From positions 8 to 64,007 of the IMG/VR virus record IMGVR_UViG_3300007513_000031: 64,000 nucleotides of DNA; one strand, given 5' to 3'. Below, piece after piece: positions 1 to 64,000 of the stretch. A program made the position numbers and the translations under genes. The DNA is from a virus. Lineage: Duplodnaviria; Caudoviricetes. The stretch's first letter is position 1; every line of letters begins with the position of its first letter. The notes beneath the pieces are model-generated. The model ran no database searches, was not told the origin of the DNA, and saw only the letters and a program-made list of their open reading frames with translations.

Positions 1-953
1 TTTACAAACAAAAAGAATTATTAGAAGACGCAATTATCATTTACAGGGTTCAAAGAGCACCTGAAAGAAGAGTATTTTATATTGACGTAGGTAATATGCC
101 AACACACTTGGCTATGCAATTCGTTGAGAGAGTTAAAAACGAAATTAATCAAAGAAGAATTCCAAGCACATCGGGTGGTGTCAACTATATTGATGCTACA
201 TATAATCCAATGTCAATTAATGAGGATTATTTCTTTCCGCAAACAGCAGAAGGAAGAGGATCTAAAGTTGATACACTGCCAGGTGGTACTAATTTAGGTG
301 AAATAGATGATCTTAAATTCTTTACAAACAAATTGTTTAGAGGATTAAGAATTCCAAGTTCATATTTGCCAACTGGACCCGATGATGGACAACAACAGTA
401 CAATGACGGTAGAGTTGGTACTGCATACATCCAAGAATTAAGATTTAACAAATATTGTATGAGATTACAAAGTATGTTAAATGCAACATTTGATGAAGAA
501 TTTAAATTATGGATTAAATCAAAAGGTTACAACATTGATAATGGAATGTTTGAACTTAAACTTAACCCACCACAAAACTTTGCACAGTATAGACAGACAG
601 AAATGGATCAAAGTAGAGTACAAACATTTACACAGGTTGCTGAACTTCCTTATATGTCTAAAAGATTTGCATTAAGTAGATATTTAGGATTAAGTGAAGA
701 AGAAATGGCAAGAAATGCTGACTTATGGGCAGAAGAAAATAATATTCCACAAAGAAAACAAAGTAAAAATGCACAACTAAGATCAGGTGGAGTATCAAAA
801 GCAGGTATTACATCTGATTTAGATCAATTTGAAGAGCCAACTGCAGAGCCAGAAGCACCACAACCAGGACAACCAGGTCAAACTACACCAGGACAAACAC
901 CAGGTGGAGGCGGAACAATACCAGGCGGAACAGGTGGCGGAACAACTATATAG
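1..953 (+). CDS. gp20: Portal vertex protein (T4 gp20-like), 5'-truncated by window edge
   Basis: Frame is open from position 3 (YKQKELLEDAIIIYRVQRAPERRVFYIDVGNMP). EDYFFP..EGRGSKVDTLPGG.NLGEIDDLKFF motif. P/G/Q-rich C-terminal tail. Confidence 0.95.
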   Translation, partial: YKQKELLEDAIIIYRVQRAPERRVFYIDVGNMPTHLAMQFVERVKNEINQRRIPSTSGGVNYIDATYNPMSINEDYFFPQTAEGRGSKVDTLPGGTNLGEIDDLKFFTNKLFRGLRIPSSYLPTGPDDGQQQYNDGRVGTAYIQELRFNKYCMRLQSMLNATFDEEFKLWIKSKGYNIDNGMFELKLNPPQNFAQYRQTEMDQSRVQTFTQVAELPYMSKRFALSRYLGLSEEEMARNADLWAEENNIPQRKQSKNAQLRSGGVSKAGITSDLDQFEEPTAEPEAPQPGQPGQTTPGQTPGGGGTIPGGTGGGTTI

Positions 954-967
954 GATTAAATACGAGT

Positions 968-1207
968 ATGCAACTACGTGAATTTTTTAATTATACGCAA
1001 GACGGTTTTGAACAGGATAAAACCTATGATCCTGAACAAGATATTTCAATATTAGATAAAGACGATACTAGAAAAACACGTCTTACACTCAGTGATATTA
1101 ATTCAATGCGATTAGCATCTGAAGACCATGACGACCAACAAAAAGAAGAAGCAGAATTTGTTCAAAAAATGTATGCTCAACCACAAGCAGACGATTTAGC
1201 AATCTAA
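968..1207 (+). CDS. Small acidic hypothetical protein, probable prohead core component
   Basis: 79 aa ORF directly after portal; TAAATA 5 nt upstream; begins M-x-L-x-E like head-processed proteins. Confidence 0.55.
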   Translation: MQLREFFNYTQDGFEQDKTYDPEQDISILDKDDTRKTRLTLSDINSMRLASEDHDDQQKEEAEFVQKMYAQPQADDLAI

Positions 1208-1249
1208 TTTATTATACCTTTTAGTAAAACAGAATAATTAATATAAATC

Positions 1250-1876
1250 ATGAATGAAGTAGCATTTGTACTAGGTAATGGCGAATCTCGAAAAGGAATC
1301 CAAATAGAAGATTTAAAAAAACACGGCACGGTGTTTGCCTGTAATGGTGTTTATAGAACTGATACTCCAGATTTTTTAATTGCAGTAGATCCTAAAATGG
1401 TTTTAGAACTTGCAGAAACAGATTATATTGTTAAACACGAAGTATGGTCAAACTTCAATGCACAATATAATAAAAATCAAAAAATATTAGATAATGTAAA
1501 ATGGTTTCAACCTAGTTTAGGATGGAGTTCTGGACCAACAGCATTAAGATTGGCATGTGATCGTAAGTTCACTGAGATTTATATGCTTGGATTTGACTAT
1601 GCTGGGTACCCTGATCCTAAAAGTTCCAACAGACATAAATTTAATAACCTCTTTAAAGATACTCGTAACTACAAAAAAAGTACAGATGAAGCAACTTTTT
1701 ATGGTAATTGGATGAACCAAACCAAACGTTGCTTACAAGATTTTAAAGATATTAAATTTCATAGAGTAATACCTGAAGGATGGTTCAAACCTAAAGATTT
1801 AGATTGGCATGACAACATGCATCATATGACTACAGAACAACTATTGTCAAAATTTAATTTAGAAATTAAAATATAG
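1250..1876 (+). CDS. DUF115/MptE-like (Maf-type) putative glycosyltransferase
   Basis: AFVLGNGESR..FACN..YR..PDFLIAVD and IYMLGFD motifs; paralog of 60978 and 14726. Confidence 0.6.
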   Translation: MNEVAFVLGNGESRKGIQIEDLKKHGTVFACNGVYRTDTPDFLIAVDPKMVLELAETDYIVKHEVWSNFNAQYNKNQKILDNVKWFQPSLGWSSGPTALRLACDRKFTEIYMLGFDYAGYPDPKSSNRHKFNNLFKDTRNYKKSTDEATFYGNWMNQTKRCLQDFKDIKFHRVIPEGWFKPKDLDWHDNMHHMTTEQLLSKFNLEIKI

Positions 1877-1975
1877 TCAAAACCGCCTTTTTACATCAGT
1901 TATACCCCCGTTTTTGCAACTTTATCTTAAATAATAACACTTATAAGTACAAATCATATAGAAGGAGCACGTGTA

Positions 1976-2965
1976 ATGTCGAATAAATTTGAATCGTTAT
2001 TAGAATTACTAATTAACGAAGAAAACGAAAAAGCTGAAGCTCTTTTCCACGAAATAGTAGTAGAAAAATCAAGAGATATCTACGAAAATTTAGCAGATGG
2101 AGAAGTAAAAGCAGAAGCTAAAGAAGAAGCTAAAGACGAAGCTAAAGAAGACAACAAAGAAGAAGTTAAGGAAACTGAAAAAGCTGACGAAAAAGAAGAA
2201 GCTAAAGAAGAAGCTAAAGAAGAAGCAGTTGACGAAACTAAAGAAGACAAATCTGCAGAAGAAAATATTAAAGACGAAGGAGTCTTTACTAAACCTGCAC
2301 CAACACTATCACAAGCACCAGTTGAAAAAACTGACGAAGAATCAATTGAAGAAATCGGTGGCGATGCTACTGACGAATTAATTAAAGATATCTCAAGTGA
2401 TGAAGAAGGCGAAGGCGACAAAGCGGCTGACGAATTAGGCCAAGATATGGACGCTGATGCTGAAAACGGTGAAGAAGGATCTGTAGAAGACAGAGTTGTT
2501 GATTTAGAAGACGCTTTAGACGAACTAAAAGCAGAATTTGAAGCAATGATGTCTGGAAAAAACGGTGATGATGAAGAAGCAGAAGAAGCGGCTATCGCAC
2601 CAGTTGTACCAGCACAAGAAACTCAACCAGAGATGTCTAGAGTTGAAGGCAAAGATGCTAAAGTAGAAACAAAAGATGTTGTAAAAGAATACAAAATCAA
2701 AAAATCTGCTGATAATGCTGAACATGCTGACAACAAAAAATCTCCAACAGCGGCTAAAGGTGGTGCAAAACCAGGCGGAACTCCAGTAAAAACTGGCAGT
2801 GGCGCAGAAGACAAAGGTAGACCGGCACCAACTGCACAAAAAGTTGCAGGAGAATTTGCTAACAGCCCGGGTAAAGATAAATCAACTTCTTATAAAAAAG
2901 AAGTAAAGGCTGATAAAGCAGATCATTCAGATAAAGCAGGAAAATCTCCAATATCTGGCAAATAA
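1976..2965 (+). CDS. Highly acidic prohead core/scaffold-associated protein
   Basis: E/D/K-rich, SD AAGGAG, located between portal and prohead protease. Confidence 0.7.
   Translation: MSNKFESLLELLINEENEKAEALFHEIVVEKSRDIYENLADGEVKAEAKEEAKDEAKEDNKEEVKETEKADEKEEAKEEAKEEAVDETKEDKSAEENIKDEGVFTKPAPTLSQAPVEKTDEESIEEIGGDATDELIKDISSDEEGEGDKAADELGQDMDADAENGEEGSVEDRVVDLEDALDELKAEFEAMMSGKNGDDEEAEEAAIAPVVPAQETQPEMSRVEGKDAKVETKDVVKEYKIKKSADNAEHADNKKSPTAAKGGAKPGGTPVKTGSGAEDKGRPAPTAQKVAGEFANSPGKDKSTSYKKEVKADKADHSDKAGKSPISGK
2114..2227 (+). repeat. 12-bp tandem repeats (GAAGCTAAAGA[A/C]) encoding EAKE/EAKD
   Basis: Three copies at 2114-2149 and two at 2198-2221. Confidence 0.85.
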
Positions 2966-2996
2966 GCTAATATTGAGATTTTAAAGGAGAGTTTGG

Positions 2997-3626
2997 ATGT
3001 CATTATATCTTAGAGAACACTTAACCTATGATCAGGCTAGAATGCAGATCTTGCACGAAGGTGAACAAGGCAAAGATTTGTACATGAAAGGAATCTGTAT
3101 TCAAGGAGGCATTAAAAATGCTAACGAAAGAGTTTATCCTGTTAATGAAATAGGAAAAGCAGTAAAAACTCTTAATGACCAGATAGGTTCTGGTTATTCA
3201 GTTCTCGGAGAAGTAGATCATCCAGACGATTTAAAGATTAATTTGGACCGTGTATCTCACATGATTACTGAAATGTGGATGGATGGACCAAATGGATACG
3301 GCAAAATGAAAATTTTGCCAACACCGATGGGCCAACTTGTCAAAACAATGTTAGAATCAGGTGTGAAATTAGGCGTCAGTTCTCGTGGCTCTGGTAACAT
3401 ATCAGAGTACGGTAGCGGCGAAGTTTCAGACTTCGAAATCATAACAGTTGATGTTGTGGCCCAACCTTCGGCACCAGGGGCTTATCCTACGCCAATTTAT
3501 GAACATCTTTTAAACACAAAAGGTGGATTAAAGGCAAAAGGACTGGCGGCTGAAGTTAGAAATGATGCAAAAGCCCAAAAGTACCTCAAAGAGGCGTTAA
3601 CTAACATAATAAAGGACCTAAAATAA
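2997..3626 (+). CDS. gp21: Prohead core protease (T4 gp21-like)
   Basis: KNANERVYP, GEVDHP, LGVSSRGSG, DVVAQPSAPGAY motifs. Confidence 0.95.
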   Translation: MSLYLREHLTYDQARMQILHEGEQGKDLYMKGICIQGGIKNANERVYPVNEIGKAVKTLNDQIGSGYSVLGEVDHPDDLKINLDRVSHMITEMWMDGPNGYGKMKILPTPMGQLVKTMLESGVKLGVSSRGSGNISEYGSGEVSDFEIITVDVVAQPSAPGAYPTPIYEHLLNTKGGLKAKGLAAEVRNDAKAQKYLKEALTNIIKDLK

Positions 3627-4687
3627 TGTTTGATATATCAAAACTAGTAGAATCAGGAGCAATTTCGGAAGATGTGCAAAAAAGCATCCAAGAAGCTTGG
3701 GATTCTAAAATAAAAGAAAACAAAGAAGTAGTAGGTGCTGAATTAAGAGAAGAATTTGCTAAAAGATACGAGCATGACAAAACAAACATGATCGAAGCCA
3801 TCGATAAAATGATGACTGAAAAATTAAGCGAAGAAATCTCTAAATTTATAGAAGATAGAAAAGCACTTGCACAAGAAAAAATTGCTTACAAAGAAAATGT
3901 AGGCGCTCACTCTGCCAAATTACAAGAATTCGTTCTTACTAAATTGTCAGAAGAGTTAAAAGAACTACACAGCGACCGTAAAGGTGTTCATAGTAACTTT
4001 GGTAAAATGGAAGAGTTTGTAGTAAACGCTCTTGCAAAAGAAATCAAAGAATTCCATGAAGACAAAAAAGGCGTTGTGGAAACTAAAGTTAAACTAGTAG
4101 CAGAAGCGAAAAAACAAATGGCTAAGATGAAAGAAGCTTTCATATCAAAATCTGCTAAAGTTGTAGAATCTGCTGTGAATAAAAAACTTGCTGAAGAATT
4201 AAGCACGTTAAAAGAAGATATCACAAAAGCAAGAGAAGTTAACTTTGGTAAAAAAGTATTCGAAGCGTTTGCGAGCGAGTATCAGAATTCATACTTAAAT
4301 GAGAAATCTGAGACTAGCAAATTAATGAAAGTTGTGGATGAAACTACACTTAAATTAAAAGACGCTGAGAAGGCCGTTGAAGAGAAACAAGCGGTGATTG
4401 AGTCGAAAGAAGCTGAGTCCAAAAGACAAGCTGACTTGATGGAACGCAAGGAAAAGATGGCCGAGATGCTCAAACCATTGGGCAAAGAAAAAAGTGAAGT
4501 TATGGCTCAGTTACTTGAAAGTGTACAAACTAACAAGTTACAATCTTCATTTGACAAGTATCTACCTCACGTAATGGCGGACAAAGCAGTTCCAGGAAAA
4601 ACAAAAGTTCTTTCTGAAAGCGGCGGCGACAGAGCGAAAAGGGAAGATGCAGAAATAACAAATATTCGTCATTTGGCGGGTATATAA
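3626..4687 (+). CDS. gp22: Prohead scaffolding protein (gp22-like)
   Basis: Coiled-coil E/K-rich protein between protease and major capsid gene. Confidence 0.85.
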   Translation: MFDISKLVESGAISEDVQKSIQEAWDSKIKENKEVVGAELREEFAKRYEHDKTNMIEAIDKMMTEKLSEEISKFIEDRKALAQEKIAYKENVGAHSAKLQEFVLTKLSEELKELHSDRKGVHSNFGKMEEFVVNALAKEIKEFHEDKKGVVETKVKLVAEAKKQMAKMKEAFISKSAKVVESAVNKKLAEELSTLKEDITKAREVNFGKKVFEAFASEYQNSYLNEKSETSKLMKVVDETTLKLKDAEKAVEEKQAVIESKEAESKRQADLMERKEKMAEMLKPLGKEKSEVMAQLLESVQTNKLQSSFDKYLPHVMADKAVPGKTKVLSESGGDRAKREDAEITNIRHLAGI

Positions 4688-4711
4688 TAAACTAAAGGGG
4701 AAGATAAAAAT

Positions 4712-5884
4712 ATGTCAGAAATATTTGAATCTAAATGGGCAGAAACTAAAACTGCTCTAACTGAAGGTTTAGCAGGCAACAAGAAAAAAACGATGGATGT
4801 CATTTTAGAAAACACTAAAAGATATTTGTCAGAACAAGCTACTGCAGGTGCTACATCTGCTGGTAACGTTGCTACGTTAAACCGTGTGATCCTTCCAGTA
4901 ATACGTAGGGTTATGCCTACTGTTATAGCGAACGAGATTGTTGGTGTACAACCAATGACTGGTCCGGTTGGACAGATCCACACACTAAGAATAAGATATG
5001 CAGACACAGTAAGTTCTAATACAACTGCTGGTGAAGAAGCATTATCTCCATTCAAAATAGCGAAAGCATACGCTGGTAACCAGAACAACACAACTCCTAA
5101 AGGAGCATCAACAGCTTCATTAGAGGGTACGGCTGGTAAGAGATTATCAATTCAAATCTTGAAACAACCAGTTGAGGCGAAATCAAGAAAACTATCTGCA
5201 AGATGGACTTTTGAAGCGGCTCAAGATGCTCAAGCACAACAAGGTATCGATGTAGAAGCAGAGATCATGGCGGCATTAGCTCAAGAAATTACGGCTGAGA
5301 TTGACCAAGAGATCATCGGTTCATTAAGAACATTAGCTGGTTCAGCTTCTGAGACTTATGACCAAGCGGCTGTTTCTGGTACTGCAACTTTCGTTGGTGA
5401 TGAACACGCGGCATTAGCTGTGTTAATCAACAGAGTAGCAAACCAAATCGCTACAAGAACTAGAAGAGGCGCTGGAAACTACGCAGTAGTATCTCCAACA
5501 GCTTTAACTATTCTTCAATCAGCAACAACTTCAGCATTTGCTAGATCAACTGAAGGTACTTTTGAAGCACCTACTAACACAAAATTTGTTGGTACATTGA
5601 ACGCTTCAATGAGAGTATACGTAGACGCATACGCGGCTGACGGTACTTCAGTACTAGTTGGTTACAAAGGTGCAAGTGAAGCAGACGCTCCGGCGTTCTA
5701 CTGTCCTTACATTCCTTTAATGTCAAGTGGCGTTGTTCTTGATCCTGCAACTTTCGAACCAGTTGTTGGTTTCCTAACAAGATACGGTTATGTTGAATTA
5801 ACAAACACTGCATCTTCACTAGGTAACGCGGCAGACTACGTTGGATTAGTAGCAGTAACAAGTGCTAACTTAAAATTTAAATAA
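4712..5884 (+). CDS. gp23: Major capsid protein (gp23-like)
   Basis: GVQPMTGPVGQI, AKSRKLSARWTFEAAQD, FYCPYIPL, GFLTRYG motifs. Confidence 0.97.
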   Translation: MSEIFESKWAETKTALTEGLAGNKKKTMDVILENTKRYLSEQATAGATSAGNVATLNRVILPVIRRVMPTVIANEIVGVQPMTGPVGQIHTLRIRYADTVSSNTTAGEEALSPFKIAKAYAGNQNNTTPKGASTASLEGTAGKRLSIQILKQPVEAKSRKLSARWTFEAAQDAQAQQGIDVEAEIMAALAQEITAEIDQEIIGSLRTLAGSASETYDQAAVSGTATFVGDEHAALAVLINRVANQIATRTRRGAGNYAVVSPTALTILQSATTSAFARSTEGTFEAPTNTKFVGTLNASMRVYVDAYAADGTSVLVGYKGASEADAPAFYCPYIPLMSSGVVLDPATFEPVVGFLTRYGYVELTNTASSLGNAADYVGLVAVTSANLKFK

Positions 5885-5910
5885 TTTTTTTATAGATTAT
5901 TTTGAATCAT

Positions 5911-5944
5911 AAAGAAAGGCGGCTTCGGTCGCCTTTCTTTTTTT
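5911..5944 (+). terminator. Rho-independent terminator after major capsid gene
   Basis: aaagaaaggcggc-TTCG-gtcgcctttcttt followed by T-run. Confidence 0.9.
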
Positions 5945-5976
5945 GTGACTATACTTTCGTACTTTAAATAACAATA

Positions 5977-6552
5977 ATGCATCACACATTTCATCATATT
6001 CCAAAAACAGGTGGTAGCACAATAAGAATAAGACTTGAAGATCGTGCAGATAAAAAACAAATTAGTAAATTGAATTATGCTATTGGACATAATACCACTC
6101 ACAGAACTCCAGGAATACATTTTACTTGGTTACGTAATCCTTTAGACAGAGATATATCACAGTTCAATTATGATATGTCAAAAGGAGAAGCAGAGGCAGA
6201 CACATTTGAAAAACATTGTCAACTATTATCTGGTAATTTTATTACTTTATGGTTGCACAAGAATTATCTTTTACAAGATCCTAATGTAGATATAAATTCA
6301 AAATATATAAATGTGCAACAATGTTTAAAAAATAATTTTCAAAAAGTTTTTTCTACAGAAAGTATTGAACAAAGCTGGAATGAAATTGCTAACTTTTTGA
6401 AAATTGATAGAGAACCAAGACTAAACACAAACAGAAGTCATAGTGATTACAAAAAATACAGTGACAAAAAAAATTTAAGTAAAGAATTCCTTGAATGGCA
6501 CAGGAATTATAACCACTATGATTATAAACTTTTTGAAGAGTTTTGTACGTAG
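5977..6552 (+). CDS. Sulfotransferase family protein
   Basis: 5'-PSB motif HIPKTGGST and 3'-PB motif LRNPLDR.IS. Confidence 0.75.
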   Translation: MHHTFHHIPKTGGSTIRIRLEDRADKKQISKLNYAIGHNTTHRTPGIHFTWLRNPLDRDISQFNYDMSKGEAEADTFEKHCQLLSGNFITLWLHKNYLLQDPNVDINSKYINVQQCLKNNFQKVFSTESIEQSWNEIANFLKIDREPRLNTNRSHSDYKKYSDKKNLSKEFLEWHRNYNHYDYKLFEEFCT

Positions 6553-6672
6553 ATAAAAAAGTATTTTTACCATCACAAGACGCACAAACCAAATAGTATA
6601 GTTTTATTCGTAAAACAGACTTCTAAATAATTCTAAGTTTCATATGAAACTTTACATCAAGGGAGGTCCAAC

Positions 6673-6906
6673 ATGGATATCATGATGAAAATAAAAGGAT
6701 GGGCGAAAGGATTAGCTGATGTCGGTGTAAGTTTAATCGCATTAGGAATCGTTTTAGAAATTCTTTTCAGCGGTCAAGGTGTTCCGTTCTGGCCACATAT
6801 TTCTGTAATAGGAAATGTCCAGGGCGTATTGCAAGGCTTTTCTGATCAAGGTTTGATTGGATTAGTAGCAGTTTGGATTTTATATCATATCTACAATAGA
6901 AAATAA
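6673..6906 (+). CDS. Small hydrophobic membrane protein
   Basis: SD GGGAGG; hydrophobic segments; basic C-terminus; own TAAATA promoter (6624-6629). Confidence 0.75.
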   Translation: MDIMMKIKGWAKGLADVGVSLIALGIVLEILFSGQGVPFWPHISVIGNVQGVLQGFSDQGLIGLVAVWILYHIYNRK

Positions 6907-6940
6907 TATAATAATCTAGAAATACGTTAACCTTAAGATC

Positions 6941-6981
6941 AAAGAGTGGTGTAACTACTTTAAATTTTACACCACTCTTTT
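6941..6981 (+). terminator. Terminator hairpin (14-bp perfect stem)
   Basis: aaagagtggtgtaa ... ttacaccactcttt. Confidence 0.75.
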
Positions 6982-7011
6982 CAGAATAAATATAGCATAG
7001 GAGATAATTTT

Positions 7012-7122
7012 ATGAAAGATTTTATTAAAAACAAGAAAGTCTGGATAGGTATTGCCGTAGTAATCATCGTGATTGGTTGGGTAGTATGGTCTGGACAACC
7101 AGCACCAGAGATTCAAGGTTAA
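7012..7122 (+). CDS. 36-aa single-TM peptide MKDFIKNKKVWIGIAVVIIVIGWVVWSGQPAPEIQG (not in ORF track)
   Basis: ATAAATA at 6986-6992, SD AGGAG, basic N-terminus followed by a hydrophobic helix. Confidence 0.7.
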   Translation: MKDFIKNKKVWIGIAVVIIVIGWVVWSGQPAPEIQG

Positions 7123-7217
7123 TATAAAAACCATTAAAAGGTCGATTAGTTTAGGATATTCGAAATTGACCTTTTTTATGGGTGTTTTATAAATCCTATA
7201 CAACAATAAATACACAT

Positions 7218-7307
7218 AGTTCAAACGTGCTTTGACACAAAGTCAAAGACTTATGCGGATAACCACCGCGTAGCCAGGAGAACTGGCATTGGACTCCTAA
7301 AAAGGAG
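7218..7307 (+). promoter_or_regulatory. Structured 5' leader RNA (four-way junction plus anti-SD hairpin)
   Basis: P1 7218-24/7289-95, P2 7230-36/7242-48, P3 7252-58/7266-72, P4 7273-77/7283-87; ctcct/aggag sequesters the SD; starts 5 nt after TAAATA. Confidence 0.6.
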
Positions 7308-7314
7308 AAAACAA

Positions 7315-7749
7315 ATGGGAAGACCTATCAAAAAAAGTAAAATGGCCAACACTTCAAGTGGCGCGGCAGGTAATATAGCTGTAACAGCTTATAGACCGTA
7401 CGGTGGAGCAAAAGTTGATTCTACTACGGCTTATATAATATCACAAAGAGGATCTAAACTATTCAAGATTTCGTTAGAAGATTCTTCTAATGCTGTGTAC
7501 CAATTGAAAGCAGTTGCACCAGGATCACTAGCTAATGATAACACTAGCTCATATGGTGAGTTCTGTGTACAGGTTATATTAAATGACTCAACAGTTGCAT
7601 ACGTTGAACGATTTTATAACAACACAATTCATTATGTGACTGCGGCAGGTGCGGCAGGTACTTGCACATATACATTAGGTGATGAAGGTACTGATGAAGG
7701 ACAAGCAGGATCAGGTGCTGGTTCCATTGACGTTATTACTGCACAGTAA
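7315..7749 (+). CDS. Putative abundant virion structural protein (possibly head decoration)
   Basis: Strong SD, own late promoter and terminator, beta-rich composition; function inferred only. Confidence 0.5.
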   Translation: MGRPIKKSKMANTSSGAAGNIAVTAYRPYGGAKVDSTTAYIISQRGSKLFKISLEDSSNAVYQLKAVAPGSLANDNTSSYGEFCVQVILNDSTVAYVERFYNNTIHYVTAAGAAGTCTYTLGDEGTDEGQAGSGAGSIDVITAQ

Positions 7750-7773
7750 TAATATCTAACACGTGCTTATAAT

Positions 7774-7802
7774 AGGGGGAGTTCAACGCTCCCCCTTTCT
7801 TT
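7774..7802 (+). terminator. Rho-independent terminator
   Basis: agggggag-ttcaacg-ctccccct followed by T-rich tail. Confidence 0.85.
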
Positions 7803-7818
7803 ACATAAATAATAACAA

Positions 7819-8655
7819 ATGGCAAAGACTTTACGTACATCAGGTGATTATACAATAACAACAGGCACAGGTGCGAGTGGTTCAAATACTGTATTTTTGG
7901 ACTCAAAAACAACAAGAGTTCAAGGAGATTTAGTTGTTGACGGAACAAGAACAGAATTAAACACAGCAACAATGTCTATTGAAGACAAATTTATAGAAGT
8001 TAACAGAGGTAACTCTACTGCAGATTCTGAAGATTCAGGAATATTTTTTAATAGAGGTACTTCAAACCATGGATTATTATATTGGGACGCAGGAGACGAT
8101 GAATTCCAACTAGGTACATCAACAAATGCTCCATCAGTTACAGCAATTACAAATATGACATTAGGAAATTTGGCAATTGCAAGTCCTACACAATCTGATC
8201 ATGCCGCAACTAAAAGTTATGTAGATTCCACATCTGCTTCTACAATTAGAATTGCTGGCGATGACTCATCAATTATTACAACAGGTGGTTCAACTGATAC
8301 TCTACAATTATTGGGTGGAACAAATATTTCTAATACTACTGTGGTTGGTGCAGATTCAATTACATTTAATTTAAACAACGATTTAACAGGAATAACATCA
8401 ATAACATCAGATTCATCAAATGGTAATTTAACTTTAGCAACAAATGGTACTGGAGATGTAGTAATTAATGACACATTAACATTTTCGGCCGCGGCAAGTA
8501 CTCCAACAGCAACATCAGTAACTAAAATTTACAATAAAACAGTAGGTGGAGGAGGTACTGGATTGTTTTTTATTAACTCAGCAGTTAGCTCAGGTACGGA
8601 AGGTGAACTGATAAGTAAGAGTAAGGCTACGGCTTTAGCGATAGCATTAGGATAA
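7819..8655 (+). CDS. Tail fibre/baseplate-associated structural protein
   Basis: T/S/G-rich; GDLVVDGT..IEDKFIEVN..GIFFNRG..LYWD module shared with neighbouring fibre proteins. Confidence 0.7.
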   Translation: MAKTLRTSGDYTITTGTGASGSNTVFLDSKTTRVQGDLVVDGTRTELNTATMSIEDKFIEVNRGNSTADSEDSGIFFNRGTSNHGLLYWDAGDDEFQLGTSTNAPSVTAITNMTLGNLAIASPTQSDHAATKSYVDSTSASTIRIAGDDSSIITTGGSTDTLQLLGGTNISNTTVVGADSITFNLNNDLTGITSITSDSSNGNLTLATNGTGDVVINDTLTFSAAASTPTATSVTKIYNKTVGGGGTGLFFINSAVSSGTEGELISKSKATALAIALG

Positions 8656-8661
8656 AAAAAT

Positions 8662-8985
8662 ATGGCAATAACAAATTATCAAGTAGGTACAGGACTAGGA
8701 ACAGCGGCCTTTACTGCATCTGCAGACACAGCAGTTACAGTAATATACATTACTAATAAGACAGATGGTGATGGTACTGTTGATGTTTATGTCGTTCCAA
8801 GTTATGATGGTAGTACAACACCAACCGCTAATTACTTGGTTTATTCACAATTAACTATTAAAGCCAGAGACACTTATATTATAGACACAGAAAAAATGAT
8901 ATTAAGCAATACTGATGCAATTTTTATTGCGGCACCAGATTCAGCGGCGCAGTTTAACGCAACAATCTCAACTATAGGATTATAA
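8662..8985 (+). CDS. Small virion structural protein
   Basis: 107 aa beta-rich protein in the fibre operon. Confidence 0.55.
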   Translation: MAITNYQVGTGLGTAAFTASADTAVTVIYITNKTDGDGTVDVYVVPSYDGSTTPTANYLVYSQLTIKARDTYIIDTEKMILSNTDAIFIAAPDSAAQFNATISTIGL

Positions 8986-8990
8986 TAGCC

Positions 8991-9458
8991 ATGGGTAGAT
9001 TTGTAAAAAACCCAATAATAGGCGACAATGCAGTTGGCGTTACAATTCCAAATGTAACTACTGCTCAAAGACCTTCTGGTTCTAATGGACAATTAATTTA
9101 CAACACAACAACTTCAACATATCAATCTTATATTGGTTCAGCATGGTACAATATAGCAACCGCGGCAGGAGAAAAAACTTTAACTATTGATCGATTCCAA
9201 GGTGACGGAACAACAACTGTATTTGGTAGTGGTGCAGGAAATACTTTAGATGGTTCAACTGCGGCAAGTTTTAGTGTTACTGTAACCGATGCTACAGATA
9301 TTGTTGTATTTGTTGGTGGCGTTTATCAAGTACCAACAACAAATTATACTATATCAGGAAATCAAATTACTTTTGGTTCTGCTCCACCAGCCAATGATGG
9401 TGCAACTAGCGGTCACGTCATAACCATTATTCATAACTTACATAAATTAGGCGAATAA
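8991..9458 (+). CDS. Fibre/baseplate structural protein with GDGTTT..VFVGGVYQ.P..NYT module
   Basis: TTAQRP..G.L.YNTT linker plus a module shared with 13361 and 15359. Confidence 0.65.
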   Translation: MGRFVKNPIIGDNAVGVTIPNVTTAQRPSGSNGQLIYNTTTSTYQSYIGSAWYNIATAAGEKTLTIDRFQGDGTTTVFGSGAGNTLDGSTAASFSVTVTDATDIVVFVGGVYQVPTTNYTISGNQITFGSAPPANDGATSGHVITIIHNLHKLGE

Positions 9459-9461
9459 TTT

Positions 9462-10328
9462 TTATTGAATTAATCCAAAAGGACGCCAGGAACCTGGTTT
9501 TCCACCTTTAATACAAACCCAACCAACAGGATGATTAATACTAGGTTTTTCATTCCACACAATTGAACCTGTATTCCATCTTCCATCAGATGGTTCTTTT
9601 TCACCAGACGTAAAAGTTCTTTCTGCAAATTTAATATTGCCGTCAACTTCTAAACTTTCATGCGGATATTTTACACCAATACCTAACTGACCATATACAT
9701 TTAACTTAACCGGTTTTCCTGACTCATTTCCAACAACAACATCTCCATTGGCTTTACAAGTTAACCTAGGTGTTGCATCTGTTCCAATAGCAAAAGCAAC
9801 GTGTGTATGTGTTCCAACATATGCATTTGATTCTTGCATTGTTGTTATAATTTCGTACCCACCAGAATTAACTGAAAAGTCTGCTGACGGTGCTGTTGTA
9901 TTAACGCCAACCCTACCATCTCCTACATAAAAAGTATTTCTAACTTGTAAATTTTTTAATATACCTAACTCTTGTAAAGAACTTTTTGTAACAGATTTTC
10001 CTAATCTATCTTTCCAAATAACTTCATTATGGTTAACCATAATTGCTTCTCGTACATTTAATTTTGGAACCTGTGCTTGAACGTATTCTAAATTTTCAAC
10101 TTTAACTGTACCTTTAATATGTAAATCATTTGCTATTTCTATGTGATCATTATTAATAGTAAGTTGTTGACTAGATGACTGATCTTTTATTCCTGAACTG
10201 TTAAAATTTGTAATCGTTCCACCATCAATTACGTCTCCACTAATGGCATTCTTTTTTAAATCTATTTGCTCTACTGCAATACGACTTTTAGAAACTTTTT
10301 CAATTTTATTAAGGGGTAATAGTGCCAT
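9462..10328 (-). CDS. Tail fibre-like protein
   Basis: VGVNTTAP and GIGVKYP..LEVDG fibre repeats; C-terminal G.IVWN..P...VGWVC...G.PG.W..FG domain; TAAATA upstream on the minus strand. Confidence 0.6.
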   Translation of the reverse strand: MALLPLNKIEKVSKSRIAVEQIDLKKNAISGDVIDGGTITNFNSSGIKDQSSSQQLTINNDHIEIANDLHIKGTVKVENLEYVQAQVPKLNVREAIMVNHNEVIWKDRLGKSVTKSSLQELGILKNLQVRNTFYVGDGRVGVNTTAPSADFSVNSGGYEIITTMQESNAYVGTHTHVAFAIGTDATPRLTCKANGDVVVGNESGKPVKLNVYGQLGIGVKYPHESLEVDGNIKFAERTFTSGEKEPSDGRWNTGSIVWNEKPSINHPVGWVCIKGGKPGSWRPFGLIQ

Positions 10329-10391
10329 ATAATGATTATTTAGTGCTAGATTGTAACCGTATGAATAATTGGTAAATATTGAAGTAGTATT

Positions 10392-13361
10392 ATGGCAATA
10401 ACAAAGATAGCAGGAGATTTATTAGAATCCAATCTGATTCGTACAACGGATCTAGCGTTCAATACGAACGTATTAGTAGTAGATGTTGATAACGGAAGGA
10501 TTGGTGTTGGTACAGCTACTCCTGGTAATTTTAAATTAGATGTTGTCGGTGATACAAGAATTACAGGTGACCTTACAGTTACTGGTACAACAACCACAGT
10601 AGACTCACAAAATTTAACAGTTGAAGACAACATGATTGTCTTGAACAGCTCGGGTTCAATAGGACATAATTCAGGAGTAATGATTCAAAGAGGTGCGGCA
10701 GGCAACAATGCTGTAATGTATTGGGATGAATCTATAGACAAATTTAAATTTGGAACAACAACAGCAGATGGTTCTACGACAGCTGACTTTGCATCAACAT
10801 TATCAAAAGTACAAGTAGGTGCACCAGCGGCAGATGATGATGCATCAACTAAAAAATATGTTGATGATTCAATTACAACAGTAACATCCTCAGGTGGAGT
10901 AACAGGCACAAACGTAACATTAGGACTTCCAACAGATTCATCAGTTAGTGATGGAGCAGTTGTACTAAACACTGCCGGTTCAGTTACAGATGCAATTGAC
11001 GATTTAAATGAAACACAAGAAAATATTCGATCAAGTTATTATGTAAAAAGTGTAACTTATACAAGAACCCCAGCGGCCGGTTCATTAGGAATGACAGTAA
11101 CTTTAGCCATTACAGCAGTTGGCGGAGGTGCAACTAGATATACAGTTAACTGGGGTGACGGCACAACTGAAACTGTATCTGCTACAAATCCAACTCACGA
11201 CTATGATGAAAATTCTGGTACACCTTATACAATATCAGTAAAAGCATATAACCATAATGCAGTAACAGACTCAGCAGGATCTTTTGCAAATTCTGGTGAC
11301 TCAATGACAAATCTACAAGTAACAGTTTACACAGCAACACCTGTTCCAGCTTTTGAAATATACACAGCAAGTTCTGGTGGTTCTGCGTTAACTGGAAATG
11401 ATTTATGGGTAACAGAAGGACAAACAAGATATTTACGAAATACTACAACAAATACATCCGGTGCCACAGTGGCATACACAATGAGTTGGGGAGATGGTAG
11501 TAGTACCGACAATATTGCAAACGATAGTGCGTCGGGTGGTGTAAGTGGATCAAGATTATCACATACTTGGGGAGGAGGTACAGAAAGCGGTACCGGCCGA
11601 GATACGTTAACACTTACATTAACAACTCACTCAACTTGTAATCCAGCACTTTTACCTATAACAGCAACAGCATCATTAAAAGTTTATGATAGTTCAGTAG
11701 CGGCTCCTAATCATTTAGGTTCAAAAACAATTGCAATTCATTCAGAAGATTTAGTTGGAACTAGTCCAAAACTTTGTTCAGGATTTCAAGAACAAGTTTC
11801 AGGTTCTCCAACATATTCAGCAGGAGATACAGTAAACAGAATTGTGTCAGATGGATCATCTCGTTTAAGAACTGCTCCTCAATCAACTATTGCATATAAC
11901 GCTGATAGTGGAACATTAACAGCATACGTAAATGGAAGTGCTAATGGAGCAATTTCATTATCGGGTAGTGACAATAGTGGTACAGCAACAAGTTTGATAT
12001 TACATTCTGAACACGATTATCAATTATATAATGCATCAGGAACAGTTGTTGCTTTTGCATCAAGCATTTATCCACCATCAACATATAAAGGATTTAAAGC
12101 GGCTATTGATAGTGTTACTGATTCAAATGGATTATTAAACACAGGCGTAAACAGTTTTCAATTACAACACACTTTAGGTAATTCAAATACTTTAGAATTT
12201 GTTTTAGATCCTGTAACAGCAACACCAACTATTTCAGGTGTAGGAACATTGTCAGAAGGCACAGCAGGAACTTATAGATATATTTCAGGAATACCTTATT
12301 ACTCTGAAATAGGCTCAGCACCAAGTTTAAATTTAGCTGGAGTTACAGTAACTAATTTAACTGGACAATGTTATTCTAATGTATCTAATCCAGTTGAAGT
12401 TGATTACGATACTAGAGTAGAAGGCAGTAGTGACAATGCTATTTCAAATTTAGATTTTACATATGCAACTATTACTGATGGATCAACTACTGTTCCAGCG
12501 GCAAATCTTGGAGTAGCCAGTGCATTAACACTTGCCACTCTTACTATTCCTGTTACTACAACAAATTCAGCAGTATGCGTTAACGAAATTAAAATAATGG
12601 CAAGAAATTGTAATGGTACAGGTAGTTACAATACTTCTAGCACAACAAAAATTCAAGTTTACAATGATACCACACCTAATGGTTTAGATAATGAAGCAGG
12701 TGGTATTGCAGTAGCAGATGCTTTAGGGGCAACGTACGATGATGATGCTGTTAGAGTTTCAGGGTTTGGTGCCCTGTCAAGTAACAACCCAGACATTGAT
12801 GATTCAGCTAATGCCAACTACTACACAGATTCAGCTTGGTCTGGGGCAGTTACGGTGGCAGGCACCAGCGAAGCAATTTGTAGATTTGGAACAATATCTC
12901 ACTACACAACAAATTTAAGTAGTGGTTATCTTCCAGTTGGTCCTGATTTAAATACTGGTAGGTCAGGAGCTCAGTATTATACTTTTGCTTTTAGAAGAGC
13001 AACAGTATCACAATTTTCAATTACAATGACTGGTACTGTATCGGGTATGTGGATTAAATTACCTGGAGCTGGTACAGACACAACTTCGTCTGCAACTAAT
13101 GGATGGTTAGATTGCTCAACACAATACGCTGGTTCTGGAAAACCAGGAGCAAATACAGGTGCAGGCGGAAATGGAAGTGCTGGAGTAGCAAAAACATCAG
13201 GAGACAGAGTGATTGACGGTACAAGTTATTCTTCAGAACAATTTACATTTACATTAGGAACTGAAAGTATGTCAAACTCTAGAGGTAACAATTGTTTAGT
13301 AAGAATTTTATTAAATTCTGGTGATAGCATAACAGCATTATCAGTAGGAGTAGCAGAATAA
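10392..13361 (+). CDS. Large tail fibre/appendage protein with two PKD-like domains
   Basis: N-terminus shared with 15359 and 18624; YTVNWGDG and YTMSWGDG PKD signatures. Confidence 0.75.
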   Translation: MAITKIAGDLLESNLIRTTDLAFNTNVLVVDVDNGRIGVGTATPGNFKLDVVGDTRITGDLTVTGTTTTVDSQNLTVEDNMIVLNSSGSIGHNSGVMIQRGAAGNNAVMYWDESIDKFKFGTTTADGSTTADFASTLSKVQVGAPAADDDASTKKYVDDSITTVTSSGGVTGTNVTLGLPTDSSVSDGAVVLNTAGSVTDAIDDLNETQENIRSSYYVKSVTYTRTPAAGSLGMTVTLAITAVGGGATRYTVNWGDGTTETVSATNPTHDYDENSGTPYTISVKAYNHNAVTDSAGSFANSGDSMTNLQVTVYTATPVPAFEIYTASSGGSALTGNDLWVTEGQTRYLRNTTTNTSGATVAYTMSWGDGSSTDNIANDSASGGVSGSRLSHTWGGGTESGTGRDTLTLTLTTHSTCNPALLPITATASLKVYDSSVAAPNHLGSKTIAIHSEDLVGTSPKLCSGFQEQVSGSPTYSAGDTVNRIVSDGSSRLRTAPQSTIAYNADSGTLTAYVNGSANGAISLSGSDNSGTATSLILHSEHDYQLYNASGTVVAFASSIYPPSTYKGFKAAIDSVTDSNGLLNTGVNSFQLQHTLGNSNTLEFVLDPVTATPTISGVGTLSEGTAGTYRYISGIPYYSEIGSAPSLNLAGVTVTNLTGQCYSNVSNPVEVDYDTRVEGSSDNAISNLDFTYATITDGSTTVPAANLGVASALTLATLTIPVTTTNSAVCVNEIKIMARNCNGTGSYNTSSTTKIQVYNDTTPNGLDNEAGGIAVADALGATYDDDAVRVSGFGALSSNNPDIDDSANANYYTDSAWSGAVTVAGTSEAICRFGTISHYTTNLSSGYLPVGPDLNTGRSGAQYYTFAFRRATVSQFSITMTGTVSGMWIKLPGAGTDTTSSATNGWLDCSTQYAGSGKPGANTGAGGNGSAGVAKTSGDRVIDGTSYSSEQFTFTLGTESMSNSRGNNCLVRILLNSGDSITALSVGVAE

Positions 13362-14380
13362 TGGCAATAACAGACGCAAAAAAAGTAGATTATCTTTGGA
13401 AAAAATTAGGTTATGGTGCAACCAAAACTGACACCAATGCGGCTAAGGCGGCACCCAACGAAGCCATTGCATCTCCATTATTATTAAGAGGTGATAAAGT
13501 TTGGAACCAAGCAAACGGAATTCCAGCAACAATGCCAAGTTCTAATACAGATGTTGTAACAGTTTATCTTACAACTGCTCCAGATGAGTGTACAGAAGAT
13601 AATACAGCAACAGCAAGTAGATCATGGAAAACAGGATTAACAGATTGGATTCCACCAGAGTTTGGTTCAACATATGGAGTAAAAGTTTATATTCATACAT
13701 CGGGTAATGCTGGTACTGCCGCGGCAAGCGGAACTAGAGTTTATGCGGCAGGTTCAGGTAACAATGATGAATTTTTCTTTGATTATCAATCTGGTGTATT
13801 ACACTTTATTGGTACTAACTTACCCAATGGAGTTAGCTTTTCAGGTAAGTCATGTTATGTTTCGGGTGCAAGATACACAGGAACAATTGGTGTTACAAGT
13901 TTAACAGCAGATACAGGTAACTTTACAATTAGTGGGTCTGAAATAAATCAAGATGTTACAAATGCTGACTTTACATTAGGTACGTCAGGTACAGGACAAT
14001 ACATATTCAGTTCTAATACAGGTATTGTTGTACCAACAGGTACTACTGCTGAACGACCAACAGCACAAGAAGGTGTAATAAGATTTAATACTCAAACTGG
14101 CAAATATGAAGTATCGGAAGATGGCTCTACTTGGGCAAACCTAAGTACTGGAGCTTCTGCTAGTTCTATTACTAAAGATATTTTTACAGGAGATGGATCA
14201 ACGACAGCATTTACAATGAGTACAACTCCTGCCAATGTTAAAAATGTAATACTCTATATAGATGGAGTAATGCAAGAACCGACAACAAATTATACAATGA
14301 GTGGTGATACTGTTACTACTGCTGGAGAAGCCGCACACGCAGGCGCACGAATAGTAGTAATGCACGGATTTGCAGATTAA
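13361..14380 (+). CDS. Fibre-associated structural protein
   Basis: Overlaps stop of 10392 gene; PTGTTAERP..G.IRFNT and GDGSTTAF..YIDGVMQEP modules. Confidence 0.65.
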   Translation: MAITDAKKVDYLWKKLGYGATKTDTNAAKAAPNEAIASPLLLRGDKVWNQANGIPATMPSSNTDVVTVYLTTAPDECTEDNTATASRSWKTGLTDWIPPEFGSTYGVKVYIHTSGNAGTAAASGTRVYAAGSGNNDEFFFDYQSGVLHFIGTNLPNGVSFSGKSCYVSGARYTGTIGVTSLTADTGNFTISGSEINQDVTNADFTLGTSGTGQYIFSSNTGIVVPTGTTAERPTAQEGVIRFNTQTGKYEVSEDGSTWANLSTGASASSITKDIFTGDGSTTAFTMSTTPANVKNVILYIDGVMQEPTTNYTMSGDTVTTAGEAAHAGARIVVMHGFAD

Positions 14381-14739
14381 TCTACTACTATTCCTGTTGG
14401 AGTATAAACAATATCAAAAGTTTGTAACTGACTAGTAACTATATTCAATACATCTAATGTTGGAACAACTTCCCAATCAAATTCTGGTTGACGTATAATA
14501 AAATCATACACGTCTTGTCCCGATTCAAACCAAAGTCTAATACCGGTCATGGAATGATTATTATCAATATAAGAAGCTTTTCTACAAACAATTTTTAACA
14601 CATTTGAAACTTTTTCTCTATAACGATTCATTTGTTCTACAAGATCTGGACGTTCTTTTAAAATTTCTACTGAACGATTACGACATATAGATGGCCATCT
14701 TAATTTTAAACTGTATTTGTAAAATTTATTTTCTGGCAT
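14377..14739 (-). CDS. Hypothetical protein
   Basis: 120 aa ORF, coupled to 14726 gene. Confidence 0.55.
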   Translation of the reverse strand: MPENKFYKYSLKLRWPSICRNRSVEILKERPDLVEQMNRYREKVSNVLKIVCRKASYIDNNHSMTGIRLWFESGQDVYDFIIRQPEFDWEVVPTLDVLNIVTSQLQTFDIVYTPTGIVVD

Positions 14740-15262
14740 CTATTACTTCTTGATATTTTATATAAGTGTCACAAAAACAATTATCTAAATCATCTAATTT
14801 TTTTGTTTGTGCATTAGAAATATATGCAAATCGTACATCTGGATTAGATATTATAATACTTTTTAATCTTGTAAATTCTATTGGATTATTCAAATCATAA
14901 CCTAATAAAAATATAATTTTTGGTTGCAGATATACTGCTAACATTAAAGATAAACATTGTGGAGTACAATTATTAGGATCAATTTCTAATGTTTTTAATC
15001 CAGGAAAATCAGGCAAACAAGTTGTTTCATTAAAGAACACATACCTCTTAAACAGCTCTTCTGGAACAAGTATGTTAGTACCTTGAAAATTGGTTGAATT
15101 TAACATATCTTGAAGAATTGTCTCTGAATTACACGTAGCATAAGCAAAATTAATGCTTTTATTACTATTTGCTGACGCTATCACAGGACCAATATGCATA
15201 GATTCATGCAAATCAAATCTTATAGATAAGTTACCTACTATTGTTATATACGCATTTTTCAT
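14726..15262 (-). CDS. Divergent DUF115/MptE-like paralog
   Basis: AYITIVGN and IFLLGYD motifs resemble 1250 and 60978. Confidence 0.5.
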   Translation of the reverse strand: MKNAYITIVGNLSIRFDLHESMHIGPVIASANSNKSINFAYATCNSETILQDMLNSTNFQGTNILVPEELFKRYVFFNETTCLPDFPGLKTLEIDPNNCTPQCLSLMLAVYLQPKIIFLLGYDLNNPIEFTRLKSIIISNPDVRFAYISNAQTKKLDDLDNCFCDTYIKYQEVIDARK

Positions 15263-15358
15263 AATATTATTGATATTTAACGAGCAAATTATAACATAGT
15301 TAGGTAAATATCAATAGTTTTAAGATATTAAAATTATCGCAATAAGGGGAAAAACAGA

Positions 15359-17329
15359 ATGGCAATAGGACGTATAACAGGACAGATGTTATCAGCCAAC
15401 TTGGCTAGATCAGGAACTGATTTAACATTCGAAACAAATTTATTAGCCCTAGACGTGTCAAACAGCAGAGTTGGAGTTGGCACAGCCTCTCCTGCAACTA
15501 CATTACACGTTTCGGCAACAGATGCAGTTAGAATAGCATCTGGAACAACAGGACAGAGACCAGGCTCACCAGCAAATGGTGATTTAAGATATAACTCAAC
15601 ACTTTCAACAATTGAAGGTTATTCTAATAGTTCTTGGGCTAACTTGGCATCAGGTGATCAAATTAAAGACGCAGATAACGATACATTTGTTAAAGTAGAG
15701 GCACAAACAGACCCCGGCGATCAAGATAGAATTCATATGAATTGCGGCGGAACTGAAGTTATGGTTCTTGCGGCGGGAACTACTGAGTTTGGTAGTGCAA
15801 CATCAATTTCAAATAGTGCATCAACAATTACAGGATTAGTAACAAACGGTAACATAGCAATAACACCAAATGGAACAGGTGAAGTTGACATTTCAAAAGT
15901 TGACATTGACGCAGGTGCTATTGATGGTACTAACATTGGTGCGTCAAGTGCAGGTACTGGTGCTTTCACAACATTAACAGCATCAGGAAATTGTACAATC
16001 ACAGGTAACTTAACAGTTAATGGTACAACATCAACAGTTGCTACTACTAACACAGTTATCTCAGATAACATTTTAGAATTAAACAACGGTATTTCAGCTA
16101 GTACAAATGACGCAGGTATTATTGTAGAAAGAGGTTCTACAGGAAATAATTCTTGTATGATTTGGGACGAATCAGCAGATGCTTGGGTAGTTGGAACAAC
16201 AACTGCCACAGGTGCAGACAAATCAGGTGGAGTATCAATTACAAAAGGTGAGTTTCAAGCGGCAACAGGTACATTTACTAACGTAGATGGTATTGTTGGA
16301 GCCAATACAGCGGCGGCAGGTACATTTACATCTTTAACAGTAACAACAGCAGTTAACATTGATGACGGTGGTGATGGTGCTATTGACGGTTGTATAATTG
16401 GTGGCAGTTCGGCGGCGGCTGGAACATTTACAACTTTAAATGCTTCAGGTGCAGTTTCACTAGACGGTGGAGCATTTACTTTTAATGATGCAAGTGCAGA
16501 TCTTGACTTTAGATGCGAAACTAATGGCAATGCTAATACATTCTTCCTTGATGGTGGAAATGACAGAGTTGGTATTAAAACAGCATCTCCATCTTATGAT
16601 TTAGATATAGCTTCATCTACTGACGCAGTTAGACTACCGGTTGGTACTACAGCACAAAGACCAAGTGCGGCGACTGGTATAATTAGATTTAACTCAACAA
16701 CTGGAAAATATGAAGGTTGTCAAGATGGATCTACTTTTGTTAACCTAGCAACAGCAGGTGATACACCAACAATTTCAAAAGTTTCAGCAACAGGTGATGG
16801 ATCAACAACAACATTCGCACTTTTTAGTACGGCACCAAGTGCAGTAGCTAACGTGCTAGTGTTTATTGATAACGTTTATCAAGAGCCAACTGAAAACTAT
16901 ACAGTAAGTTCAACTAACATTACATTTACTTCTGCTCCGCACAGTGCGGCTAGAATATTTGCTATTACTGGATTTGATAATACAGCGTTAGCATCAGGTG
17001 GAGTTGCAAGAACAGAAACAAGTTCAACTAACTTTACATCAAGTGCTACAACTATCATGAGTTTCAACGCTTCAACTTACAGAGCGGCAGAACTGTTTAT
17101 AGTATTACAAGATTCAGCAAATACTGAATATGCTTGTATGAAAGCAACTGTAACGCATAATGGTTCAACAGCATTTGGTAACATCTACGGTGTAACAAAT
17201 ACAGGTGGTGAAACAAGTGATTTAGGAACTATTACGTTCGTACACGATGGTTCTAATACTGTAAATGTTAAAGCAGTAAGTTCGGGTGGACAGACAGCGG
17301 CAACTGTACAATACTCACTAGCATCGTAA
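15359..17329 (+). CDS. Tail fibre protein
   Basis: MAIGRITG..L..NL.R.G.DL.FETNLL N-terminus; fibre repeats (AAGTFTTL); GDGSTTTF module. Confidence 0.75.
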   Translation: MAIGRITGQMLSANLARSGTDLTFETNLLALDVSNSRVGVGTASPATTLHVSATDAVRIASGTTGQRPGSPANGDLRYNSTLSTIEGYSNSSWANLASGDQIKDADNDTFVKVEAQTDPGDQDRIHMNCGGTEVMVLAAGTTEFGSATSISNSASTITGLVTNGNIAITPNGTGEVDISKVDIDAGAIDGTNIGASSAGTGAFTTLTASGNCTITGNLTVNGTTSTVATTNTVISDNILELNNGISASTNDAGIIVERGSTGNNSCMIWDESADAWVVGTTTATGADKSGGVSITKGEFQAATGTFTNVDGIVGANTAAAGTFTSLTVTTAVNIDDGGDGAIDGCIIGGSSAAAGTFTTLNASGAVSLDGGAFTFNDASADLDFRCETNGNANTFFLDGGNDRVGIKTASPSYDLDIASSTDAVRLPVGTTAQRPSAATGIIRFNSTTGKYEGCQDGSTFVNLATAGDTPTISKVSATGDGSTTTFALFSTAPSAVANVLVFIDNVYQEPTENYTVSSTNITFTSAPHSAARIFAITGFDNTALASGGVARTETSSTNFTSSATTIMSFNASTYRAAELFIVLQDSANTEYACMKATVTHNGSTAFGNIYGVTNTGGETSDLGTITFVHDGSNTVNVKAVSSGGQTAATVQYSLAS

Positions 17330-17363
17330 TAATAGAGAGTAATATAACCTTATAGATAATTTT

Positions 17364-17405
17364 AAACGCTCTAACGATAAATACTATTGTTAGAGCGTTT
17401 TTTTT
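17364..17405 (+). terminator. Terminator hairpin with late promoter ATAAATA at its apex
   Basis: aaacgctctaacgata-aatac-tattgttagagcgttt followed by T-run. Confidence 0.8.
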
Positions 17406-17453
17406 ACGACCTAACATAACATAAACAATAATCATGCGGGAGAAATAGGAACC

Positions 17454-18470
17454 ATGACAACAAGAAACTTTAGAGTTAATACAGGTCTTTCAGTTGGTGA
17501 TATAGCGGTAACAGCATCTACAAATGCAGTTACTGGAGTTAGTTCAATTACATTGGACAACAGTACAGCACCAAGTGGAAATGCGGTATTATCTAATAAA
17601 AAATATGTCGACGATCAAATTGCGGCAATTTCGACGACGGCTATAACATCAGGCACAACGAACGCAACAGTAAGCGGAACAACATTGACTGTAACATGCT
17701 CAGGTAACACAGAAATGACAGTTACAGATGCAGGTGTGAGGATACACGGTGACTTGACAGTTGACGGAACAAACACAATCATCAATACATCCACATTAAG
17801 TGTAGAGGACAATATAATCGAGTGTAACAGAAACGTTTCTGCAAACAGTGGTATGCCAACTGTTTCAGGGTTGAAAATCAACAGAGGTGAAACATCAACA
17901 GCAACAGAAAACGATCTTTTCTGGTGTTGGGATGAGTCTTTTGCAGATGACGGTACAACTACTTACGGTAACGCAGGTGGTGCTTTCACAGCATTTAGAT
18001 CTGCAAACGATGACGTAGATGCTTTAGTAGATATTAGAGCAAACGTTGTACACGCAACGTCCACTTCGGCGCAGTACGCGGACGTGGCGGAGCGTTTTGA
18101 AGCAGACGCTCCTATGGCAGAAGGTGCAGTAGTAGAAATCGGTGGTACAGATGAAATCACTGAAGCAACAGCTGAACTTTCAGATAATGTATTTGGTGTT
18201 ATTTCTAAAAACCCAGCATATGCTATGAACGCAGGTGCAGGTAATAGCGATTCACACCCATTTGTTGCAATGACAGGAAGAACTCCAGTTAGAGTAACAG
18301 GACTAGTTGAAAAAGGACAAAGACTTGTTTCTAGCACAGTTAAAGGAACTGCAAGAGCAGTTGCTACTGGTGAAACAATTACTCCATTCCATGTAATTGG
18401 TAGAGCTTTAGAAAGCAAAACTGATGAGGGTATTGGTTTAATAAATTGTGCAGTGAGAACTAACAACTAA
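17454..18470 (+). CDS. Tail fibre protein with C-terminal intramolecular chaperone/autocleavage-like domain
   Basis: YADVAERF..VFGVIS..PAY.MN..VAMTGRTPVRV.G.V.KG..LVSS motif (Peptidase G2/S74-like). Confidence 0.7.
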   Translation: MTTRNFRVNTGLSVGDIAVTASTNAVTGVSSITLDNSTAPSGNAVLSNKKYVDDQIAAISTTAITSGTTNATVSGTTLTVTCSGNTEMTVTDAGVRIHGDLTVDGTNTIINTSTLSVEDNIIECNRNVSANSGMPTVSGLKINRGETSTATENDLFWCWDESFADDGTTTYGNAGGAFTAFRSANDDVDALVDIRANVVHATSTSAQYADVAERFEADAPMAEGAVVEIGGTDEITEATAELSDNVFGVISKNPAYAMNAGAGNSDSHPFVAMTGRTPVRVTGLVEKGQRLVSSTVKGTARAVATGETITPFHVIGRALESKTDEGIGLINCAVRTNN

Positions 18471-18497
18471 TAAATATTAATACTTTTTAGTAGAATT

Positions 18498-18526
18498 AAA
18501 GGCGGTCTCCGGATCGCCTTTTTTTT
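18498..18526 (+). terminator. Rho-independent terminator
   Basis: aaaggcggtc-tccg-gatcgccttt followed by T-run. Confidence 0.9.
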
Positions 18527-18532
18527 GTGGCG

Positions 18533-18540
18533 TATAAATA
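18533..18540 (+). promoter_or_regulatory. T4-type late promoter TATAAATA
   Basis: Exact T4 late consensus just after the terminator. Confidence 0.8.
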
Positions 18541-18623
18541 CGTATACTGCTGTCAGTCGGCAAAGATAAAGAGACTGCGTGTAATGTATTGTTACACTAA
18601 CATATTAAAGGAGACCTAGAGTT

Positions 18624-21600
18624 ATGGCTATAGGCCGTATATCTGGATCGGTATTAAAGTCCAATTTGACTAGGAATGGTGTCGATCTTGCATTTGAAAC
18701 AAACCTACTTTATCTTGACGTTACGAATTCTCGTATAGGTATAGGTACTTCTTCCCCAAGCACAACATTAGATGTAGACGGAACAATCACAGGAACAACA
18801 GTAACAGCAGGCACATTAACAGCTTCTGGTACAGGTACGAGTGCTCTATTAACATTAACTACTACAGAAGCAAGTGCATCAGCAAGTCCAATTATAGCAT
18901 TAAAAAGAAATAGCGGAAGTCCAGCAGACTCAGACAAACTAGGTCAACTATCATTTTTAGGTGAAAACGATAACGATCAAGAAGTTGAATATGCAAGAAT
19001 ATACTCTTCTATCTTTGATGCATCTGACGGAACTGAAGATGGAAAAATACAAGTTCAGGTAATGAAAGCTGGAACTCTTTCAAATTCTATGCGTTTTGAA
19101 CAAGATGGAATATTTTTAAACACATCAAACACTATTATTTTTGAAGGTGCAACTGCTGACAATTACGAAACTACATTAACAGTTGTAGACCCAACAGCAG
19201 ATAGAACAGTATCTTTACCCAATGCTACAACAACGTTAGTAGGTACAGATACTACAGATACACTTACAAATAAAACATTAACATCTCCTTCAATAAATGG
19301 TGCGTATACACTTCCAACATCAGACGGTAGTAACGGACAAGTAATACAAACCGACGGAAGTGGAACATTATCATTTGCAGACTCTTCAGGTGGTGGTGGT
19401 GGAAATAACACAGCAGTAAAACAATTTAATTATTATAAACTAGGAACAACATCAGCAGTTATAGATGAATTTGATTTAGACGAATTTAGAGGTGCTGTTT
19501 ATAATGTTACAATGGAAGATCATGACAATTCATTAATTGGTTATGTAAAAATTTCTGTTGTACACAATGATTCTACTCCTTTTATTTCTGTATACGATGT
19601 AAATGAAGATAGTACAAACATAGTTAATTTTACTGCGGCAATATCTGGAGATATGTTGCAATTGTCTGGTTCAACACAAAGCTCCACACATACAAATTTA
19701 AGAATTTATAGAGTTGCATTAGGTGATCATCATGAAACAGTTACAAATACAAACTCAAAAATTATAAAAGCATCAACAGCGATTACTACTGCTGGAGTAA
19801 CAATAGATTCATTTACAAAAACAGAAATACAAGGTGCAAAATATGTTGTTTTATTTAAAGATTCAACACAATCTGAATATCAAATTTCAGAAGTAAGTTT
19901 AACTCATGACGGTACAACTGTATATTTTAACGATTATGCTAAAGTATCAACTAGAAGTGATTATGCTTTTACCATGACATCAACAATTTCATCATCAACA
20001 TTAACATTAACAGCGGCATCAACTGGTGGTACATCTGCCACAGCAATATTATATAGACAAGATTTGGGTTCTAAAACAAAATTAGGTGAAGTTGACAATA
20101 CATTTTACGGTAAGAAAAGTGATATAGACTCTTCAGCCGAAACTATTGATTCATTTGACGTATTCAAATACAGGTCTGCAAGATACTTTATTAATATAGG
20201 ACACTCTGGAGATACTGCATATCAAAATTCTGAAATAACGTTGACTGTTAATTCAGCTGGTACAGATGCAACTATAAGTGAAAGTGTTGTAAGAACTGGG
20301 TCAACAGATTTAGCAACATTTACAGCAGATGTATCTGGTGGAAAAGCAAGATTAAGAATGCAGGGTACATCAGCAAATAATGTAATTTATTTTGCAAGAT
20401 TGGCAATGGAGGCCAATAACATTTATAGAGCAAACGCACAAACATCAGACGATTTATATATTACACATAATAATTTCACACTAAAAGCGGAAATGCTTGA
20501 TTTATCCGGTGCTACTGGATCATTAAAACTACCTTCAGGAACTACTGCACAAAGATCATCAGGTGAAGTTGGTATGTTAAGATATAATTCAACAACAAGT
20601 ACGTATGAAAGATATGACTCTTCGGGTTGGACAGCAATTACAACAACTGCTTCAACAACAGATTTAGATGACACAACAACTGGAGTAAAAACTTCTATTG
20701 GAACTTCCGCAACAAACATTGATACTTTTACTTCAAGTTCTTATGATTCTGCATTTTATCTTGTGGTAACAAGAGACGAAATTAATGAAGAAACTGCCAC
20801 AGATCAAATAAGTTTAGTACATAATAACACAACGGCATTTGTTGCATCAGGTGGTGGTATTAGATCAGGAGATAATGATCACCTAACATATACAGCAGAT
20901 ATTAGCACTGGTACAGTAAGATTAAGAGGTACAGGTACAAGTGATGTAAACTCAATTAAATTCTTTAGAATTGCAATGGGCGATGATACAAGTGCTACGT
21001 CTTCAGGTGCAACTGCAATTGTATTAAACACAGATGTTGATAGTGCTGTAGAAAATATAGATACCTGGGCTCATGCTTCTTATAGAGGTGCAAAATATTA
21101 TATTAGTGCAAACAATTCATCAAAAACAGAATTACAAAACATAGAATGTTCAGTTGTTCACAACGGAACAACCGCCTTTATTACAACATACAACGACGTA
21201 TACACTGGTAATAATGCTTTAATAACATTGACAGCAGACATCGATGGTGATAACGTAAGATTACGTGCAACAGGTAATGAAGCAAATACTGCGGTTAAGA
21301 TGTATAGAATTTTATTAGGAGATTCAGAATCAGACACAACTGGAACCAACACAAAAGTTGTTGGTGCAGTAACAGTATCATCATCTGCAACAGCAATAGA
21401 CACTTTTTCAAGTGACTCATACACAGGTTCTCACTATGTTGTAGTTGGTTACAACTCAAGTGAGTCTGGTACACCAGCATCTGTTTCAGAAGTATTTGTA
21501 GTACATGACGGGTCAACTGCTTACGTAAGTTCAGGACCAATTGTATCATCAAAAGGTACAGATCAATTAACATTTACAGCGGCATTATCAGGTACAACAG

Positions 21601-22574
21601 TAACATTATCCGCGGCAAGTACTAGTGGAGGATCTACAACTGTTAATGCTTTTAGAACACATATAAAAAGAGAAACGGCAGGTGCCTCAACATCATTACA
21701 AGTTTTAACAAGTAATGATCAAACAATCACAGGTGATAAAACTTTTGCGGATAATGCCAAACTTATTATGGGTACTGGTGAAGATTTAAAAATATATCAC
21801 TCAGGTAGCCATAGTATTATTCAAGACGCTGGTGCAGGTAACTTAAGAATTAGAGGTAGTATTACACAAATAATGGGTAATAGTAATGACGAAAGCCATG
21901 CAGTCTTTACTGAGGATGGTTCAGCAGAACTTTATTATGATGGTACAAAGATGTTTGAAACAACAACTTCTGGTGCACAAATTACAACTACATCAACTAG
22001 TGACGCATTATTAATTGATATGACTGAAGCAAGTTCAACAGCGGGACCTGTATTGTCATTAAAAAGAAATAGTGCAAGTCCAGCAGACTCAGATTATCTT
22101 GGACAGATTAACTTTAAAGGTGAGAACGACGCTGACCAAGAAGTAAACTACGCTAACATTACTGGAAAAATACTAGATGCTTCAGACGGATCTGAAGACG
22201 GTATTTTAGAAATGGCACACCTAAAAAATGGAACAAGCACAACAACAATGAGATTTAGATCTGATAGTTTACAACTATTAAATGACACTAACCTAAGGGT
22301 TACTGGTCACGTAGAACTAGGCGTGTTGGATAGTGATCCATCTACAACTGCCAACTTTGCACACATATACGCCAAAGACGATACGTCAAGTGCTGAAGTA
22401 TATGTAAGAGACGAAGCAGGTAACGTTACAAAACTTTCACCGCACAACGAAAAAGGAAATTGGGAATACTTCTCAAGAAATACAATAACAGGTAAAACTG
22501 TTAGAGTTGATATGGAAGAAATGATTAAAGATATTGAAAAATTAACAGGTAAAAAATATATCAAGGAGGAATAA
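18624..22574 (+). CDS. Large modular tail fibre/virion protein (1316 aa)
   Basis: Shared MAIGRISG N-terminus; six ID(S/T/E)(F/W)..(Y/F)R.A.Y-type domains; two LKRNS.SPADSD.LGQ..F.GEND domains. Confidence 0.75.
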   Translation: MAIGRISGSVLKSNLTRNGVDLAFETNLLYLDVTNSRIGIGTSSPSTTLDVDGTITGTTVTAGTLTASGTGTSALLTLTTTEASASASPIIALKRNSGSPADSDKLGQLSFLGENDNDQEVEYARIYSSIFDASDGTEDGKIQVQVMKAGTLSNSMRFEQDGIFLNTSNTIIFEGATADNYETTLTVVDPTADRTVSLPNATTTLVGTDTTDTLTNKTLTSPSINGAYTLPTSDGSNGQVIQTDGSGTLSFADSSGGGGGNNTAVKQFNYYKLGTTSAVIDEFDLDEFRGAVYNVTMEDHDNSLIGYVKISVVHNDSTPFISVYDVNEDSTNIVNFTAAISGDMLQLSGSTQSSTHTNLRIYRVALGDHHETVTNTNSKIIKASTAITTAGVTIDSFTKTEIQGAKYVVLFKDSTQSEYQISEVSLTHDGTTVYFNDYAKVSTRSDYAFTMTSTISSSTLTLTAASTGGTSATAILYRQDLGSKTKLGEVDNTFYGKKSDIDSSAETIDSFDVFKYRSARYFINIGHSGDTAYQNSEITLTVNSAGTDATISESVVRTGSTDLATFTADVSGGKARLRMQGTSANNVIYFARLAMEANNIYRANAQTSDDLYITHNNFTLKAEMLDLSGATGSLKLPSGTTAQRSSGEVGMLRYNSTTSTYERYDSSGWTAITTTASTTDLDDTTTGVKTSIGTSATNIDTFTSSSYDSAFYLVVTRDEINEETATDQISLVHNNTTAFVASGGGIRSGDNDHLTYTADISTGTVRLRGTGTSDVNSIKFFRIAMGDDTSATSSGATAIVLNTDVDSAVENIDTWAHASYRGAKYYISANNSSKTELQNIECSVVHNGTTAFITTYNDVYTGNNALITLTADIDGDNVRLRATGNEANTAVKMYRILLGDSESDTTGTNTKVVGAVTVSSSATAIDTFSSDSYTGSHYVVVGYNSSESGTPASVSEVFVVHDGSTAYVSSGPIVSSKGTDQLTFTAALSGTTVTLSAASTSGGSTTVNAFRTHIKRETAGASTSLQVLTSNDQTITGDKTFADNAKLIMGTGEDLKIYHSGSHSIIQDAGAGNLRIRGSITQIMGNSNDESHAVFTEDGSAELYYDGTKMFETTTSGAQITTTSTSDALLIDMTEASSTAGPVLSLKRNSASPADSDYLGQINFKGENDADQEVNYANITGKILDASDGSEDGILEMAHLKNGTSTTTMRFRSDSLQLLNDTNLRVTGHVELGVLDSDPSTTANFAHIYAKDDTSSAEVYVRDEAGNVTKLSPHNEKGNWEYFSRNTITGKTVRVDMEEMIKDIEKLTGKKYIKEE

Positions 22575-23209
22575 TGCCAAAACGATATAGTTTAATGAAA
22601 GTAGAAGACGACGATACTGATAATAAACCAGTAACGGATAAAGACGGCGACTTTCACAAAAAACAAGTATTAGAAAAACTTGTTGTAAGAAATACATCCA
22701 CTAGTGAAAATAATATATTAATGATCACTAGAGCAGATTCTTCTGCGGGTGGTCCTCATATGACCATGGAAAGAATTTCCGACAGTCCAGCAAAAGGCGA
22801 TATATTAGGAAAAATACAATGGAAAGGTAGAAACGATGCTGGCGAAACTATACGTTATGCAAGTATTGATACTAAAATTAGAGATGCAAAAAAAGGAACA
22901 GATGATGCTGGTTTAGTTTTTACTACAAGAGTTGGCGGACAACACAAATCAATGTTAATCGTACAAAACGATGGCGTAATTGTTCACGTAGATAAACCTT
23001 TAATGTTGCAGGCACAAGGTTATAAAAAAACTAGATTATTTGGTACCAATGCAACAGCAAGAAGAGATATATATTTTCCTGATCAAGCCGGAACTGTAAT
23101 GGTTAATGAATCAGGAAAAGTTATGGCAACCGACTTACCAACAAGCGATCCTAACAACGAAGGTCAACTTTGGAACGATAGCGGTACTATAAAAATTAGT
23201 GCTGGTTAA
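22574..23209 (+). CDS. Fibre-related protein (paralog of an internal domain of 18624)
   Basis: ERISDSPAKGDILGKIQWKGRNDAG domain; C-terminal LPTSDP...GQLWNDSGT.KIS. Confidence 0.6.
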   Translation: MPKRYSLMKVEDDDTDNKPVTDKDGDFHKKQVLEKLVVRNTSTSENNILMITRADSSAGGPHMTMERISDSPAKGDILGKIQWKGRNDAGETIRYASIDTKIRDAKKGTDDAGLVFTTRVGGQHKSMLIVQNDGVIVHVDKPLMLQAQGYKKTRLFGTNATARRDIYFPDQAGTVMVNESGKVMATDLPTSDPNNEGQLWNDSGTIKISAG

Positions 23210-23215
23210 AATAAG

Positions 23216-23326
23216 TTAAATCACAACATCGCAATAACAATGTTCGCAAGGACATATTCCGTATTCGTCTGCGTGAAGTTCCTCATCACAGTGACAAGGG
23301 TGATAACATTTATTACATTCGATCAT
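23216..23326 (-). CDS. 36-aa Cys/His-rich metallothionein-like peptide MIECNKCYHPCHCDEELHADEYGICPCEHCYCDVVI (not in ORF track)
   Basis: Hand-translated: 8 Cys and 4 His in CxxC/CxC pairs; SD GAGGAG upstream. Confidence 0.65.
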   Translation of the reverse strand: MIECNKCYHPCHCDEELHADEYGICPCEHCYCDVVI

Positions 23327-23351
23327 ATGGTCATTCTTCTCCTCTACGATA

Positions 23352-23460
23352 TGTGTTAACGTGGCACCTGGTTATAGGTCTGATCCACGTTAACACAAGT
23401 TAAAAACGATGCTTAATGATCGGTGTCAACTCGAGCGAGAGTGTAAAAGTTGCATCGTTA
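23352..23460 (-). ncRNA. Putative structured RNA/leader with two long hairpins
   Basis: 13-bp perfect inverted repeat 23352-64/23385-97; 8-bp inverted repeat 23405-12/23452-59; TATAGATA late-like promoter at 23474-23467 (minus strand). Confidence 0.45.
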
Positions 23461-23567
23461 TATTAGTATCTATATAAAATATATTAAATTTGAATATTAT
23501 TTGAGTTTGTTAATTCTGCATATATGAGTCATATGGTGGTTCAAAAATTGAGATAAAACAATTCTGA

Positions 23568-23996
23568 TCACACAATTAAGTCTAAAATAGTTTGTAACTT
23601 ACCTTTTATACTTTTATTATTAACAGTATTTTTTAATCCTGCGTGTAAATTTTTTGGCCAACATTCAAACGCAGTCCAACAATATCCTGAATGTTCCTTA
23701 TTTAATTTTGGTATAAATTCTGATTCAACAGCAATAAGATATGTATGAAAGAAAAACTTTTGATCATTTGATGTAAACAATTCTAAAGGTATTACTTTTT
23801 TAAATTTTGGTGTATAGCCCACTTCTTCTTGTATTTCTCTTTTTAAACCTTCAAATGCAGATTCAGTAAAACGTGCTTGTCCACCAACTAACCCCCACAT
23901 TCCACGTGTTTTAGCATCGGTTCTTTGTACAAACAAAAAACGTTTTGTTGATGTACAATAAAACAAGGCACCAGAACAAATTATATTTTCTTTCAT
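23568..23996 (-). CDS. Nudix hydrolase
   Basis: WGLVGG...ES...GLKREIQEEVG Nudix box. Confidence 0.9.
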   Translation of the reverse strand: MKENIICSGALFYCTSTKRFLFVQRTDAKTRGMWGLVGGQARFTESAFEGLKREIQEEVGYTPKFKKVIPLELFTSNDQKFFFHTYLIAVESEFIPKLNKEHSGYCWTAFECWPKNLHAGLKNTVNNKSIKGKLQTILDLIV

Positions 23997-24001
23997 ATGT
24001 T

Positions 24002-24030
24002 AGTATAACAATTTATTATGATTTTATCAA
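24002..24030 (-). promoter_or_regulatory. Sigma70-like promoter for the Nudix gene
   Basis: TTGATA-N17-TATACT with TG extended -10 on the minus strand. Confidence 0.6.
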
Positions 24031-25505
24031 GGAGTTGTTGCGTCAGTTGATGCATCATAACCAGCACTAGCACCACCATCTAATACTATTGACCAATTAC
24101 CAGCAGTATAAATGCCTTCATATGATTTAACCCATTCCGTACCATTAAATCTATACTGTATTCCTGTATGTGAATTTGTAACATAATGTTGCGTAGAATC
24201 TGGATGTGATGCATCAAATACTTTTAACCATCGACTGCCAGCACTAAGACCAGCATTATATTCAATAATATCACCTACACTAGCAACCAATGTTCCCCAA
24301 GTATCGCTTGTATATGTGGAAGTGGAATCTCCAACATCATTTATAATCAAATATCTAGTATTGGGAGTTGGTGTTGCTCCTGGGTCAAATGTTGCAGGAT
24401 TAATAATTTTTGTTACCGCTGTTAAAGTATTTGCCGGAATAGTATCTTGATCAATATTGAATAATAAAATTGTTTCTTCTAAAGCATTAACAGCAATTGT
24501 TCCAATAATTTCATTTCCGTTTGGTTGCTTTAATCTTATTTGTGATGTATCGTTTCTTACTTTACCATATTGATCTAAAAGGGTTTTCCAATTAATTGCA
24601 GGTCCAAATGTTTCATATGGGTCAAAGTTTGATGGTTCATTAGCACCTGTATAATATCCAGAACCCCCTGTTCCTATTCCTGGTTCTGTACTTGTTGTGG
24701 TTGTACCAGTACTTCCTAATAATCTTAATTGATTTCCTGTAACTAATAAACCATAATTGTTCGGCGTGATATAACTTCTTGTTAACAATGTTCCGTCAAT
24801 TAATCCCGATGTAATTCCGCCATCGTCGTCATATATGCTCATTATAATTTTTTGTATAACACCTAATTTTGATACTTTAACAGGTGGTGATAGCCATATT
24901 GGCATAGAAAAATTTATTGTTGCAATATCAATTTCTGTATCTGCACCAATAGGTATTGTTCTAGAACTAAATGTTGTGCTTGTTAATTCAACATAACTTA
25001 AACTAGTCCAATCAATATAATTGTCTGTTTTTTGTATTTCAAAATCAGGATTAAACAAATATAAAATTTGTTCCATTATTTGTAATTTTTGATCTGTATT
25101 TGTTGTCCATATATCTGCTGTAACTTCTAACCTAAAAGGAGAAGGCATAACTTTTTCAATAGTATATCCTGCACCTAATTTATTATCTGCATATGTTCCA
25201 TCAGCTAAAACATCACGTTCTTTTAAATGTTGTTTTTCAATATGATAAGGATTTTGCATTCTTTCTCTATCATAATTTAATTCTCTAACATAAGCGGCAA
25301 TTCTTGGAGCATATTGTAATGCGTTTTCACTATTATTTCTAATAATGTTTGCAACTTGTCTTGTTGGGTCTCCATAAACAACCGGAACTGCTCTTAAAGT
25401 TACGGCATCATCTTTACCTTTTCCTGTTTCCACAGAAAAATTACTCAAAACTCTTATAAATTGAGTTAGAAATTTTCTAATTTGCCCGTCGTAAAAATGT
25501 AACAT
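24027..25505 (-). CDS. gp15: Tail sheath stabilizer/terminator (gp15-like) with C-terminal extension
   Basis: FYDGQIR.F..QF.R...VPVVYGD; QKLQIMEQIL.LFNP motif; synteny with gp13/gp14. Confidence 0.75.
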   Translation of the reverse strand: MLHFYDGQIRKFLTQFIRVLSNFSVETGKGKDDAVTLRAVPVVYGDPTRQVANIIRNNSENALQYAPRIAAYVRELNYDRERMQNPYHIEKQHLKERDVLADGTYADNKLGAGYTIEKVMPSPFRLEVTADIWTTNTDQKLQIMEQILYLFNPDFEIQKTDNYIDWTSLSYVELTSTTFSSRTIPIGADTEIDIATINFSMPIWLSPPVKVSKLGVIQKIIMSIYDDDGGITSGLIDGTLLTRSYITPNNYGLLVTGNQLRLLGSTGTTTTSTEPGIGTGGSGYYTGANEPSNFDPYETFGPAINWKTLLDQYGKVRNDTSQIRLKQPNGNEIIGTIAVNALEETILLFNIDQDTIPANTLTAVTKIINPATFDPGATPTPNTRYLIINDVGDSTSTYTSDTWGTLVASVGDIIEYNAGLSAGSRWLKVFDASHPDSTQHYVTNSHTGIQYRFNGTEWVKSYEGIYTAGNWSIVLDGGASAGYDASTDATTP

Positions 25506-26671
25506 TAATTGTCAGCCTTCGGTTTTAATGCATTTGATAATGACTGTCTTTGATCTACTGTTAAACCATTAATATTAGTTGTGCCTGATGCATTAACAAA
25601 TTTAGTTTTCCAATTTTCTTTTGTATCCGTATTACTCATAGTTATTCTAACTGAATCTTCTATTTTAACCCATCTGGTTCCATCAAAACGGAACAATCTA
25701 TTTGGTAGATAATCTGTTCTTAAGAAGTAATCACCTGTGTCAACATTAGAAGTTGGAAATGTTATACCAAATCCTGCAGGATTTCCGTTTGGTGCAACAC
25801 CGTCACCGTCTAAATAGAAACCATAATGTGATGCCGCTGGTGTATCTATTGTTGCATTTATTGTTTTATTTGTACTAATTCTATCAGTAGTATTAACATT
25901 ATCGGTTCTAATATTTCCTCTTTCATCAATTGGTGCAACATAATATTGTTTATAATTAAATCCTGCTTTTGGTGAATCTGCTTCTGCCTGTGCAACAACT
26001 TGATCATTAATAGTTTTTTCTCTATTATAAGTTGACATATAATTAGCAACCGATCCTTCTGTTGTAGCGTCGCCTATAATATCTCTAAATTCTTGTGCAT
26101 CAACTAGTGTTTTTAATTTCAATCTTAACAAGTGTGGCCACCAAGTTTGTGAAAATCCCTCTGCCGCTCTGTTAACATCTTCTATAACATAATATCTTTT
26201 AAGTGCAATTGGTATACTTTCATCTAAAGAATAGTCTTCTTTCATATGTGGAAATTCAATAACATCTCCAGACATAGGTTTTCTACCTAATCTTTCAACT
26301 ATATCATTCATATGTACAGTTAAAAATATTGTATCATTTTGTAAAAACATACCAAATTGTGATAGATTAAAATCTATATCTTGTACGTTGTATATTCCTC
26401 TTATAACATAAACATCTGGTGAGTATTTTCTATCTCTATTTTCTAAAAATAGTAAATCTTGTATCGTTCTTTCGTTAAGACTATCGCCCGAATACTGTGG
26501 TAGTGTAGGTGATGCTTCACCGTCTTTGTTAGTATCTCCCTGGTCATAGGGGCCTAAATATTTGTGGAAATGTAGATCGGTTCCCCCAACCGTAAACATC
26601 TCTTTAATGTTACGATCAAAGAATTTATAGTCGTTGCCTTTTTCTGGCTTAAAAATGGATAATCTTGGCAT
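25505..26671 (-). CDS. gp14: Neck protein (gp14-like)
   Basis: LSQFG.F...D.IF.TVH..KPMSGDVIEFPH; start placed at MPRLS after TAAATA. Confidence 0.7.
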   Translation of the reverse strand: MPRLSIFKPEKGNDYKFFDRNIKEMFTVGGTDLHFHKYLGPYDQGDTNKDGEASPTLPQYSGDSLNERTIQDLLFLENRDRKYSPDVYVIRGIYNVQDIDFNLSQFGMFLQNDTIFLTVHMNDIVERLGRKPMSGDVIEFPHMKEDYSLDESIPIALKRYYVIEDVNRAAEGFSQTWWPHLLRLKLKTLVDAQEFRDIIGDATTEGSVANYMSTYNREKTINDQVVAQAEADSPKAGFNYKQYYVAPIDERGNIRTDNVNTTDRISTNKTINATIDTPAASHYGFYLDGDGVAPNGNPAGFGITFPTSNVDTGDYFLRTDYLPNRLFRFDGTRWVKIEDSVRITMSNTDTKENWKTKFVNASGTTNINGLTVDQRQSLSNALKPKADN

Positions 26672-26714
26672 ATCACACATATTTATTGATTGCACAACTA
26701 CTATAAATATGTGT

Positions 26715-27476
26715 ATGTCAGAACTTCAAACAGGCCAACAAGAGATATTTGATTACGTAAAAAATAATCTAGGTGAGGGTATGATAGATGTTGAATTAGA
26801 CCCAAAACACTATCAAACAGCACTAGAAAGAGCAATCAATAGATACAGACAGCGTTCTTCAAATGCTGTTGAAGAGTCATATGCTTTTCTTGAATTACAA
26901 GAGAATCAAAACACATATATTTTACCAGATGAAGTTATTAATGTGAGAAAATTATTCAGAAGAACAGTAGGTTCACGTACAGAAGGTGGCGAAGGTGGTA
27001 CATTATTTGAACCATTCAATTTAGCATACACAAATACGTACTTGTTAAGAGCAGGAGCAACAGGTGGATTAGCCACGTATTTTGCTTTTGCTTCTTATCA
27101 AGAATTAATAGGTAAATTGTTTGGCTCATTTATACAATTTCATTTTGACGTTGCAACTAAAAAACTTACAATAACACAAAGACCAAGAGCAGATAAAGAA
27201 ACTGTTTTAATGCATACTGACAATTTTAGGCCAGATATTACATTATTCAAAGACATTTATGCAAAACCGTGGATTAGAGATTACACACTAGCAGTATCAA
27301 AAACTATGCTAGGAGAAGCAAGAGGCAAATTTAATACTATTGCTGGTCCACAGGGTGGTACAACTCTTAATGGTGCTGAACTTAAACAGCAAGGCCTTAC
27401 TGAAATGGAAAGATTAGACCAAGAAATTGGCGATTTTGCAGAAGGTGGAACACCTCACAGTTTTGTTATTGGTTAA
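26715..27476 (+). CDS. gp13: Neck protein (gp13-like)
   Basis: LG.GMIDVELD, WIRDYTLA..K..LG..RGKF..IAGP.GG.TLNG motifs. Confidence 0.85.
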   Translation: MSELQTGQQEIFDYVKNNLGEGMIDVELDPKHYQTALERAINRYRQRSSNAVEESYAFLELQENQNTYILPDEVINVRKLFRRTVGSRTEGGEGGTLFEPFNLAYTNTYLLRAGATGGLATYFAFASYQELIGKLFGSFIQFHFDVATKKLTITQRPRADKETVLMHTDNFRPDITLFKDIYAKPWIRDYTLAVSKTMLGEARGKFNTIAGPQGGTTLNGAELKQQGLTEMERLDQEIGDFAEGGTPHSFVIG

Positions 27477-27507
27477 TTCATAACCATATAATTTTAAATA
27501 AAAGCGA

Positions 27508-27690
27508 ATGAAAGACTCTCGTTATAAAAGATATTGTGATTGTGACATAGATGAATTGGAAGAGATTGTAACTGATTTAGAAAATATGTCTATTAGTGCG
27601 TTAAAAAATAAAAAGTTAAACCTAAGAAAAACCATCCTAGGTGCAGTAAAAGAAGCAAAATTAGAGATTGAAAAAAGACTAAAAAAATAG
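27508..27690 (+). CDS. Small hypothetical protein
   Basis: 60 aa coiled-coil ORF filling the gap between genes. Confidence 0.5.
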   Translation: MKDSRYKRYCDCDIDELEEIVTDLENMSISALKNKKLNLRKTILGAVKEAKLEIEKRLKK

Positions 27691-27696
27691 TATAAT
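27668..27696 (+). promoter_or_regulatory. Sigma70-like promoter for dNMP kinase
   Basis: TTGAAA-N17-TATAAT. Confidence 0.65.
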
Positions 27697-27702
27697 CAAT
27701 TA

Positions 27703-28308
27703 ATGTTAATAGGATTAGTAGGATTAATGGGGTCTGGTAAAGATACTGTCGCTGAACATCTTGTAGAATATCATGGATTTAAACGTGATAGTTTTGCAAA
27801 AAGTTTAAAAGATGCAGTAGCATCAATGTTTAATTGGGATAGAAAACTTCTAGAAGGTAGTACTAAAAAAAGTAGAGAATGGCGTGAACAGCCCGATGCT
27901 TTTTGGAGTGAACGTTTTGGTAAAGAAGTTACACCTAGGTGGGTATTACAATACTTTGGTACTGAAGTAATGCGTGGTCAAATGTATGATGCTATTTGGA
28001 TAGATAGTTGTATAGGCAGATATAAAGGTGAACCAACTGTTATTTCAGATACAAGATTTGTAAACGAAATTAAAACTATTAAAGCACAAGGTGGCAAAAT
28101 TATGTGTGTAAAAAGAGGTGAACTACCTACACAAAAAGAAATGCAAGAAAAGGGTGCTCATCAATCTGAATGGGATTGGTTGAATAGTGACTTTGATTTT
28201 GTTATTGAAAATAACGGAACTAAAGAAGAACTATTTGAAAAAGTTGACGAATTATTCATCAGCAATAAGATCACCAACACGCCAACCAAGTCTACGCACA
28301 CTGCTTAA
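27703..28308 (+). CDS. Deoxynucleoside monophosphate kinase (T4 gp1-like)
   Basis: IGLVGLMGSGKDT P-loop; TPRWVLQYFGTE; ISDTRF.NE; HQSE. Confidence 0.9.
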   Translation: MLIGLVGLMGSGKDTVAEHLVEYHGFKRDSFAKSLKDAVASMFNWDRKLLEGSTKKSREWREQPDAFWSERFGKEVTPRWVLQYFGTEVMRGQMYDAIWIDSCIGRYKGEPTVISDTRFVNEIKTIKAQGGKIMCVKRGELPTQKEMQEKGAHQSEWDWLNSDFDFVIENNGTKEELFEKVDELFISNKITNTPTKSTHTA

Positions 28309-28611
28309 TCTTTGACAATTAGCACATACAGTTTTTAAATTAGCATTATTTGTATTCCTTAAATTTCCGTCTACAAAAAGTACATCTAATTGCAACTGAT
28401 CTTGTGCTTTAAAACCACATAATTCACATTTAGATTTTTTATGATATCCTGATCTTTGTAATGCTGTAACACCACCTATTTTTAACTTTTTCTTTTTACG
28501 ATTACAAGTATCACATAATTTACGCCAATAAATTTTCGTACCTTTTTTATATCCATAAGCTCTTGGCTTAGATTTACATTGTGTACATAACGGCCTTATA
28601 CCTATAATCAT
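28252..28611 (-). CDS. Zinc-finger/HNH-like protein
   Basis: Four CxxC pairs and a degenerate HNH (LDVLFVDGN..N....NL.TVCANC); start placed after TAAATA. Confidence 0.65.
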   Translation of the reverse strand: MIIGIRPLCTQCKSKPRAYGYKKGTKIYWRKLCDTCNRKKKKLKIGGVTALQRSGYHKKSKCELCGFKAQDQLQLDVLFVDGNLRNTNNANLKTVCANCQRLSSVRRLGWRVGDLIADE

Positions 28612-28728
28612 TACAATCGTATTTACGTCGCCTATATAGGTACCAAATTTTGTAGAATAATGTCGTAAAATGCATTTGATTACATAAATAGTTCTAGTAT
28701 ACGTATAATTGCAAGGAGAATACAAAAC

Positions 28729-31700
28729 ATGGCATTAACATCACCAGGAGTAGAAGTAAGTGTAATAAATGAGAGTTTTTATGTACCATCAGATGCAGGT
28801 ACTACACCTCTTTTTATAGTAACATCATCAACAGATAAAACACCAGGATCAGGTTCGGGTACAGCATCAGGAACAACAGCGGCTAATGCTGATACTGCTT
28901 ACTTAATTTCATCACAAAGAGAATTAACAGAAACTTTTGGAGATCCAAAATTTTATACAGACACTTCAGGAAATCCATTACATGGTTACGAATTAAATGA
29001 ATGGGGATTACAAGCGGCTTACAGTTTCTTAGGTATTGCTAATAGAGCATATGTACTAAGAGTAAATGTAGATACTTCTGAATTAATTGGTAGTGCAACA
29101 GCTCCAACAGCAGATCCATCAGATGGAACATACTGGTTTGACCTTGCATCAAGCAGTTTTGGACTATTCGAATGGTCACAAACAGATCAAAAATTTACAG
29201 CAAAAACACCAACGTTGATTACATCAGTTTCAGACCTAGTAGGAAACGCATCAACAGGTGCACCTAAAACATCAATAGGTTCACAAGGTGATTATGCAGT
29301 TAACACAACTCACGTTTCAAACAAAATTTACAAAAAATCATCAAGCAATACTTGGGTACAAGTAGGGTCAAGTGCTTGGCACTTAACACTACCAGTTATA
29401 TCAGTTGCATCAGGCACTACTGTAACTAGTGGACAAACAATGCACATTAATGGTACTGCGGTAACACCAGGTGGAACAGCATTATCAGATGTTGCAACAG
29501 CAATAAACATTTCAAGCGATGGTGGTGATGGCGCGGCTTTGGCCGGCATTACTGCATCAGTTCATGCAACAACTGGAAACTTAGAAATATTCCACAATGG
29601 TTTAGGATTTGGAGATTCAACAGCTGGATACAATACAATTAGATTTGAAGAAGGTACTGGAGTATTAGCTTCTTTAGGAATTACAGCAGGTACATATAAA
29701 GGTACTAAATTTTTACAAGACAAACACACTAACAGACCAACTTGGAAAACTGCAGATGAAAACAGACCTAATGGTTCTGTTTGGCATAAAACAACATCAG
29801 CAAATAGTGGATCAAACATTGTTGTAAAACTTTACAGTACATCAGATGGATCTTTTGGAAGTGTGAGTGCACCATTATATGCAACAAACAATCAAGCAAT
29901 TTACAATATAGATCCAACAACAGGTGGAACTGGTATTACAGTAGGTACATTATATACACAATATAATATTACTGAACAAACAGTTGACGGACAAAGTGAT
30001 AATACACCAAACGTTGGTGACTTACAATTATTTAGATATGAAGGTGGAGTAACAACAATTTCATCTAAAACAACATATCCAAGTACAACAGCAGGTGAAA
30101 CATTTACAGTCAGAGAATCATTAAAAAATCAAGATGCACTAGACACTGCAAAAACAGTTACTATGGTATCGGGAGATGGTTCAACACTAGGTGATGCAGA
30201 AGATTTTGTAACAGCATTTACGGCGGCTGGTTTTACAAACTTAACAGCATCAATTATTTCTTCAGGCACATACAAAGGTGCAATTGAAATTAAACACAGT
30301 CTAGGTGGTGAGTTCAGAATGAATAATTTAAGTGGTACACCATTAGATGATGTTGGATTTGGTACAAGTGTGGCACATAGTTATGGTGGATACACAGCAA
30401 ATTCGACTACATTAATTGACAACTTATATGTTACTCCAACAGGTGACTCAGAAGATTCAACTGTAGGTAACGAAGTAATGGCTAGTAACTGGAAACGTTT
30501 AAGTTACACAGCAAGTACAAGTGCACCAACCAATGAACCAACAGATGGTACATTATGGTATGACACATCGATTGATGTAGCAGACATCATGGAACATAAT
30601 GGAACAACTTGGAGAGGTTATTTAGGTGTTAATGCAACTACATCTCCAAAAGGTCCACAGTTTTCAGCAACAGCACCAACTACACAATGTGATGGTACTC
30701 CACTTGTTAACAAAGACTTATGGGTTGATACAAGTGATTTAGAAAACTATCCAAAACTTTACAAATATAATACTTCAGCAACATTAAGTTCAACTAACAC
30801 AGCAAACCAAGTTGCAGTTACAACAACTGGTGCGGCTTGGGAATTAGTTGACAAAACAGACCAAACAACTGAAGACGGTATTTTATTTGCAGATGCTAGA
30901 TGGCATACTTCAACTGAAAAAGGAGCTGACGGAAATACACAGGCTGGTACAGCAAGTTCAATTGTTGATTTATTAAGTGATCACTTCTTAGATCCAGATG
31001 CCCCAGATCCAACAAACTATCCACAAGGTATGTTGTTATGGAATACTAGACGTTCTGGATACAATGTAAAAGAATACAAAAACACTTATATTACAACAGC
31101 AAAATATCCAAGTTCAGGATCAAGCGGATTAGGTAACATTAGATACAGCAACGAATCAGTTGCAGGTTACTACCCAGACAGATGGGTTACTAAATCAGGT
31201 AACAATGCTGATGGTTCAGGAACTTTTGGAAGAAAAGCACAAAGAAAAGTTGTTGTACAACAATTAAAATCAGAAATTGACACTAACCAAGCAATTAGAG
31301 AAGACCAAAGAGGTTTTAACGTAATAGCTTGTCCAGGTTATCCAGAAGCAATTGCTAATATGATTAGCTTAAACACTGATAGAAATCAGACAGCATTTGT
31401 AGTTGGTGATTCACCACTTAGATTAGCTGGTACAGCAACAGCAATTCAGGATTGGGCAAATAACACAGCGGCGGCAACTGACAACGGTGACGACGGATTA
31501 GTAAGTGCAAGTGATTACTTGGGCGTATTTTATCCATCAGGACAAACAACAGACAATTCAGGTAACACAATTGTTGTTCCATCAAGTCACATGATGCTAA
31601 GAACACTAGCAAATAATGACAATGTTGCATATCCATGGTTTGCACCAGCAGGTACAAGACGTGGTGTTGTAGACAATGCAACATCAGTTGGATATATTGA

Positions 31701-32175
31701 TGCAAGTGAAGGTGAATTTAAAACAATATCTGTAACAGAGTCAATAAGAGATACGATGCATTCAGTTAAAATTAATCCAATTACTTTCTTTTCGGGAGCA
31801 GGAATTGTTAACTTTGGTAATTTAACTAAAGTATCAGGAACTTCGGCATTAGATAGAATCAATGTTTCAAGACTAGCAGTCTACTTAAGAACACAATTAG
31901 ATGCAGTTGCTAAACCGTTTATATTCGAACCAAACGATGAATTAACAAGAAACGAAATTAAACAAGCAATTGAATCATTTATGTTAGAATTAGTTGGACA
32001 AAGAGCATTGTACGACTTCTTAGTAGTTTGTGATGATACAAACAACACACCTACTAGAATAGACAGAAACGAACTGTATGTAGATATAGCAATTGAACCA
32101 GTTAAATCGGTTGAATTTATTTACATACCATTGAGAATTAAAAACACAGGAGAAATTGCAAAATTAGGGAACTAA
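28729..32175 (+). CDS. gp18: Contractile tail sheath protein (gp18-like) with large central insertion
   Basis: SPGVEVSVI N-terminus; PWFAPAG..RG, INPI, SALDRINV.RL, FEPND..TR, P.KSVEFIYI. Confidence 0.95.
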   Translation: MALTSPGVEVSVINESFYVPSDAGTTPLFIVTSSTDKTPGSGSGTASGTTAANADTAYLISSQRELTETFGDPKFYTDTSGNPLHGYELNEWGLQAAYSFLGIANRAYVLRVNVDTSELIGSATAPTADPSDGTYWFDLASSSFGLFEWSQTDQKFTAKTPTLITSVSDLVGNASTGAPKTSIGSQGDYAVNTTHVSNKIYKKSSSNTWVQVGSSAWHLTLPVISVASGTTVTSGQTMHINGTAVTPGGTALSDVATAINISSDGGDGAALAGITASVHATTGNLEIFHNGLGFGDSTAGYNTIRFEEGTGVLASLGITAGTYKGTKFLQDKHTNRPTWKTADENRPNGSVWHKTTSANSGSNIVVKLYSTSDGSFGSVSAPLYATNNQAIYNIDPTTGGTGITVGTLYTQYNITEQTVDGQSDNTPNVGDLQLFRYEGGVTTISSKTTYPSTTAGETFTVRESLKNQDALDTAKTVTMVSGDGSTLGDAEDFVTAFTAAGFTNLTASIISSGTYKGAIEIKHSLGGEFRMNNLSGTPLDDVGFGTSVAHSYGGYTANSTTLIDNLYVTPTGDSEDSTVGNEVMASNWKRLSYTASTSAPTNEPTDGTLWYDTSIDVADIMEHNGTTWRGYLGVNATTSPKGPQFSATAPTTQCDGTPLVNKDLWVDTSDLENYPKLYKYNTSATLSSTNTANQVAVTTTGAAWELVDKTDQTTEDGILFADARWHTSTEKGADGNTQAGTASSIVDLLSDHFLDPDAPDPTNYPQGMLLWNTRRSGYNVKEYKNTYITTAKYPSSGSSGLGNIRYSNESVAGYYPDRWVTKSGNNADGSGTFGRKAQRKVVVQQLKSEIDTNQAIREDQRGFNVIACPGYPEAIANMISLNTDRNQTAFVVGDSPLRLAGTATAIQDWANNTAAATDNGDDGLVSASDYLGVFYPSGQTTDNSGNTIVVPSSHMMLRTLANNDNVAYPWFAPAGTRRGVVDNATSVGYIDASEGEFKTISVTESIRDTMHSVKINPITFFSGAGIVNFGNLTKVSGTSALDRINVSRLAVYLRTQLDAVAKPFIFEPNDELTRNEIKQAIESFMLELVGQRALYDFLVVCDDTNNTPTRIDRNELYVDIAIEPVKSVEFIYIPLRIKNTGEIAKLGN

Positions 32176-32199
32176 TTTTTGGATAAATAGGAGAAACAC

Positions 32200-32823
32200 A
32201 TGGCAATATCAACATTATCAAAATTTACAGTACCTTTAGCAAACGACCAAAGTTCAGCATCACAAGGCTTGTTGATGCCAAAACTACAATATCGTTTTAG
32301 AGCTATCCTGGAAGGTTTTGGAGTATCAACACCGAGATCAGAATTAACAAAACAAGTAATGGATATTACAAGACCAAATTTAACATTTGATCAAGTAACA
32401 CTAGATGTATACAACTCAAGAGTATATGTTGCAGGTAAACATACTTGGGAACCAATTACAATTACTTTAAGAGACGACGTTAATAACTCAGTCACTAAAC
32501 TAGTTGGTGAACAAATTCAAAAACAATTTGATTTCTTCGAACAAGCAAGTGCGGCATCTGGTATTGATTACAAATTTACAGGCAGAATTGAAATGCTTGA
32601 CGGTGGTAACGGAGCAAGTGCACCAAATGTATTAGAAACATTTGAATTATATGGTGCATATGTTGAAAACGTTAACTACAACACACTAGCATACAACGTA
32701 TCAGAACCATCAACTATCACTATGTTAGTAAGATATGACAACTGTATACAAACACCACAAGGTACAGGAATTGGTACAGCAGTAGCAAGAACAGTTGGTA
32801 CATTAAGTACAGGCGGCGGTTAA
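32200..32823 (+). CDS. gp19: Tail tube protein (gp19-like)
   Basis: Directly after sheath; YVAGKHTWEPITITLRDD. Confidence 0.9.
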   Translation: MAISTLSKFTVPLANDQSSASQGLLMPKLQYRFRAILEGFGVSTPRSELTKQVMDITRPNLTFDQVTLDVYNSRVYVAGKHTWEPITITLRDDVNNSVTKLVGEQIQKQFDFFEQASAASGIDYKFTGRIEMLDGGNGASAPNVLETFELYGAYVENVNYNTLAYNVSEPSTITMLVRYDNCIQTPQGTGIGTAVARTVGTLSTGGG

Positions 32824-32853
32824 ACAAATTTAGAGTAGCATTTATAATACAGG

Positions 32854-32880
32854 AAAAGCGTCTTTATAGGCGCTTTTTTT
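32854..32880 (+). terminator. Rho-independent terminator
   Basis: aaaagcgtct-ttat-aggcgctttt followed by T-run. Confidence 0.85.
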
Positions 32881-32898
32881 GTGGCTATAAATAACAGT

Positions 32899-34290
32899 AT
32901 GCCAAAGATTAATGATTACTTAAAAGGCTTCCAAAATAGTCTTCCAGGAATGAAAGACTTCCGACACGCATCACGATTGTATATAGATGACAATTATAAG
33001 TTGATGCCAAAACAGAAATTTCTGTTTCATGTAATATTTCAAACAGACGAAACTTTGTTCTTTAAAGGATTTAATCGTCATGAAAGTCTTGACTTTAATA
33101 TGCTTGTTAAGGCTTGTGACTTACCCAAGTATAATATGAATATAGAAGAAAAATTTCAATACAATAAAAAAATGTATTGTGCTACACGTATTCAATACGA
33201 TCCTGTAAACATTACTTTCCACGATGACCATGCTGATACTGTAAATGCATTTTGGAAAAAATATTATGAATACCACATAGCAGATTCTGTAAATCTAGGT
33301 GTGGATGATACCGTACTTAATAAAACTAAAGATGATTATTATGATGCAATTGATAATAGAACAACTAATAAATGGGGGATGGATACTCCAATAGAAAGAA
33401 AAAAACCTTATCTTCAAAAAATTATAATTTTTGTTTTACATAAACAAAGATTTACTTCTATGCAATTAGTAAATCCTAAAATTGCTTCTTTTTCTCATGA
33501 TAATTTAGATGCGGCAGATGGTACAGGAGTTATGGCAAATACAATGCAAGTGATGTATGAAACAGTTTTATATGATAGTGGAACTATAAACAAAAACGAT
33601 GTACCTGGCTTTGCAACAATACATTATGATCACGAACCGTCACCGTTAACTGTATTGGGGGGTGGAACAAATAGTATATTTGGACCAGGGGGTGTTGTTG
33701 ATGGTATTGGATCAGTAATGAAAAATGTACAAAGTGGAAATATTTTAGGTGCAATATTAAGTGCATCAAACACATATAACAATGCTAAAAAAATGAAGAA
33801 AAAAGATGTTAAAGAAGAATTAAAAGGTATTGCAAAAAAAGGTGTATTAGAAGTTGGAAAACAAGCAGGTACAATATCAAATCCTATTAGTTCATTTTCA
33901 ATTGGTGCGGCAGTAGCAGGTGGTGTTGCAATAGCAACTGCTAAAGGTATTGCTGATAATAAAAACAGAGCAAATAGTACTGTCATAACAAATCCTAGCA
34001 TTAATACAACTGATTTTCTTTCTGCAGACGAATCATATAATCTTGTTACAACAGATTCTAATGTTAAAGACGAAATAGCATCTGGAATATATTACAAAGA
34101 CATTGGTTCTAGAAAAGGATTAACAATAGCTGAATCTGATGTTGAATATACTGCTTCAGACGACACAATTAAAAATGTTTATAGAAGTAAAGCAATTACT
34201 AATATACGAAAACTTGTTACTGAAGGATATACAAAAATAAACAGAACAACACAAGACGTTAGTATAGCAACCGAGAAAGCAGGATTATAA
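32899..34290 (+). CDS. Tube-like baseplate-tail junction protein (gp54/gp48-like)
   Basis: VKACDLPK..QYN..I.YDPVNITFHDD tube-fold signature. Confidence 0.6.
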   Translation: MPKINDYLKGFQNSLPGMKDFRHASRLYIDDNYKLMPKQKFLFHVIFQTDETLFFKGFNRHESLDFNMLVKACDLPKYNMNIEEKFQYNKKMYCATRIQYDPVNITFHDDHADTVNAFWKKYYEYHIADSVNLGVDDTVLNKTKDDYYDAIDNRTTNKWGMDTPIERKKPYLQKIIIFVLHKQRFTSMQLVNPKIASFSHDNLDAADGTGVMANTMQVMYETVLYDSGTINKNDVPGFATIHYDHEPSPLTVLGGGTNSIFGPGGVVDGIGSVMKNVQSGNILGAILSASNTYNNAKKMKKKDVKEELKGIAKKGVLEVGKQAGTISNPISSFSIGAAVAGGVAIATAKGIADNKNRANSTVITNPSINTTDFLSADESYNLVTTDSNVKDEIASGIYYKDIGSRKGLTIAESDVEYTASDDTIKNVYRSKAITNIRKLVTEGYTKINRTTQDVSIATEKAGL

Positions 34291-34667
34291 TGGCAGAATT
34301 TTATACAAACTTACCACCAAAAGAAAAAGATAATTTAGACAAAACAATTGACAAATTAACAAAAACACAATATGAAGAAGAGTATCAATTCAATGTTGGG
34401 GAGTATGATGCAACTATAGCTTTTTTTGTTAAAAGAGGCTTTCAACGAACTGCGGCAGAATCAACTGCTTACGTAATTTTATCTCAAGCAAAAATTGATA
34501 GCATAAAACCACAAGTAATACTTGACAAATTAACTTATGCATCAGAGGCTCAACTTTCTGAATTAATAACCATTGTACTAAACGCAAATAGATACAAATC
34601 CAGTAGGTTAGGTGTGAGGCAAACGCTTGTTACAAAGGAAACTGTGTCTAGAAATATAATAGACTAA
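34290..34667 (+). CDS. Hypothetical protein (probably structural)
   Basis: Translationally coupled between 32899 and gp4. Confidence 0.55.
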   Translation: MAEFYTNLPPKEKDNLDKTIDKLTKTQYEEEYQFNVGEYDATIAFFVKRGFQRTAAESTAYVILSQAKIDSIKPQVILDKLTYASEAQLSELITIVLNANRYKSSRLGVRQTLVTKETVSRNIID

Positions 34668-35107
34668 TGTTACCAAGATTCGCTAAAGGAAAATTTCACC
34701 CCAAAAACCAAGAAAAATATGTAGGTTTAAAAACACCAACTTATAGATCAAGTTGGGAACAAGCATTTATGAGATTATGCGATGAACATCCTAACGTTGC
34801 AAAATGGGCAAGTGAAAGTATTAAAATTCCTTACAGACATCCTTTCACTGGCAAGTATACTATATACGTTCCTGATTTTTTTGTTGTTTATAACGATAAA
34901 AATGGACGTAAACACGCCGAAATGATTGAGGTTAAGCCAATGTCCCAGACAATATTAGAACGTGCTGGTAAAAGTATGGGAAAGAAAAAACAAGTTGTAA
35001 TAAACATGGCTAAATGGGAGGCGGCAAACGCCTATGCCAAACAAAATAGAATGCGGTTTAGAGTTGTATCAGAAGACCAGTTATTTCATCAAGGCACACG
35101 TAAATAA
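34667..35107 (+). CDS. gp4: Head completion nuclease (T4 gp4/TnsA-like)
   Basis: YRSSWE..FM..CD.HP.V.KWASE..IPY..Y.PDF..IEVKP..N.AKW.AA. Confidence 0.9.
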   Translation: MLPRFAKGKFHPKNQEKYVGLKTPTYRSSWEQAFMRLCDEHPNVAKWASESIKIPYRHPFTGKYTIYVPDFFVVYNDKNGRKHAEMIEVKPMSQTILERAGKSMGKKKQVVINMAKWEAANAYAKQNRMRFRVVSEDQLFHQGTRK

Positions 35108-35113
35108 TTTTTA

Positions 35114-36154
35114 ATGTACCAAATTGATACTATAGAAAGTATTACAATTGAAGCCACGAATTTTTGTAATGCTAAATGTCCACAATGTGCTAGATATAAT
35201 TATTATGGAGAACTACAAAAAGATCTACCTTTAATGCACATTAACACAAACAATTTACTAAATTTACCTTTACAAAAAATGAAAAGTTTAAAAAAAATTA
35301 AGTTTAATGGCAATTATGGAGACCCATTAATGCATCCACAAATTGACAAAATATTTGAAACTTTTCAAAACTATGCAATGACTGTTAGTACTAATGCGTC
35401 TTTAAGATCAATTGCTTGGTGGGGAAAACTTGCCAAATATAATATGAAAGTCAAATTTGCAATCGATGGGCTAGAGGATACGCATTCATTATATCGTAGA
35501 AATACAGACTACAAAAAAATTATGGACAATGCAAAAGCATTTATAAATGCTGGTGGTAATGCAGAATGGCAATATATAATTTTTAAACATAACGAACATC
35601 AAGTAGATGAAGCAAAACTATTAAGTGAAAAATTAGGTTTTAAAGGTATTGTTTTTCAATACAGTGACAGATTTTTAGCGACAAACAAAACTCCTGTATA
35701 TGAAAATAAAAAAATTGCATACTATTTAGAATCTGCTACTAAACAAAAAACCATGCATGAATTAAGTGGAGCAAAAGAAGGAACATTTTACACAAAAAAC
35801 TTTTTAAATAACGAAAACATGACTAGTGAAATACAATGCCCATGGGCAGAAACAAAACGTTTACAGATAAGTGCAGATAGTCTTGTTTTTCCTTGTTGTT
35901 ATATGTTGAATGTTTTGGTGAATAAACCAATTCATAAAAGCCTTTGGGAAAAAATAATCAAGTCATATTCTGGAGTAAACTTAAATTATCACACATTTGA
36001 AGATATTCTAACAAGTGAAATTTTTCAAAAACTTATCCCAGCTAGTTTAAAAAACAAACCTCATATTACTTGTATAGAACATTGTGCAAATAACTTTAGT
36101 AAAGGTAAACTGTTTGGCCAAGAACAGACAGTCTTAAATAGTGCATATGACTAA
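35114..36154 (+). CDS. Radical SAM protein with SPASM/twitch-like C-terminus
   Basis: CNAKCPQC motif, GNYGDPLMHP, STN, IDG, C-terminal CPW..PCC..C...C. Confidence 0.9.
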   Translation: MYQIDTIESITIEATNFCNAKCPQCARYNYYGELQKDLPLMHINTNNLLNLPLQKMKSLKKIKFNGNYGDPLMHPQIDKIFETFQNYAMTVSTNASLRSIAWWGKLAKYNMKVKFAIDGLEDTHSLYRRNTDYKKIMDNAKAFINAGGNAEWQYIIFKHNEHQVDEAKLLSEKLGFKGIVFQYSDRFLATNKTPVYENKKIAYYLESATKQKTMHELSGAKEGTFYTKNFLNNENMTSEIQCPWAETKRLQISADSLVFPCCYMLNVLVNKPIHKSLWEKIIKSYSGVNLNYHTFEDILTSEIFQKLIPASLKNKPHITCIEHCANNFSKGKLFGQEQTVLNSAYD

Positions 36155-36665
36155 AAAGTTAGAAGATATATTAAATTTACCAAATGTTAAAGAAGAGTTT
36201 AAAAAGGTAGATAAAAAAGAAAAAGAAAATGCTAATAACACAATTGGTAAATCAAAAAATTTAGATCCCGAAACACATAAAAATTTACAAAAAAGTTATG
36301 CTGAATTTGACAAAATTGCGGCCTCATTACCCCAAGTAAAAGGACTAGGAGATTTATCAGATTTAGAATTAGATAAACTGGCTGTTGAAGCTGAAGAAAG
36401 TTATAAGAATTTAATGGACTTAGGAATGAATGTGGACTCACGTTATTCAGGGCGTATTTTTGAAGTTGCAAGTACTATGTTACGTAACGCCATAGATGCA
36501 AAGGGTTCTAAAATAGACAAAAAACTTAAAATGGTTGAACTACAACTTAAGAAGCTCAAGATAGACAAAACAGGTGGAGACGACGTGGGTTCTGTTGAAG
36601 AAAGCGACGGTTTTGTAATATCAGACCGTAACGAGTTAATGAAGAAGTTACTTAAAAAAGACTAA
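36147..36665 (+). CDS. Probable terminase small subunit
   Basis: Helical; LMDLGMNV..R..GRIFEVA..ML..AIDA; C-terminal DRNEL; upstream of large terminase. Confidence 0.6.
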   Translation: MTKKLEDILNLPNVKEEFKKVDKKEKENANNTIGKSKNLDPETHKNLQKSYAEFDKIAASLPQVKGLGDLSDLELDKLAVEAEESYKNLMDLGMNVDSRYSGRIFEVASTMLRNAIDAKGSKIDKKLKMVELQLKKLKIDKTGGDDVGSVEESDGFVISDRNELMKKLLKKD

Positions 36666-36674
36666 ATATTGCAT

Positions 36675-37268
36675 ATGAGCACATTTACAAAGTATCTTAC
36701 AGAAGCGGCTAAATCATATGACTATAAAATTAAGGTAGCAGGTGATATCGACAAGGATTTTGCAACACGCATGGAAACTTGCCTTCAAAAATTTGAAGTT
36801 GCTAAAATGTCAGCAGGAAAGAAAACTCCAATACAATCACTTCCATTAGATTTTCCAGCATTAACAAATGAGGCTGTAACAATTTTTGATGTAACAACAA
36901 ATTATCCAACAGCAGTTAGAGAAATGCATGAATATCTAGCAGATTATATGAATATTTCTCCGGCAATGATTGTTGTAAGAAAACCGGATGAACCAACAGA
37001 AGAATATCAAGAGCAAATGGCAGTTGCAGGCAAATCAGAATACAAAAACAAACTACAAGATATTGAAATGTCAGATGCACCTAAAGTAAATGCAGAAGAG
37101 TTTCATTCTTCAAAAGCAAATATGAGCTTATTAAAAGAATTATTAAAAGATAGAAAACAAAACGATAATCCAAAAGAGAAAGAAAATGCTACAACTAAAG
37201 AAGATTCACCAGCAGATTCTCCTTTAACAAAAGCAACTAACCCACATCCAGATCCAAAAAGGAAATAA
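36675..37268 (+). CDS. Putative head protein
   Basis: MSTFTKYLTE start resembles T4 capsid-targeting/gp21-cleaved leaders. Confidence 0.55.
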   Translation: MSTFTKYLTEAAKSYDYKIKVAGDIDKDFATRMETCLQKFEVAKMSAGKKTPIQSLPLDFPALTNEAVTIFDVTTNYPTAVREMHEYLADYMNISPAMIVVRKPDEPTEEYQEQMAVAGKSEYKNKLQDIEMSDAPKVNAEEFHSSKANMSLLKELLKDRKQNDNPKEKENATTKEDSPADSPLTKATNPHPDPKRK

Positions 37269-37269
37269 T

Positions 37270-37338
37270 ATGCCTTGTAATAATCCAAATTGTCAGTGTG
37301 AAAATTGTACTTGTGAAAATTGTACTTGTGGAGAATAA
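37270..37338 (+). CDS. 22-aa Cys-rich peptide MPCNNPNCQCENCTCENCTCGE (not in ORF track)
   Basis: Fills the gap between two genes exactly; SD AAGGA; 7 Cys; 15-bp tandem duplication tgtgaaaattgtact. Confidence 0.7.
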   Translation: MPCNNPNCQCENCTCENCTCGE

Positions 37339-37341
37339 ATT

Positions 37342-38763
37342 ATGGAAATGATAGACGTTTTAAATAAATTACAAGAAATCGCAGAAACAAAACCCGAACT
37401 AGTTAAAGATGCTGTTGAAAGCGTTGAAAAAACTAATCCAAAAAATGTTACAGAATTTCGAAACGTTGTTACTCCACGTGATGAATCACATTATAGAGAA
37501 ATGATGAAGCATCTTCAAGACATGGAAATAGATCCTGTGAATAGAAGAGATCCTTCATTAATGAAGGAAATACAACAAAGAAGAATGGAATTAAGAAACT
37601 GGGCAGAAAAAAATATAAAAAAAGAAGATGGTTTGGAAGAAAGAAAGCCTGGTGGAATGTCAGATATACACATTGGTGCAGATGAATACATAGGAAATTA
37701 TACACGTGATGATGCACCTGATACTTTAAAAATGCCAAAAGCAGATGTATTAAGAGCAATGGACGCAGAAGCCAAAAGATCACCTTTTCCAAAATCATAT
37801 GAAATTGAAACAGCAATGAAAATGGTTGATGAAAAATTTGAAGATGACGGCTCACCTAAAGACGAAATGCCAGAACCAGATGAAGTAATGGCAAGTGCTG
37901 AGCCTCAAACAACTGAAACACCGGTGCAGGAAAAAACAATTGGTCAAGGACTACCTATAGGAACCGAAGCATTTTTAAATATGGGTTCAAAATTAGATAT
38001 TAATTTTAGTAGAGACCAAGCATATATGGTGTCTGGTGTTTTAAACAGATTAGACCAAGATGCTTTATTAAAAGCAGTAGATGAATATAAATCACAAGAA
38101 TTAGATCCTGATCAAGCAGAGAGTAAAGAACTAAATACAAATACAATGACAACAGAAGGTAAAAAACAAGTAAACGAAGCAAAAAAAGTAGACGAAGCAA
38201 TAACAATGACTGCTGATTCACCAGAAGAAGCAGGTATGTTAATGCAAATGTTAAAATTAGCAGGTGTACAGCAAGTAACACCTGATATGATTGGTGCAGA
38301 AGAACCAGCAGAAAATCCACCACACGGTGAACCGGGTCATGTATGTGGTACAGACGATGATGCTATTGGATCAAACGACATGGGTAAAATGAGAGATGTT
38401 GTTACTGCTCCAGATGAAGAAAAAGCAGAAGAAAATTTTGCAAATTCTGAAAAAGAAGCAGAAAGAGATTTACCAAAAACTTCAGATGTTGACACACTAG
38501 TTAATGTTCATTCTGGTGGTTTAAACAAACAAAAACAACAAGTAAGAAAAGAATATCCAGGAGATAATCCACTTGCAGTTGAAGATACAATTACTGAAGA
38601 AGATTTGGCAAATAGTTTTAGAGCACAATACGAAGACTTTAAAGCATCATATCAAGAAGCGGCAAAAGTTACTGAAAAAAAAGCAAAACCAGACTTTTTA
38701 GATATGGATAAAGACGGCAATAAAAAAGAGCCGATGAAAAAAGCAATTTCTGATAAAAAATAA
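37342..38763 (+). CDS. Acidic internal head protein (putative polyprotein)
   Basis: MLKLAGV motif; many (V/I/L)-x-E sites; C-terminal DFLDMDKDGNKKE Ca-binding-like loop. Confidence 0.55.
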   Translation: MEMIDVLNKLQEIAETKPELVKDAVESVEKTNPKNVTEFRNVVTPRDESHYREMMKHLQDMEIDPVNRRDPSLMKEIQQRRMELRNWAEKNIKKEDGLEERKPGGMSDIHIGADEYIGNYTRDDAPDTLKMPKADVLRAMDAEAKRSPFPKSYEIETAMKMVDEKFEDDGSPKDEMPEPDEVMASAEPQTTETPVQEKTIGQGLPIGTEAFLNMGSKLDINFSRDQAYMVSGVLNRLDQDALLKAVDEYKSQELDPDQAESKELNTNTMTTEGKKQVNEAKKVDEAITMTADSPEEAGMLMQMLKLAGVQQVTPDMIGAEEPAENPPHGEPGHVCGTDDDAIGSNDMGKMRDVVTAPDEEKAEENFANSEKEAERDLPKTSDVDTLVNVHSGGLNKQKQQVRKEYPGDNPLAVEDTITEEDLANSFRAQYEDFKASYQEAAKVTEKKAKPDFLDMDKDGNKKEPMKKAISDKK

Positions 38764-38778
38764 AAACAATCAAAAAAT

Positions 38779-38997
38779 ATGAGTGTAAGCGGAAAAGTAA
38801 AATGGTTTAACGAAACTAAAGGGTTTGGTTTTATCGCTCGAGACGACAAGGAAAAAGATGTATTCGTTCATGTATCAGCAGTTAGAAACTCTGGTATGAG
38901 TGGCCTAAAAGAAGGTCAAAAGATAACATTTGATGTTGATCTAGCGGCAAAAGGCCCTTGTGCAGTTAACCTAGCAGAACCAAACATAAACAGTTAG
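38779..38997 (+). CDS. cspA: Cold-shock protein
   Basis: GKVKWFNETKGFGFI..DVFVH.SA RNP1/RNP2 motifs. Confidence 0.95.
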   Translation: MSVSGKVKWFNETKGFGFIARDDKEKDVFVHVSAVRNSGMSGLKEGQKITFDVDLAAKGPCAVNLAEPNINS

Positions 38998-39034
38998 TTT
39001 TCTTAACATATTAATAGTATTAAATAGTGTTACT

Positions 39035-40630
39035 ATGGCGTATGTATCATTAGACTCTGAGCAAATTAAAAAAGCTCATAAGAAACACAAATATAATAAA
39101 ACTCAAGTTGATCAACTTGAGAAGTGTATGGATCCTAAAACAGGACCGTTGTTTTTCATGGAAACATTCATGAGAATACAACATCCTACTAAAGGAGAAA
39201 TGGCTTTTCAACCATATCCATATCAAAAAAGATTAATAGAAGCATACAACAATCACAGATTTTCGGTGTCAATGCTACCAAGACAAACAGGAAAAACAAC
39301 CTGTGCATCAGGATACATTATTTGGTATGCTATGTTTCATCCAGATTCACAAATATTAATTGCCGCACACAAATACGCAGGTGCATCAGACATTATGTCT
39401 AGGGTGCGTTATGCTTATGAGATGTTACCTAGTTGGATTAAAGCAGGTGTAACACAGTACAACAGAAACTCAATAGAATTTGATAATGGTTCCAAAATAA
39501 TGGCAACTACTACAACTGAAAATACTGGACGGGGTTTGTCCTTAACAATGATATATTGTGATGAGTTTGCGTTCGTGCAACCACCAGAGAAAGCAAAAGA
39601 ATTTTGGACTTCACTATCTCCTACATTGTCAACTGGAGGTAAATGTATGATTACTTCAACTCCAAACAGTGATGAAGATCAGTTTGCATTAATTTGGAAA
39701 GAGGCAAATAAAAAATTTGACGAATATGGCAATGATCAAATTGTAGGAACTAACGGTTTCTATGCCATGAAAGCACACTGGTCTGAACATCCTGATAGAG
39801 ATGACGAATGGGCAAATACAGAAAAAGCTAGAATAGGTGAAGAAAGATTTAGAAGGGAACACGAATGTGAATTCTTAATCTTTGATGAAACTTTAATTAA
39901 CAGTATAACCTTAGCAGAAATGGAAAGTACAGCACCAATAGAAAAAACAGGACAAGTACGTTGGTTTAAAAGGCCAACACCTGGAATGACTTACATGGTA
40001 TCACTTGATCCAGCTATGGGAACAGGCGGTGACTATGCGGCTATACAAGTATTTGAATTGCCTACATTTGAACAAGTTGCTGAATGGCATCATAATACAA
40101 CACCAATGAATCAACAAATAAGAATTTTACAAGGAATTAACAAGTACATTCACGATACTATAATAGAAAAAGATTCAACAGCAACACCACAAATTTTTTA
40201 TTCAATGGAAAACAATACTATTGGTGAAGCGGCATTAATGAGAGTAATGGACATAGGTGAAGAAAACATTATGGGTATGTTTTTATCAGAACCTATAAGA
40301 AAAGGACATAGAAGAAAATTTAGAAGAGGGTTCAATACTACTGCTAAATTTAAAATAGACGCTTGTACTAAATTTAAAGAACTTGTAGAAAGTGGTAAAA
40401 TGAAAATTTGTTCTAACTTGCTTATATCTGAATTAAAAGACTTTGTTGCAACAGGTATGAGTTATAAAGGAAAGCCTGGACAGCACGACGACTTGGTTAG
40501 TGCTTGTTTATTAATGACACGTATGATGAAAGTACTAGCAGATTTTGATCCTAAAATATTTGAAAAATGGACTGATAGAACTTCTGAATGGACAGCTCCA
40601 ATGCCTATATTTGCAAACCTGTACGGTTAA
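39035..40630 (+). CDS. gp17: Terminase large subunit (gp17-like)
   Basis: PRQTGKTT Walker A, YCDEFAF Walker B, TSTPN, DPAMGTGGDY, HDDLV. Confidence 0.96.
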   Translation: MAYVSLDSEQIKKAHKKHKYNKTQVDQLEKCMDPKTGPLFFMETFMRIQHPTKGEMAFQPYPYQKRLIEAYNNHRFSVSMLPRQTGKTTCASGYIIWYAMFHPDSQILIAAHKYAGASDIMSRVRYAYEMLPSWIKAGVTQYNRNSIEFDNGSKIMATTTTENTGRGLSLTMIYCDEFAFVQPPEKAKEFWTSLSPTLSTGGKCMITSTPNSDEDQFALIWKEANKKFDEYGNDQIVGTNGFYAMKAHWSEHPDRDDEWANTEKARIGEERFRREHECEFLIFDETLINSITLAEMESTAPIEKTGQVRWFKRPTPGMTYMVSLDPAMGTGGDYAAIQVFELPTFEQVAEWHHNTTPMNQQIRILQGINKYIHDTIIEKDSTATPQIFYSMENNTIGEAALMRVMDIGEENIMGMFLSEPIRKGHRRKFRRGFNTTAKFKIDACTKFKELVESGKMKICSNLLISELKDFVATGMSYKGKPGQHDDLVSACLLMTRMMKVLADFDPKIFEKWTDRTSEWTAPMPIFANLYG

Positions 40631-40672
40631 TTTAAAATATTTTTTCCATATTTTTTACCAATAAGTATCAAT

Positions 40673-42241
40673 ATGAAAGTACTTTGTTTTGGCGATAATA
40701 CATCAAAAGAAGCATGGGCACATAAATTATCAAAAAATTTTGCAGAAAAAAATAAACTAACTTTTCGTGGTATGTTTAATAATAATACTAAAGAAATTTT
40801 AGACGGTTGCTATCATACAAGCACTCATGAATTATCTACTAAAAAAATAATAGAATCAAAAAAGAACTTTAATCAATTTATAATTTTAGATCAACCACAA
40901 GAAAGATATTCGCACCATAGTTTATTTCAAAGAATGTTTCAACTAATACAGTTTTTTCGAGAAAAAAATATTGAATTTACAATGTTAAATCCAAAAAATT
41001 TTGAAATAATCGAATATTGGACAAATTTGTTGACTACTAATAGAAGTTTTTGTTTAAGACCGTGGATCACATATGCAAGTTTTAATGGATACCGTAGATC
41101 TTGTGAAAGGGGTGAATCTGCTTTAAAGCCATTAATCAAAAGCACAGACAAAATAGATTGGCAGAATAATGAAGCCTTTAATAATTTAAGAAGTAGAATG
41201 TTAAAAGGATTACCAAACGAAGAGAACTGTGGGTGGTGCATTATGCACGAAAAATTCGGGTCTCACCTAACTACAAGATGGCACGATACTTTACAATGGG
41301 CGACAAAATTAAAATTAAAAAATATAAATGATTTAAAAAAATTTACAAGTCCGGTTTATTATGAGATTAGACCTGGAAACAAATGCAACATAATGTGCAG
41401 ATCATGTACTCCCGGATTTAGTTCATTAATCGAAGAAGAATATAAAAATATAGATCATCCATATTTTAAAAAATATTATGAAAAACAAAAACGTGGTTAT
41501 GATTCTTTTGACGTTGTGGATTTAGATACAGCAAAAACAATATATGTTACTGGAGGTGAGCCAACAATAAATGCTGAATTTTATGCCTTTTTAAGAAAAT
41601 GTATTAAAGAAAATAAAACAAATTTTAATTTAAGAATAAATTCAAACTTTATGAAAATAAGCAATCCTATAAGAGAATTATTCAAACATTTTAATGATAT
41701 TGGATTTACAGTAAGTATTGATGGTACACCAAAAGTGACTGAATATATTAGATGGAAAACGGTTCAAGAACAAGTAGAAAAAAATATTTACTTACTAAAA
41801 AATGATGGACATGAAATGGCCTGCATTAGTGTCGTAAGCATATACAATATTACCACTATAGGTGAGACTCTTGAATATTTAGAAACAAAGTTTCCATTTT
41901 TTACAGTGCAATTAAATTATGGTGGACATCGTGGCGATATATTAAACTGTTTTAATCATCCAAACAAAGATATGGTAATTGCAAGTTTGGAAAAAGCACG
42001 TAAATCTAAAATTTATTATGACAACGAAAGAGATACAAAATCTTTACTAGATTCTTTATACAAGCACTATACTAGTGATTATAAAGTTGATTACGACAAA
42101 CTAAAGAAATTTTTTGAATATAACGATATATTAGACAAAAGTAGAGGTTCAAAATTAGGCGATTATATACCCGAATTAGAAGCCTGTAGAAAACTTATAA
42201 ATACACAATATGAACCCAAAAACGTCACAAGACCTTTTTAA
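40673..42241 (+). CDS. Radical SAM protein with N-terminal twitch-like Cys cluster
   Basis: FCLRPW..SC..CGWC followed by CNIMCRSC, TGGEPT, SIDG. Confidence 0.9.
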   Translation: MKVLCFGDNTSKEAWAHKLSKNFAEKNKLTFRGMFNNNTKEILDGCYHTSTHELSTKKIIESKKNFNQFIILDQPQERYSHHSLFQRMFQLIQFFREKNIEFTMLNPKNFEIIEYWTNLLTTNRSFCLRPWITYASFNGYRRSCERGESALKPLIKSTDKIDWQNNEAFNNLRSRMLKGLPNEENCGWCIMHEKFGSHLTTRWHDTLQWATKLKLKNINDLKKFTSPVYYEIRPGNKCNIMCRSCTPGFSSLIEEEYKNIDHPYFKKYYEKQKRGYDSFDVVDLDTAKTIYVTGGEPTINAEFYAFLRKCIKENKTNFNLRINSNFMKISNPIRELFKHFNDIGFTVSIDGTPKVTEYIRWKTVQEQVEKNIYLLKNDGHEMACISVVSIYNITTIGETLEYLETKFPFFTVQLNYGGHRGDILNCFNHPNKDMVIASLEKARKSKIYYDNERDTKSLLDSLYKHYTSDYKVDYDKLKKFFEYNDILDKSRGSKLGDYIPELEACRKLINTQYEPKNVTRPF

Positions 42242-44573
42242 TAAAATTAGATCACAATTCTCAAACATACAAGTAGGAGATGAAAATGGTGTTCCTACAG
42301 CTGATCCAAGCAGTGCAGTATTTTTTGAATTTGAATTTAAAGAAGATGCTGACACATTTGGAGCCGTAAGTGTTAGTTTAGCTGACGGTGAGAACATGAA
42401 AGTATTTTACAACCGTAATTTAATAGACAAAATAGACGAAGATAGCAAGGACGAATGGTATGCATTTTTAAAAGAACTAAAAGACTTTGCAGTAGAGCAT
42501 CAATTAGCATTTGATGTAAGGGATATTACTAAATCAAACCTAACAAAACAGGATTATAAGAACCTAGCAGATACGAACACAACGGTAAATACTGATGAGA
42601 TGTCAGAAGAACTAAACAGAATTACAAATTTAGCAGGCGTGAAAGAAGAACCAGTGGATCGAGGAGCACCAGCCGACAAAGGAAGACCAGCCGAGCCAGA
42701 AGCAGGATTAACTGGGGGCGTGGCACCAACAACTATTGCAAAACAGTTTCCTGGCGTAGATGACAAATCATCATTAGTACGAGCAGTTACAAAAATGAAA
42801 TCAGGAGAATCTAATTACACTCGTGATGAAATAACTGCGGCCGCTGATGCTTTTAAAGAAATACTTGCTAAAGATCCAAAAGAAACTTCAAGATTAATGA
42901 CAATGCTTAAAGGGGTAGCACAAAAAGCAAATCCTTTTAATCATCCAGATGATTGGGTAGGACATGGAATGATGAAAAACAAAGCCGCAAATGCCAAGGG
43001 TAAAGGAAGAGGAACTCCCGATAGTAGAAGAGGAACTATATGGGGAACTGAATCAGCTAATGAACTAGACAAAATTACTAAACTAGCAGGTGTTTCAGAA
43101 GGCCTAACAGGCACAGCAAGAAGATCATACGAAGACTTAGAAAAAACAAGATTAATAGTTAGACACTCAGGCAAAGTAGATGAAGAAATTCCTGGCTCTA
43201 GATCAAGACATATTGAATCATTATACATTGAAAACGAAGATGGTGAAAGATTTAAGTATCCATTAACACACCTAGCAGGTGCAAGAGCTATGCAAAGACA
43301 CGTTGCTAACGGTGGAAGACCACATGATGAATTTGGCGAACACATTGTTAAAACATCAGAAGATATTGCAAAATTAAATTCATTTTCAAGATACGTTTCT
43401 CATAAAGATCAATTAAACGATAATGCAGGTGATATTATAGAAAAAACAAAATTACAATTAGAAAATTTAAGAGAATATATAAGAAATATATCAAAACAAC
43501 CTCATTACGAAGCGGCATCTAAAGACTTTAAAACATCAGAAGAAATTGTTTTAGACGACGAAACTATTGCTAAATTAAGAGAAAAATTTACACTTAAAAA
43601 TTTAGACAACAGAGTAGAAGATGCACTTCCACTTATTAACAAAATTATGAGTGAGTTAGAAGCACCAAAAGAGGAACAACCAGTAACAGAATTAGACCCA
43701 GGTGAAGAACCAATTGATGCTCCAGTTGAGCCAGCAGTTGACCACGCAATGATTGTTAAACAGTTTTTAGCAAACCCAGACAGCAAAATATTGCTTAATA
43801 AAAATATGCCTGATGAGAAAAAATTTGATGTTCCAAAAGCGTCACCAGAAGATGCAAGAATTATGACAACACTTTCAGATATTGCGTCTAGAATGCTAAC
43901 AAAAACTCCTGATGAGGACAGAGTGGCAAACTTTGCTTCTAGAGTAGCAGATCAAATGAGCAAAACTGGAATGCCTTTTGATCCTGAAGATCCAGATGCT
44001 AATAAAAATAGAGATATTGCAAAAGCATTAGTAGCAAAATACGACAAAGCATCTCAAGAAATTGATCCAGGAGATTTTAATCCTAAAAAACATCCTAAAC
44101 TAGACAAAAGAGCAAGAGGCGAAACAGCAGAATTTGAAGATTGGGTTAACAATACAGTTAATCCTAAAGAAAGTATGCCAGATATGGAAGATGGCCGAGC
44201 ACAAGTAGCTCAAGATATGTGGAATAAAAATAAAGATTTACAAGCACAATATAAAACTTGGCAAGACTTTTTGAATTCAGAAGACTTCGAAGAATATGTA
44301 GGTCATATAATGAGCAAATATGATTGGGAAGCCGCTGAAGGAATAAAATTTGAAGATATTAAACCTTTTATTGAACAACATTTAAAAGAAGGCGGTGACA
44401 AAACTACTGCAATTAAAACTGCAATTGAAAATTTTAATGCAGATAAATTAAAAGAATCTAGAGGTAAAATAGTAGAATCAATTAAAGCCAAAGCAGACGG
44501 CCATGCACAAGACATCGCAGGCATTGAAGGCGAAGTTGAAAGAATATCTCAACTAGCAAATTACCAACAATAA
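42210..44573 (+). CDS. Large acidic virion/head protein
   Basis: TATAAATA promoter; three I-x-x-L-A-(G/N) motifs like the scaffold C-terminus. Confidence 0.6.
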   Translation: MNPKTSQDLFNKIRSQFSNIQVGDENGVPTADPSSAVFFEFEFKEDADTFGAVSVSLADGENMKVFYNRNLIDKIDEDSKDEWYAFLKELKDFAVEHQLAFDVRDITKSNLTKQDYKNLADTNTTVNTDEMSEELNRITNLAGVKEEPVDRGAPADKGRPAEPEAGLTGGVAPTTIAKQFPGVDDKSSLVRAVTKMKSGESNYTRDEITAAADAFKEILAKDPKETSRLMTMLKGVAQKANPFNHPDDWVGHGMMKNKAANAKGKGRGTPDSRRGTIWGTESANELDKITKLAGVSEGLTGTARRSYEDLEKTRLIVRHSGKVDEEIPGSRSRHIESLYIENEDGERFKYPLTHLAGARAMQRHVANGGRPHDEFGEHIVKTSEDIAKLNSFSRYVSHKDQLNDNAGDIIEKTKLQLENLREYIRNISKQPHYEAASKDFKTSEEIVLDDETIAKLREKFTLKNLDNRVEDALPLINKIMSELEAPKEEQPVTELDPGEEPIDAPVEPAVDHAMIVKQFLANPDSKILLNKNMPDEKKFDVPKASPEDARIMTTLSDIASRMLTKTPDEDRVANFASRVADQMSKTGMPFDPEDPDANKNRDIAKALVAKYDKASQEIDPGDFNPKKHPKLDKRARGETAEFEDWVNNTVNPKESMPDMEDGRAQVAQDMWNKNKDLQAQYKTWQDFLNSEDFEEYVGHIMSKYDWEAAEGIKFEDIKPFIEQHLKEGGDKTTAIKTAIENFNADKLKESRGKIVESIKAKADGHAQDIAGIEGEVERISQLANYQQ

Positions 44574-44594
44574 CACTTTTTCCAATAATAGTAG

Positions 44595-44623
44595 TAGACA
44601 ATAGATAAATATAGTTGTATATT
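44595..44623 (+). promoter_or_regulatory. Overlapping sigma70-like and late promoters of gene 32
   Basis: TAGACA-N17-TATATT with ATAAATA inside the spacer. Confidence 0.6.
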
Positions 44624-44689
44624 ATGTACTATATGTCTAATATACATTTAGGCAAACAACAAACATAGGCACACAAGGAGGCTTACATT

Positions 44690-45673
44690 ATGGCTACATT
44701 GGCTGAAATAAGAGCGAAGTTAAAATCTCAAGAAGTGAATCGCTCCACTTCATCAACAGGCGGAGACAACGCCATCTATCCACACTGGAATATAAACGAA
44801 GGCTCAGAAGCAGTCGTTAGATTCTTACCTGACAAAGATCAAGGTAATACTTTTTTCTGGACAGAGAGAAACATGATCAAACTACCTTTTGCAGGTATTA
44901 AAGGTCAAAGTGATTCTAGACCAATCCAGGTACAAGTACCATGTATGGAGATGTACGGAAAAACTTGTCCAGTTCTAACAGAAGTTAGACCATGGTTTAA
45001 AGATAAAAGTATGGAAGACATGGGCAGAAAATATTGGAAAAAGAAAAGTTATATTTTCCAAGGTTTTGTTGTAACTAATCCGTTAAACGAAGATACAGTA
45101 CCAGAGAATCCAATTAGAAGATTTATTATTGGACCTCAAATTTTTAACATTATTAGATCGGCGTTACTTGATCCGGAAATGGAAGAGTTACCAACTGATT
45201 ATGTAAAAGGTGTTGACTTTAGAATTAATAAAACAACTAAAGGTGGATACGCTGACTACTCAACGTCAAAATGGTCAAGAAGAGAACGTGCTCTAGACGA
45301 AACAGAAAGAGCAAATATTGATAAATTTGGATTACATAATTTATCAGACTATAGACCAAAAGAACCATCAGATGCAGAAGTTAAAATAATTAAGGAATTA
45401 TTTGAAAAATCTGTTGAAGGTGAATCTTATGATCTTGAGAAGTATGGGCAATACTTTAGACCTGCAGGCATAGGTGCTAGACAAGTGTCTGTACCAACAG
45501 CAAGTAGACCTGCACCAGTTGAGAAGACTGCTGATCCGGTAAATGCTGAAGTAAAAGCTGAAGCACAACCAACACCAGCGGCTCAACCAACACCAGCGGC
45601 TCAGCCTGCAGGTGATAGTGCCAAAAGAGCAGAGGATATTTTGAAATTAATTAGATCAAGACAAGCAAAATAA
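44690..45673 (+). CDS. gp32: Single-stranded DNA-binding protein (gp32-like)
   Basis: AVVRFLPD, CPV, KYWKKKSY, G.DFRI.K..KGGYADYSTSKW. Confidence 0.92.
   Translation: MATLAEIRAKLKSQEVNRSTSSTGGDNAIYPHWNINEGSEAVVRFLPDKDQGNTFFWTERNMIKLPFAGIKGQSDSRPIQVQVPCMEMYGKTCPVLTEVRPWFKDKSMEDMGRKYWKKKSYIFQGFVVTNPLNEDTVPENPIRRFIIGPQIFNIIRSALLDPEMEELPTDYVKGVDFRINKTTKGGYADYSTSKWSRRERALDETERANIDKFGLHNLSDYRPKEPSDAEVKIIKELFEKSVEGESYDLEKYGQYFRPAGIGARQVSVPTASRPAPVEKTADPVNAEVKAEAQPTPAAQPTPAAQPAGDSAKRAEDILKLIRSRQAK
45563..45607 (+). repeat. 18-bp tandem repeat encoding AQPTPA
   Basis: gc(a/t)caaccaacaccagcg x2 plus a partial third copy. Confidence 0.85.
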
Positions 45674-45685
45674 TCTGACATTTAC

Positions 45686-45728
45686 CAAGGCCTTAATTGT
45701 TGACAGTTAAGGCCTTGTGTATTATAAT
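45686..45728 (+). promoter_or_regulatory. Consensus sigma70 promoter embedded in an inverted repeat
   Basis: TTGACA(45700-05)-N17-TATAAT(45723-28); hairpin caaggccttaattg/cagttaaggccttg. Confidence 0.85.
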
Positions 45729-45737
45729 AAGGATATT

Positions 45738-45836
45738 ATGAAAACAGAAATTAAAAAAATTATAGATTGGGTATTATACAAACAAGTACCTGCTTGGGTA
45801 TTAATTGTATTAGTTATCCTTTGGATTTTGTTATAA
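45738..45836 (+). CDS. 32-aa membrane peptide MKTEIKKIIDWVLYKQVPAWVLIVLVILWILL (not in ORF track)
   Basis: SD AAGGA; first ORF after the promoter; hydrophobic C-terminal helix. Confidence 0.6.
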   Translation: MKTEIKKIIDWVLYKQVPAWVLIVLVILWILL

Positions 45837-45839
45837 AAA

Positions 45840-46895
45840 ATGACAAAACCATTTGACGTAACAAAATTTAGAAAAAATATAACAAAGTCTATATCAGGAC
45901 TTGGCATAGGATTCAACGATCCAACTGATTGGATTTCTACAGGAAACTATGCATTAAATTATTTAATAAGTGGTGACTTTAACAAAGGTGTTCCATTAGG
46001 CAAAGTAACAGTATTAGCAGGTGAATCGGGATCGGGTAAATCTTTTGTAGCATCTGGCAATTTGGTACGTAATGCACAAAAGCAAGGCATTTATGTAATA
46101 CTAATTGACACTGAAAATGCACTAGACCAATCGTGGTTAGAAGCACTTGGCGTAGATACTGACGAAAAGAAACTATTAAGATTAAGTTTATCCATGGTAG
46201 ACGATGTTGCAAGAACAGTTTCAGATTTCATGAAGGGTTACAAAGATGAACATGGCGAAGATAAAGAGAACGCACCTAAAGTACTAATTGTAATTGATAG
46301 TTTAGGTATGTTACTAACACCAACTGACGTAGATCAATTTGAAAAAGGCGAAATGAAAGGTGACTTAGGTAGAAAACCTAAAGCCTTAACAGCACTTGTA
46401 AGGAACTGTGTTAATATGTTTGGTAGTTGGAACGTAGGACTTATAGCAACTAATCACACATACGCATCACAAGATATGTTTGATCCTGATGATAAAATAT
46501 CGGGCGGACAAGGATTTATATATGCAAGTTCAATTGTGATTGCAATGAAAAAATTAAAACTTAAAGAAGACGAAAAAGGTAATAAAGTTACAGACATAAG
46601 AGGAATTAGAGCGGCTTGTAAAGTAATGAAAACACGTTTTTCAAAACCATTTGAATCAGTACAAGTAAAAATTCCATACGAGACAGGAATGGATCCTTAT
46701 AGTGGATTAGTAGACTTATTTGAGAAAAAAGGTGTACTAACACAACAAGGAAATAGGTTAAAATACGTAGATAGTGCTAAGAAGGAGCATATTGAGTTCA
46801 GAAAAGCCTGGGTCGGAGATAAATTAATGATGTTGATGAAAGATTTTGATAAATTATCAACAACAACCGAACCTAAGGAAAACAATAATGTCTGA
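45840..46895 (+). CDS. uvsX: RecA-like recombinase UvsX
   Basis: AGESGSGKS, IDTENA, VIDSLG, TNHTY, SGGQG..YASS, KTRF.KP. Confidence 0.95.
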   Translation: MTKPFDVTKFRKNITKSISGLGIGFNDPTDWISTGNYALNYLISGDFNKGVPLGKVTVLAGESGSGKSFVASGNLVRNAQKQGIYVILIDTENALDQSWLEALGVDTDEKKLLRLSLSMVDDVARTVSDFMKGYKDEHGEDKENAPKVLIVIDSLGMLLTPTDVDQFEKGEMKGDLGRKPKALTALVRNCVNMFGSWNVGLIATNHTYASQDMFDPDDKISGGQGFIYASSIVIAMKKLKLKEDEKGNKVTDIRGIRAACKVMKTRFSKPFESVQVKIPYETGMDPYSGLVDLFEKKGVLTQQGNRLKYVDSAKKEHIEFRKAWVGDKLMMLMKDFDKLSTTTEPKENNNV

Positions 46896-47121
46896 CATGA
46901 CCCATGAAAATATCGAACGCATATGGAACTCACTACTACATTATCTACCAGAAAGAACTAAATCAGACGCGGCAATTGACTTTGTAAAAAGTTTAGAAGA
47001 TATAGGTGTTGATGAAGATGAAATTAAAGCATCTGCAGAATATGACCCTAAACTAGAACAAGCAATTAATTCTGTGTTTGAGGACCAAGAAGAAGATGAT
47101 GATTATGATAGTGAGGAATAA
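46888..47121 (+). CDS. Small acidic hypothetical protein
   Basis: ORF between uvsX and uvsY; SD AAGGA before ATG 46888. Confidence 0.6.
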   Translation: MSDMTHENIERIWNSLLHYLPERTKSDAAIDFVKSLEDIGVDEDEIKASAEYDPKLEQAINSVFEDQEEDDDYDSEE

Positions 47122-47579
47122 TGAATTGGTATAACGAAGTAAGTAGAAATTTAGATAAAATTCCCGATTGTATCAATTATTTTGATACAGAATTATTACA
47201 AGCAAAAAAAGAAATTAAAATATTTGGTAGTCTTGAGAAAGCAAGTGCTTCTTTACCAGGTATTGTTGAGCAAAGATTTTCACAATTACAACAACTAGAA
47301 GCAATATTAGAGTATCTTAATATAGAATTAAGACGTATAAGATCAAAAGCATTTATAAAATACTTTGAACATTACAATAGAGCATTGAATAGTAGAGAAG
47401 CAGAAAAATATGTTGACGGTGAAACAGAAGTAATTGATTATCAAAAACTTATAAATGACTTTGCTTTAGTAAGAAACCAATGGCTAGGCATTACCAAAGG
47501 GCTCGACCAAAAACAGTGGCAAATAACAAACATTGTTAAACTACGAGTAGCAGGTATGGAAGATGCCACAATCAAATAG
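47121..47579 (+). CDS. uvsY: Recombination mediator UvsY
   Basis: Helical; YVDGE..V..; K.LDQKQWQITNIVKLR.AG; follows uvsX. Confidence 0.85.
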   Translation: MNWYNEVSRNLDKIPDCINYFDTELLQAKKEIKIFGSLEKASASLPGIVEQRFSQLQQLEAILEYLNIELRRIRSKAFIKYFEHYNRALNSREAEKYVDGETEVIDYQKLINDFALVRNQWLGITKGLDQKQWQITNIVKLRVAGMEDATIK

Positions 47580-48189
47580 AATAATCCTTACTGACGTAGA
47601 CGGCGTATTACTAGAATGGGAACACCATTTTACTAAATGGATGTTACAGCGAACACTCTTTGATAAAAAAGGAAATAGATATCACCCATATAGATTGTTA
47701 GAAGACAAAAAAAACACTTACGAAATGGCAGAGCGTTTTGGTGTTACTATTCCAGAAATTAGAAAAGAGATTAGAGAATTTAACAGAAGTGCTTGGATGG
47801 GAACACAACGGCCTATGACAGATTCACAAACTTGGGTTAAACTACTACATGCAGAAGGTTGGACATTTATACCAATTACTTCACAAACATCTGACAAGCC
47901 AGCACAAGAATTACGTAAAAGACGACTTGGAGAATTGTTTGGGGATCATGTTTTTTCAAACTACCACATATTAGGTACAGGAGCAGACAAAGATTCAGCA
48001 TTAGCAGAGTTTCACAACACCGGACTGTATTGGGTCGAGGACAAGCCTAAGAACGCTTTAGCCGGGCTCAATTACGGTTTAAAGGTGTTATTATACGACC
48101 GTCCATATAACCGAGACTTCAACCACCCTGAGATTACCAGAGTAAATAACTGGAAAGACATACACCAAATTTTATCAGGAAGAAAATGA
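47563..48189 (+). CDS. HAD-family 5'(3')-deoxyribonucleotidase
   Basis: LTDVDGVL, WVEDKPKN, RVNNW motifs. Confidence 0.85.
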   Translation: MPQSNRIILTDVDGVLLEWEHHFTKWMLQRTLFDKKGNRYHPYRLLEDKKNTYEMAERFGVTIPEIRKEIREFNRSAWMGTQRPMTDSQTWVKLLHAEGWTFIPITSQTSDKPAQELRKRRLGELFGDHVFSNYHILGTGADKDSALAEFHNTGLYWVEDKPKNALAGLNYGLKVLLYDRPYNRDFNHPEITRVNNWKDIHQILSGRK

Positions 48190-48905
48190 AAATATACATA
48201 GGTTGGGATTCAAGAGAAGACATAGCATTTCAGGTTGCTAGACACTCAATATTAAAAAGAACAAAAAGCGATGTTGAAGTTGTTCCAATTAAACAATACG
48301 AATTAAGAACTGCAGGAATTTATAATCGTCCTATTGATAAAAAAGCATCAACAGAGTTTAGTCTTACACGTTTTGCTGTTCCTATATTAAATGATTATAA
48401 AGGTTGGGCAATATTTGTTGACTGTGACTTTTTATGGTTAAGTGATGTAAAGGAAATATTTGATATGGCTGATGACAAATATGCTGTAATGTGCGTTCAT
48501 CACGATTATAAACCAAAAGAAGAAGTTAAAATGGACGGCAAACAACAATTTGCTTATCCAAGAAAAAACTGGAGTTCAATGATGTTATGGAATTGTGGAC
48601 ATCCGTCCAATAAAAAACTTACTAAAGAAGTTTTAAACAACGAAACTACACCGTTCTTACACAGATTCCGCTGGCTTAAAGATGAGGAAATTGGTGAAAT
48701 ACCTTATCAATACAACTACCTAGAAGGTTGGTATAAAACTAATGATGCTAAAGTGGTTCACTATACACGTGGTGGGCCGTGGTTTGAAAATGGTTACATA
48801 CCAGAAGACATTGGACTTAAATCATGGAATGACGTTGACTACGGTAAAGAATGGAGACAAGAAGAACAAGAATATATTAAAACTAAATTCCTTGCGAGGA
48901 ATTAG
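48186..48905 (+). CDS. Glycosyltransferase (GT-A fold, GT8-like)
   Basis: IYIGWDSRED, STEFSLTRF, FVDCDFL (DxD), YPRKNWSS, HYTRGGPW. Confidence 0.85.
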   Translation: MKIYIGWDSREDIAFQVARHSILKRTKSDVEVVPIKQYELRTAGIYNRPIDKKASTEFSLTRFAVPILNDYKGWAIFVDCDFLWLSDVKEIFDMADDKYAVMCVHHDYKPKEEVKMDGKQQFAYPRKNWSSMMLWNCGHPSNKKLTKEVLNNETTPFLHRFRWLKDEEIGEIPYQYNYLEGWYKTNDAKVVHYTRGGPWFENGYIPEDIGLKSWNDVDYGKEWRQEEQEYIKTKFLARN

Positions 48906-48914
48906 TTATGTTTA

Positions 48915-49346
48915 ATGAACTGGGAAAAATTAAGAAAACCTCATTATCACAAAGAACCGGTTGAATACATTTACGCAACTGGCATTTTTAATCTTAAAGA
49001 ATACGATAAACTTTACGAAAACCAAAACAACCTTTCTCACCAAATTTGGCAAGACTTTGATACCAAATATAAAATTGGTTTTGAATTTTTTAAAGACTTA
49101 CGTGAGTTTAATAAAAATAAAGAAGTAATTTGTTTATGGTTTTTTAAAGAAAGATCTGATAGGGAAGCCGGTAACGATATAGATCTAAAAGGAAAAATTA
49201 TAAAATATCAACCTAATACATTTTTAATAACAAGATCTAAAAACATAAAAATAATTAAAAGGAAATCAGTTTTACCTAACAGACCGGTTTTACAATTAGA
49301 TTTAAGCATAAACAAATACAATAAAATTATAAAAATAGTAAGATAA
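48915..49346 (+). CDS. Degenerate 2OG-Fe(II) oxygenase-like protein
   Basis: N- and C-terminal similarity to 49611 (EP..Y; Y.PNTFLI; R..LQ) without an obvious HxD..H triad. Confidence 0.4.
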   Translation: MNWEKLRKPHYHKEPVEYIYATGIFNLKEYDKLYENQNNLSHQIWQDFDTKYKIGFEFFKDLREFNKNKEVICLWFFKERSDREAGNDIDLKGKIIKYQPNTFLITRSKNIKIIKRKSVLPNRPVLQLDLSINKYNKIIKIVR

Positions 49347-49356
49347 CTAATAGTAT

Positions 49357-49611
49357 ATGAACCACAAAGAAAGAATGTTACAGAAAATAGAACAATTAGG
49401 CTTAATTGTTATTCATACAGAAATTGCACCATATGGTTCTGGAACTCGTAGATATATGGTTGGACGGAATATAGAAGCACCTGAAAAATCTCATCAAATG
49501 GGCAGTGGTAAATGGCAAATGACTAAAGGTGTACAGGAATGGCTTACACCCGAACCACTTAATGGACCAGACTTAGAAGCTTGGTTAAAAGATTACGAAA
49601 ACTTTCATTAA
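49357..49611 (+). CDS. Hypothetical protein
   Basis: 84 aa ORF within the operon. Confidence 0.55.
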   Translation: MNHKERMLQKIEQLGLIVIHTEIAPYGSGTRRYMVGRNIEAPEKSHQMGSGKWQMTKGVQEWLTPEPLNGPDLEAWLKDYENFH

Positions 49612-50219
49612 TGATTGGGCAAAATTTTGTTGATAAATGCATTAGCACAGATGTAATTACTACTCCATGGCCTCATCAAATTATTGAAAACACATTTGAT
49701 GAATCTGTATTTGAAAAATTAAAAACACAATGTATTGAAAAATTAAATTTTCCAACAACAGAATTAGTACAAATTCATCCAAAAGATTATAAAGAATATG
49801 GAATAGATTTTTATAACGAAACTTTGAATATATGTGAAAGTTTATATGAAAATATAAAAGTGTTATGTGGCAAGTATCCAAAGCATAGATGGTATGAAAA
49901 CCTAGGAGTCAATGTACATATATCTGTTACTCCACCATTACCATGGCAGTTTCACATACACCAGGAAGGTCTTGAAAAAATTTGGAGTGCTGTAACATAT
50001 GTCTCGCCAGAAAATAATGTTGGGACTAAATTTTATACAGCACAAACTAAAGATGCCTACGTAGGCGAAGCAAAATGGAAACCTAATAATACATTTATTT
50101 TTTGTGGACAAGAAGGACATACTTGGCACTCATATGAAAGTAATAAAAATACTAACCGTATTACATTTAATACTTTTATTATGAAGTATAGAAAAAGAGT
50201 AACTTTTTATACCAATTAA
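49611..50219 (+). CDS. 2OG-Fe(II) oxygenase superfamily protein
   Basis: PWPH, HxE (HQE), GT.FY, WKPN..FIF, TWHSY, RITF. Confidence 0.7.
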   Translation: MIGQNFVDKCISTDVITTPWPHQIIENTFDESVFEKLKTQCIEKLNFPTTELVQIHPKDYKEYGIDFYNETLNICESLYENIKVLCGKYPKHRWYENLGVNVHISVTPPLPWQFHIHQEGLEKIWSAVTYVSPENNVGTKFYTAQTKDAYVGEAKWKPNNTFIFCGQEGHTWHSYESNKNTNRITFNTFIMKYRKRVTFYTN

Positions 50220-50818
50220 TTTTTCCAGTACAATTTATCTATTTGATTAACTTTTCCATGATCCCCTATAATGGCACTACTGTTAAATCCTAAACTTTGC
50301 ATAAATAGGTCCATCTCATCTACATCAGGTATAAGAGGTTGTTTAGGGTCTTTATATAAATTTACCTCGTTTAAAACATAAGTTGCTCTTTTAAAAATCT
50401 CCGGCGAGCCTTTCATTACTAAAAGTTCTGCACCTTGTACATCTTGTTTAATAAAATCATAAGTTGCATCGTTGCCAACAATAGATTTAAGTGTTTGCAT
50501 TTTTCTTTTTTCTACTGCTTGTGAAGGAAATGTGTCAATTCCAAATATGTTTGATCCTTTAGTATAAGTTATTTTATGGCCTTTAATCTGTCTTAAGTGC
50601 ATATCTACTTCTTTATTTTCGTTTCCTAATACAGCAATAAAAACTTCATTTGCACATTTTAATAATCTTCCTTCGTGTTTTTTTCCTGCTTCTATGCAAG
50701 TATAATGTGCATCAGGCCAAAATTCTTTCACATCTCTAGTCCAACTTCCGTTCCATGCACCTAAATCTAAAATTTTTTTTGGTTTAAAATCTAAATTTTC
50801 TAAATATTCGTACATCAT
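50216..50818 (-). CDS. FkbM-family SAM methyltransferase
   Basis: ILDLGAWNG, IEA, FIKQDVQGAEL.V.KG. Confidence 0.85.
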   Translation of the reverse strand: MMYEYLENLDFKPKKILDLGAWNGSWTRDVKEFWPDAHYTCIEAGKKHEGRLLKCANEVFIAVLGNENKEVDMHLRQIKGHKITYTKGSNIFGIDTFPSQAVEKRKMQTLKSIVGNDATYDFIKQDVQGAELLVMKGSPEIFKRATYVLNEVNLYKDPKQPLIPDVDEMDLFMQSLGFNSSAIIGDHGKVNQIDKLYWKN

Positions 50819-51483
50819 GCTCTATAAAATACTATGTCTGGCCAGATTTTTATAAGAATTTTAAATCCTAAATTTTTTATATACTTTTCAACCTCTAAAT
50901 TACTTGAGCCATATTTTTTTGTATTATTATTAAGCTCTACCATAATATACTGTACATTAGATTGGTTCTCATCGTTGAATGTTAAAGTCTTATAGGCACC
51001 TTCAAGCACACGCATTTCATACCCTTCGACATCTATTTTTATCATATCTACGTCATCATAATTCCAATAATCAATATTAAACATTTGAACATCTTGAATA
51101 TTGCTAGATTCTTTTCCTACTCTAGTATTTTGTGTTGCACTTTCTTGTGTTAAAGACACATTACAAAGTTTATCTCCTATTGCAAGTTTATTGCAAGTAA
51201 CATGATTAAATGGTCCCATATTTTTTTGCAAACATTCAAAATTTGTTTTATTTGGTTCAAAAGCAATCACACGTTTACAATAAGGTTGCATTGTCTTGCT
51301 CCAAGTACCACACCAAGCACCTACATCTAAAACAGTTTTAAATTTTTTATTTTGTGAATTACAATATTGTACAAAACTTTTTAAACATTTATCTTGCATA
51401 TGTGGAGCACCTTTTTTCCTCCATTGTTCTATTTGAGCATCATCTGATGGTAGCCAAAGATCGTTTATTTTTTCTATGTTCAT
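50815..51483 (-). CDS. FkbM-family SAM methyltransferase
   Basis: VLDVGAWCG, AFEPN, IKIDVEGYE..VLEGA. Confidence 0.9.
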   Translation of the reverse strand: MNIEKINDLWLPSDDAQIEQWRKKGAPHMQDKCLKSFVQYCNSQNKKFKTVLDVGAWCGTWSKTMQPYCKRVIAFEPNKTNFECLQKNMGPFNHVTCNKLAIGDKLCNVSLTQESATQNTRVGKESSNIQDVQMFNIDYWNYDDVDMIKIDVEGYEMRVLEGAYKTLTFNDENQSNVQYIMVELNNNTKKYGSSNLEVEKYIKNLGFKILIKIWPDIVFYRA

Positions 51484-52292
51484 AAAATACCTTTATCCAT
51501 TAAAATTTCTATAGCAGTTCCGTTTGTAAATTCTTCAGGTGTAAATTGTTGATAGGCTAAACTATTTAACCATGGTTCTGGGTCAGCATAAAAAGGTTCT
51601 TCTATATCTGCTAAATGTAAATTACCCATTGCCTTAGCAAAACTTTTTTCATCACAAAATACAGGTTTACCCATACACACTGCTTCAATGGCACTAATTG
51701 AACAACTTGTTACACACGCCCAAGCATCTTTTAAATCTTCAGAAAGTGGAACTGTTGCCTCACTTGGTCCTGATGTTCCTCTACCTCTGGGTTTTTCTCT
51801 AACCTTGATTGGCCTGTCTGTATATCTTTTAATTTCTTCTACTGTTTCTTGTATCCAGTTTGGCCTATCTAAATAATTGTGTATTCCTGTTGAACTAGGA
51901 CAAACTAATATATGAGATCCTGTTAAGGTTGGTGCTTTTATTGTGATATTAAACTTGTCAAATCTATCAGACTTACAATCTTTTATAAAAGGAACGTGTA
52001 TTCTACTTTTACAAATACGCCAATAATGGTTGTCTGGTTTTAAATTATTATTATCAAATCTTCCAAAATATGGTGTATCAGTAAACCAAAATTGCTGTTT
52101 ACGTGCTTCTAATTTTTTAATTAGTTGTAAGTTATTATTAACAAATCCCCAAAACATTGAATTAGCTAAAGGCTCTGTTGCAACACTATTATCATTTACT
52201 ATAACTTGTTCAGGCCAAGACTTTTCAACTCCATTAAACACTTCCCATGCCTTGCTATTTGGATTATTAAATGGTGCGTAAATTGTTAGCAT
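51480..52292 (-). CDS. KpsS/KpsC-like (capsule synthesis) GT-B glycosyltransferase paralog
   Basis: ILVCP, IKVREKP, CVTSCS.SAIEA...GKPVF, LAYQQFT.EE. Confidence 0.6.
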   Translation of the reverse strand: MLTIYAPFNNPNSKAWEVFNGVEKSWPEQVIVNDNSVATEPLANSMFWGFVNNNLQLIKKLEARKQQFWFTDTPYFGRFDNNNLKPDNHYWRICKSRIHVPFIKDCKSDRFDKFNITIKAPTLTGSHILVCPSSTGIHNYLDRPNWIQETVEEIKRYTDRPIKVREKPRGRGTSGPSEATVPLSEDLKDAWACVTSCSISAIEAVCMGKPVFCDEKSFAKAMGNLHLADIEEPFYADPEPWLNSLAYQQFTPEEFTNGTAIEILMDKGIL

Positions 52293-52932
52293 CTATAAAT
52301 TCTTTCAGTTCGTTTGCCCATTGTGTATGTCCTTTAACTGATGGGTGTGGGTCGTTTGGACTTACAATCATGTTTTCTTTCATTACAAAATCATAATGAT
52401 TACTATTAAATTTAAAAAACCTTTTTTCATCTATGCTTTCAACTATTTTATTAAAGTCAGCATTATTTAAATTAACTGCATTAGGTAAAGCATTGTACAT
52501 TACATATGGAATTTTGTTTAATTTAAAATACGTTTGTAAGTCAAAAACATGATCTAAAAAATTCATTGTAGCAGTATCATCAATATCCCAGCCGAGATTT
52601 GAATTAACAAATCTAAGTTGATCTGCAACTTTCCAAGTACGCCAAGTTAACTCCATATTAGGTATTCTACCTTTTTTCCAACCATCGTTAGTAACATAAT
52701 CATTTCTAAATAAACTAGACCAACCTATAACTGCAAATGTATCTTTGTATCCGTTTTGTTCAAACCATAATTTTGTAGTAAAGCTGATCCGATCATTGCC
52801 TCTGCCTCCCATAGCTAGATTAAATAATTGTAAATTATATTGTTCAGCAAGTATTTTTGTTACAAATGTATTAACATCATCTTTAGGACGAGGACCTAAA
52901 AAACTACAACCATTTGAAAACAATTTAGACAT
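52267..52932 (-). CDS. SGNH/GDSL hydrolase-like protein
   Basis: NGCSF, NLAMGGRGN, DPHPS..GH..WA. Confidence 0.75.
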   Translation of the reverse strand: MSKLFSNGCSFLGPRPKDDVNTFVTKILAEQYNLQLFNLAMGGRGNDRISFTTKLWFEQNGYKDTFAVIGWSSLFRNDYVTNDGWKKGRIPNMELTWRTWKVADQLRFVNSNLGWDIDDTATMNFLDHVFDLQTYFKLNKIPYVMYNALPNAVNLNNADFNKIVESIDEKRFFKFNSNHYDFVMKENMIVSPNDPHPSVKGHTQWANELKEFIDANNLRTI

Positions 52933-52961
52933 ACTGCTATTTTATAGTATAATTATTTAAA

Positions 52962-54056
52962 ATGCAAACAGTGAAAAATATTACCAGCATAAAATACTTC
53001 TTAGATCGTTTTGAAACAGTGGATAATGAGTACTCTTTTGACGTGAAATATCACGAGAAGGCACCTAAAACACATTTTCATAGTTTGCCAACTTTTGTTG
53101 CTGAGTTTAGGAACTGTTCAGTTAATACTTTGCCTTGTTTAATTACTGAGGATAGACATCTTATAACTGAAAATGTTTGGCCTTTATTACACAAATACAA
53201 ATACAAACCCCAAAAAATCCACGGTTTATGGAATGAATGGACTAACCCTACTATTGATATTGAAATACCTACAATTAAAAAACAACTTGACGGTGCAGGT
53301 AGATTTGTTTGGTTGCCTATAGACAAAGAGAGTGCAAACAATCCGTGGCATATATGGATTGATGTTATATCAAAATTTAGATTAATAGAAAAAAGAGGTG
53401 TATTAAATTTTTCAAGATTCATTTATGTATTAAGCAATCCTAGTGCTTACTTTGATAAAGTTGCTAAAGAAATGTTTCCAGATTTAAAATATTATGTTAT
53501 GCCTGAAGGAGAAACTTGGCGTTTCCAACATTTAATTGTTCCGTCAATGAGCAATCATGATGATGGTATAACAACACCACATCTTCCAGCTTGGCTAAGA
53601 CATTTTAAAGGACTGTTTGGTTTAAAAGGTTTAGAACCACATAGAAAAATAATTGTATTAAGACCTGGTGCAAAAACAAGAAAACTAGTTAACTCAGCCG
53701 AACTAGTACTAGCATTAAAAGGTTGGGAAACAGTTGCATTAGAAAATATGACTATAAAAGAACAATTTAAAACTTTTGCAGAAGCAACTCATATACTAGC
53801 GGCCCATGGTGCAGGACTAATAAATTTACTTTGGTGCAAACCAGATACAAAAGTAATTGAAATACAAGATAGAAGAATGCTACATAAAAAAGTTTATCCT
53901 TTATTATCTCATCATTTAGGATTAAAACACGAATTACACCTAGCAACAACAATACCAATTGGATATCAAAATAAAAAACCTAAAGGGGTCAAAAGAATCA
54001 ATGACTTAATAAATTTTGAGGTTAATATACCAGATTTAATTAGGCTTTTGGATTGA
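52962..54056 (+). CDS. Glycosyltransferase family 61 (DUF563)
   Basis: N.WH...D, R.LVN..EL, EQ...F..A..I.AAHGAGL.N.LW..P.TKVIEI. Confidence 0.85.
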   Translation: MQTVKNITSIKYFLDRFETVDNEYSFDVKYHEKAPKTHFHSLPTFVAEFRNCSVNTLPCLITEDRHLITENVWPLLHKYKYKPQKIHGLWNEWTNPTIDIEIPTIKKQLDGAGRFVWLPIDKESANNPWHIWIDVISKFRLIEKRGVLNFSRFIYVLSNPSAYFDKVAKEMFPDLKYYVMPEGETWRFQHLIVPSMSNHDDGITTPHLPAWLRHFKGLFGLKGLEPHRKIIVLRPGAKTRKLVNSAELVLALKGWETVALENMTIKEQFKTFAEATHILAAHGAGLINLLWCKPDTKVIEIQDRRMLHKKVYPLLSHHLGLKHELHLATTIPIGYQNKKPKGVKRINDLINFEVNIPDLIRLLD

Positions 54057-54075
54057 TATCGTTTAAAATTATAAT

Positions 54076-54891
54076 ATGATTTATTGTGTAAAAACTGAAA
54101 GACATAACACAGAAAAGTACATTGAAAATATAGCTAGAGGTTTACCAAACTCTAAACTTGTATCATATAAAGAAACAATTAATTCAACCGATGCTAAAAA
54201 AGTTGCGTTTATGGGATTTTTGCGAGGAAGTAATTTGGTATATAGATGGGCCGAAACAAAAGGAATAGACTTCTATTATCTTGATAGGCCTTATTGGGGA
54301 GAAAGTAGAGGTACACCTTACTGGATGAGATGTACTAAAAATCAACACGTTAAAACAATCGTTGATAACAAACCCGATGATAGATTTAAACAAACATTTA
54401 AAAATGAAATACTGCCTTATCATAAAAACGGAAAATATATTTTAGTCGTTCCACCTAGTCATTCAATTGCATTAATGTTTAATGGTGGTTCATGGTTAGA
54501 AGATACACTAAAAATATTGAAGGAGAATACAGATAGAGAAATAGTTATTAGAGAAAAACCTTATAATCCTAAATCATTTTTTGATGGTGAAGGAAAGTTA
54601 ATGCCTGGACCAAGTGCAAATAAACAACCACAAAAACCATTTGAATGGGATCAAGTTCATGCAGTTGTAACATTTAATAGTTCAATTACAATTAAAGCAT
54701 TAACAAACGGTGTACCTTGCTTTGCTAACTTTGAAAACCCTTGTTTGCCTATATGTGAGCAAGACTTTAGTAAAATAGAAACACCTATATACGAAGATCC
54801 TAGACCAGTGTTTCATTCACTTGCTTATGGTCAATTTACACAAGAAGAATTTAGAAGCGGATACGCTATGGAGATATTAGATGGACGTTGA
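54076..54891 (+). CDS. KpsS/KpsC-like glycosyltransferase paralog
   Basis: YYLDRPYW, ILVVP, IVIREKP, VVTFNSS....AL.NGVPCF, LAYGQFT.EE. Confidence 0.6.
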   Translation: MIYCVKTERHNTEKYIENIARGLPNSKLVSYKETINSTDAKKVAFMGFLRGSNLVYRWAETKGIDFYYLDRPYWGESRGTPYWMRCTKNQHVKTIVDNKPDDRFKQTFKNEILPYHKNGKYILVVPPSHSIALMFNGGSWLEDTLKILKENTDREIVIREKPYNPKSFFDGEGKLMPGPSANKQPQKPFEWDQVHAVVTFNSSITIKALTNGVPCFANFENPCLPICEQDFSKIETPIYEDPRPVFHSLAYGQFTQEEFRSGYAMEILDGR

Positions 54892-55888
54892 GATATTTAG
54901 ACGTACAGTAAAAGATCGTAGACGTGGCGCTAGTTGGGATCTTTTAAAATATATGGCAGAAGGAATTAAAGCTGTTGGAGATAATCCTATTATGGTTAAT
55001 GAAAATAAAACAGGTTCATGGACTGAAAACGAAATGGAGCCTACTGCTAAAATAGGTTGTATGTTTGGCTACGGTGGTTCAAAACAAATGCATCATACTA
55101 AAGGTAGACGAAGGGATTTAGTTGAACGTGCAAAGAAAAAAGGCATTTACATTATTACTTTTGATGGCGGTATACTATCAAGTTTTGGCAATACAATAAC
55201 AGATCCTAATCATCATTGGCGTGTAGCATTATATTCTCCAATGAATAATGGAAACTTTTTAAGTGATAATAGTCCACCAGATAGGTGGGAAAAAATGAGA
55301 GCATTGTGGAAAATAAAATACGAACCATGGCGGAAATCCAATCCAGAAGATCCAATATTATTTGTACTACAACCAAAAGATAATTGGAGTATGAACGAAT
55401 TAGATCCTATTGATTGGTTTAATGATGTACATAAAAAACTAAGACCATTAACAAAAAGAAAATTTTTAATACGTCCACACCCAAATCACATGGCCGCAAT
55501 GGAAAATAGAAAAAACGAATTTCCTAAAGATTGTGAACTTATAATAGGACAAAAGTTTTTTAGTGGTGATGAGAAAAAGCATTATAGATTCAACTTCCAA
55601 GACGCATTAAATAATTGTCATGCTGTTATTACTCACAATTCTACTGCCAGTATCGACTCTTGCGTTCGTGGAATTCCTACCTTTGTTACCTCAGATCTTG
55701 CAATTTGTTGGCCTGTAGCAAACACTGTTTTAGAAGATATAGAAAATCCAAAATATCCTGATAGAACACAGTGGGTTCATGACTTGGGTTATAAACAATG
55801 GACAGAAAAAGAAATTAGAGACGGCACAGTGTTTAAACGTTTTAAAGAGAAATTATTTCCATTATATAAGGCAAACAATGAAAAGTAA
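54881..55888 (+). CDS. KpsS/KpsC-like glycosyltransferase paralog
   Basis: ILFVLQ..D, LIRPHP, VITHNST...S..RGIPTF, LGYKQWT.KEI. Confidence 0.6.
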   Translation: MDVEIFRRTVKDRRRGASWDLLKYMAEGIKAVGDNPIMVNENKTGSWTENEMEPTAKIGCMFGYGGSKQMHHTKGRRRDLVERAKKKGIYIITFDGGILSSFGNTITDPNHHWRVALYSPMNNGNFLSDNSPPDRWEKMRALWKIKYEPWRKSNPEDPILFVLQPKDNWSMNELDPIDWFNDVHKKLRPLTKRKFLIRPHPNHMAAMENRKNEFPKDCELIIGQKFFSGDEKKHYRFNFQDALNNCHAVITHNSTASIDSCVRGIPTFVTSDLAICWPVANTVLEDIENPKYPDRTQWVHDLGYKQWTEKEIRDGTVFKRFKEKLFPLYKANNEK

Positions 55889-56693
55889 AAGAATATCGAA
55901 TCCTGAGAAATATCCGCGGAGGATCATTTTACTAAGATATCAATATAAGTTTTGTCATTACTTAATATCAAGTTTTCCTCGTTGTGGGCGTACTTGGGTA
56001 AAATATTTTTTAGGTTATTATATTTCAAAAAATTACAATGTTGCTTATAAAAAACAATTAGATAAAAATAGATTGTCGGAACCAAATCTTGGCATACCTC
56101 TAATATTGTTTAGACACGACTATCTAAGTCTGCCGGGATTTATCCCATGGGAAGATTATTTTAATATAGTAAAAGAAAATAAATTTTTATTTGAAGAAGC
56201 GATGGAACGACAAAAAATAATATATTTGTTTAGAGATCCAATAGATGTATTGTTTAGTTTTTGGCCATACCTACAAGATATTCCTTATAAAAATTTTGAA
56301 TGCCCAAAGCATGAAAATATTATAAGTTTTGCTGGAGAAAAATATTGGGGCATGGACAGCATTATTAATTTTATGAATTTACAATTAGATCATCATGACA
56401 AACACAAAAAGAAAAAACTAATTATAAAATATGAAACCCTTAAACAAGAGGACAAGGAATGGAAAAAAATAATAAACTTTATATTTGGGCAGTTTAATGA
56501 AGAAGCATTTGAATATGCTAAAGAACAAACTACTTGGAATAAACTGCAACCTACTAACCCAGCTTTTTTTAGAAAAGGCAGATCAAATTATATAACTGAA
56601 TTACAAAAGGAGCAACAAAAAATATTATTAAACTGGCCAGGATTAGCAAAATTAAATGAAAGAATAAAAAAAAATTATGACTTATATTGTTAA
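55878..56693 (+). CDS. Sulfotransferase domain protein
   Basis: [32 protein letters not shown]. Confidence 0.8.
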
Positions 56694-57012
56694 CGACAAA
56701 TGTATTAAATGTAAACTAATGGACTGTATTGAAGTTTGTCCTGTTGATTGTTTTTATGAAGGGGAGAATATGCTAGTCATAAAACCAGATGAATGTATAG
56801 ACTGCGGAGTATGTGAACCGGAATGTCCTGTAGATGCAATCGAACCTGATACTAACGAAACGGCAAATAATTGGATTGATCATAATACAAAGTACAGCGA
56901 ATTATGGCCTGTAATTACAAAAAAAGGAACTCCACCAGAAGACGAAGCAAAGTGGAGAGGTGTTCCAGATAAGTTTAAACACTTTAGTGAAAAGCCTGGA
57001 GGACAGGGTTAA
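56677..57012 (+). CDS. fdxA: 7Fe ferredoxin (FdxA type)
   Basis: [37 protein letters not shown]; C-terminal W.GV.DK...FSE.PG.G. Confidence 0.95.
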
Positions 57013-57013
57013 T

Positions 57014-58678
57014 ATGTGTGGCATATATGGAATAACAGCAAGAGATCCTGAATTTATAAATCAATATATTAACAAGTGTAAACATAGAGGACCCGATGGG
57101 CAAGGTGTTTGGCACGACGATACTGTTACATTAGGACATAATCTTTTAAGCATCATGGCTGATCCCGGTGTATCTAAACAACCATGGCGTACACCTAAAG
57201 GAAACAGATTAACTTACAACGGTGAGATATTCAACTACTATAAACTTAAACAAAAATATAAAAACTTTAAAGACACAACAGGTTGTGATACAGAACTATT
57301 AGCATGGGGTCTAGATACATATGGGTTAAACTTTATAGACGAAATAGATTCAATGCATGGCTTTGCATACTATGACATGGCAAAAAAAGAAATTATATTA
57401 AGCAGAGACCATGCAGGTATAAAACCTGTGTACTATGCAGAAACAAAAGAAGGGTTAGTGTTTGGTTCTGAAATAAAAGGTATGTTAGATAAAGTCCCTA
57501 ATTCACGTTCCATAGATAATTTAGCAATGAGTTGTTTGGCACATACAGGTATTAATGCTACACGTAATACTGTGTTTAGTGGAATTAAAAAATTATTAGC
57601 AGGTGAAACAATAGTTTATAACATATCAAATAAAAAAATAAAATCACATAAAAGAATTTTTATAAAACCAAACAGTAATCTGGATTTTGATCCCGAAGGG
57701 TTCAGAAACATGGCACGTAAAACAGTAAAAATGTGTAGTATTGGGAGAAGAAAAATTGGAGTATTTTTAAGTGGTGGGTTGGATTCAAGTTTAATTGCAT
57801 ACGAACTTAAAAATATAATGGGAGAAGCAAACACTTTTACTAACCAGATGAACCCAAATATAATTAGTGGTGGTGAAAACTATAACGAAGATGCCATCTG
57901 TGCTCAAGTATTAGCTGATCAAGAAAACTTTAATCATAAAGAAGTAATAATTACACCTAAAATAATAGAAGACTACTGGGATGATTCGATTTATTTTATG
58001 GAACAACCTGCATATAATCCAAGTCTTGCCATGTATTGTTATACTAATAAAGTATTACATGACAATGGTATAGTAGTAACAATGGCTGGTGATATGGGTG
58101 ATGAAATACTAGGTGGGTATCCAAAATATTGGAAAATGAAAAAACTTAAATTTAAAAGCTGGGCCGCTATTATTGATCATTGGACTCGCAGAATAAAACG
58201 TCCAATAACACATATTAGGGCAACTGTTAGTGGATTGAAGACATGGTTGCTTGTGGATACGAATAATGTGCGTAAGGAACTACTCAAATGCTATCCAGAC
58301 GATTTATGGAATCCCGAAGACCCAATTGGTTCTTATATGGCATTAGATTGTATTACTCAAGTACCAGAAGAATTTTTTAATAGAAATGACAAGTATGGTA
58401 TGGCATATGGTATGGAAGGACGTTTTCCGTTAGCAACTAAAATGTTTATGCAATATTGTATGAACATACCTAGTCATTTTAAAATTGGGTCTGCAAAAGG
58501 TGATACAAAAATGTTATCAAAAATTGCTTATAGCGAAAGACTACCTGATAAAATTATTACAAAAATGAAAACGGGTTGGACTGTACCATTACGAGAATGG
58601 TGGAATAAAAATACCAAAGCAGATATACCAGCAATGATAGTAAAAGATTGGATTAAAACTTATAAAATAAAAACGTGA
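57014..58678 (+). CDS. asnB: Asparagine synthase (glutamine-hydrolysing)-like amidotransferase
   Basis: MCGI N-terminal nucleophile, HRGPD, YNGEIFN, LSGGLDSS, GDMGDE..GGY, E.R.P. Confidence 0.9.
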   Translation: MCGIYGITARDPEFINQYINKCKHRGPDGQGVWHDDTVTLGHNLLSIMADPGVSKQPWRTPKGNRLTYNGEIFNYYKLKQKYKNFKDTTGCDTELLAWGLDTYGLNFIDEIDSMHGFAYYDMAKKEIILSRDHAGIKPVYYAETKEGLVFGSEIKGMLDKVPNSRSIDNLAMSCLAHTGINATRNTVFSGIKKLLAGETIVYNISNKKIKSHKRIFIKPNSNLDFDPEGFRNMARKTVKMCSIGRRKIGVFLSGGLDSSLIAYELKNIMGEANTFTNQMNPNIISGGENYNEDAICAQVLADQENFNHKEVIITPKIIEDYWDDSIYFMEQPAYNPSLAMYCYTNKVLHDNGIVVTMAGDMGDEILGGYPKYWKMKKLKFKSWAAIIDHWTRRIKRPITHIRATVSGLKTWLLVDTNNVRKELLKCYPDDLWNPEDPIGSYMALDCITQVPEEFFNRNDKYGMAYGMEGRFPLATKMFMQYCMNIPSHFKIGSAKGDTKMLSKIAYSERLPDKIITKMKTGWTVPLREWWNKNTKADIPAMIVKDWIKTYKIKT

Positions 58679-59538
58679 AATATAAAATCATAACAACATT
58701 TAAACCTGGTGATTGGGACAAGTACGCAAAACGTATGGTACAATCTGTACTTGACAAATGGCCTAATGCTGATATAACTGTTTACTATCAAGATCAAAAA
58801 CCTGATTTTAATCAAAACGTTACTTGGGTTGATATAGATAAAGCAAATTCAGACTTACATAAATTTAGAGAAAAATATAAAAGCGATCCAGTTGCTATAG
58901 GAAAACTTAATGAGATTCCTGGTGGGGTTAGACGTTCTCTACGTTTAGCAACAGAAGGCGGACTTGATGCAAAGAAAGAATCATACTTATGGAACGCAGT
59001 TAAGTTTAGTTACAAGGTATCTTGTGTTACACACGCAGTAAAAACATATAATGATTATGATTACGTAATTTGGATTGACGACGACACATACACATTTAGA
59101 GATATACCAATAGAATTTATAGAAAGTATATGCCCTGATGATACATTGGTTACGTACCTTGGTCGAGAACGTAATATAAAAGATAACAAATATCCCGAGT
59201 GTGGACTTGTTTGTTATAATATTAACCATCCGCTTATACAAAACTTTGTTACAGATTGGGAAAACCTTTATACATCAGCAAATATATTTGACTTATTAGA
59301 ATGGCATGACTCGTATGTGTTCTGGCACATGACTAAGGAGTACAGACAAAAACACAATGCAAAAGTAAATGATATAGGTTATGCTAAAGGTGTAAGAGGA
59401 CATCACGTATTTGTAAATAGTGAACTTGGGCTTTATATTGATCATTTTAAAGGAGATAGAAAAGATACTAAAAGTTCACGTGCAGAGGACATTAAAAAAA
59501 GTTCCATTGCAACGGTTGATTATTGGAAAAACAAATGA
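58675..59538 (+). CDS. Glycosyltransferase (GT-A fold)
   Basis: WNAVKFSYKV, WIDDDT (DxD), YLGR, ECG, EWHDSYVF, DHFKG. Confidence 0.7.
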   Translation: MKYKIITTFKPGDWDKYAKRMVQSVLDKWPNADITVYYQDQKPDFNQNVTWVDIDKANSDLHKFREKYKSDPVAIGKLNEIPGGVRRSLRLATEGGLDAKKESYLWNAVKFSYKVSCVTHAVKTYNDYDYVIWIDDDTYTFRDIPIEFIESICPDDTLVTYLGRERNIKDNKYPECGLVCYNINHPLIQNFVTDWENLYTSANIFDLLEWHDSYVFWHMTKEYRQKHNAKVNDIGYAKGVRGHHVFVNSELGLYIDHFKGDRKDTKSSRAEDIKKSSIATVDYWKNK

Positions 59539-60404
59539 AAATAAGTGTTTATACCAAATTTGGTCCTATTAATTCTAAAAACGTTTTTGAAGCGTTTATA
59601 GAGAGTTTAAAAAAAGCTGGAGATGAAATACAACTAAACGAAGATAAAAATAGTGATGTTGCTGTAATATGGTCAGTATTATGGCAAGGACGAATGCTTG
59701 GATACCAAAAAACTTGGAACGAATGCCAAAATAAAAATAAACCAGTTGTAGTTCTTGAAGTTGGGGGTATTAAAAGAAATGAAACATTTAAAGTTGGAAT
59801 TAATGGCGTTAATAGAGAAGCAGATTTTGCTAATGAAAACGTTGCTGAAGAACGTTGGAAAAAATTTAATATAGAAATGAAACCATGGAAGTCAACTGGC
59901 GATACAATTATAATATGCGGACAACACCACAAAAGCCACCAATGGAGAAACAATCCTTCTATGAATGTGTGGTTTGAACAACAAATAAACGAGATAAGAA
60001 AGTATACTGATCGTAAAATTTTAGTAAGACCTCATCCAAGAAACCCTATAGGATTAGATACAACAAAATGGAAAAATGTTTCTTATAACCAACCACAAAG
60101 AGATCACACAACAATTGACGATACTGATTTTAATAAAAAACTAAAAAACGCTTGGGCAGTAGTTAATTATTCAAGTAACCCTGCTATGCAATCTGTGTTT
60201 AATGGGGTACCTGTGTTTGTATCTGAAGCTAGTTTAAGTTATGACGTTGGTAATACTACACTTGCTAATATTAATAATCCAAACAAACCAGATAGACAAA
60301 CTTGGGCAAATCGTTTAGCATATACTGAATGGACAACAGAGGAAATAAAACAAGGATTGCCATGGACAAGAATTAAAAAAAGATTAAAGGAGAAGTATCT
60401 ATAA
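59535..60404 (+). CDS. KpsS/KpsC-like glycosyltransferase paralog
   Basis: VVLEVGG, IIICGQ, LVRPHPR, VVNYSS.PA..S...GVPVF, LAYTEWT.EEI. Confidence 0.6.
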   Translation: MKISVYTKFGPINSKNVFEAFIESLKKAGDEIQLNEDKNSDVAVIWSVLWQGRMLGYQKTWNECQNKNKPVVVLEVGGIKRNETFKVGINGVNREADFANENVAEERWKKFNIEMKPWKSTGDTIIICGQHHKSHQWRNNPSMNVWFEQQINEIRKYTDRKILVRPHPRNPIGLDTTKWKNVSYNQPQRDHTTIDDTDFNKKLKNAWAVVNYSSNPAMQSVFNGVPVFVSEASLSYDVGNTTLANINNPNKPDRQTWANRLAYTEWTTEEIKQGLPWTRIKKRLKEKYL

Positions 60405-60997
60405 TGATGCTAGATTCGGATGCAAAAATAATTTATGTACATATACCACGTACAGGAGGAATCTGGTTTTCGTGTCAGTGGCCAGCACATCATACTATAC
60501 AAACTTTTTTAAAAATCCACGGGTTTGGAAAACACGGAAAACTTTCAGGTATATTAAATAAACTTGATGCTATTGACTATGATTATTCTAATTACAAAAT
60601 AATAACAATAATACGAGAACCAATGGATAGAATTGCTAGTAGTTGGGTGTGGTTTTCTAAAGTAAAAGGCACAGCAGAAAAGCACGGATGGAAAAGTATT
60701 GATGACATGATAGATGAGTATGAAGGAGGAGCAATTAGAGTAAATTATTTGCCACAGACATATTGGTTATGTGAACCAGGAGCAAAGTTTGATATAATTT
60801 ATAGATTTGAAGATTTATTAGAAAATTCATTTTTACCACAAAAAGATTTCCCAACTTTCAATACAAGCGAAACTAGCTCAAAAAAATTATTAAGACAAGG
60901 TCAAAACCGAGTCACACTATTAACACCAACACAAAAAGAAAGGATTAAAAAAGTTTATAAAGACGATTTTGATTATTATGAACGAAGCAGACATTAA
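60404..60997 (+). CDS. Sulfotransferase family 2 protein
   Basis: YVHIPRTGG, IREPMDRIAS.W, PQ..W, RFEDL, VYKDDF. Confidence 0.8.
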   Translation: MMLDSDAKIIYVHIPRTGGIWFSCQWPAHHTIQTFLKIHGFGKHGKLSGILNKLDAIDYDYSNYKIITIIREPMDRIASSWVWFSKVKGTAEKHGWKSIDDMIDEYEGGAIRVNYLPQTYWLCEPGAKFDIIYRFEDLLENSFLPQKDFPTFNTSETSSKKLLRQGQNRVTLLTPTQKERIKKVYKDDFDYYERSRH

Positions 60998-61727
60998 ACC
61001 CATTGAATGGAAACAATATACTGGCGAGACAGTTAACACCAATCTTATAATTCGAGGTGGAAAAAAATATCAAGAAACTCAATACTACGAAGACAAAGTT
61101 AAAGCAGTACCTAGAGGTAATGCATATATTATCGGAAACGGTCCTTCGCGTAAAGGATTTGACTTAAACAGTTTAAAAGCATCAGGACAAACATATGGTT
61201 GTAATGCTTTGTATAGAGATTTTGTTCCAGACTTTATTTTTAGTGTTGACGCTAAAATGACTAATACCATGGTAAAAGACAAAGTATATGAAAAATGTAT
61301 TCACTATGCTCCTGCACTAGAAGTTAATAGACACCCTCATAAAAATATTAGTAACTCATATCTACATTTGGTTCCAAACAATCCACACTGGATATCAGGT
61401 AATCAAGCATTTTGGACTGCCTGTGTACATGGACATAAAAACATTTATTTGCTTGGGTTTGATTTCCGTGAGTTCGGAAAAGATCAATTAAACAACATAT
61501 ATCAAGATACTGAAAATTATGGGCCAAGACATAACGATGTTATTTTTGAAACTTGGCTGAGTCAATTTAGACAAATACAAAAAATGAGACCATATTGTAA
61601 TTGGACTGTTGTACATAATGACCCACCAGACTATTTGAAAGTGTCTAATCCGAGTGCTAATTTTGGAAAATTTAAAATATTAAATTATAAAGAATTTAAC
61701 GATACAGTTTTAAACCAACCCTCTTAA
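60978..61727 (+). CDS. DUF115/MptE-like (Maf-type) putative glycosyltransferase
   Basis: AYIIGNGPSR, YGCNALYRDF.PD...SVD, IYLLGFD; paralog of 1250. Confidence 0.6.
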   Translation: MNEADIKPIEWKQYTGETVNTNLIIRGGKKYQETQYYEDKVKAVPRGNAYIIGNGPSRKGFDLNSLKASGQTYGCNALYRDFVPDFIFSVDAKMTNTMVKDKVYEKCIHYAPALEVNRHPHKNISNSYLHLVPNNPHWISGNQAFWTACVHGHKNIYLLGFDFREFGKDQLNNIYQDTENYGPRHNDVIFETWLSQFRQIQKMRPYCNWTVVHNDPPDYLKVSNPSANFGKFKILNYKEFNDTVLNQPS

Positions 61728-62160
61728 AACTTTCTTTAAAAGAATAAAAACTATTGTTATGATTTGAATAAGGATCTTTAATTACAGTCATTTGATATAA
61801 GTGCACCATTTCGTGTGCTAACGTCTCAATAAAGTCTTGCCATGTTGGAAATTTACAATGCAATTGAATACAATAATCAATTGGTATATGATAAGGAATT
61901 ATACGTTGATTAAATTTACCTTTGGGGGTTTTTCTATTATCCCAATTAGCAATACATCTACCCCAGTCATGTTGTAATTTATTAACTTGAATTTGTACAC
62001 CACCTAATCTATTACCAAACAATATTGCGTTCAGTTTTCTAAACCAATGAGCGGCTACTATACTAGTTGGCTTATATTGTTGAATATTTGCCTTTACTAA
62101 TAGCGTCTTTTTTAGTTGTTTTTTCAACGACTTTCGTGTGTTTTTTAAACTCTTTTTCAT
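61696..62160 (-). CDS. SprT-like zinc metalloprotease
   Basis: ETLAHEMVHLYQ (HExxH) and a downstream H...F. Confidence 0.8.
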   Translation of the reverse strand: MKKSLKNTRKSLKKQLKKTLLVKANIQQYKPTSIVAAHWFRKLNAILFGNRLGGVQIQVNKLQHDWGRCIANWDNRKTPKGKFNQRIIPYHIPIDYCIQLHCKFPTWQDFIETLAHEMVHLYQMTVIKDPYSNHNNSFYSFKESFKRVGLKLYR

Positions 62161-62162
62161 AG

Positions 62163-62190
62163 TTGACAATATTACCGTTTATGTTATAAT
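62163..62190 (+). promoter_or_regulatory. Sigma70-like promoter
   Basis: TTGACA-N16-TATAAT with TG extended -10. Confidence 0.7.
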
Positions 62191-62223
62191 ATAATAGTAA
62201 TTATCAAAAATTAAGGTCGAGAA

Positions 62224-63540
62224 ATGCAAACAGTTTTACCAAAAACCATTAATGAAGCACTTAAAATACTAGCATATAATGATTATTTTTATGCTGATCG
62301 TCATAAGAGCCATATTAACCCCCACTATAAAGATAAGGAAACTGTAACATCACTGGCTGAGGCTCAATATCCGTGGACTGAGAAGCAGGCTAAACTTGCA
62401 GTTGTAATACTAAAAAGGTACCTATCTAAATTCCAAAAACACAAAATGGACATAAAACCTTTACTAGATAAACCTGTTTATGACGAACCTTTCCGGGTGA
62501 TTGATTTTGCTAAAAGCATAGAAAAATACAAAGACGAAGAAGAAGAATCGTTAATTGATTTAAAATTTCCTTACAACAAAAAAGTTGTCACACTTATAAG
62601 ACATATTAAGAAAAAATTTTCCCTTCCGACTAGATACGCAAAATACAACGGAGAATCTAAGGTATGGACATTCAAACAAACAGATGTTCTGACATATTAT
62701 CTTACACTAATTGCAATAAGATATGATTTTAAATTTGTTGACGTAACATTACTTGACGATTATTACGAAGTAAGAAACGAAAAAAGAGATTATAAAATTC
62801 CTACTGCAAAATTAATTGGTGGAGAAATTATATTAGAAAATGCTCCAGAGTCCATGATGGAATATTGGAATAAAAATTTAAAAGATAAAAAACCGTTATT
62901 GCAACTTGATGCTTTAAAAAATTTAGGAATTAAAGCAACAAACATTAATGTTGAAGCCAAAACATACACAGCTAAAAAAATTGCAGAACAACACCACCAA
63001 AAACTTTGGATAGATAAACATGAATACAGCCAAGATGAGATTGTAGCAGGACTTAAAGAACTAGATTGTTTCCCTATCTTAATGCCAATTACTGGAGATG
63101 AGACTGATAAAAAAGACATAGACGAACTTTGGACATGGATTAAAACATTTGAACGTAATGGTATTAACATATTAAAAGAACTATCTTGGGGTTTTGATTT
63201 AAAAGAACCTAACGAAGATACCTTGGGTGGGTGGTCAATTAAACGACAATTTGACAAAGAGACTCATGACAAAATGTTTGAGTTACACCAAATGAGTAAA
63301 CAATTTAAATTTATAGACCAAACAACTAAAGTTATATTTGTACGTAACAGAATACCTCGATCATTAATAAAATCAAAAATAAAACCACGTGCCTCGTTAA
63401 TTACATTAGGTGGTGGTTATTATTCTGCAGGCACAGAGAACCTTAAAAGATTACTTGAAAACTTACCTAAAAAGTTGTATTATAGTGATAGTCAGCCAAG
63501 CTCTTGGGATTGGAATGACGACATTGTAATAAAACTATGA
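62224..63540 (+). CDS. Hypothetical protein upstream of UvsW
   Basis: 438 aa ORF; no motif recognised. Confidence 0.65.
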   Translation: MQTVLPKTINEALKILAYNDYFYADRHKSHINPHYKDKETVTSLAEAQYPWTEKQAKLAVVILKRYLSKFQKHKMDIKPLLDKPVYDEPFRVIDFAKSIEKYKDEEEESLIDLKFPYNKKVVTLIRHIKKKFSLPTRYAKYNGESKVWTFKQTDVLTYYLTLIAIRYDFKFVDVTLLDDYYEVRNEKRDYKIPTAKLIGGEIILENAPESMMEYWNKNLKDKKPLLQLDALKNLGIKATNINVEAKTYTAKKIAEQHHQKLWIDKHEYSQDEIVAGLKELDCFPILMPITGDETDKKDIDELWTWIKTFERNGINILKELSWGFDLKEPNEDTLGGWSIKRQFDKETHDKMFELHQMSKQFKFIDQTTKVIFVRNRIPRSLIKSKIKPRASLITLGGGYYSAGTENLKRLLENLPKKLYYSDSQPSSWDWNDDIVIKL

Positions 63541-64000
63541 GTTCATGTAAACTAGTAATAAAAGACGAAGTAAACGTTAAATTTGAAAACTTAGATTTAA
63601 AATGGCGACAAAAACTCGCCAACAAATTTAAATATCAAGTTCCTTATGCTTATCATTTACCGGCAGTTAAACTAGGTAGATGGGATGGCAAAATTAGTTT
63701 TTTTGGGCTTGGTGGTACAACATATCTTAATCTAGTTGATCAAATTCTTCCAATACTTGAAGCTGGAGGAGTATATGTTGAGCTTGATGACAAAAGAATA
63801 AAACATAATTTTGAATTTAAATTAATAGATAAAAATTATCTATCAGATATAACATGGCCAGACAATCATCCTTGTGCTGGGCAACCAATTGTTTTACGTG
63901 ACTACCAAGTAGAAACAATTAATAAATTTTTAGAAGCACCACAAAGCCTACAAGAAATTGCCACTGGTGCAGGTAAAACAATTATTACTGCCGCACTTTG
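63537..64000 (+). CDS. uvsW: SF2 DNA helicase UvsW-like, 3'-truncated
   Basis: Hand-translated MSSCKLVIKDEVNV..GRWDGKISFF..LRDYQ..ATGAGKT. Confidence 0.88.
   Translation, partial: MSSCKLVIKDEVNVKFENLDLKWRQKLANKFKYQVPYAYHLPAVKLGRWDGKISFFGLGGTTYLNLVDQILPILEAGGVYVELDDKRIKHNFEFKLIDKNYLSDITWPDNHPCAGQPIVLRDYQVETINKFLEAPQSLQEIATGAGKTIITAAL

Follow-up and report, generated by a model that had tools for sequence, protein, structure and literature searches.

A freshwater-2 leader RNA with a predicted four-way junction ahead of a putative late gene in an uncultured T4-like giant phage

In the capsid region of an uncultured T4-like phage, the DNA just ahead of a gene whose product begins MGRPIKK is predicted to fold, as RNA, into a compact structure that extends to the ribosome-binding site, which raises the question of what this leader is and what it does for the gene that follows. 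Based on the sequence alone, it had been described as an unannotated cis-regulatory RNA (a switch or a protein-binding operator) that controls a structural gene or, alternatively, as a processed small RNA. The DNA analyzed here, referred to as the window, is a stretch of 64,000 nucleotides from an IMG/VR virus record (CheckV, 17% complete). It carries T4-like genes for the portal, prohead protease, a scaffold-like protein and a Gp23-type capsid protein (PF07068, 7.5e-98), as well as for the tail sheath and tube, head closure, a T4-type terminase, a gp32-like SSB, UvsX and UvsY. Three larger related records (G001−G003) are 114−185 kb in length and 32−51% complete, and the CheckV figures imply genomes of ~360 kb. 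The genome that harbors the leader is taken to be that of an uncultured marine T4-like giant myophage; the runs that contain part of the window are labelled seawater or marine, with shares of at most 0.29, and four of them were aligned with it. Possible auxiliary genes are seen at 5977−6552, 40673−42241, 35114−36154 and 56960−58678, i.e., a sulfotransferase-like, two radical-SAM-like and an asparagine-synthase-like ORF, respectively; the sulfotransferase-like ORF is located between the capsid gene and the leader. The gene and the element that precedes its leader are:

7315 to 7749, plus strand: MGRP-start gene, encoding a protein of 144 residues that begins MGRPIKK and is predicted to be all-beta, 3' of the portal, protease, scaffold and capsid genes.
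7206 to 7212, plus strand: ATAAATA, a T4-type late-promoter-like element, of which TAAATA is conserved in relatives; the putative promoter function is suggested by T4 biology.

Late transcription units of the T4 type have a TATAAATA-like −10 element about 6 nt ahead of the start and lack a −35 element. By the T4 spacing rule, the +1 of the leader would be found at ~7218, i.e., at the first base of the closing stem described below. The sequence AATAAATA at 7205−7212 fits 7 of the 8 positions of a TATAAATA-like late −10 element, and TAAATA is invariant in all 18 aligned leaders (those of 17 loci found by the protein, see below, and that of the window). It is also present in 94 of 94 leaders of the larger class defined below, where the rows were trimmed to begin at TAAATA. 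In the window, ATAAATA is depleted, with 14 sites compared to 39.8 expected, and 13 of the 14 are on the plus strand; most of these sites are found just 5' of ORF starts, as expected of a promoter word that is in use. A small ORF upstream of the leader (7013−7123, 36 aa with a hydrophobic core) has its own ATAAATA (6986−6992) and a GGAG, and 3' of this ORF, at 7136−7175, a 12-bp hairpin followed by a U run resembles a terminator, which would insulate the leader promoter from read-through.

All helices that had been proposed from the sequence alone are present in the leader at the positions given for them. They are composed of the following elements:

7218 to 7224 with 7289 to 7295, plus strand: closing stem P0, AGTTCAA with TTGGACT, which begins at the predicted 5' end of the transcript; pair probabilities 0.12−0.73.
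7230 to 7236 with 7242 to 7248, plus strand: hairpin P1, CUUUGAC/GUCAAAG, as a whole 7227 to 7250, found in the MFE fold and equivalent to P1 of the Rfam model.
7252 to 7258 with 7266 to 7272, plus strand: hairpin P2, UAUGCGG/CCGCGUA with the loop AUAACCA, found in the MFE fold and in the Rfam match, strongly conserved in sequence.
7273 to 7277 with 7283 to 7287, plus strand: hairpin P3, GCCAG/CUGGC with the loop GAGAA, found in the MFE fold and in the Rfam match.
7294 to 7298 with 7303 to 7307, plus strand: SD hairpin, in which the anti-SD CUCCU and the SD AGGAG enclose the loop AAAA; pair probabilities 0.5−0.99.

The pairing that had been suggested between CTCCT at 7294−7298 and the SD AGGAG at 7303−7307 is thus available, with two bases (7294−7295) common to the closing stem, and the SD is located eight bases ahead of the ATG at 7315. 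In the MFE fold of 7207−7317, the three hairpins are accompanied by the closing stem, with 6 bp formed, and by the SD hairpin, with 4 bp; P1 is lengthened by GU at 7227−7228, paired with AC at 7249−7250. The energy of this fold is −33.4 kcal/mol, compared to −16.15 ± 3.46 kcal/mol in 200 dinucleotide shuffles (z −4.99), none of which was as good; the opposite strand folds less well (−30.5 kcal/mol, z −3.79). Because of the better fold on the plus strand and an invariant U-G pair in P2, the structure is placed on the sense RNA. The description of the leader as markedly richer in GC than its flanks holds with respect to the upstream intergenic DNA (0.41−0.46 vs 0.25−0.30), but not with respect to the downstream coding sequence (0.34−0.44). 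The start codon is itself found in a small predicted hairpin, AUGGG/CCUAU, formed with codons 4−5 (7315−7328; pair probabilities 0.79−0.98), the GG/CC part of which is invariant in relatives and may simply reflect the Gly and Pro codons.

A search of Rfam using cmscan identified this RNA as RF02980, freshwater-2, a family of the Rfam type Cis-reg. The match at 7231−7317 on the plus strand has a score of 80.6 bits (gathering score 49.9; E 4.3e-12) and covers model positions 1−84 of 84 without truncation. The model spans P1, P2, P3, an A-rich spacer, the SD and the AUG; the match ends at 7317, on the last base of the start codon. What had been regarded as an unannotated RNA, from the three hairpins to the SD and AUG, therefore belongs to a described family, and a match of this kind had been named beforehand as one that would remove the novelty, which it does for the core. 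The leader is almost certainly a member of RF02980 that acts in cis. RF02980 is also the sole family above cut-off in a scan of the 64-kb window and of the 64,007-base virus record. In the search that identified the leader, snoRNA and CRISPR-DR rows at 18−19 bits fell below their own cut-offs and were rejected as chance matches. The Rfam consensus is in upper case at positions of the P2 stem and of the P3 loop; the P3 loop reads UAGAAC in the family consensus and GAGAAC in the window. One freshwater-2 copy is found in each of the four large records, i.e., the record of the window and the three larger ones. We take freshwater-2 to originate from the 224-motif screen of Weinberg et al. 2017 and, presumably, to be a family of aquatic metagenomic sequence. 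The word "freshwater" is absent from the main text of PMC5737381, the presumed source paper. No paper that names a freshwater-2 motif, a freshwater-2 RNA or RF02980 was found in the literature searched; the supplements of the presumed source paper may already give the gene context.

Relatives of the leader were obtained either by means of the protein or by means of the RNA. Seventeen viral contigs were located by the MGRP protein alone, and 16 of these 17 loci carry the motif above cut-off, ending at the ATG. Scans for patterns of the P2 core yielded at least 120 and at least 118 stretches in viral contigs and at least 118 in metagenomes; the patterns fixed most P2 bases, and one scan also fixed three bases of the 3' strand of P0, so that invariance at these positions is partly a matter of selection. 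Among the matches listed, 209 of 215 core-bearing sources have TAAATA at most 60 nt upstream and an MGRP-type start at most 80 nt downstream. The motif is, i.e., linked exclusively to the MGRP gene family, behind a late-promoter-like element, which together with the Cis-reg type in Rfam bears out the earlier view of a cis-acting leader of a late, probably virion-associated, gene. The 160 unique leaders among the matches listed fall into two classes. In 94 of them an extra insert is found between P3 and the SD, as in the window, while in the 66 short leaders P3 runs almost straight into the SD; the insert comprises roughly a dozen nucleotides, includes the 3' strand of P0 and is absent from the short leaders. 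Both classes share one gene order: the leader is preceded on its own strand by the genes for portal, protease, scaffold and capsid, and a fibre-like gene comes after it. Among the matches listed, the capsid gene was seen in 69 of 93 loci of the insert class and in 53 of 66 of the short class, many of these loci being truncated.

The fold of the sense strand is conserved in these relatives. In a MAFFT alignment of the 94 insert-class leaders (among the matches listed, as are all figures for this alignment), P3 pairs in 100% of cells and all four of its pairs covary on both sides. P2 also pairs in 100% of cells, with exchanges at one pair (CG in 69, GC in 22 and GU in 3 leaders); the remaining P2 positions were fixed by the scan patterns, yet they are invariant also in the 18 aligned leaders, i.e., the 17 found by the protein and that of the window. 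In P1, where 68.5% of cells are paired and which is misaligned by MAFFT, six of nine pairs show double changes. For the entire structure, 86.6% of cells pair, compared to 76.8% in shuffles and at most 45.9% when the strands were slid. RNAalifold, when applied to the MAFFT alignment, recovered P2 and P3 plus two pairs inside the coding start, and did not recover P0, the SD hairpin or even the accepted P1. In the 18 leaders, the P2 stem and the P3 loop hardly vary, while the identity of the proteins falls to 50%. In an alignment of 100 proteins MGRP identity falls to 16−25%, and conservation of the RNA core by far exceeds that of the protein.

Sequence conservation continues unbroken from the leader into the coding sequence, across the SD and the AUG up to the first codons, which is relevant for the suggestion of a stable small RNA acting in trans, be it a product of leader processing or a tRNA-like molecule. 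As a compact four-way junction of tRNA size that begins where the transcript does, the RNA would suit such a role, but this unbroken conservation argues against it, as does the observation that the motif always adjoins the same gene among the matches listed. The lack of a tRNA T/D-loop consensus had been noted from the sequence alone, and ARAGORN found 0 genes in the 64-kb window. Among four RNA-library runs, near-identical contigs span 7282−7592 in one run and relatives span 7207−7344 in three; one of these contigs extends upstream through the promoter, and the contigs are uninformative on the start, on the RNA ends and on processing. The idea of a processed small RNA thus finds no support in the RNA-library contigs, which are silent on RNA ends, and a trans-acting small RNA is highly improbable.

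The closing stem was analyzed separately from the core. In the 94 insert-class leaders among the matches listed, P0 alone pairs in 86.3% of cells, compared to 84.5% in shuffles (0 of 500 as high) and at most 48.8% with slid partners. P0 cells that are changed on both sides number 20, compared to 10.0 ± 2.6 in shuffles, 1 of 500 being as high; these double changes (AU to GC in 16 rows, UA to CG in 3 and CG to AU in 1) amount to few events, and neither the count of pairs with a double change nor that of pair types exceeds the shuffles. An enclosing helix of at least 4 bp is found in the MFE fold of 86 of 94 insert-class leaders vs 15 of 66 short leaders among the matches listed. In a set collected without constraint on P0 (142 unique long-spacer leaders among the matches listed), 114 have an enclosing helix, compared to 56.2 ± 5.1, with a maximum of 68 in 20 rounds, when the first 10 nt of the same leaders were shuffled. 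Variant P0 helices still pair, as in GUCUAAU/GUUGGAC, GUCCGAU/AUUGGAC and GUCAGAU/AUCGGAC (the last with one A-G mismatch), and in the variant AGUCAA/UUGGCU one base is lost on both strands. Tests in which the P0 partners were swapped are weak at the narrow level (1017 of 20000 swaps as good) and at the class level (9001 of 20000 and 3009 of 50000), while a wide swap at the level of haplotypes, which are not independent, is clear (0 of 20000). On a tree of 100 MGRP proteins, which is poorly resolved, the insert label requires 13 changes (starred branches force at least 9), compared to 33 for shuffled labels; the window belongs to a starred set in which 41 rows are of the insert class and 3 are short.

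These data can be read in the sense that only the Rfam core, P1−P3, is functional, such that the closing stem and the anti-SD would be by-products of a spacer that is conserved in one phage group. The thin covariation of P0, the failure of RNAalifold to call either helix and the 66 of 160 leaders without them (among the matches listed) are consistent with such an interpretation, as is the identity of the P0 strands in most rows, which implies that the high pairing percentage is largely inherited. However, differing sequence classes, including one with CAGAGCY/GGCUCUG, each retain a helix that encloses P1−P3, the pairing is far above that of the slid and 5'-shuffled controls, and the 13 changes of the insert label on the poorly resolved protein tree argue against a single inherited accident. 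We therefore consider a core-only function quite unlikely. Because 66 of the 160 leaders among the matches listed lack both the 3' strand of P0 and the anti-SD, and three rows have P0 and lack the anti-SD, these elements are not essential to the family. In our reading of the alignments, P0 appears to be a real helix of the insert class, modular and located outside the family core, and together the closing stem and the SD hairpin are probably functional in this lineage, a view that we hold with some reservation.

Covariation of the anti-SD with its partner cannot arise because the SD is invariant. Among the 94 insert-class relatives, again among the matches listed, the SD hairpin is pairable in 93% of cells, and C-to-U changes of the anti-SD that keep a G-U pair (in 23 and 17 rows) exceed breaks (3 rows each); the three broken rows are those that retain P0 and lack the anti-SD. 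In MFE folds, at least 3 nt of the SD are paired in 66 of 94 insert-class leaders compared to 9 of 66 short leaders (among the matches listed). A helix CAGAGCY/GGCUCUG, which is displaced and replaces P0 in L001, L003, L004, L017, L100 and L129, uses the would-be anti-SD bases, and the MFE fold of these leaders has a free SD. In the window, the isolated SD hairpin has an energy of −4.8 kcal/mol; opening the SD is predicted to cost 3.0−3.7 kcal/mol in the ensemble, and P0 then reaches its full 7 bp. A search for a RegB-type nuclease (PF10715), which would be a reason to hide GGAG, gave no match in four fragmentary records, in which a control was also without a match.

Because P0 and the SD hairpin abut and share 1−2 bp, they are seen as one stacked unit rather than as a toggle. 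The earlier proposal of a two-state switch is not borne out: the two helices are adjacent, and the only alternative fold that was tried is ~9 kcal/mol worse. A second AGGAGAA, in the P3 loop at 7276−7282, has the same letters as the context of the true SD; a decoy fold in which it takes the anti-SD was rejected, with −24.5 kcal/mol when forced compared to −33.4 kcal/mol. A riboswitch, in which the core would bind a small molecule and the SD hairpin would be the expression platform, would account for a conserved multi-stem structure directly 5' of the SD and for the SD-sequestering hairpin of the insert class. Yet the motif is tied only to a late gene in the head/tail-fibre module, with no metabolic link, the short class is without the SD-hiding hairpin (SD paired in the above-mentioned 9 of 66 MFE folds among the matches listed), and no competing fold of similar energy was found with the one alternative tried, all of which makes a riboswitch very unlikely.

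The short leaders may cover the start site differently. In several of them (L020, L042, L054 and others), the P2 loop is rich in CCCA or CCCG, which are complementary to AUGGG at the start. At least four contiguous complementary bases between the P2 loop and the start codon are found in 48 of 66 short leaders compared to 9 of 94 insert-class leaders among the matches listed. For the window, this pairing was rejected: only CCA/UGG (3 nt) can pair, as is the case for 85 of the 94 insert-class leaders (among the matches listed), where at most 3 nt can do so. This difference between the two classes points to more than one means of covering the start site, but it may reflect few evolutionary events.

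The product of the gene that follows the leader has no match to a Pfam or PHROG family; 1051 homologues were found at E ≤ 0.001, none of which is informatively named. Its structure model (pLDDT 86.5, pTM 0.81) is all-beta and is composed of a basic N-terminal tail, modelled at lower confidence, and two small beta-barrels. The barrels display a weak likeness to KOW/Tudor/SH3-type domains (best Z 4.5, VIA-align), which may reflect only a common arrangement. In the PDB, no sequence match better than E 0.045 and no Foldseek match to the model at E ≤ 0.001 were obtained, and no score of 0.9 or more was found in the ESM Atlas; matches in BFVD are all to uncharacterised proteins, the best being from Agrobacterium phage Atu_ph07 (E 2.5e-06). 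Among GenBank phages, neither the leader nor the gene of the window has a DNA or protein match, the leader giving chance-level short matches only. A distant homologue is found in the cultured Sinorhizobium phage Phosso (469 kb; 32% identity over 101 residues, E 2e-5). This homologue also starts with MGRP and is found behind ATAAATA and a short plain leader (L216, 3960−4010), and freshwater-2 is absent from the whole 469 kb of Phosso, which weighs against the scheme outlined below. The MGRP start is therefore a feature of the protein and not merely part of the RNA.

From this comparison of RNA and protein, it is possible to outline how the leader may work. Transcription would start, probably, ~6 nt past ATAAATA, at ~7218, and the nascent RNA would fold at once, such that P0 joins the extreme 5' end to 7289−7295 and encloses P1−P3 in a four-way junction, with a 5-bp hairpin that includes the SD AGGAG stacked directly on P0. 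Such a leader would provide gene-specific control, in cis, of the amount of MGRP protein: the paired 5' end may protect the message, and the SD hairpin would present a modest barrier to initiation, ~3 kcal/mol. Because the P2 stem and the P3 loop are near-invariant while the protein drifts to 16−25% identity, we propose that they are most likely a docking site for a protein, the MGRP product itself being the prime candidate. If bound, this protein may hold the folded, SD-hidden state, which would result in autogenous feedback. Taken as a whole, i.e., the 5' leader of a late mRNA with a junction fold, an SD throttle and docking of a protein at P2/P3 that feeds back on MGRP, this scheme strikes us as evenly balanced between right and wrong. 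The link of the motif to a single gene family speaks for the operator idea, as do the basic tail and the weakly KOW/Tudor/SH3-like barrels of the protein; a protein operator or feedback loop is nevertheless held only tentatively, as a possibility on the doubtful side.

The same structure could be a purely intrinsic leader, i.e., a 5' stabiliser and a fixed setter of the translation rate that operates without a partner in trans and without regulation. The first paired base is the seventh nucleotide past TAAATA in 44 of 85 insert-class leaders that have an enclosing helix (among the matches listed), and for most leaders of this class (among the matches listed) the predicted +1 or +2 is where the 5'-terminal helix starts; a weak SD hairpin (~3 kcal/mol) is more of a throttle than a switch, and a partner in trans is a candidate only. 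A stabiliser requires a shape rather than a sequence, yet near-invariance is seen in the P2 stem and the P3 loop of the 18 aligned leaders, and we therefore regard a leader of this simple kind as somewhat unlikely. With respect to the docking of a protein at P2/P3, a more specific version would make freshwater-2 an autoregulatory operator of a capsid-region protein, in which free MGRP protein binds P2/P3 of its own leader and stops its own translation, while lineages swap the cover of the start site; this cover would be the SD hairpin stacked on the junction in the class of the window, and pairing of the P2 loop with the start codon in the short class. In this specific form the idea is unlikely.

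Freshwater-2 is one of many "orphan" Rfam motifs to which no organism or function is attached. It is now linked to a T4-type late promoter, as predicted from the conserved element, and to a single conserved gene that follows the capsid block of uncultured phages of ~360 kb, and a large subclass would close into a four-way junction that hides the ribosome site. The motif itself is catalogued, while its four-way-junction variant is uncatalogued. Beyond the Rfam model, the present data place the motif in phages and behind a late-promoter-like element, connect it with the MGRP gene and describe the subclass with the four-way junction and the SD hairpin, which is a modest step. With this incremental gain, the motif offers a means of testing how late genes of giant phages are controlled at the level of translation.

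A comparison with known systems places the leader among several types of RNA. It resembles a tRNA in forming a four-way junction of ~78 nt, but neither the signatures of a D or T loop nor an acceptor 3' end is present, and its 3' strand runs directly into the SD. The leader of E. coli ompA is a 5'-terminal stem-loop that stabilises the mRNA. The likeness is a helix that begins at or beside the first transcribed base; in freshwater-2, however, this helix closes a four-way junction with sequence-conserved arms, and a stabilising effect here is suggested by analogy. The autogenous translational operators of phage T4 (gene 32, gene 43 and the targets of regA) and the leaders of bacterial ribosomal-protein genes are structured leaders found at the ribosome-binding site of one gene. 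The freshwater-2 leader has in common with these a structure at the ribosome-binding site, conservation beyond what pairing requires and a link to one gene family, but it displays no likeness to them in sequence or structure, and its binding protein is a candidate only; membership is not claimed. What the leader shares with the Rfam description of freshwater-2, finally, is a set of three hairpins alike in their conserved sequence, followed by the A-rich spacer, AAGGAGAA as the SD and the AUG. The Rfam model begins at P1, the stretch that follows P3 is modelled as unpaired, and the closing stem is absent from the model, whereas in the window and in 94 of the 160 unique relatives among the matches listed, this post-P3 stretch pairs with a 5' strand located where the transcript is predicted to begin, which closes a four-way junction, and the SD is paired with a run of pyrimidines.
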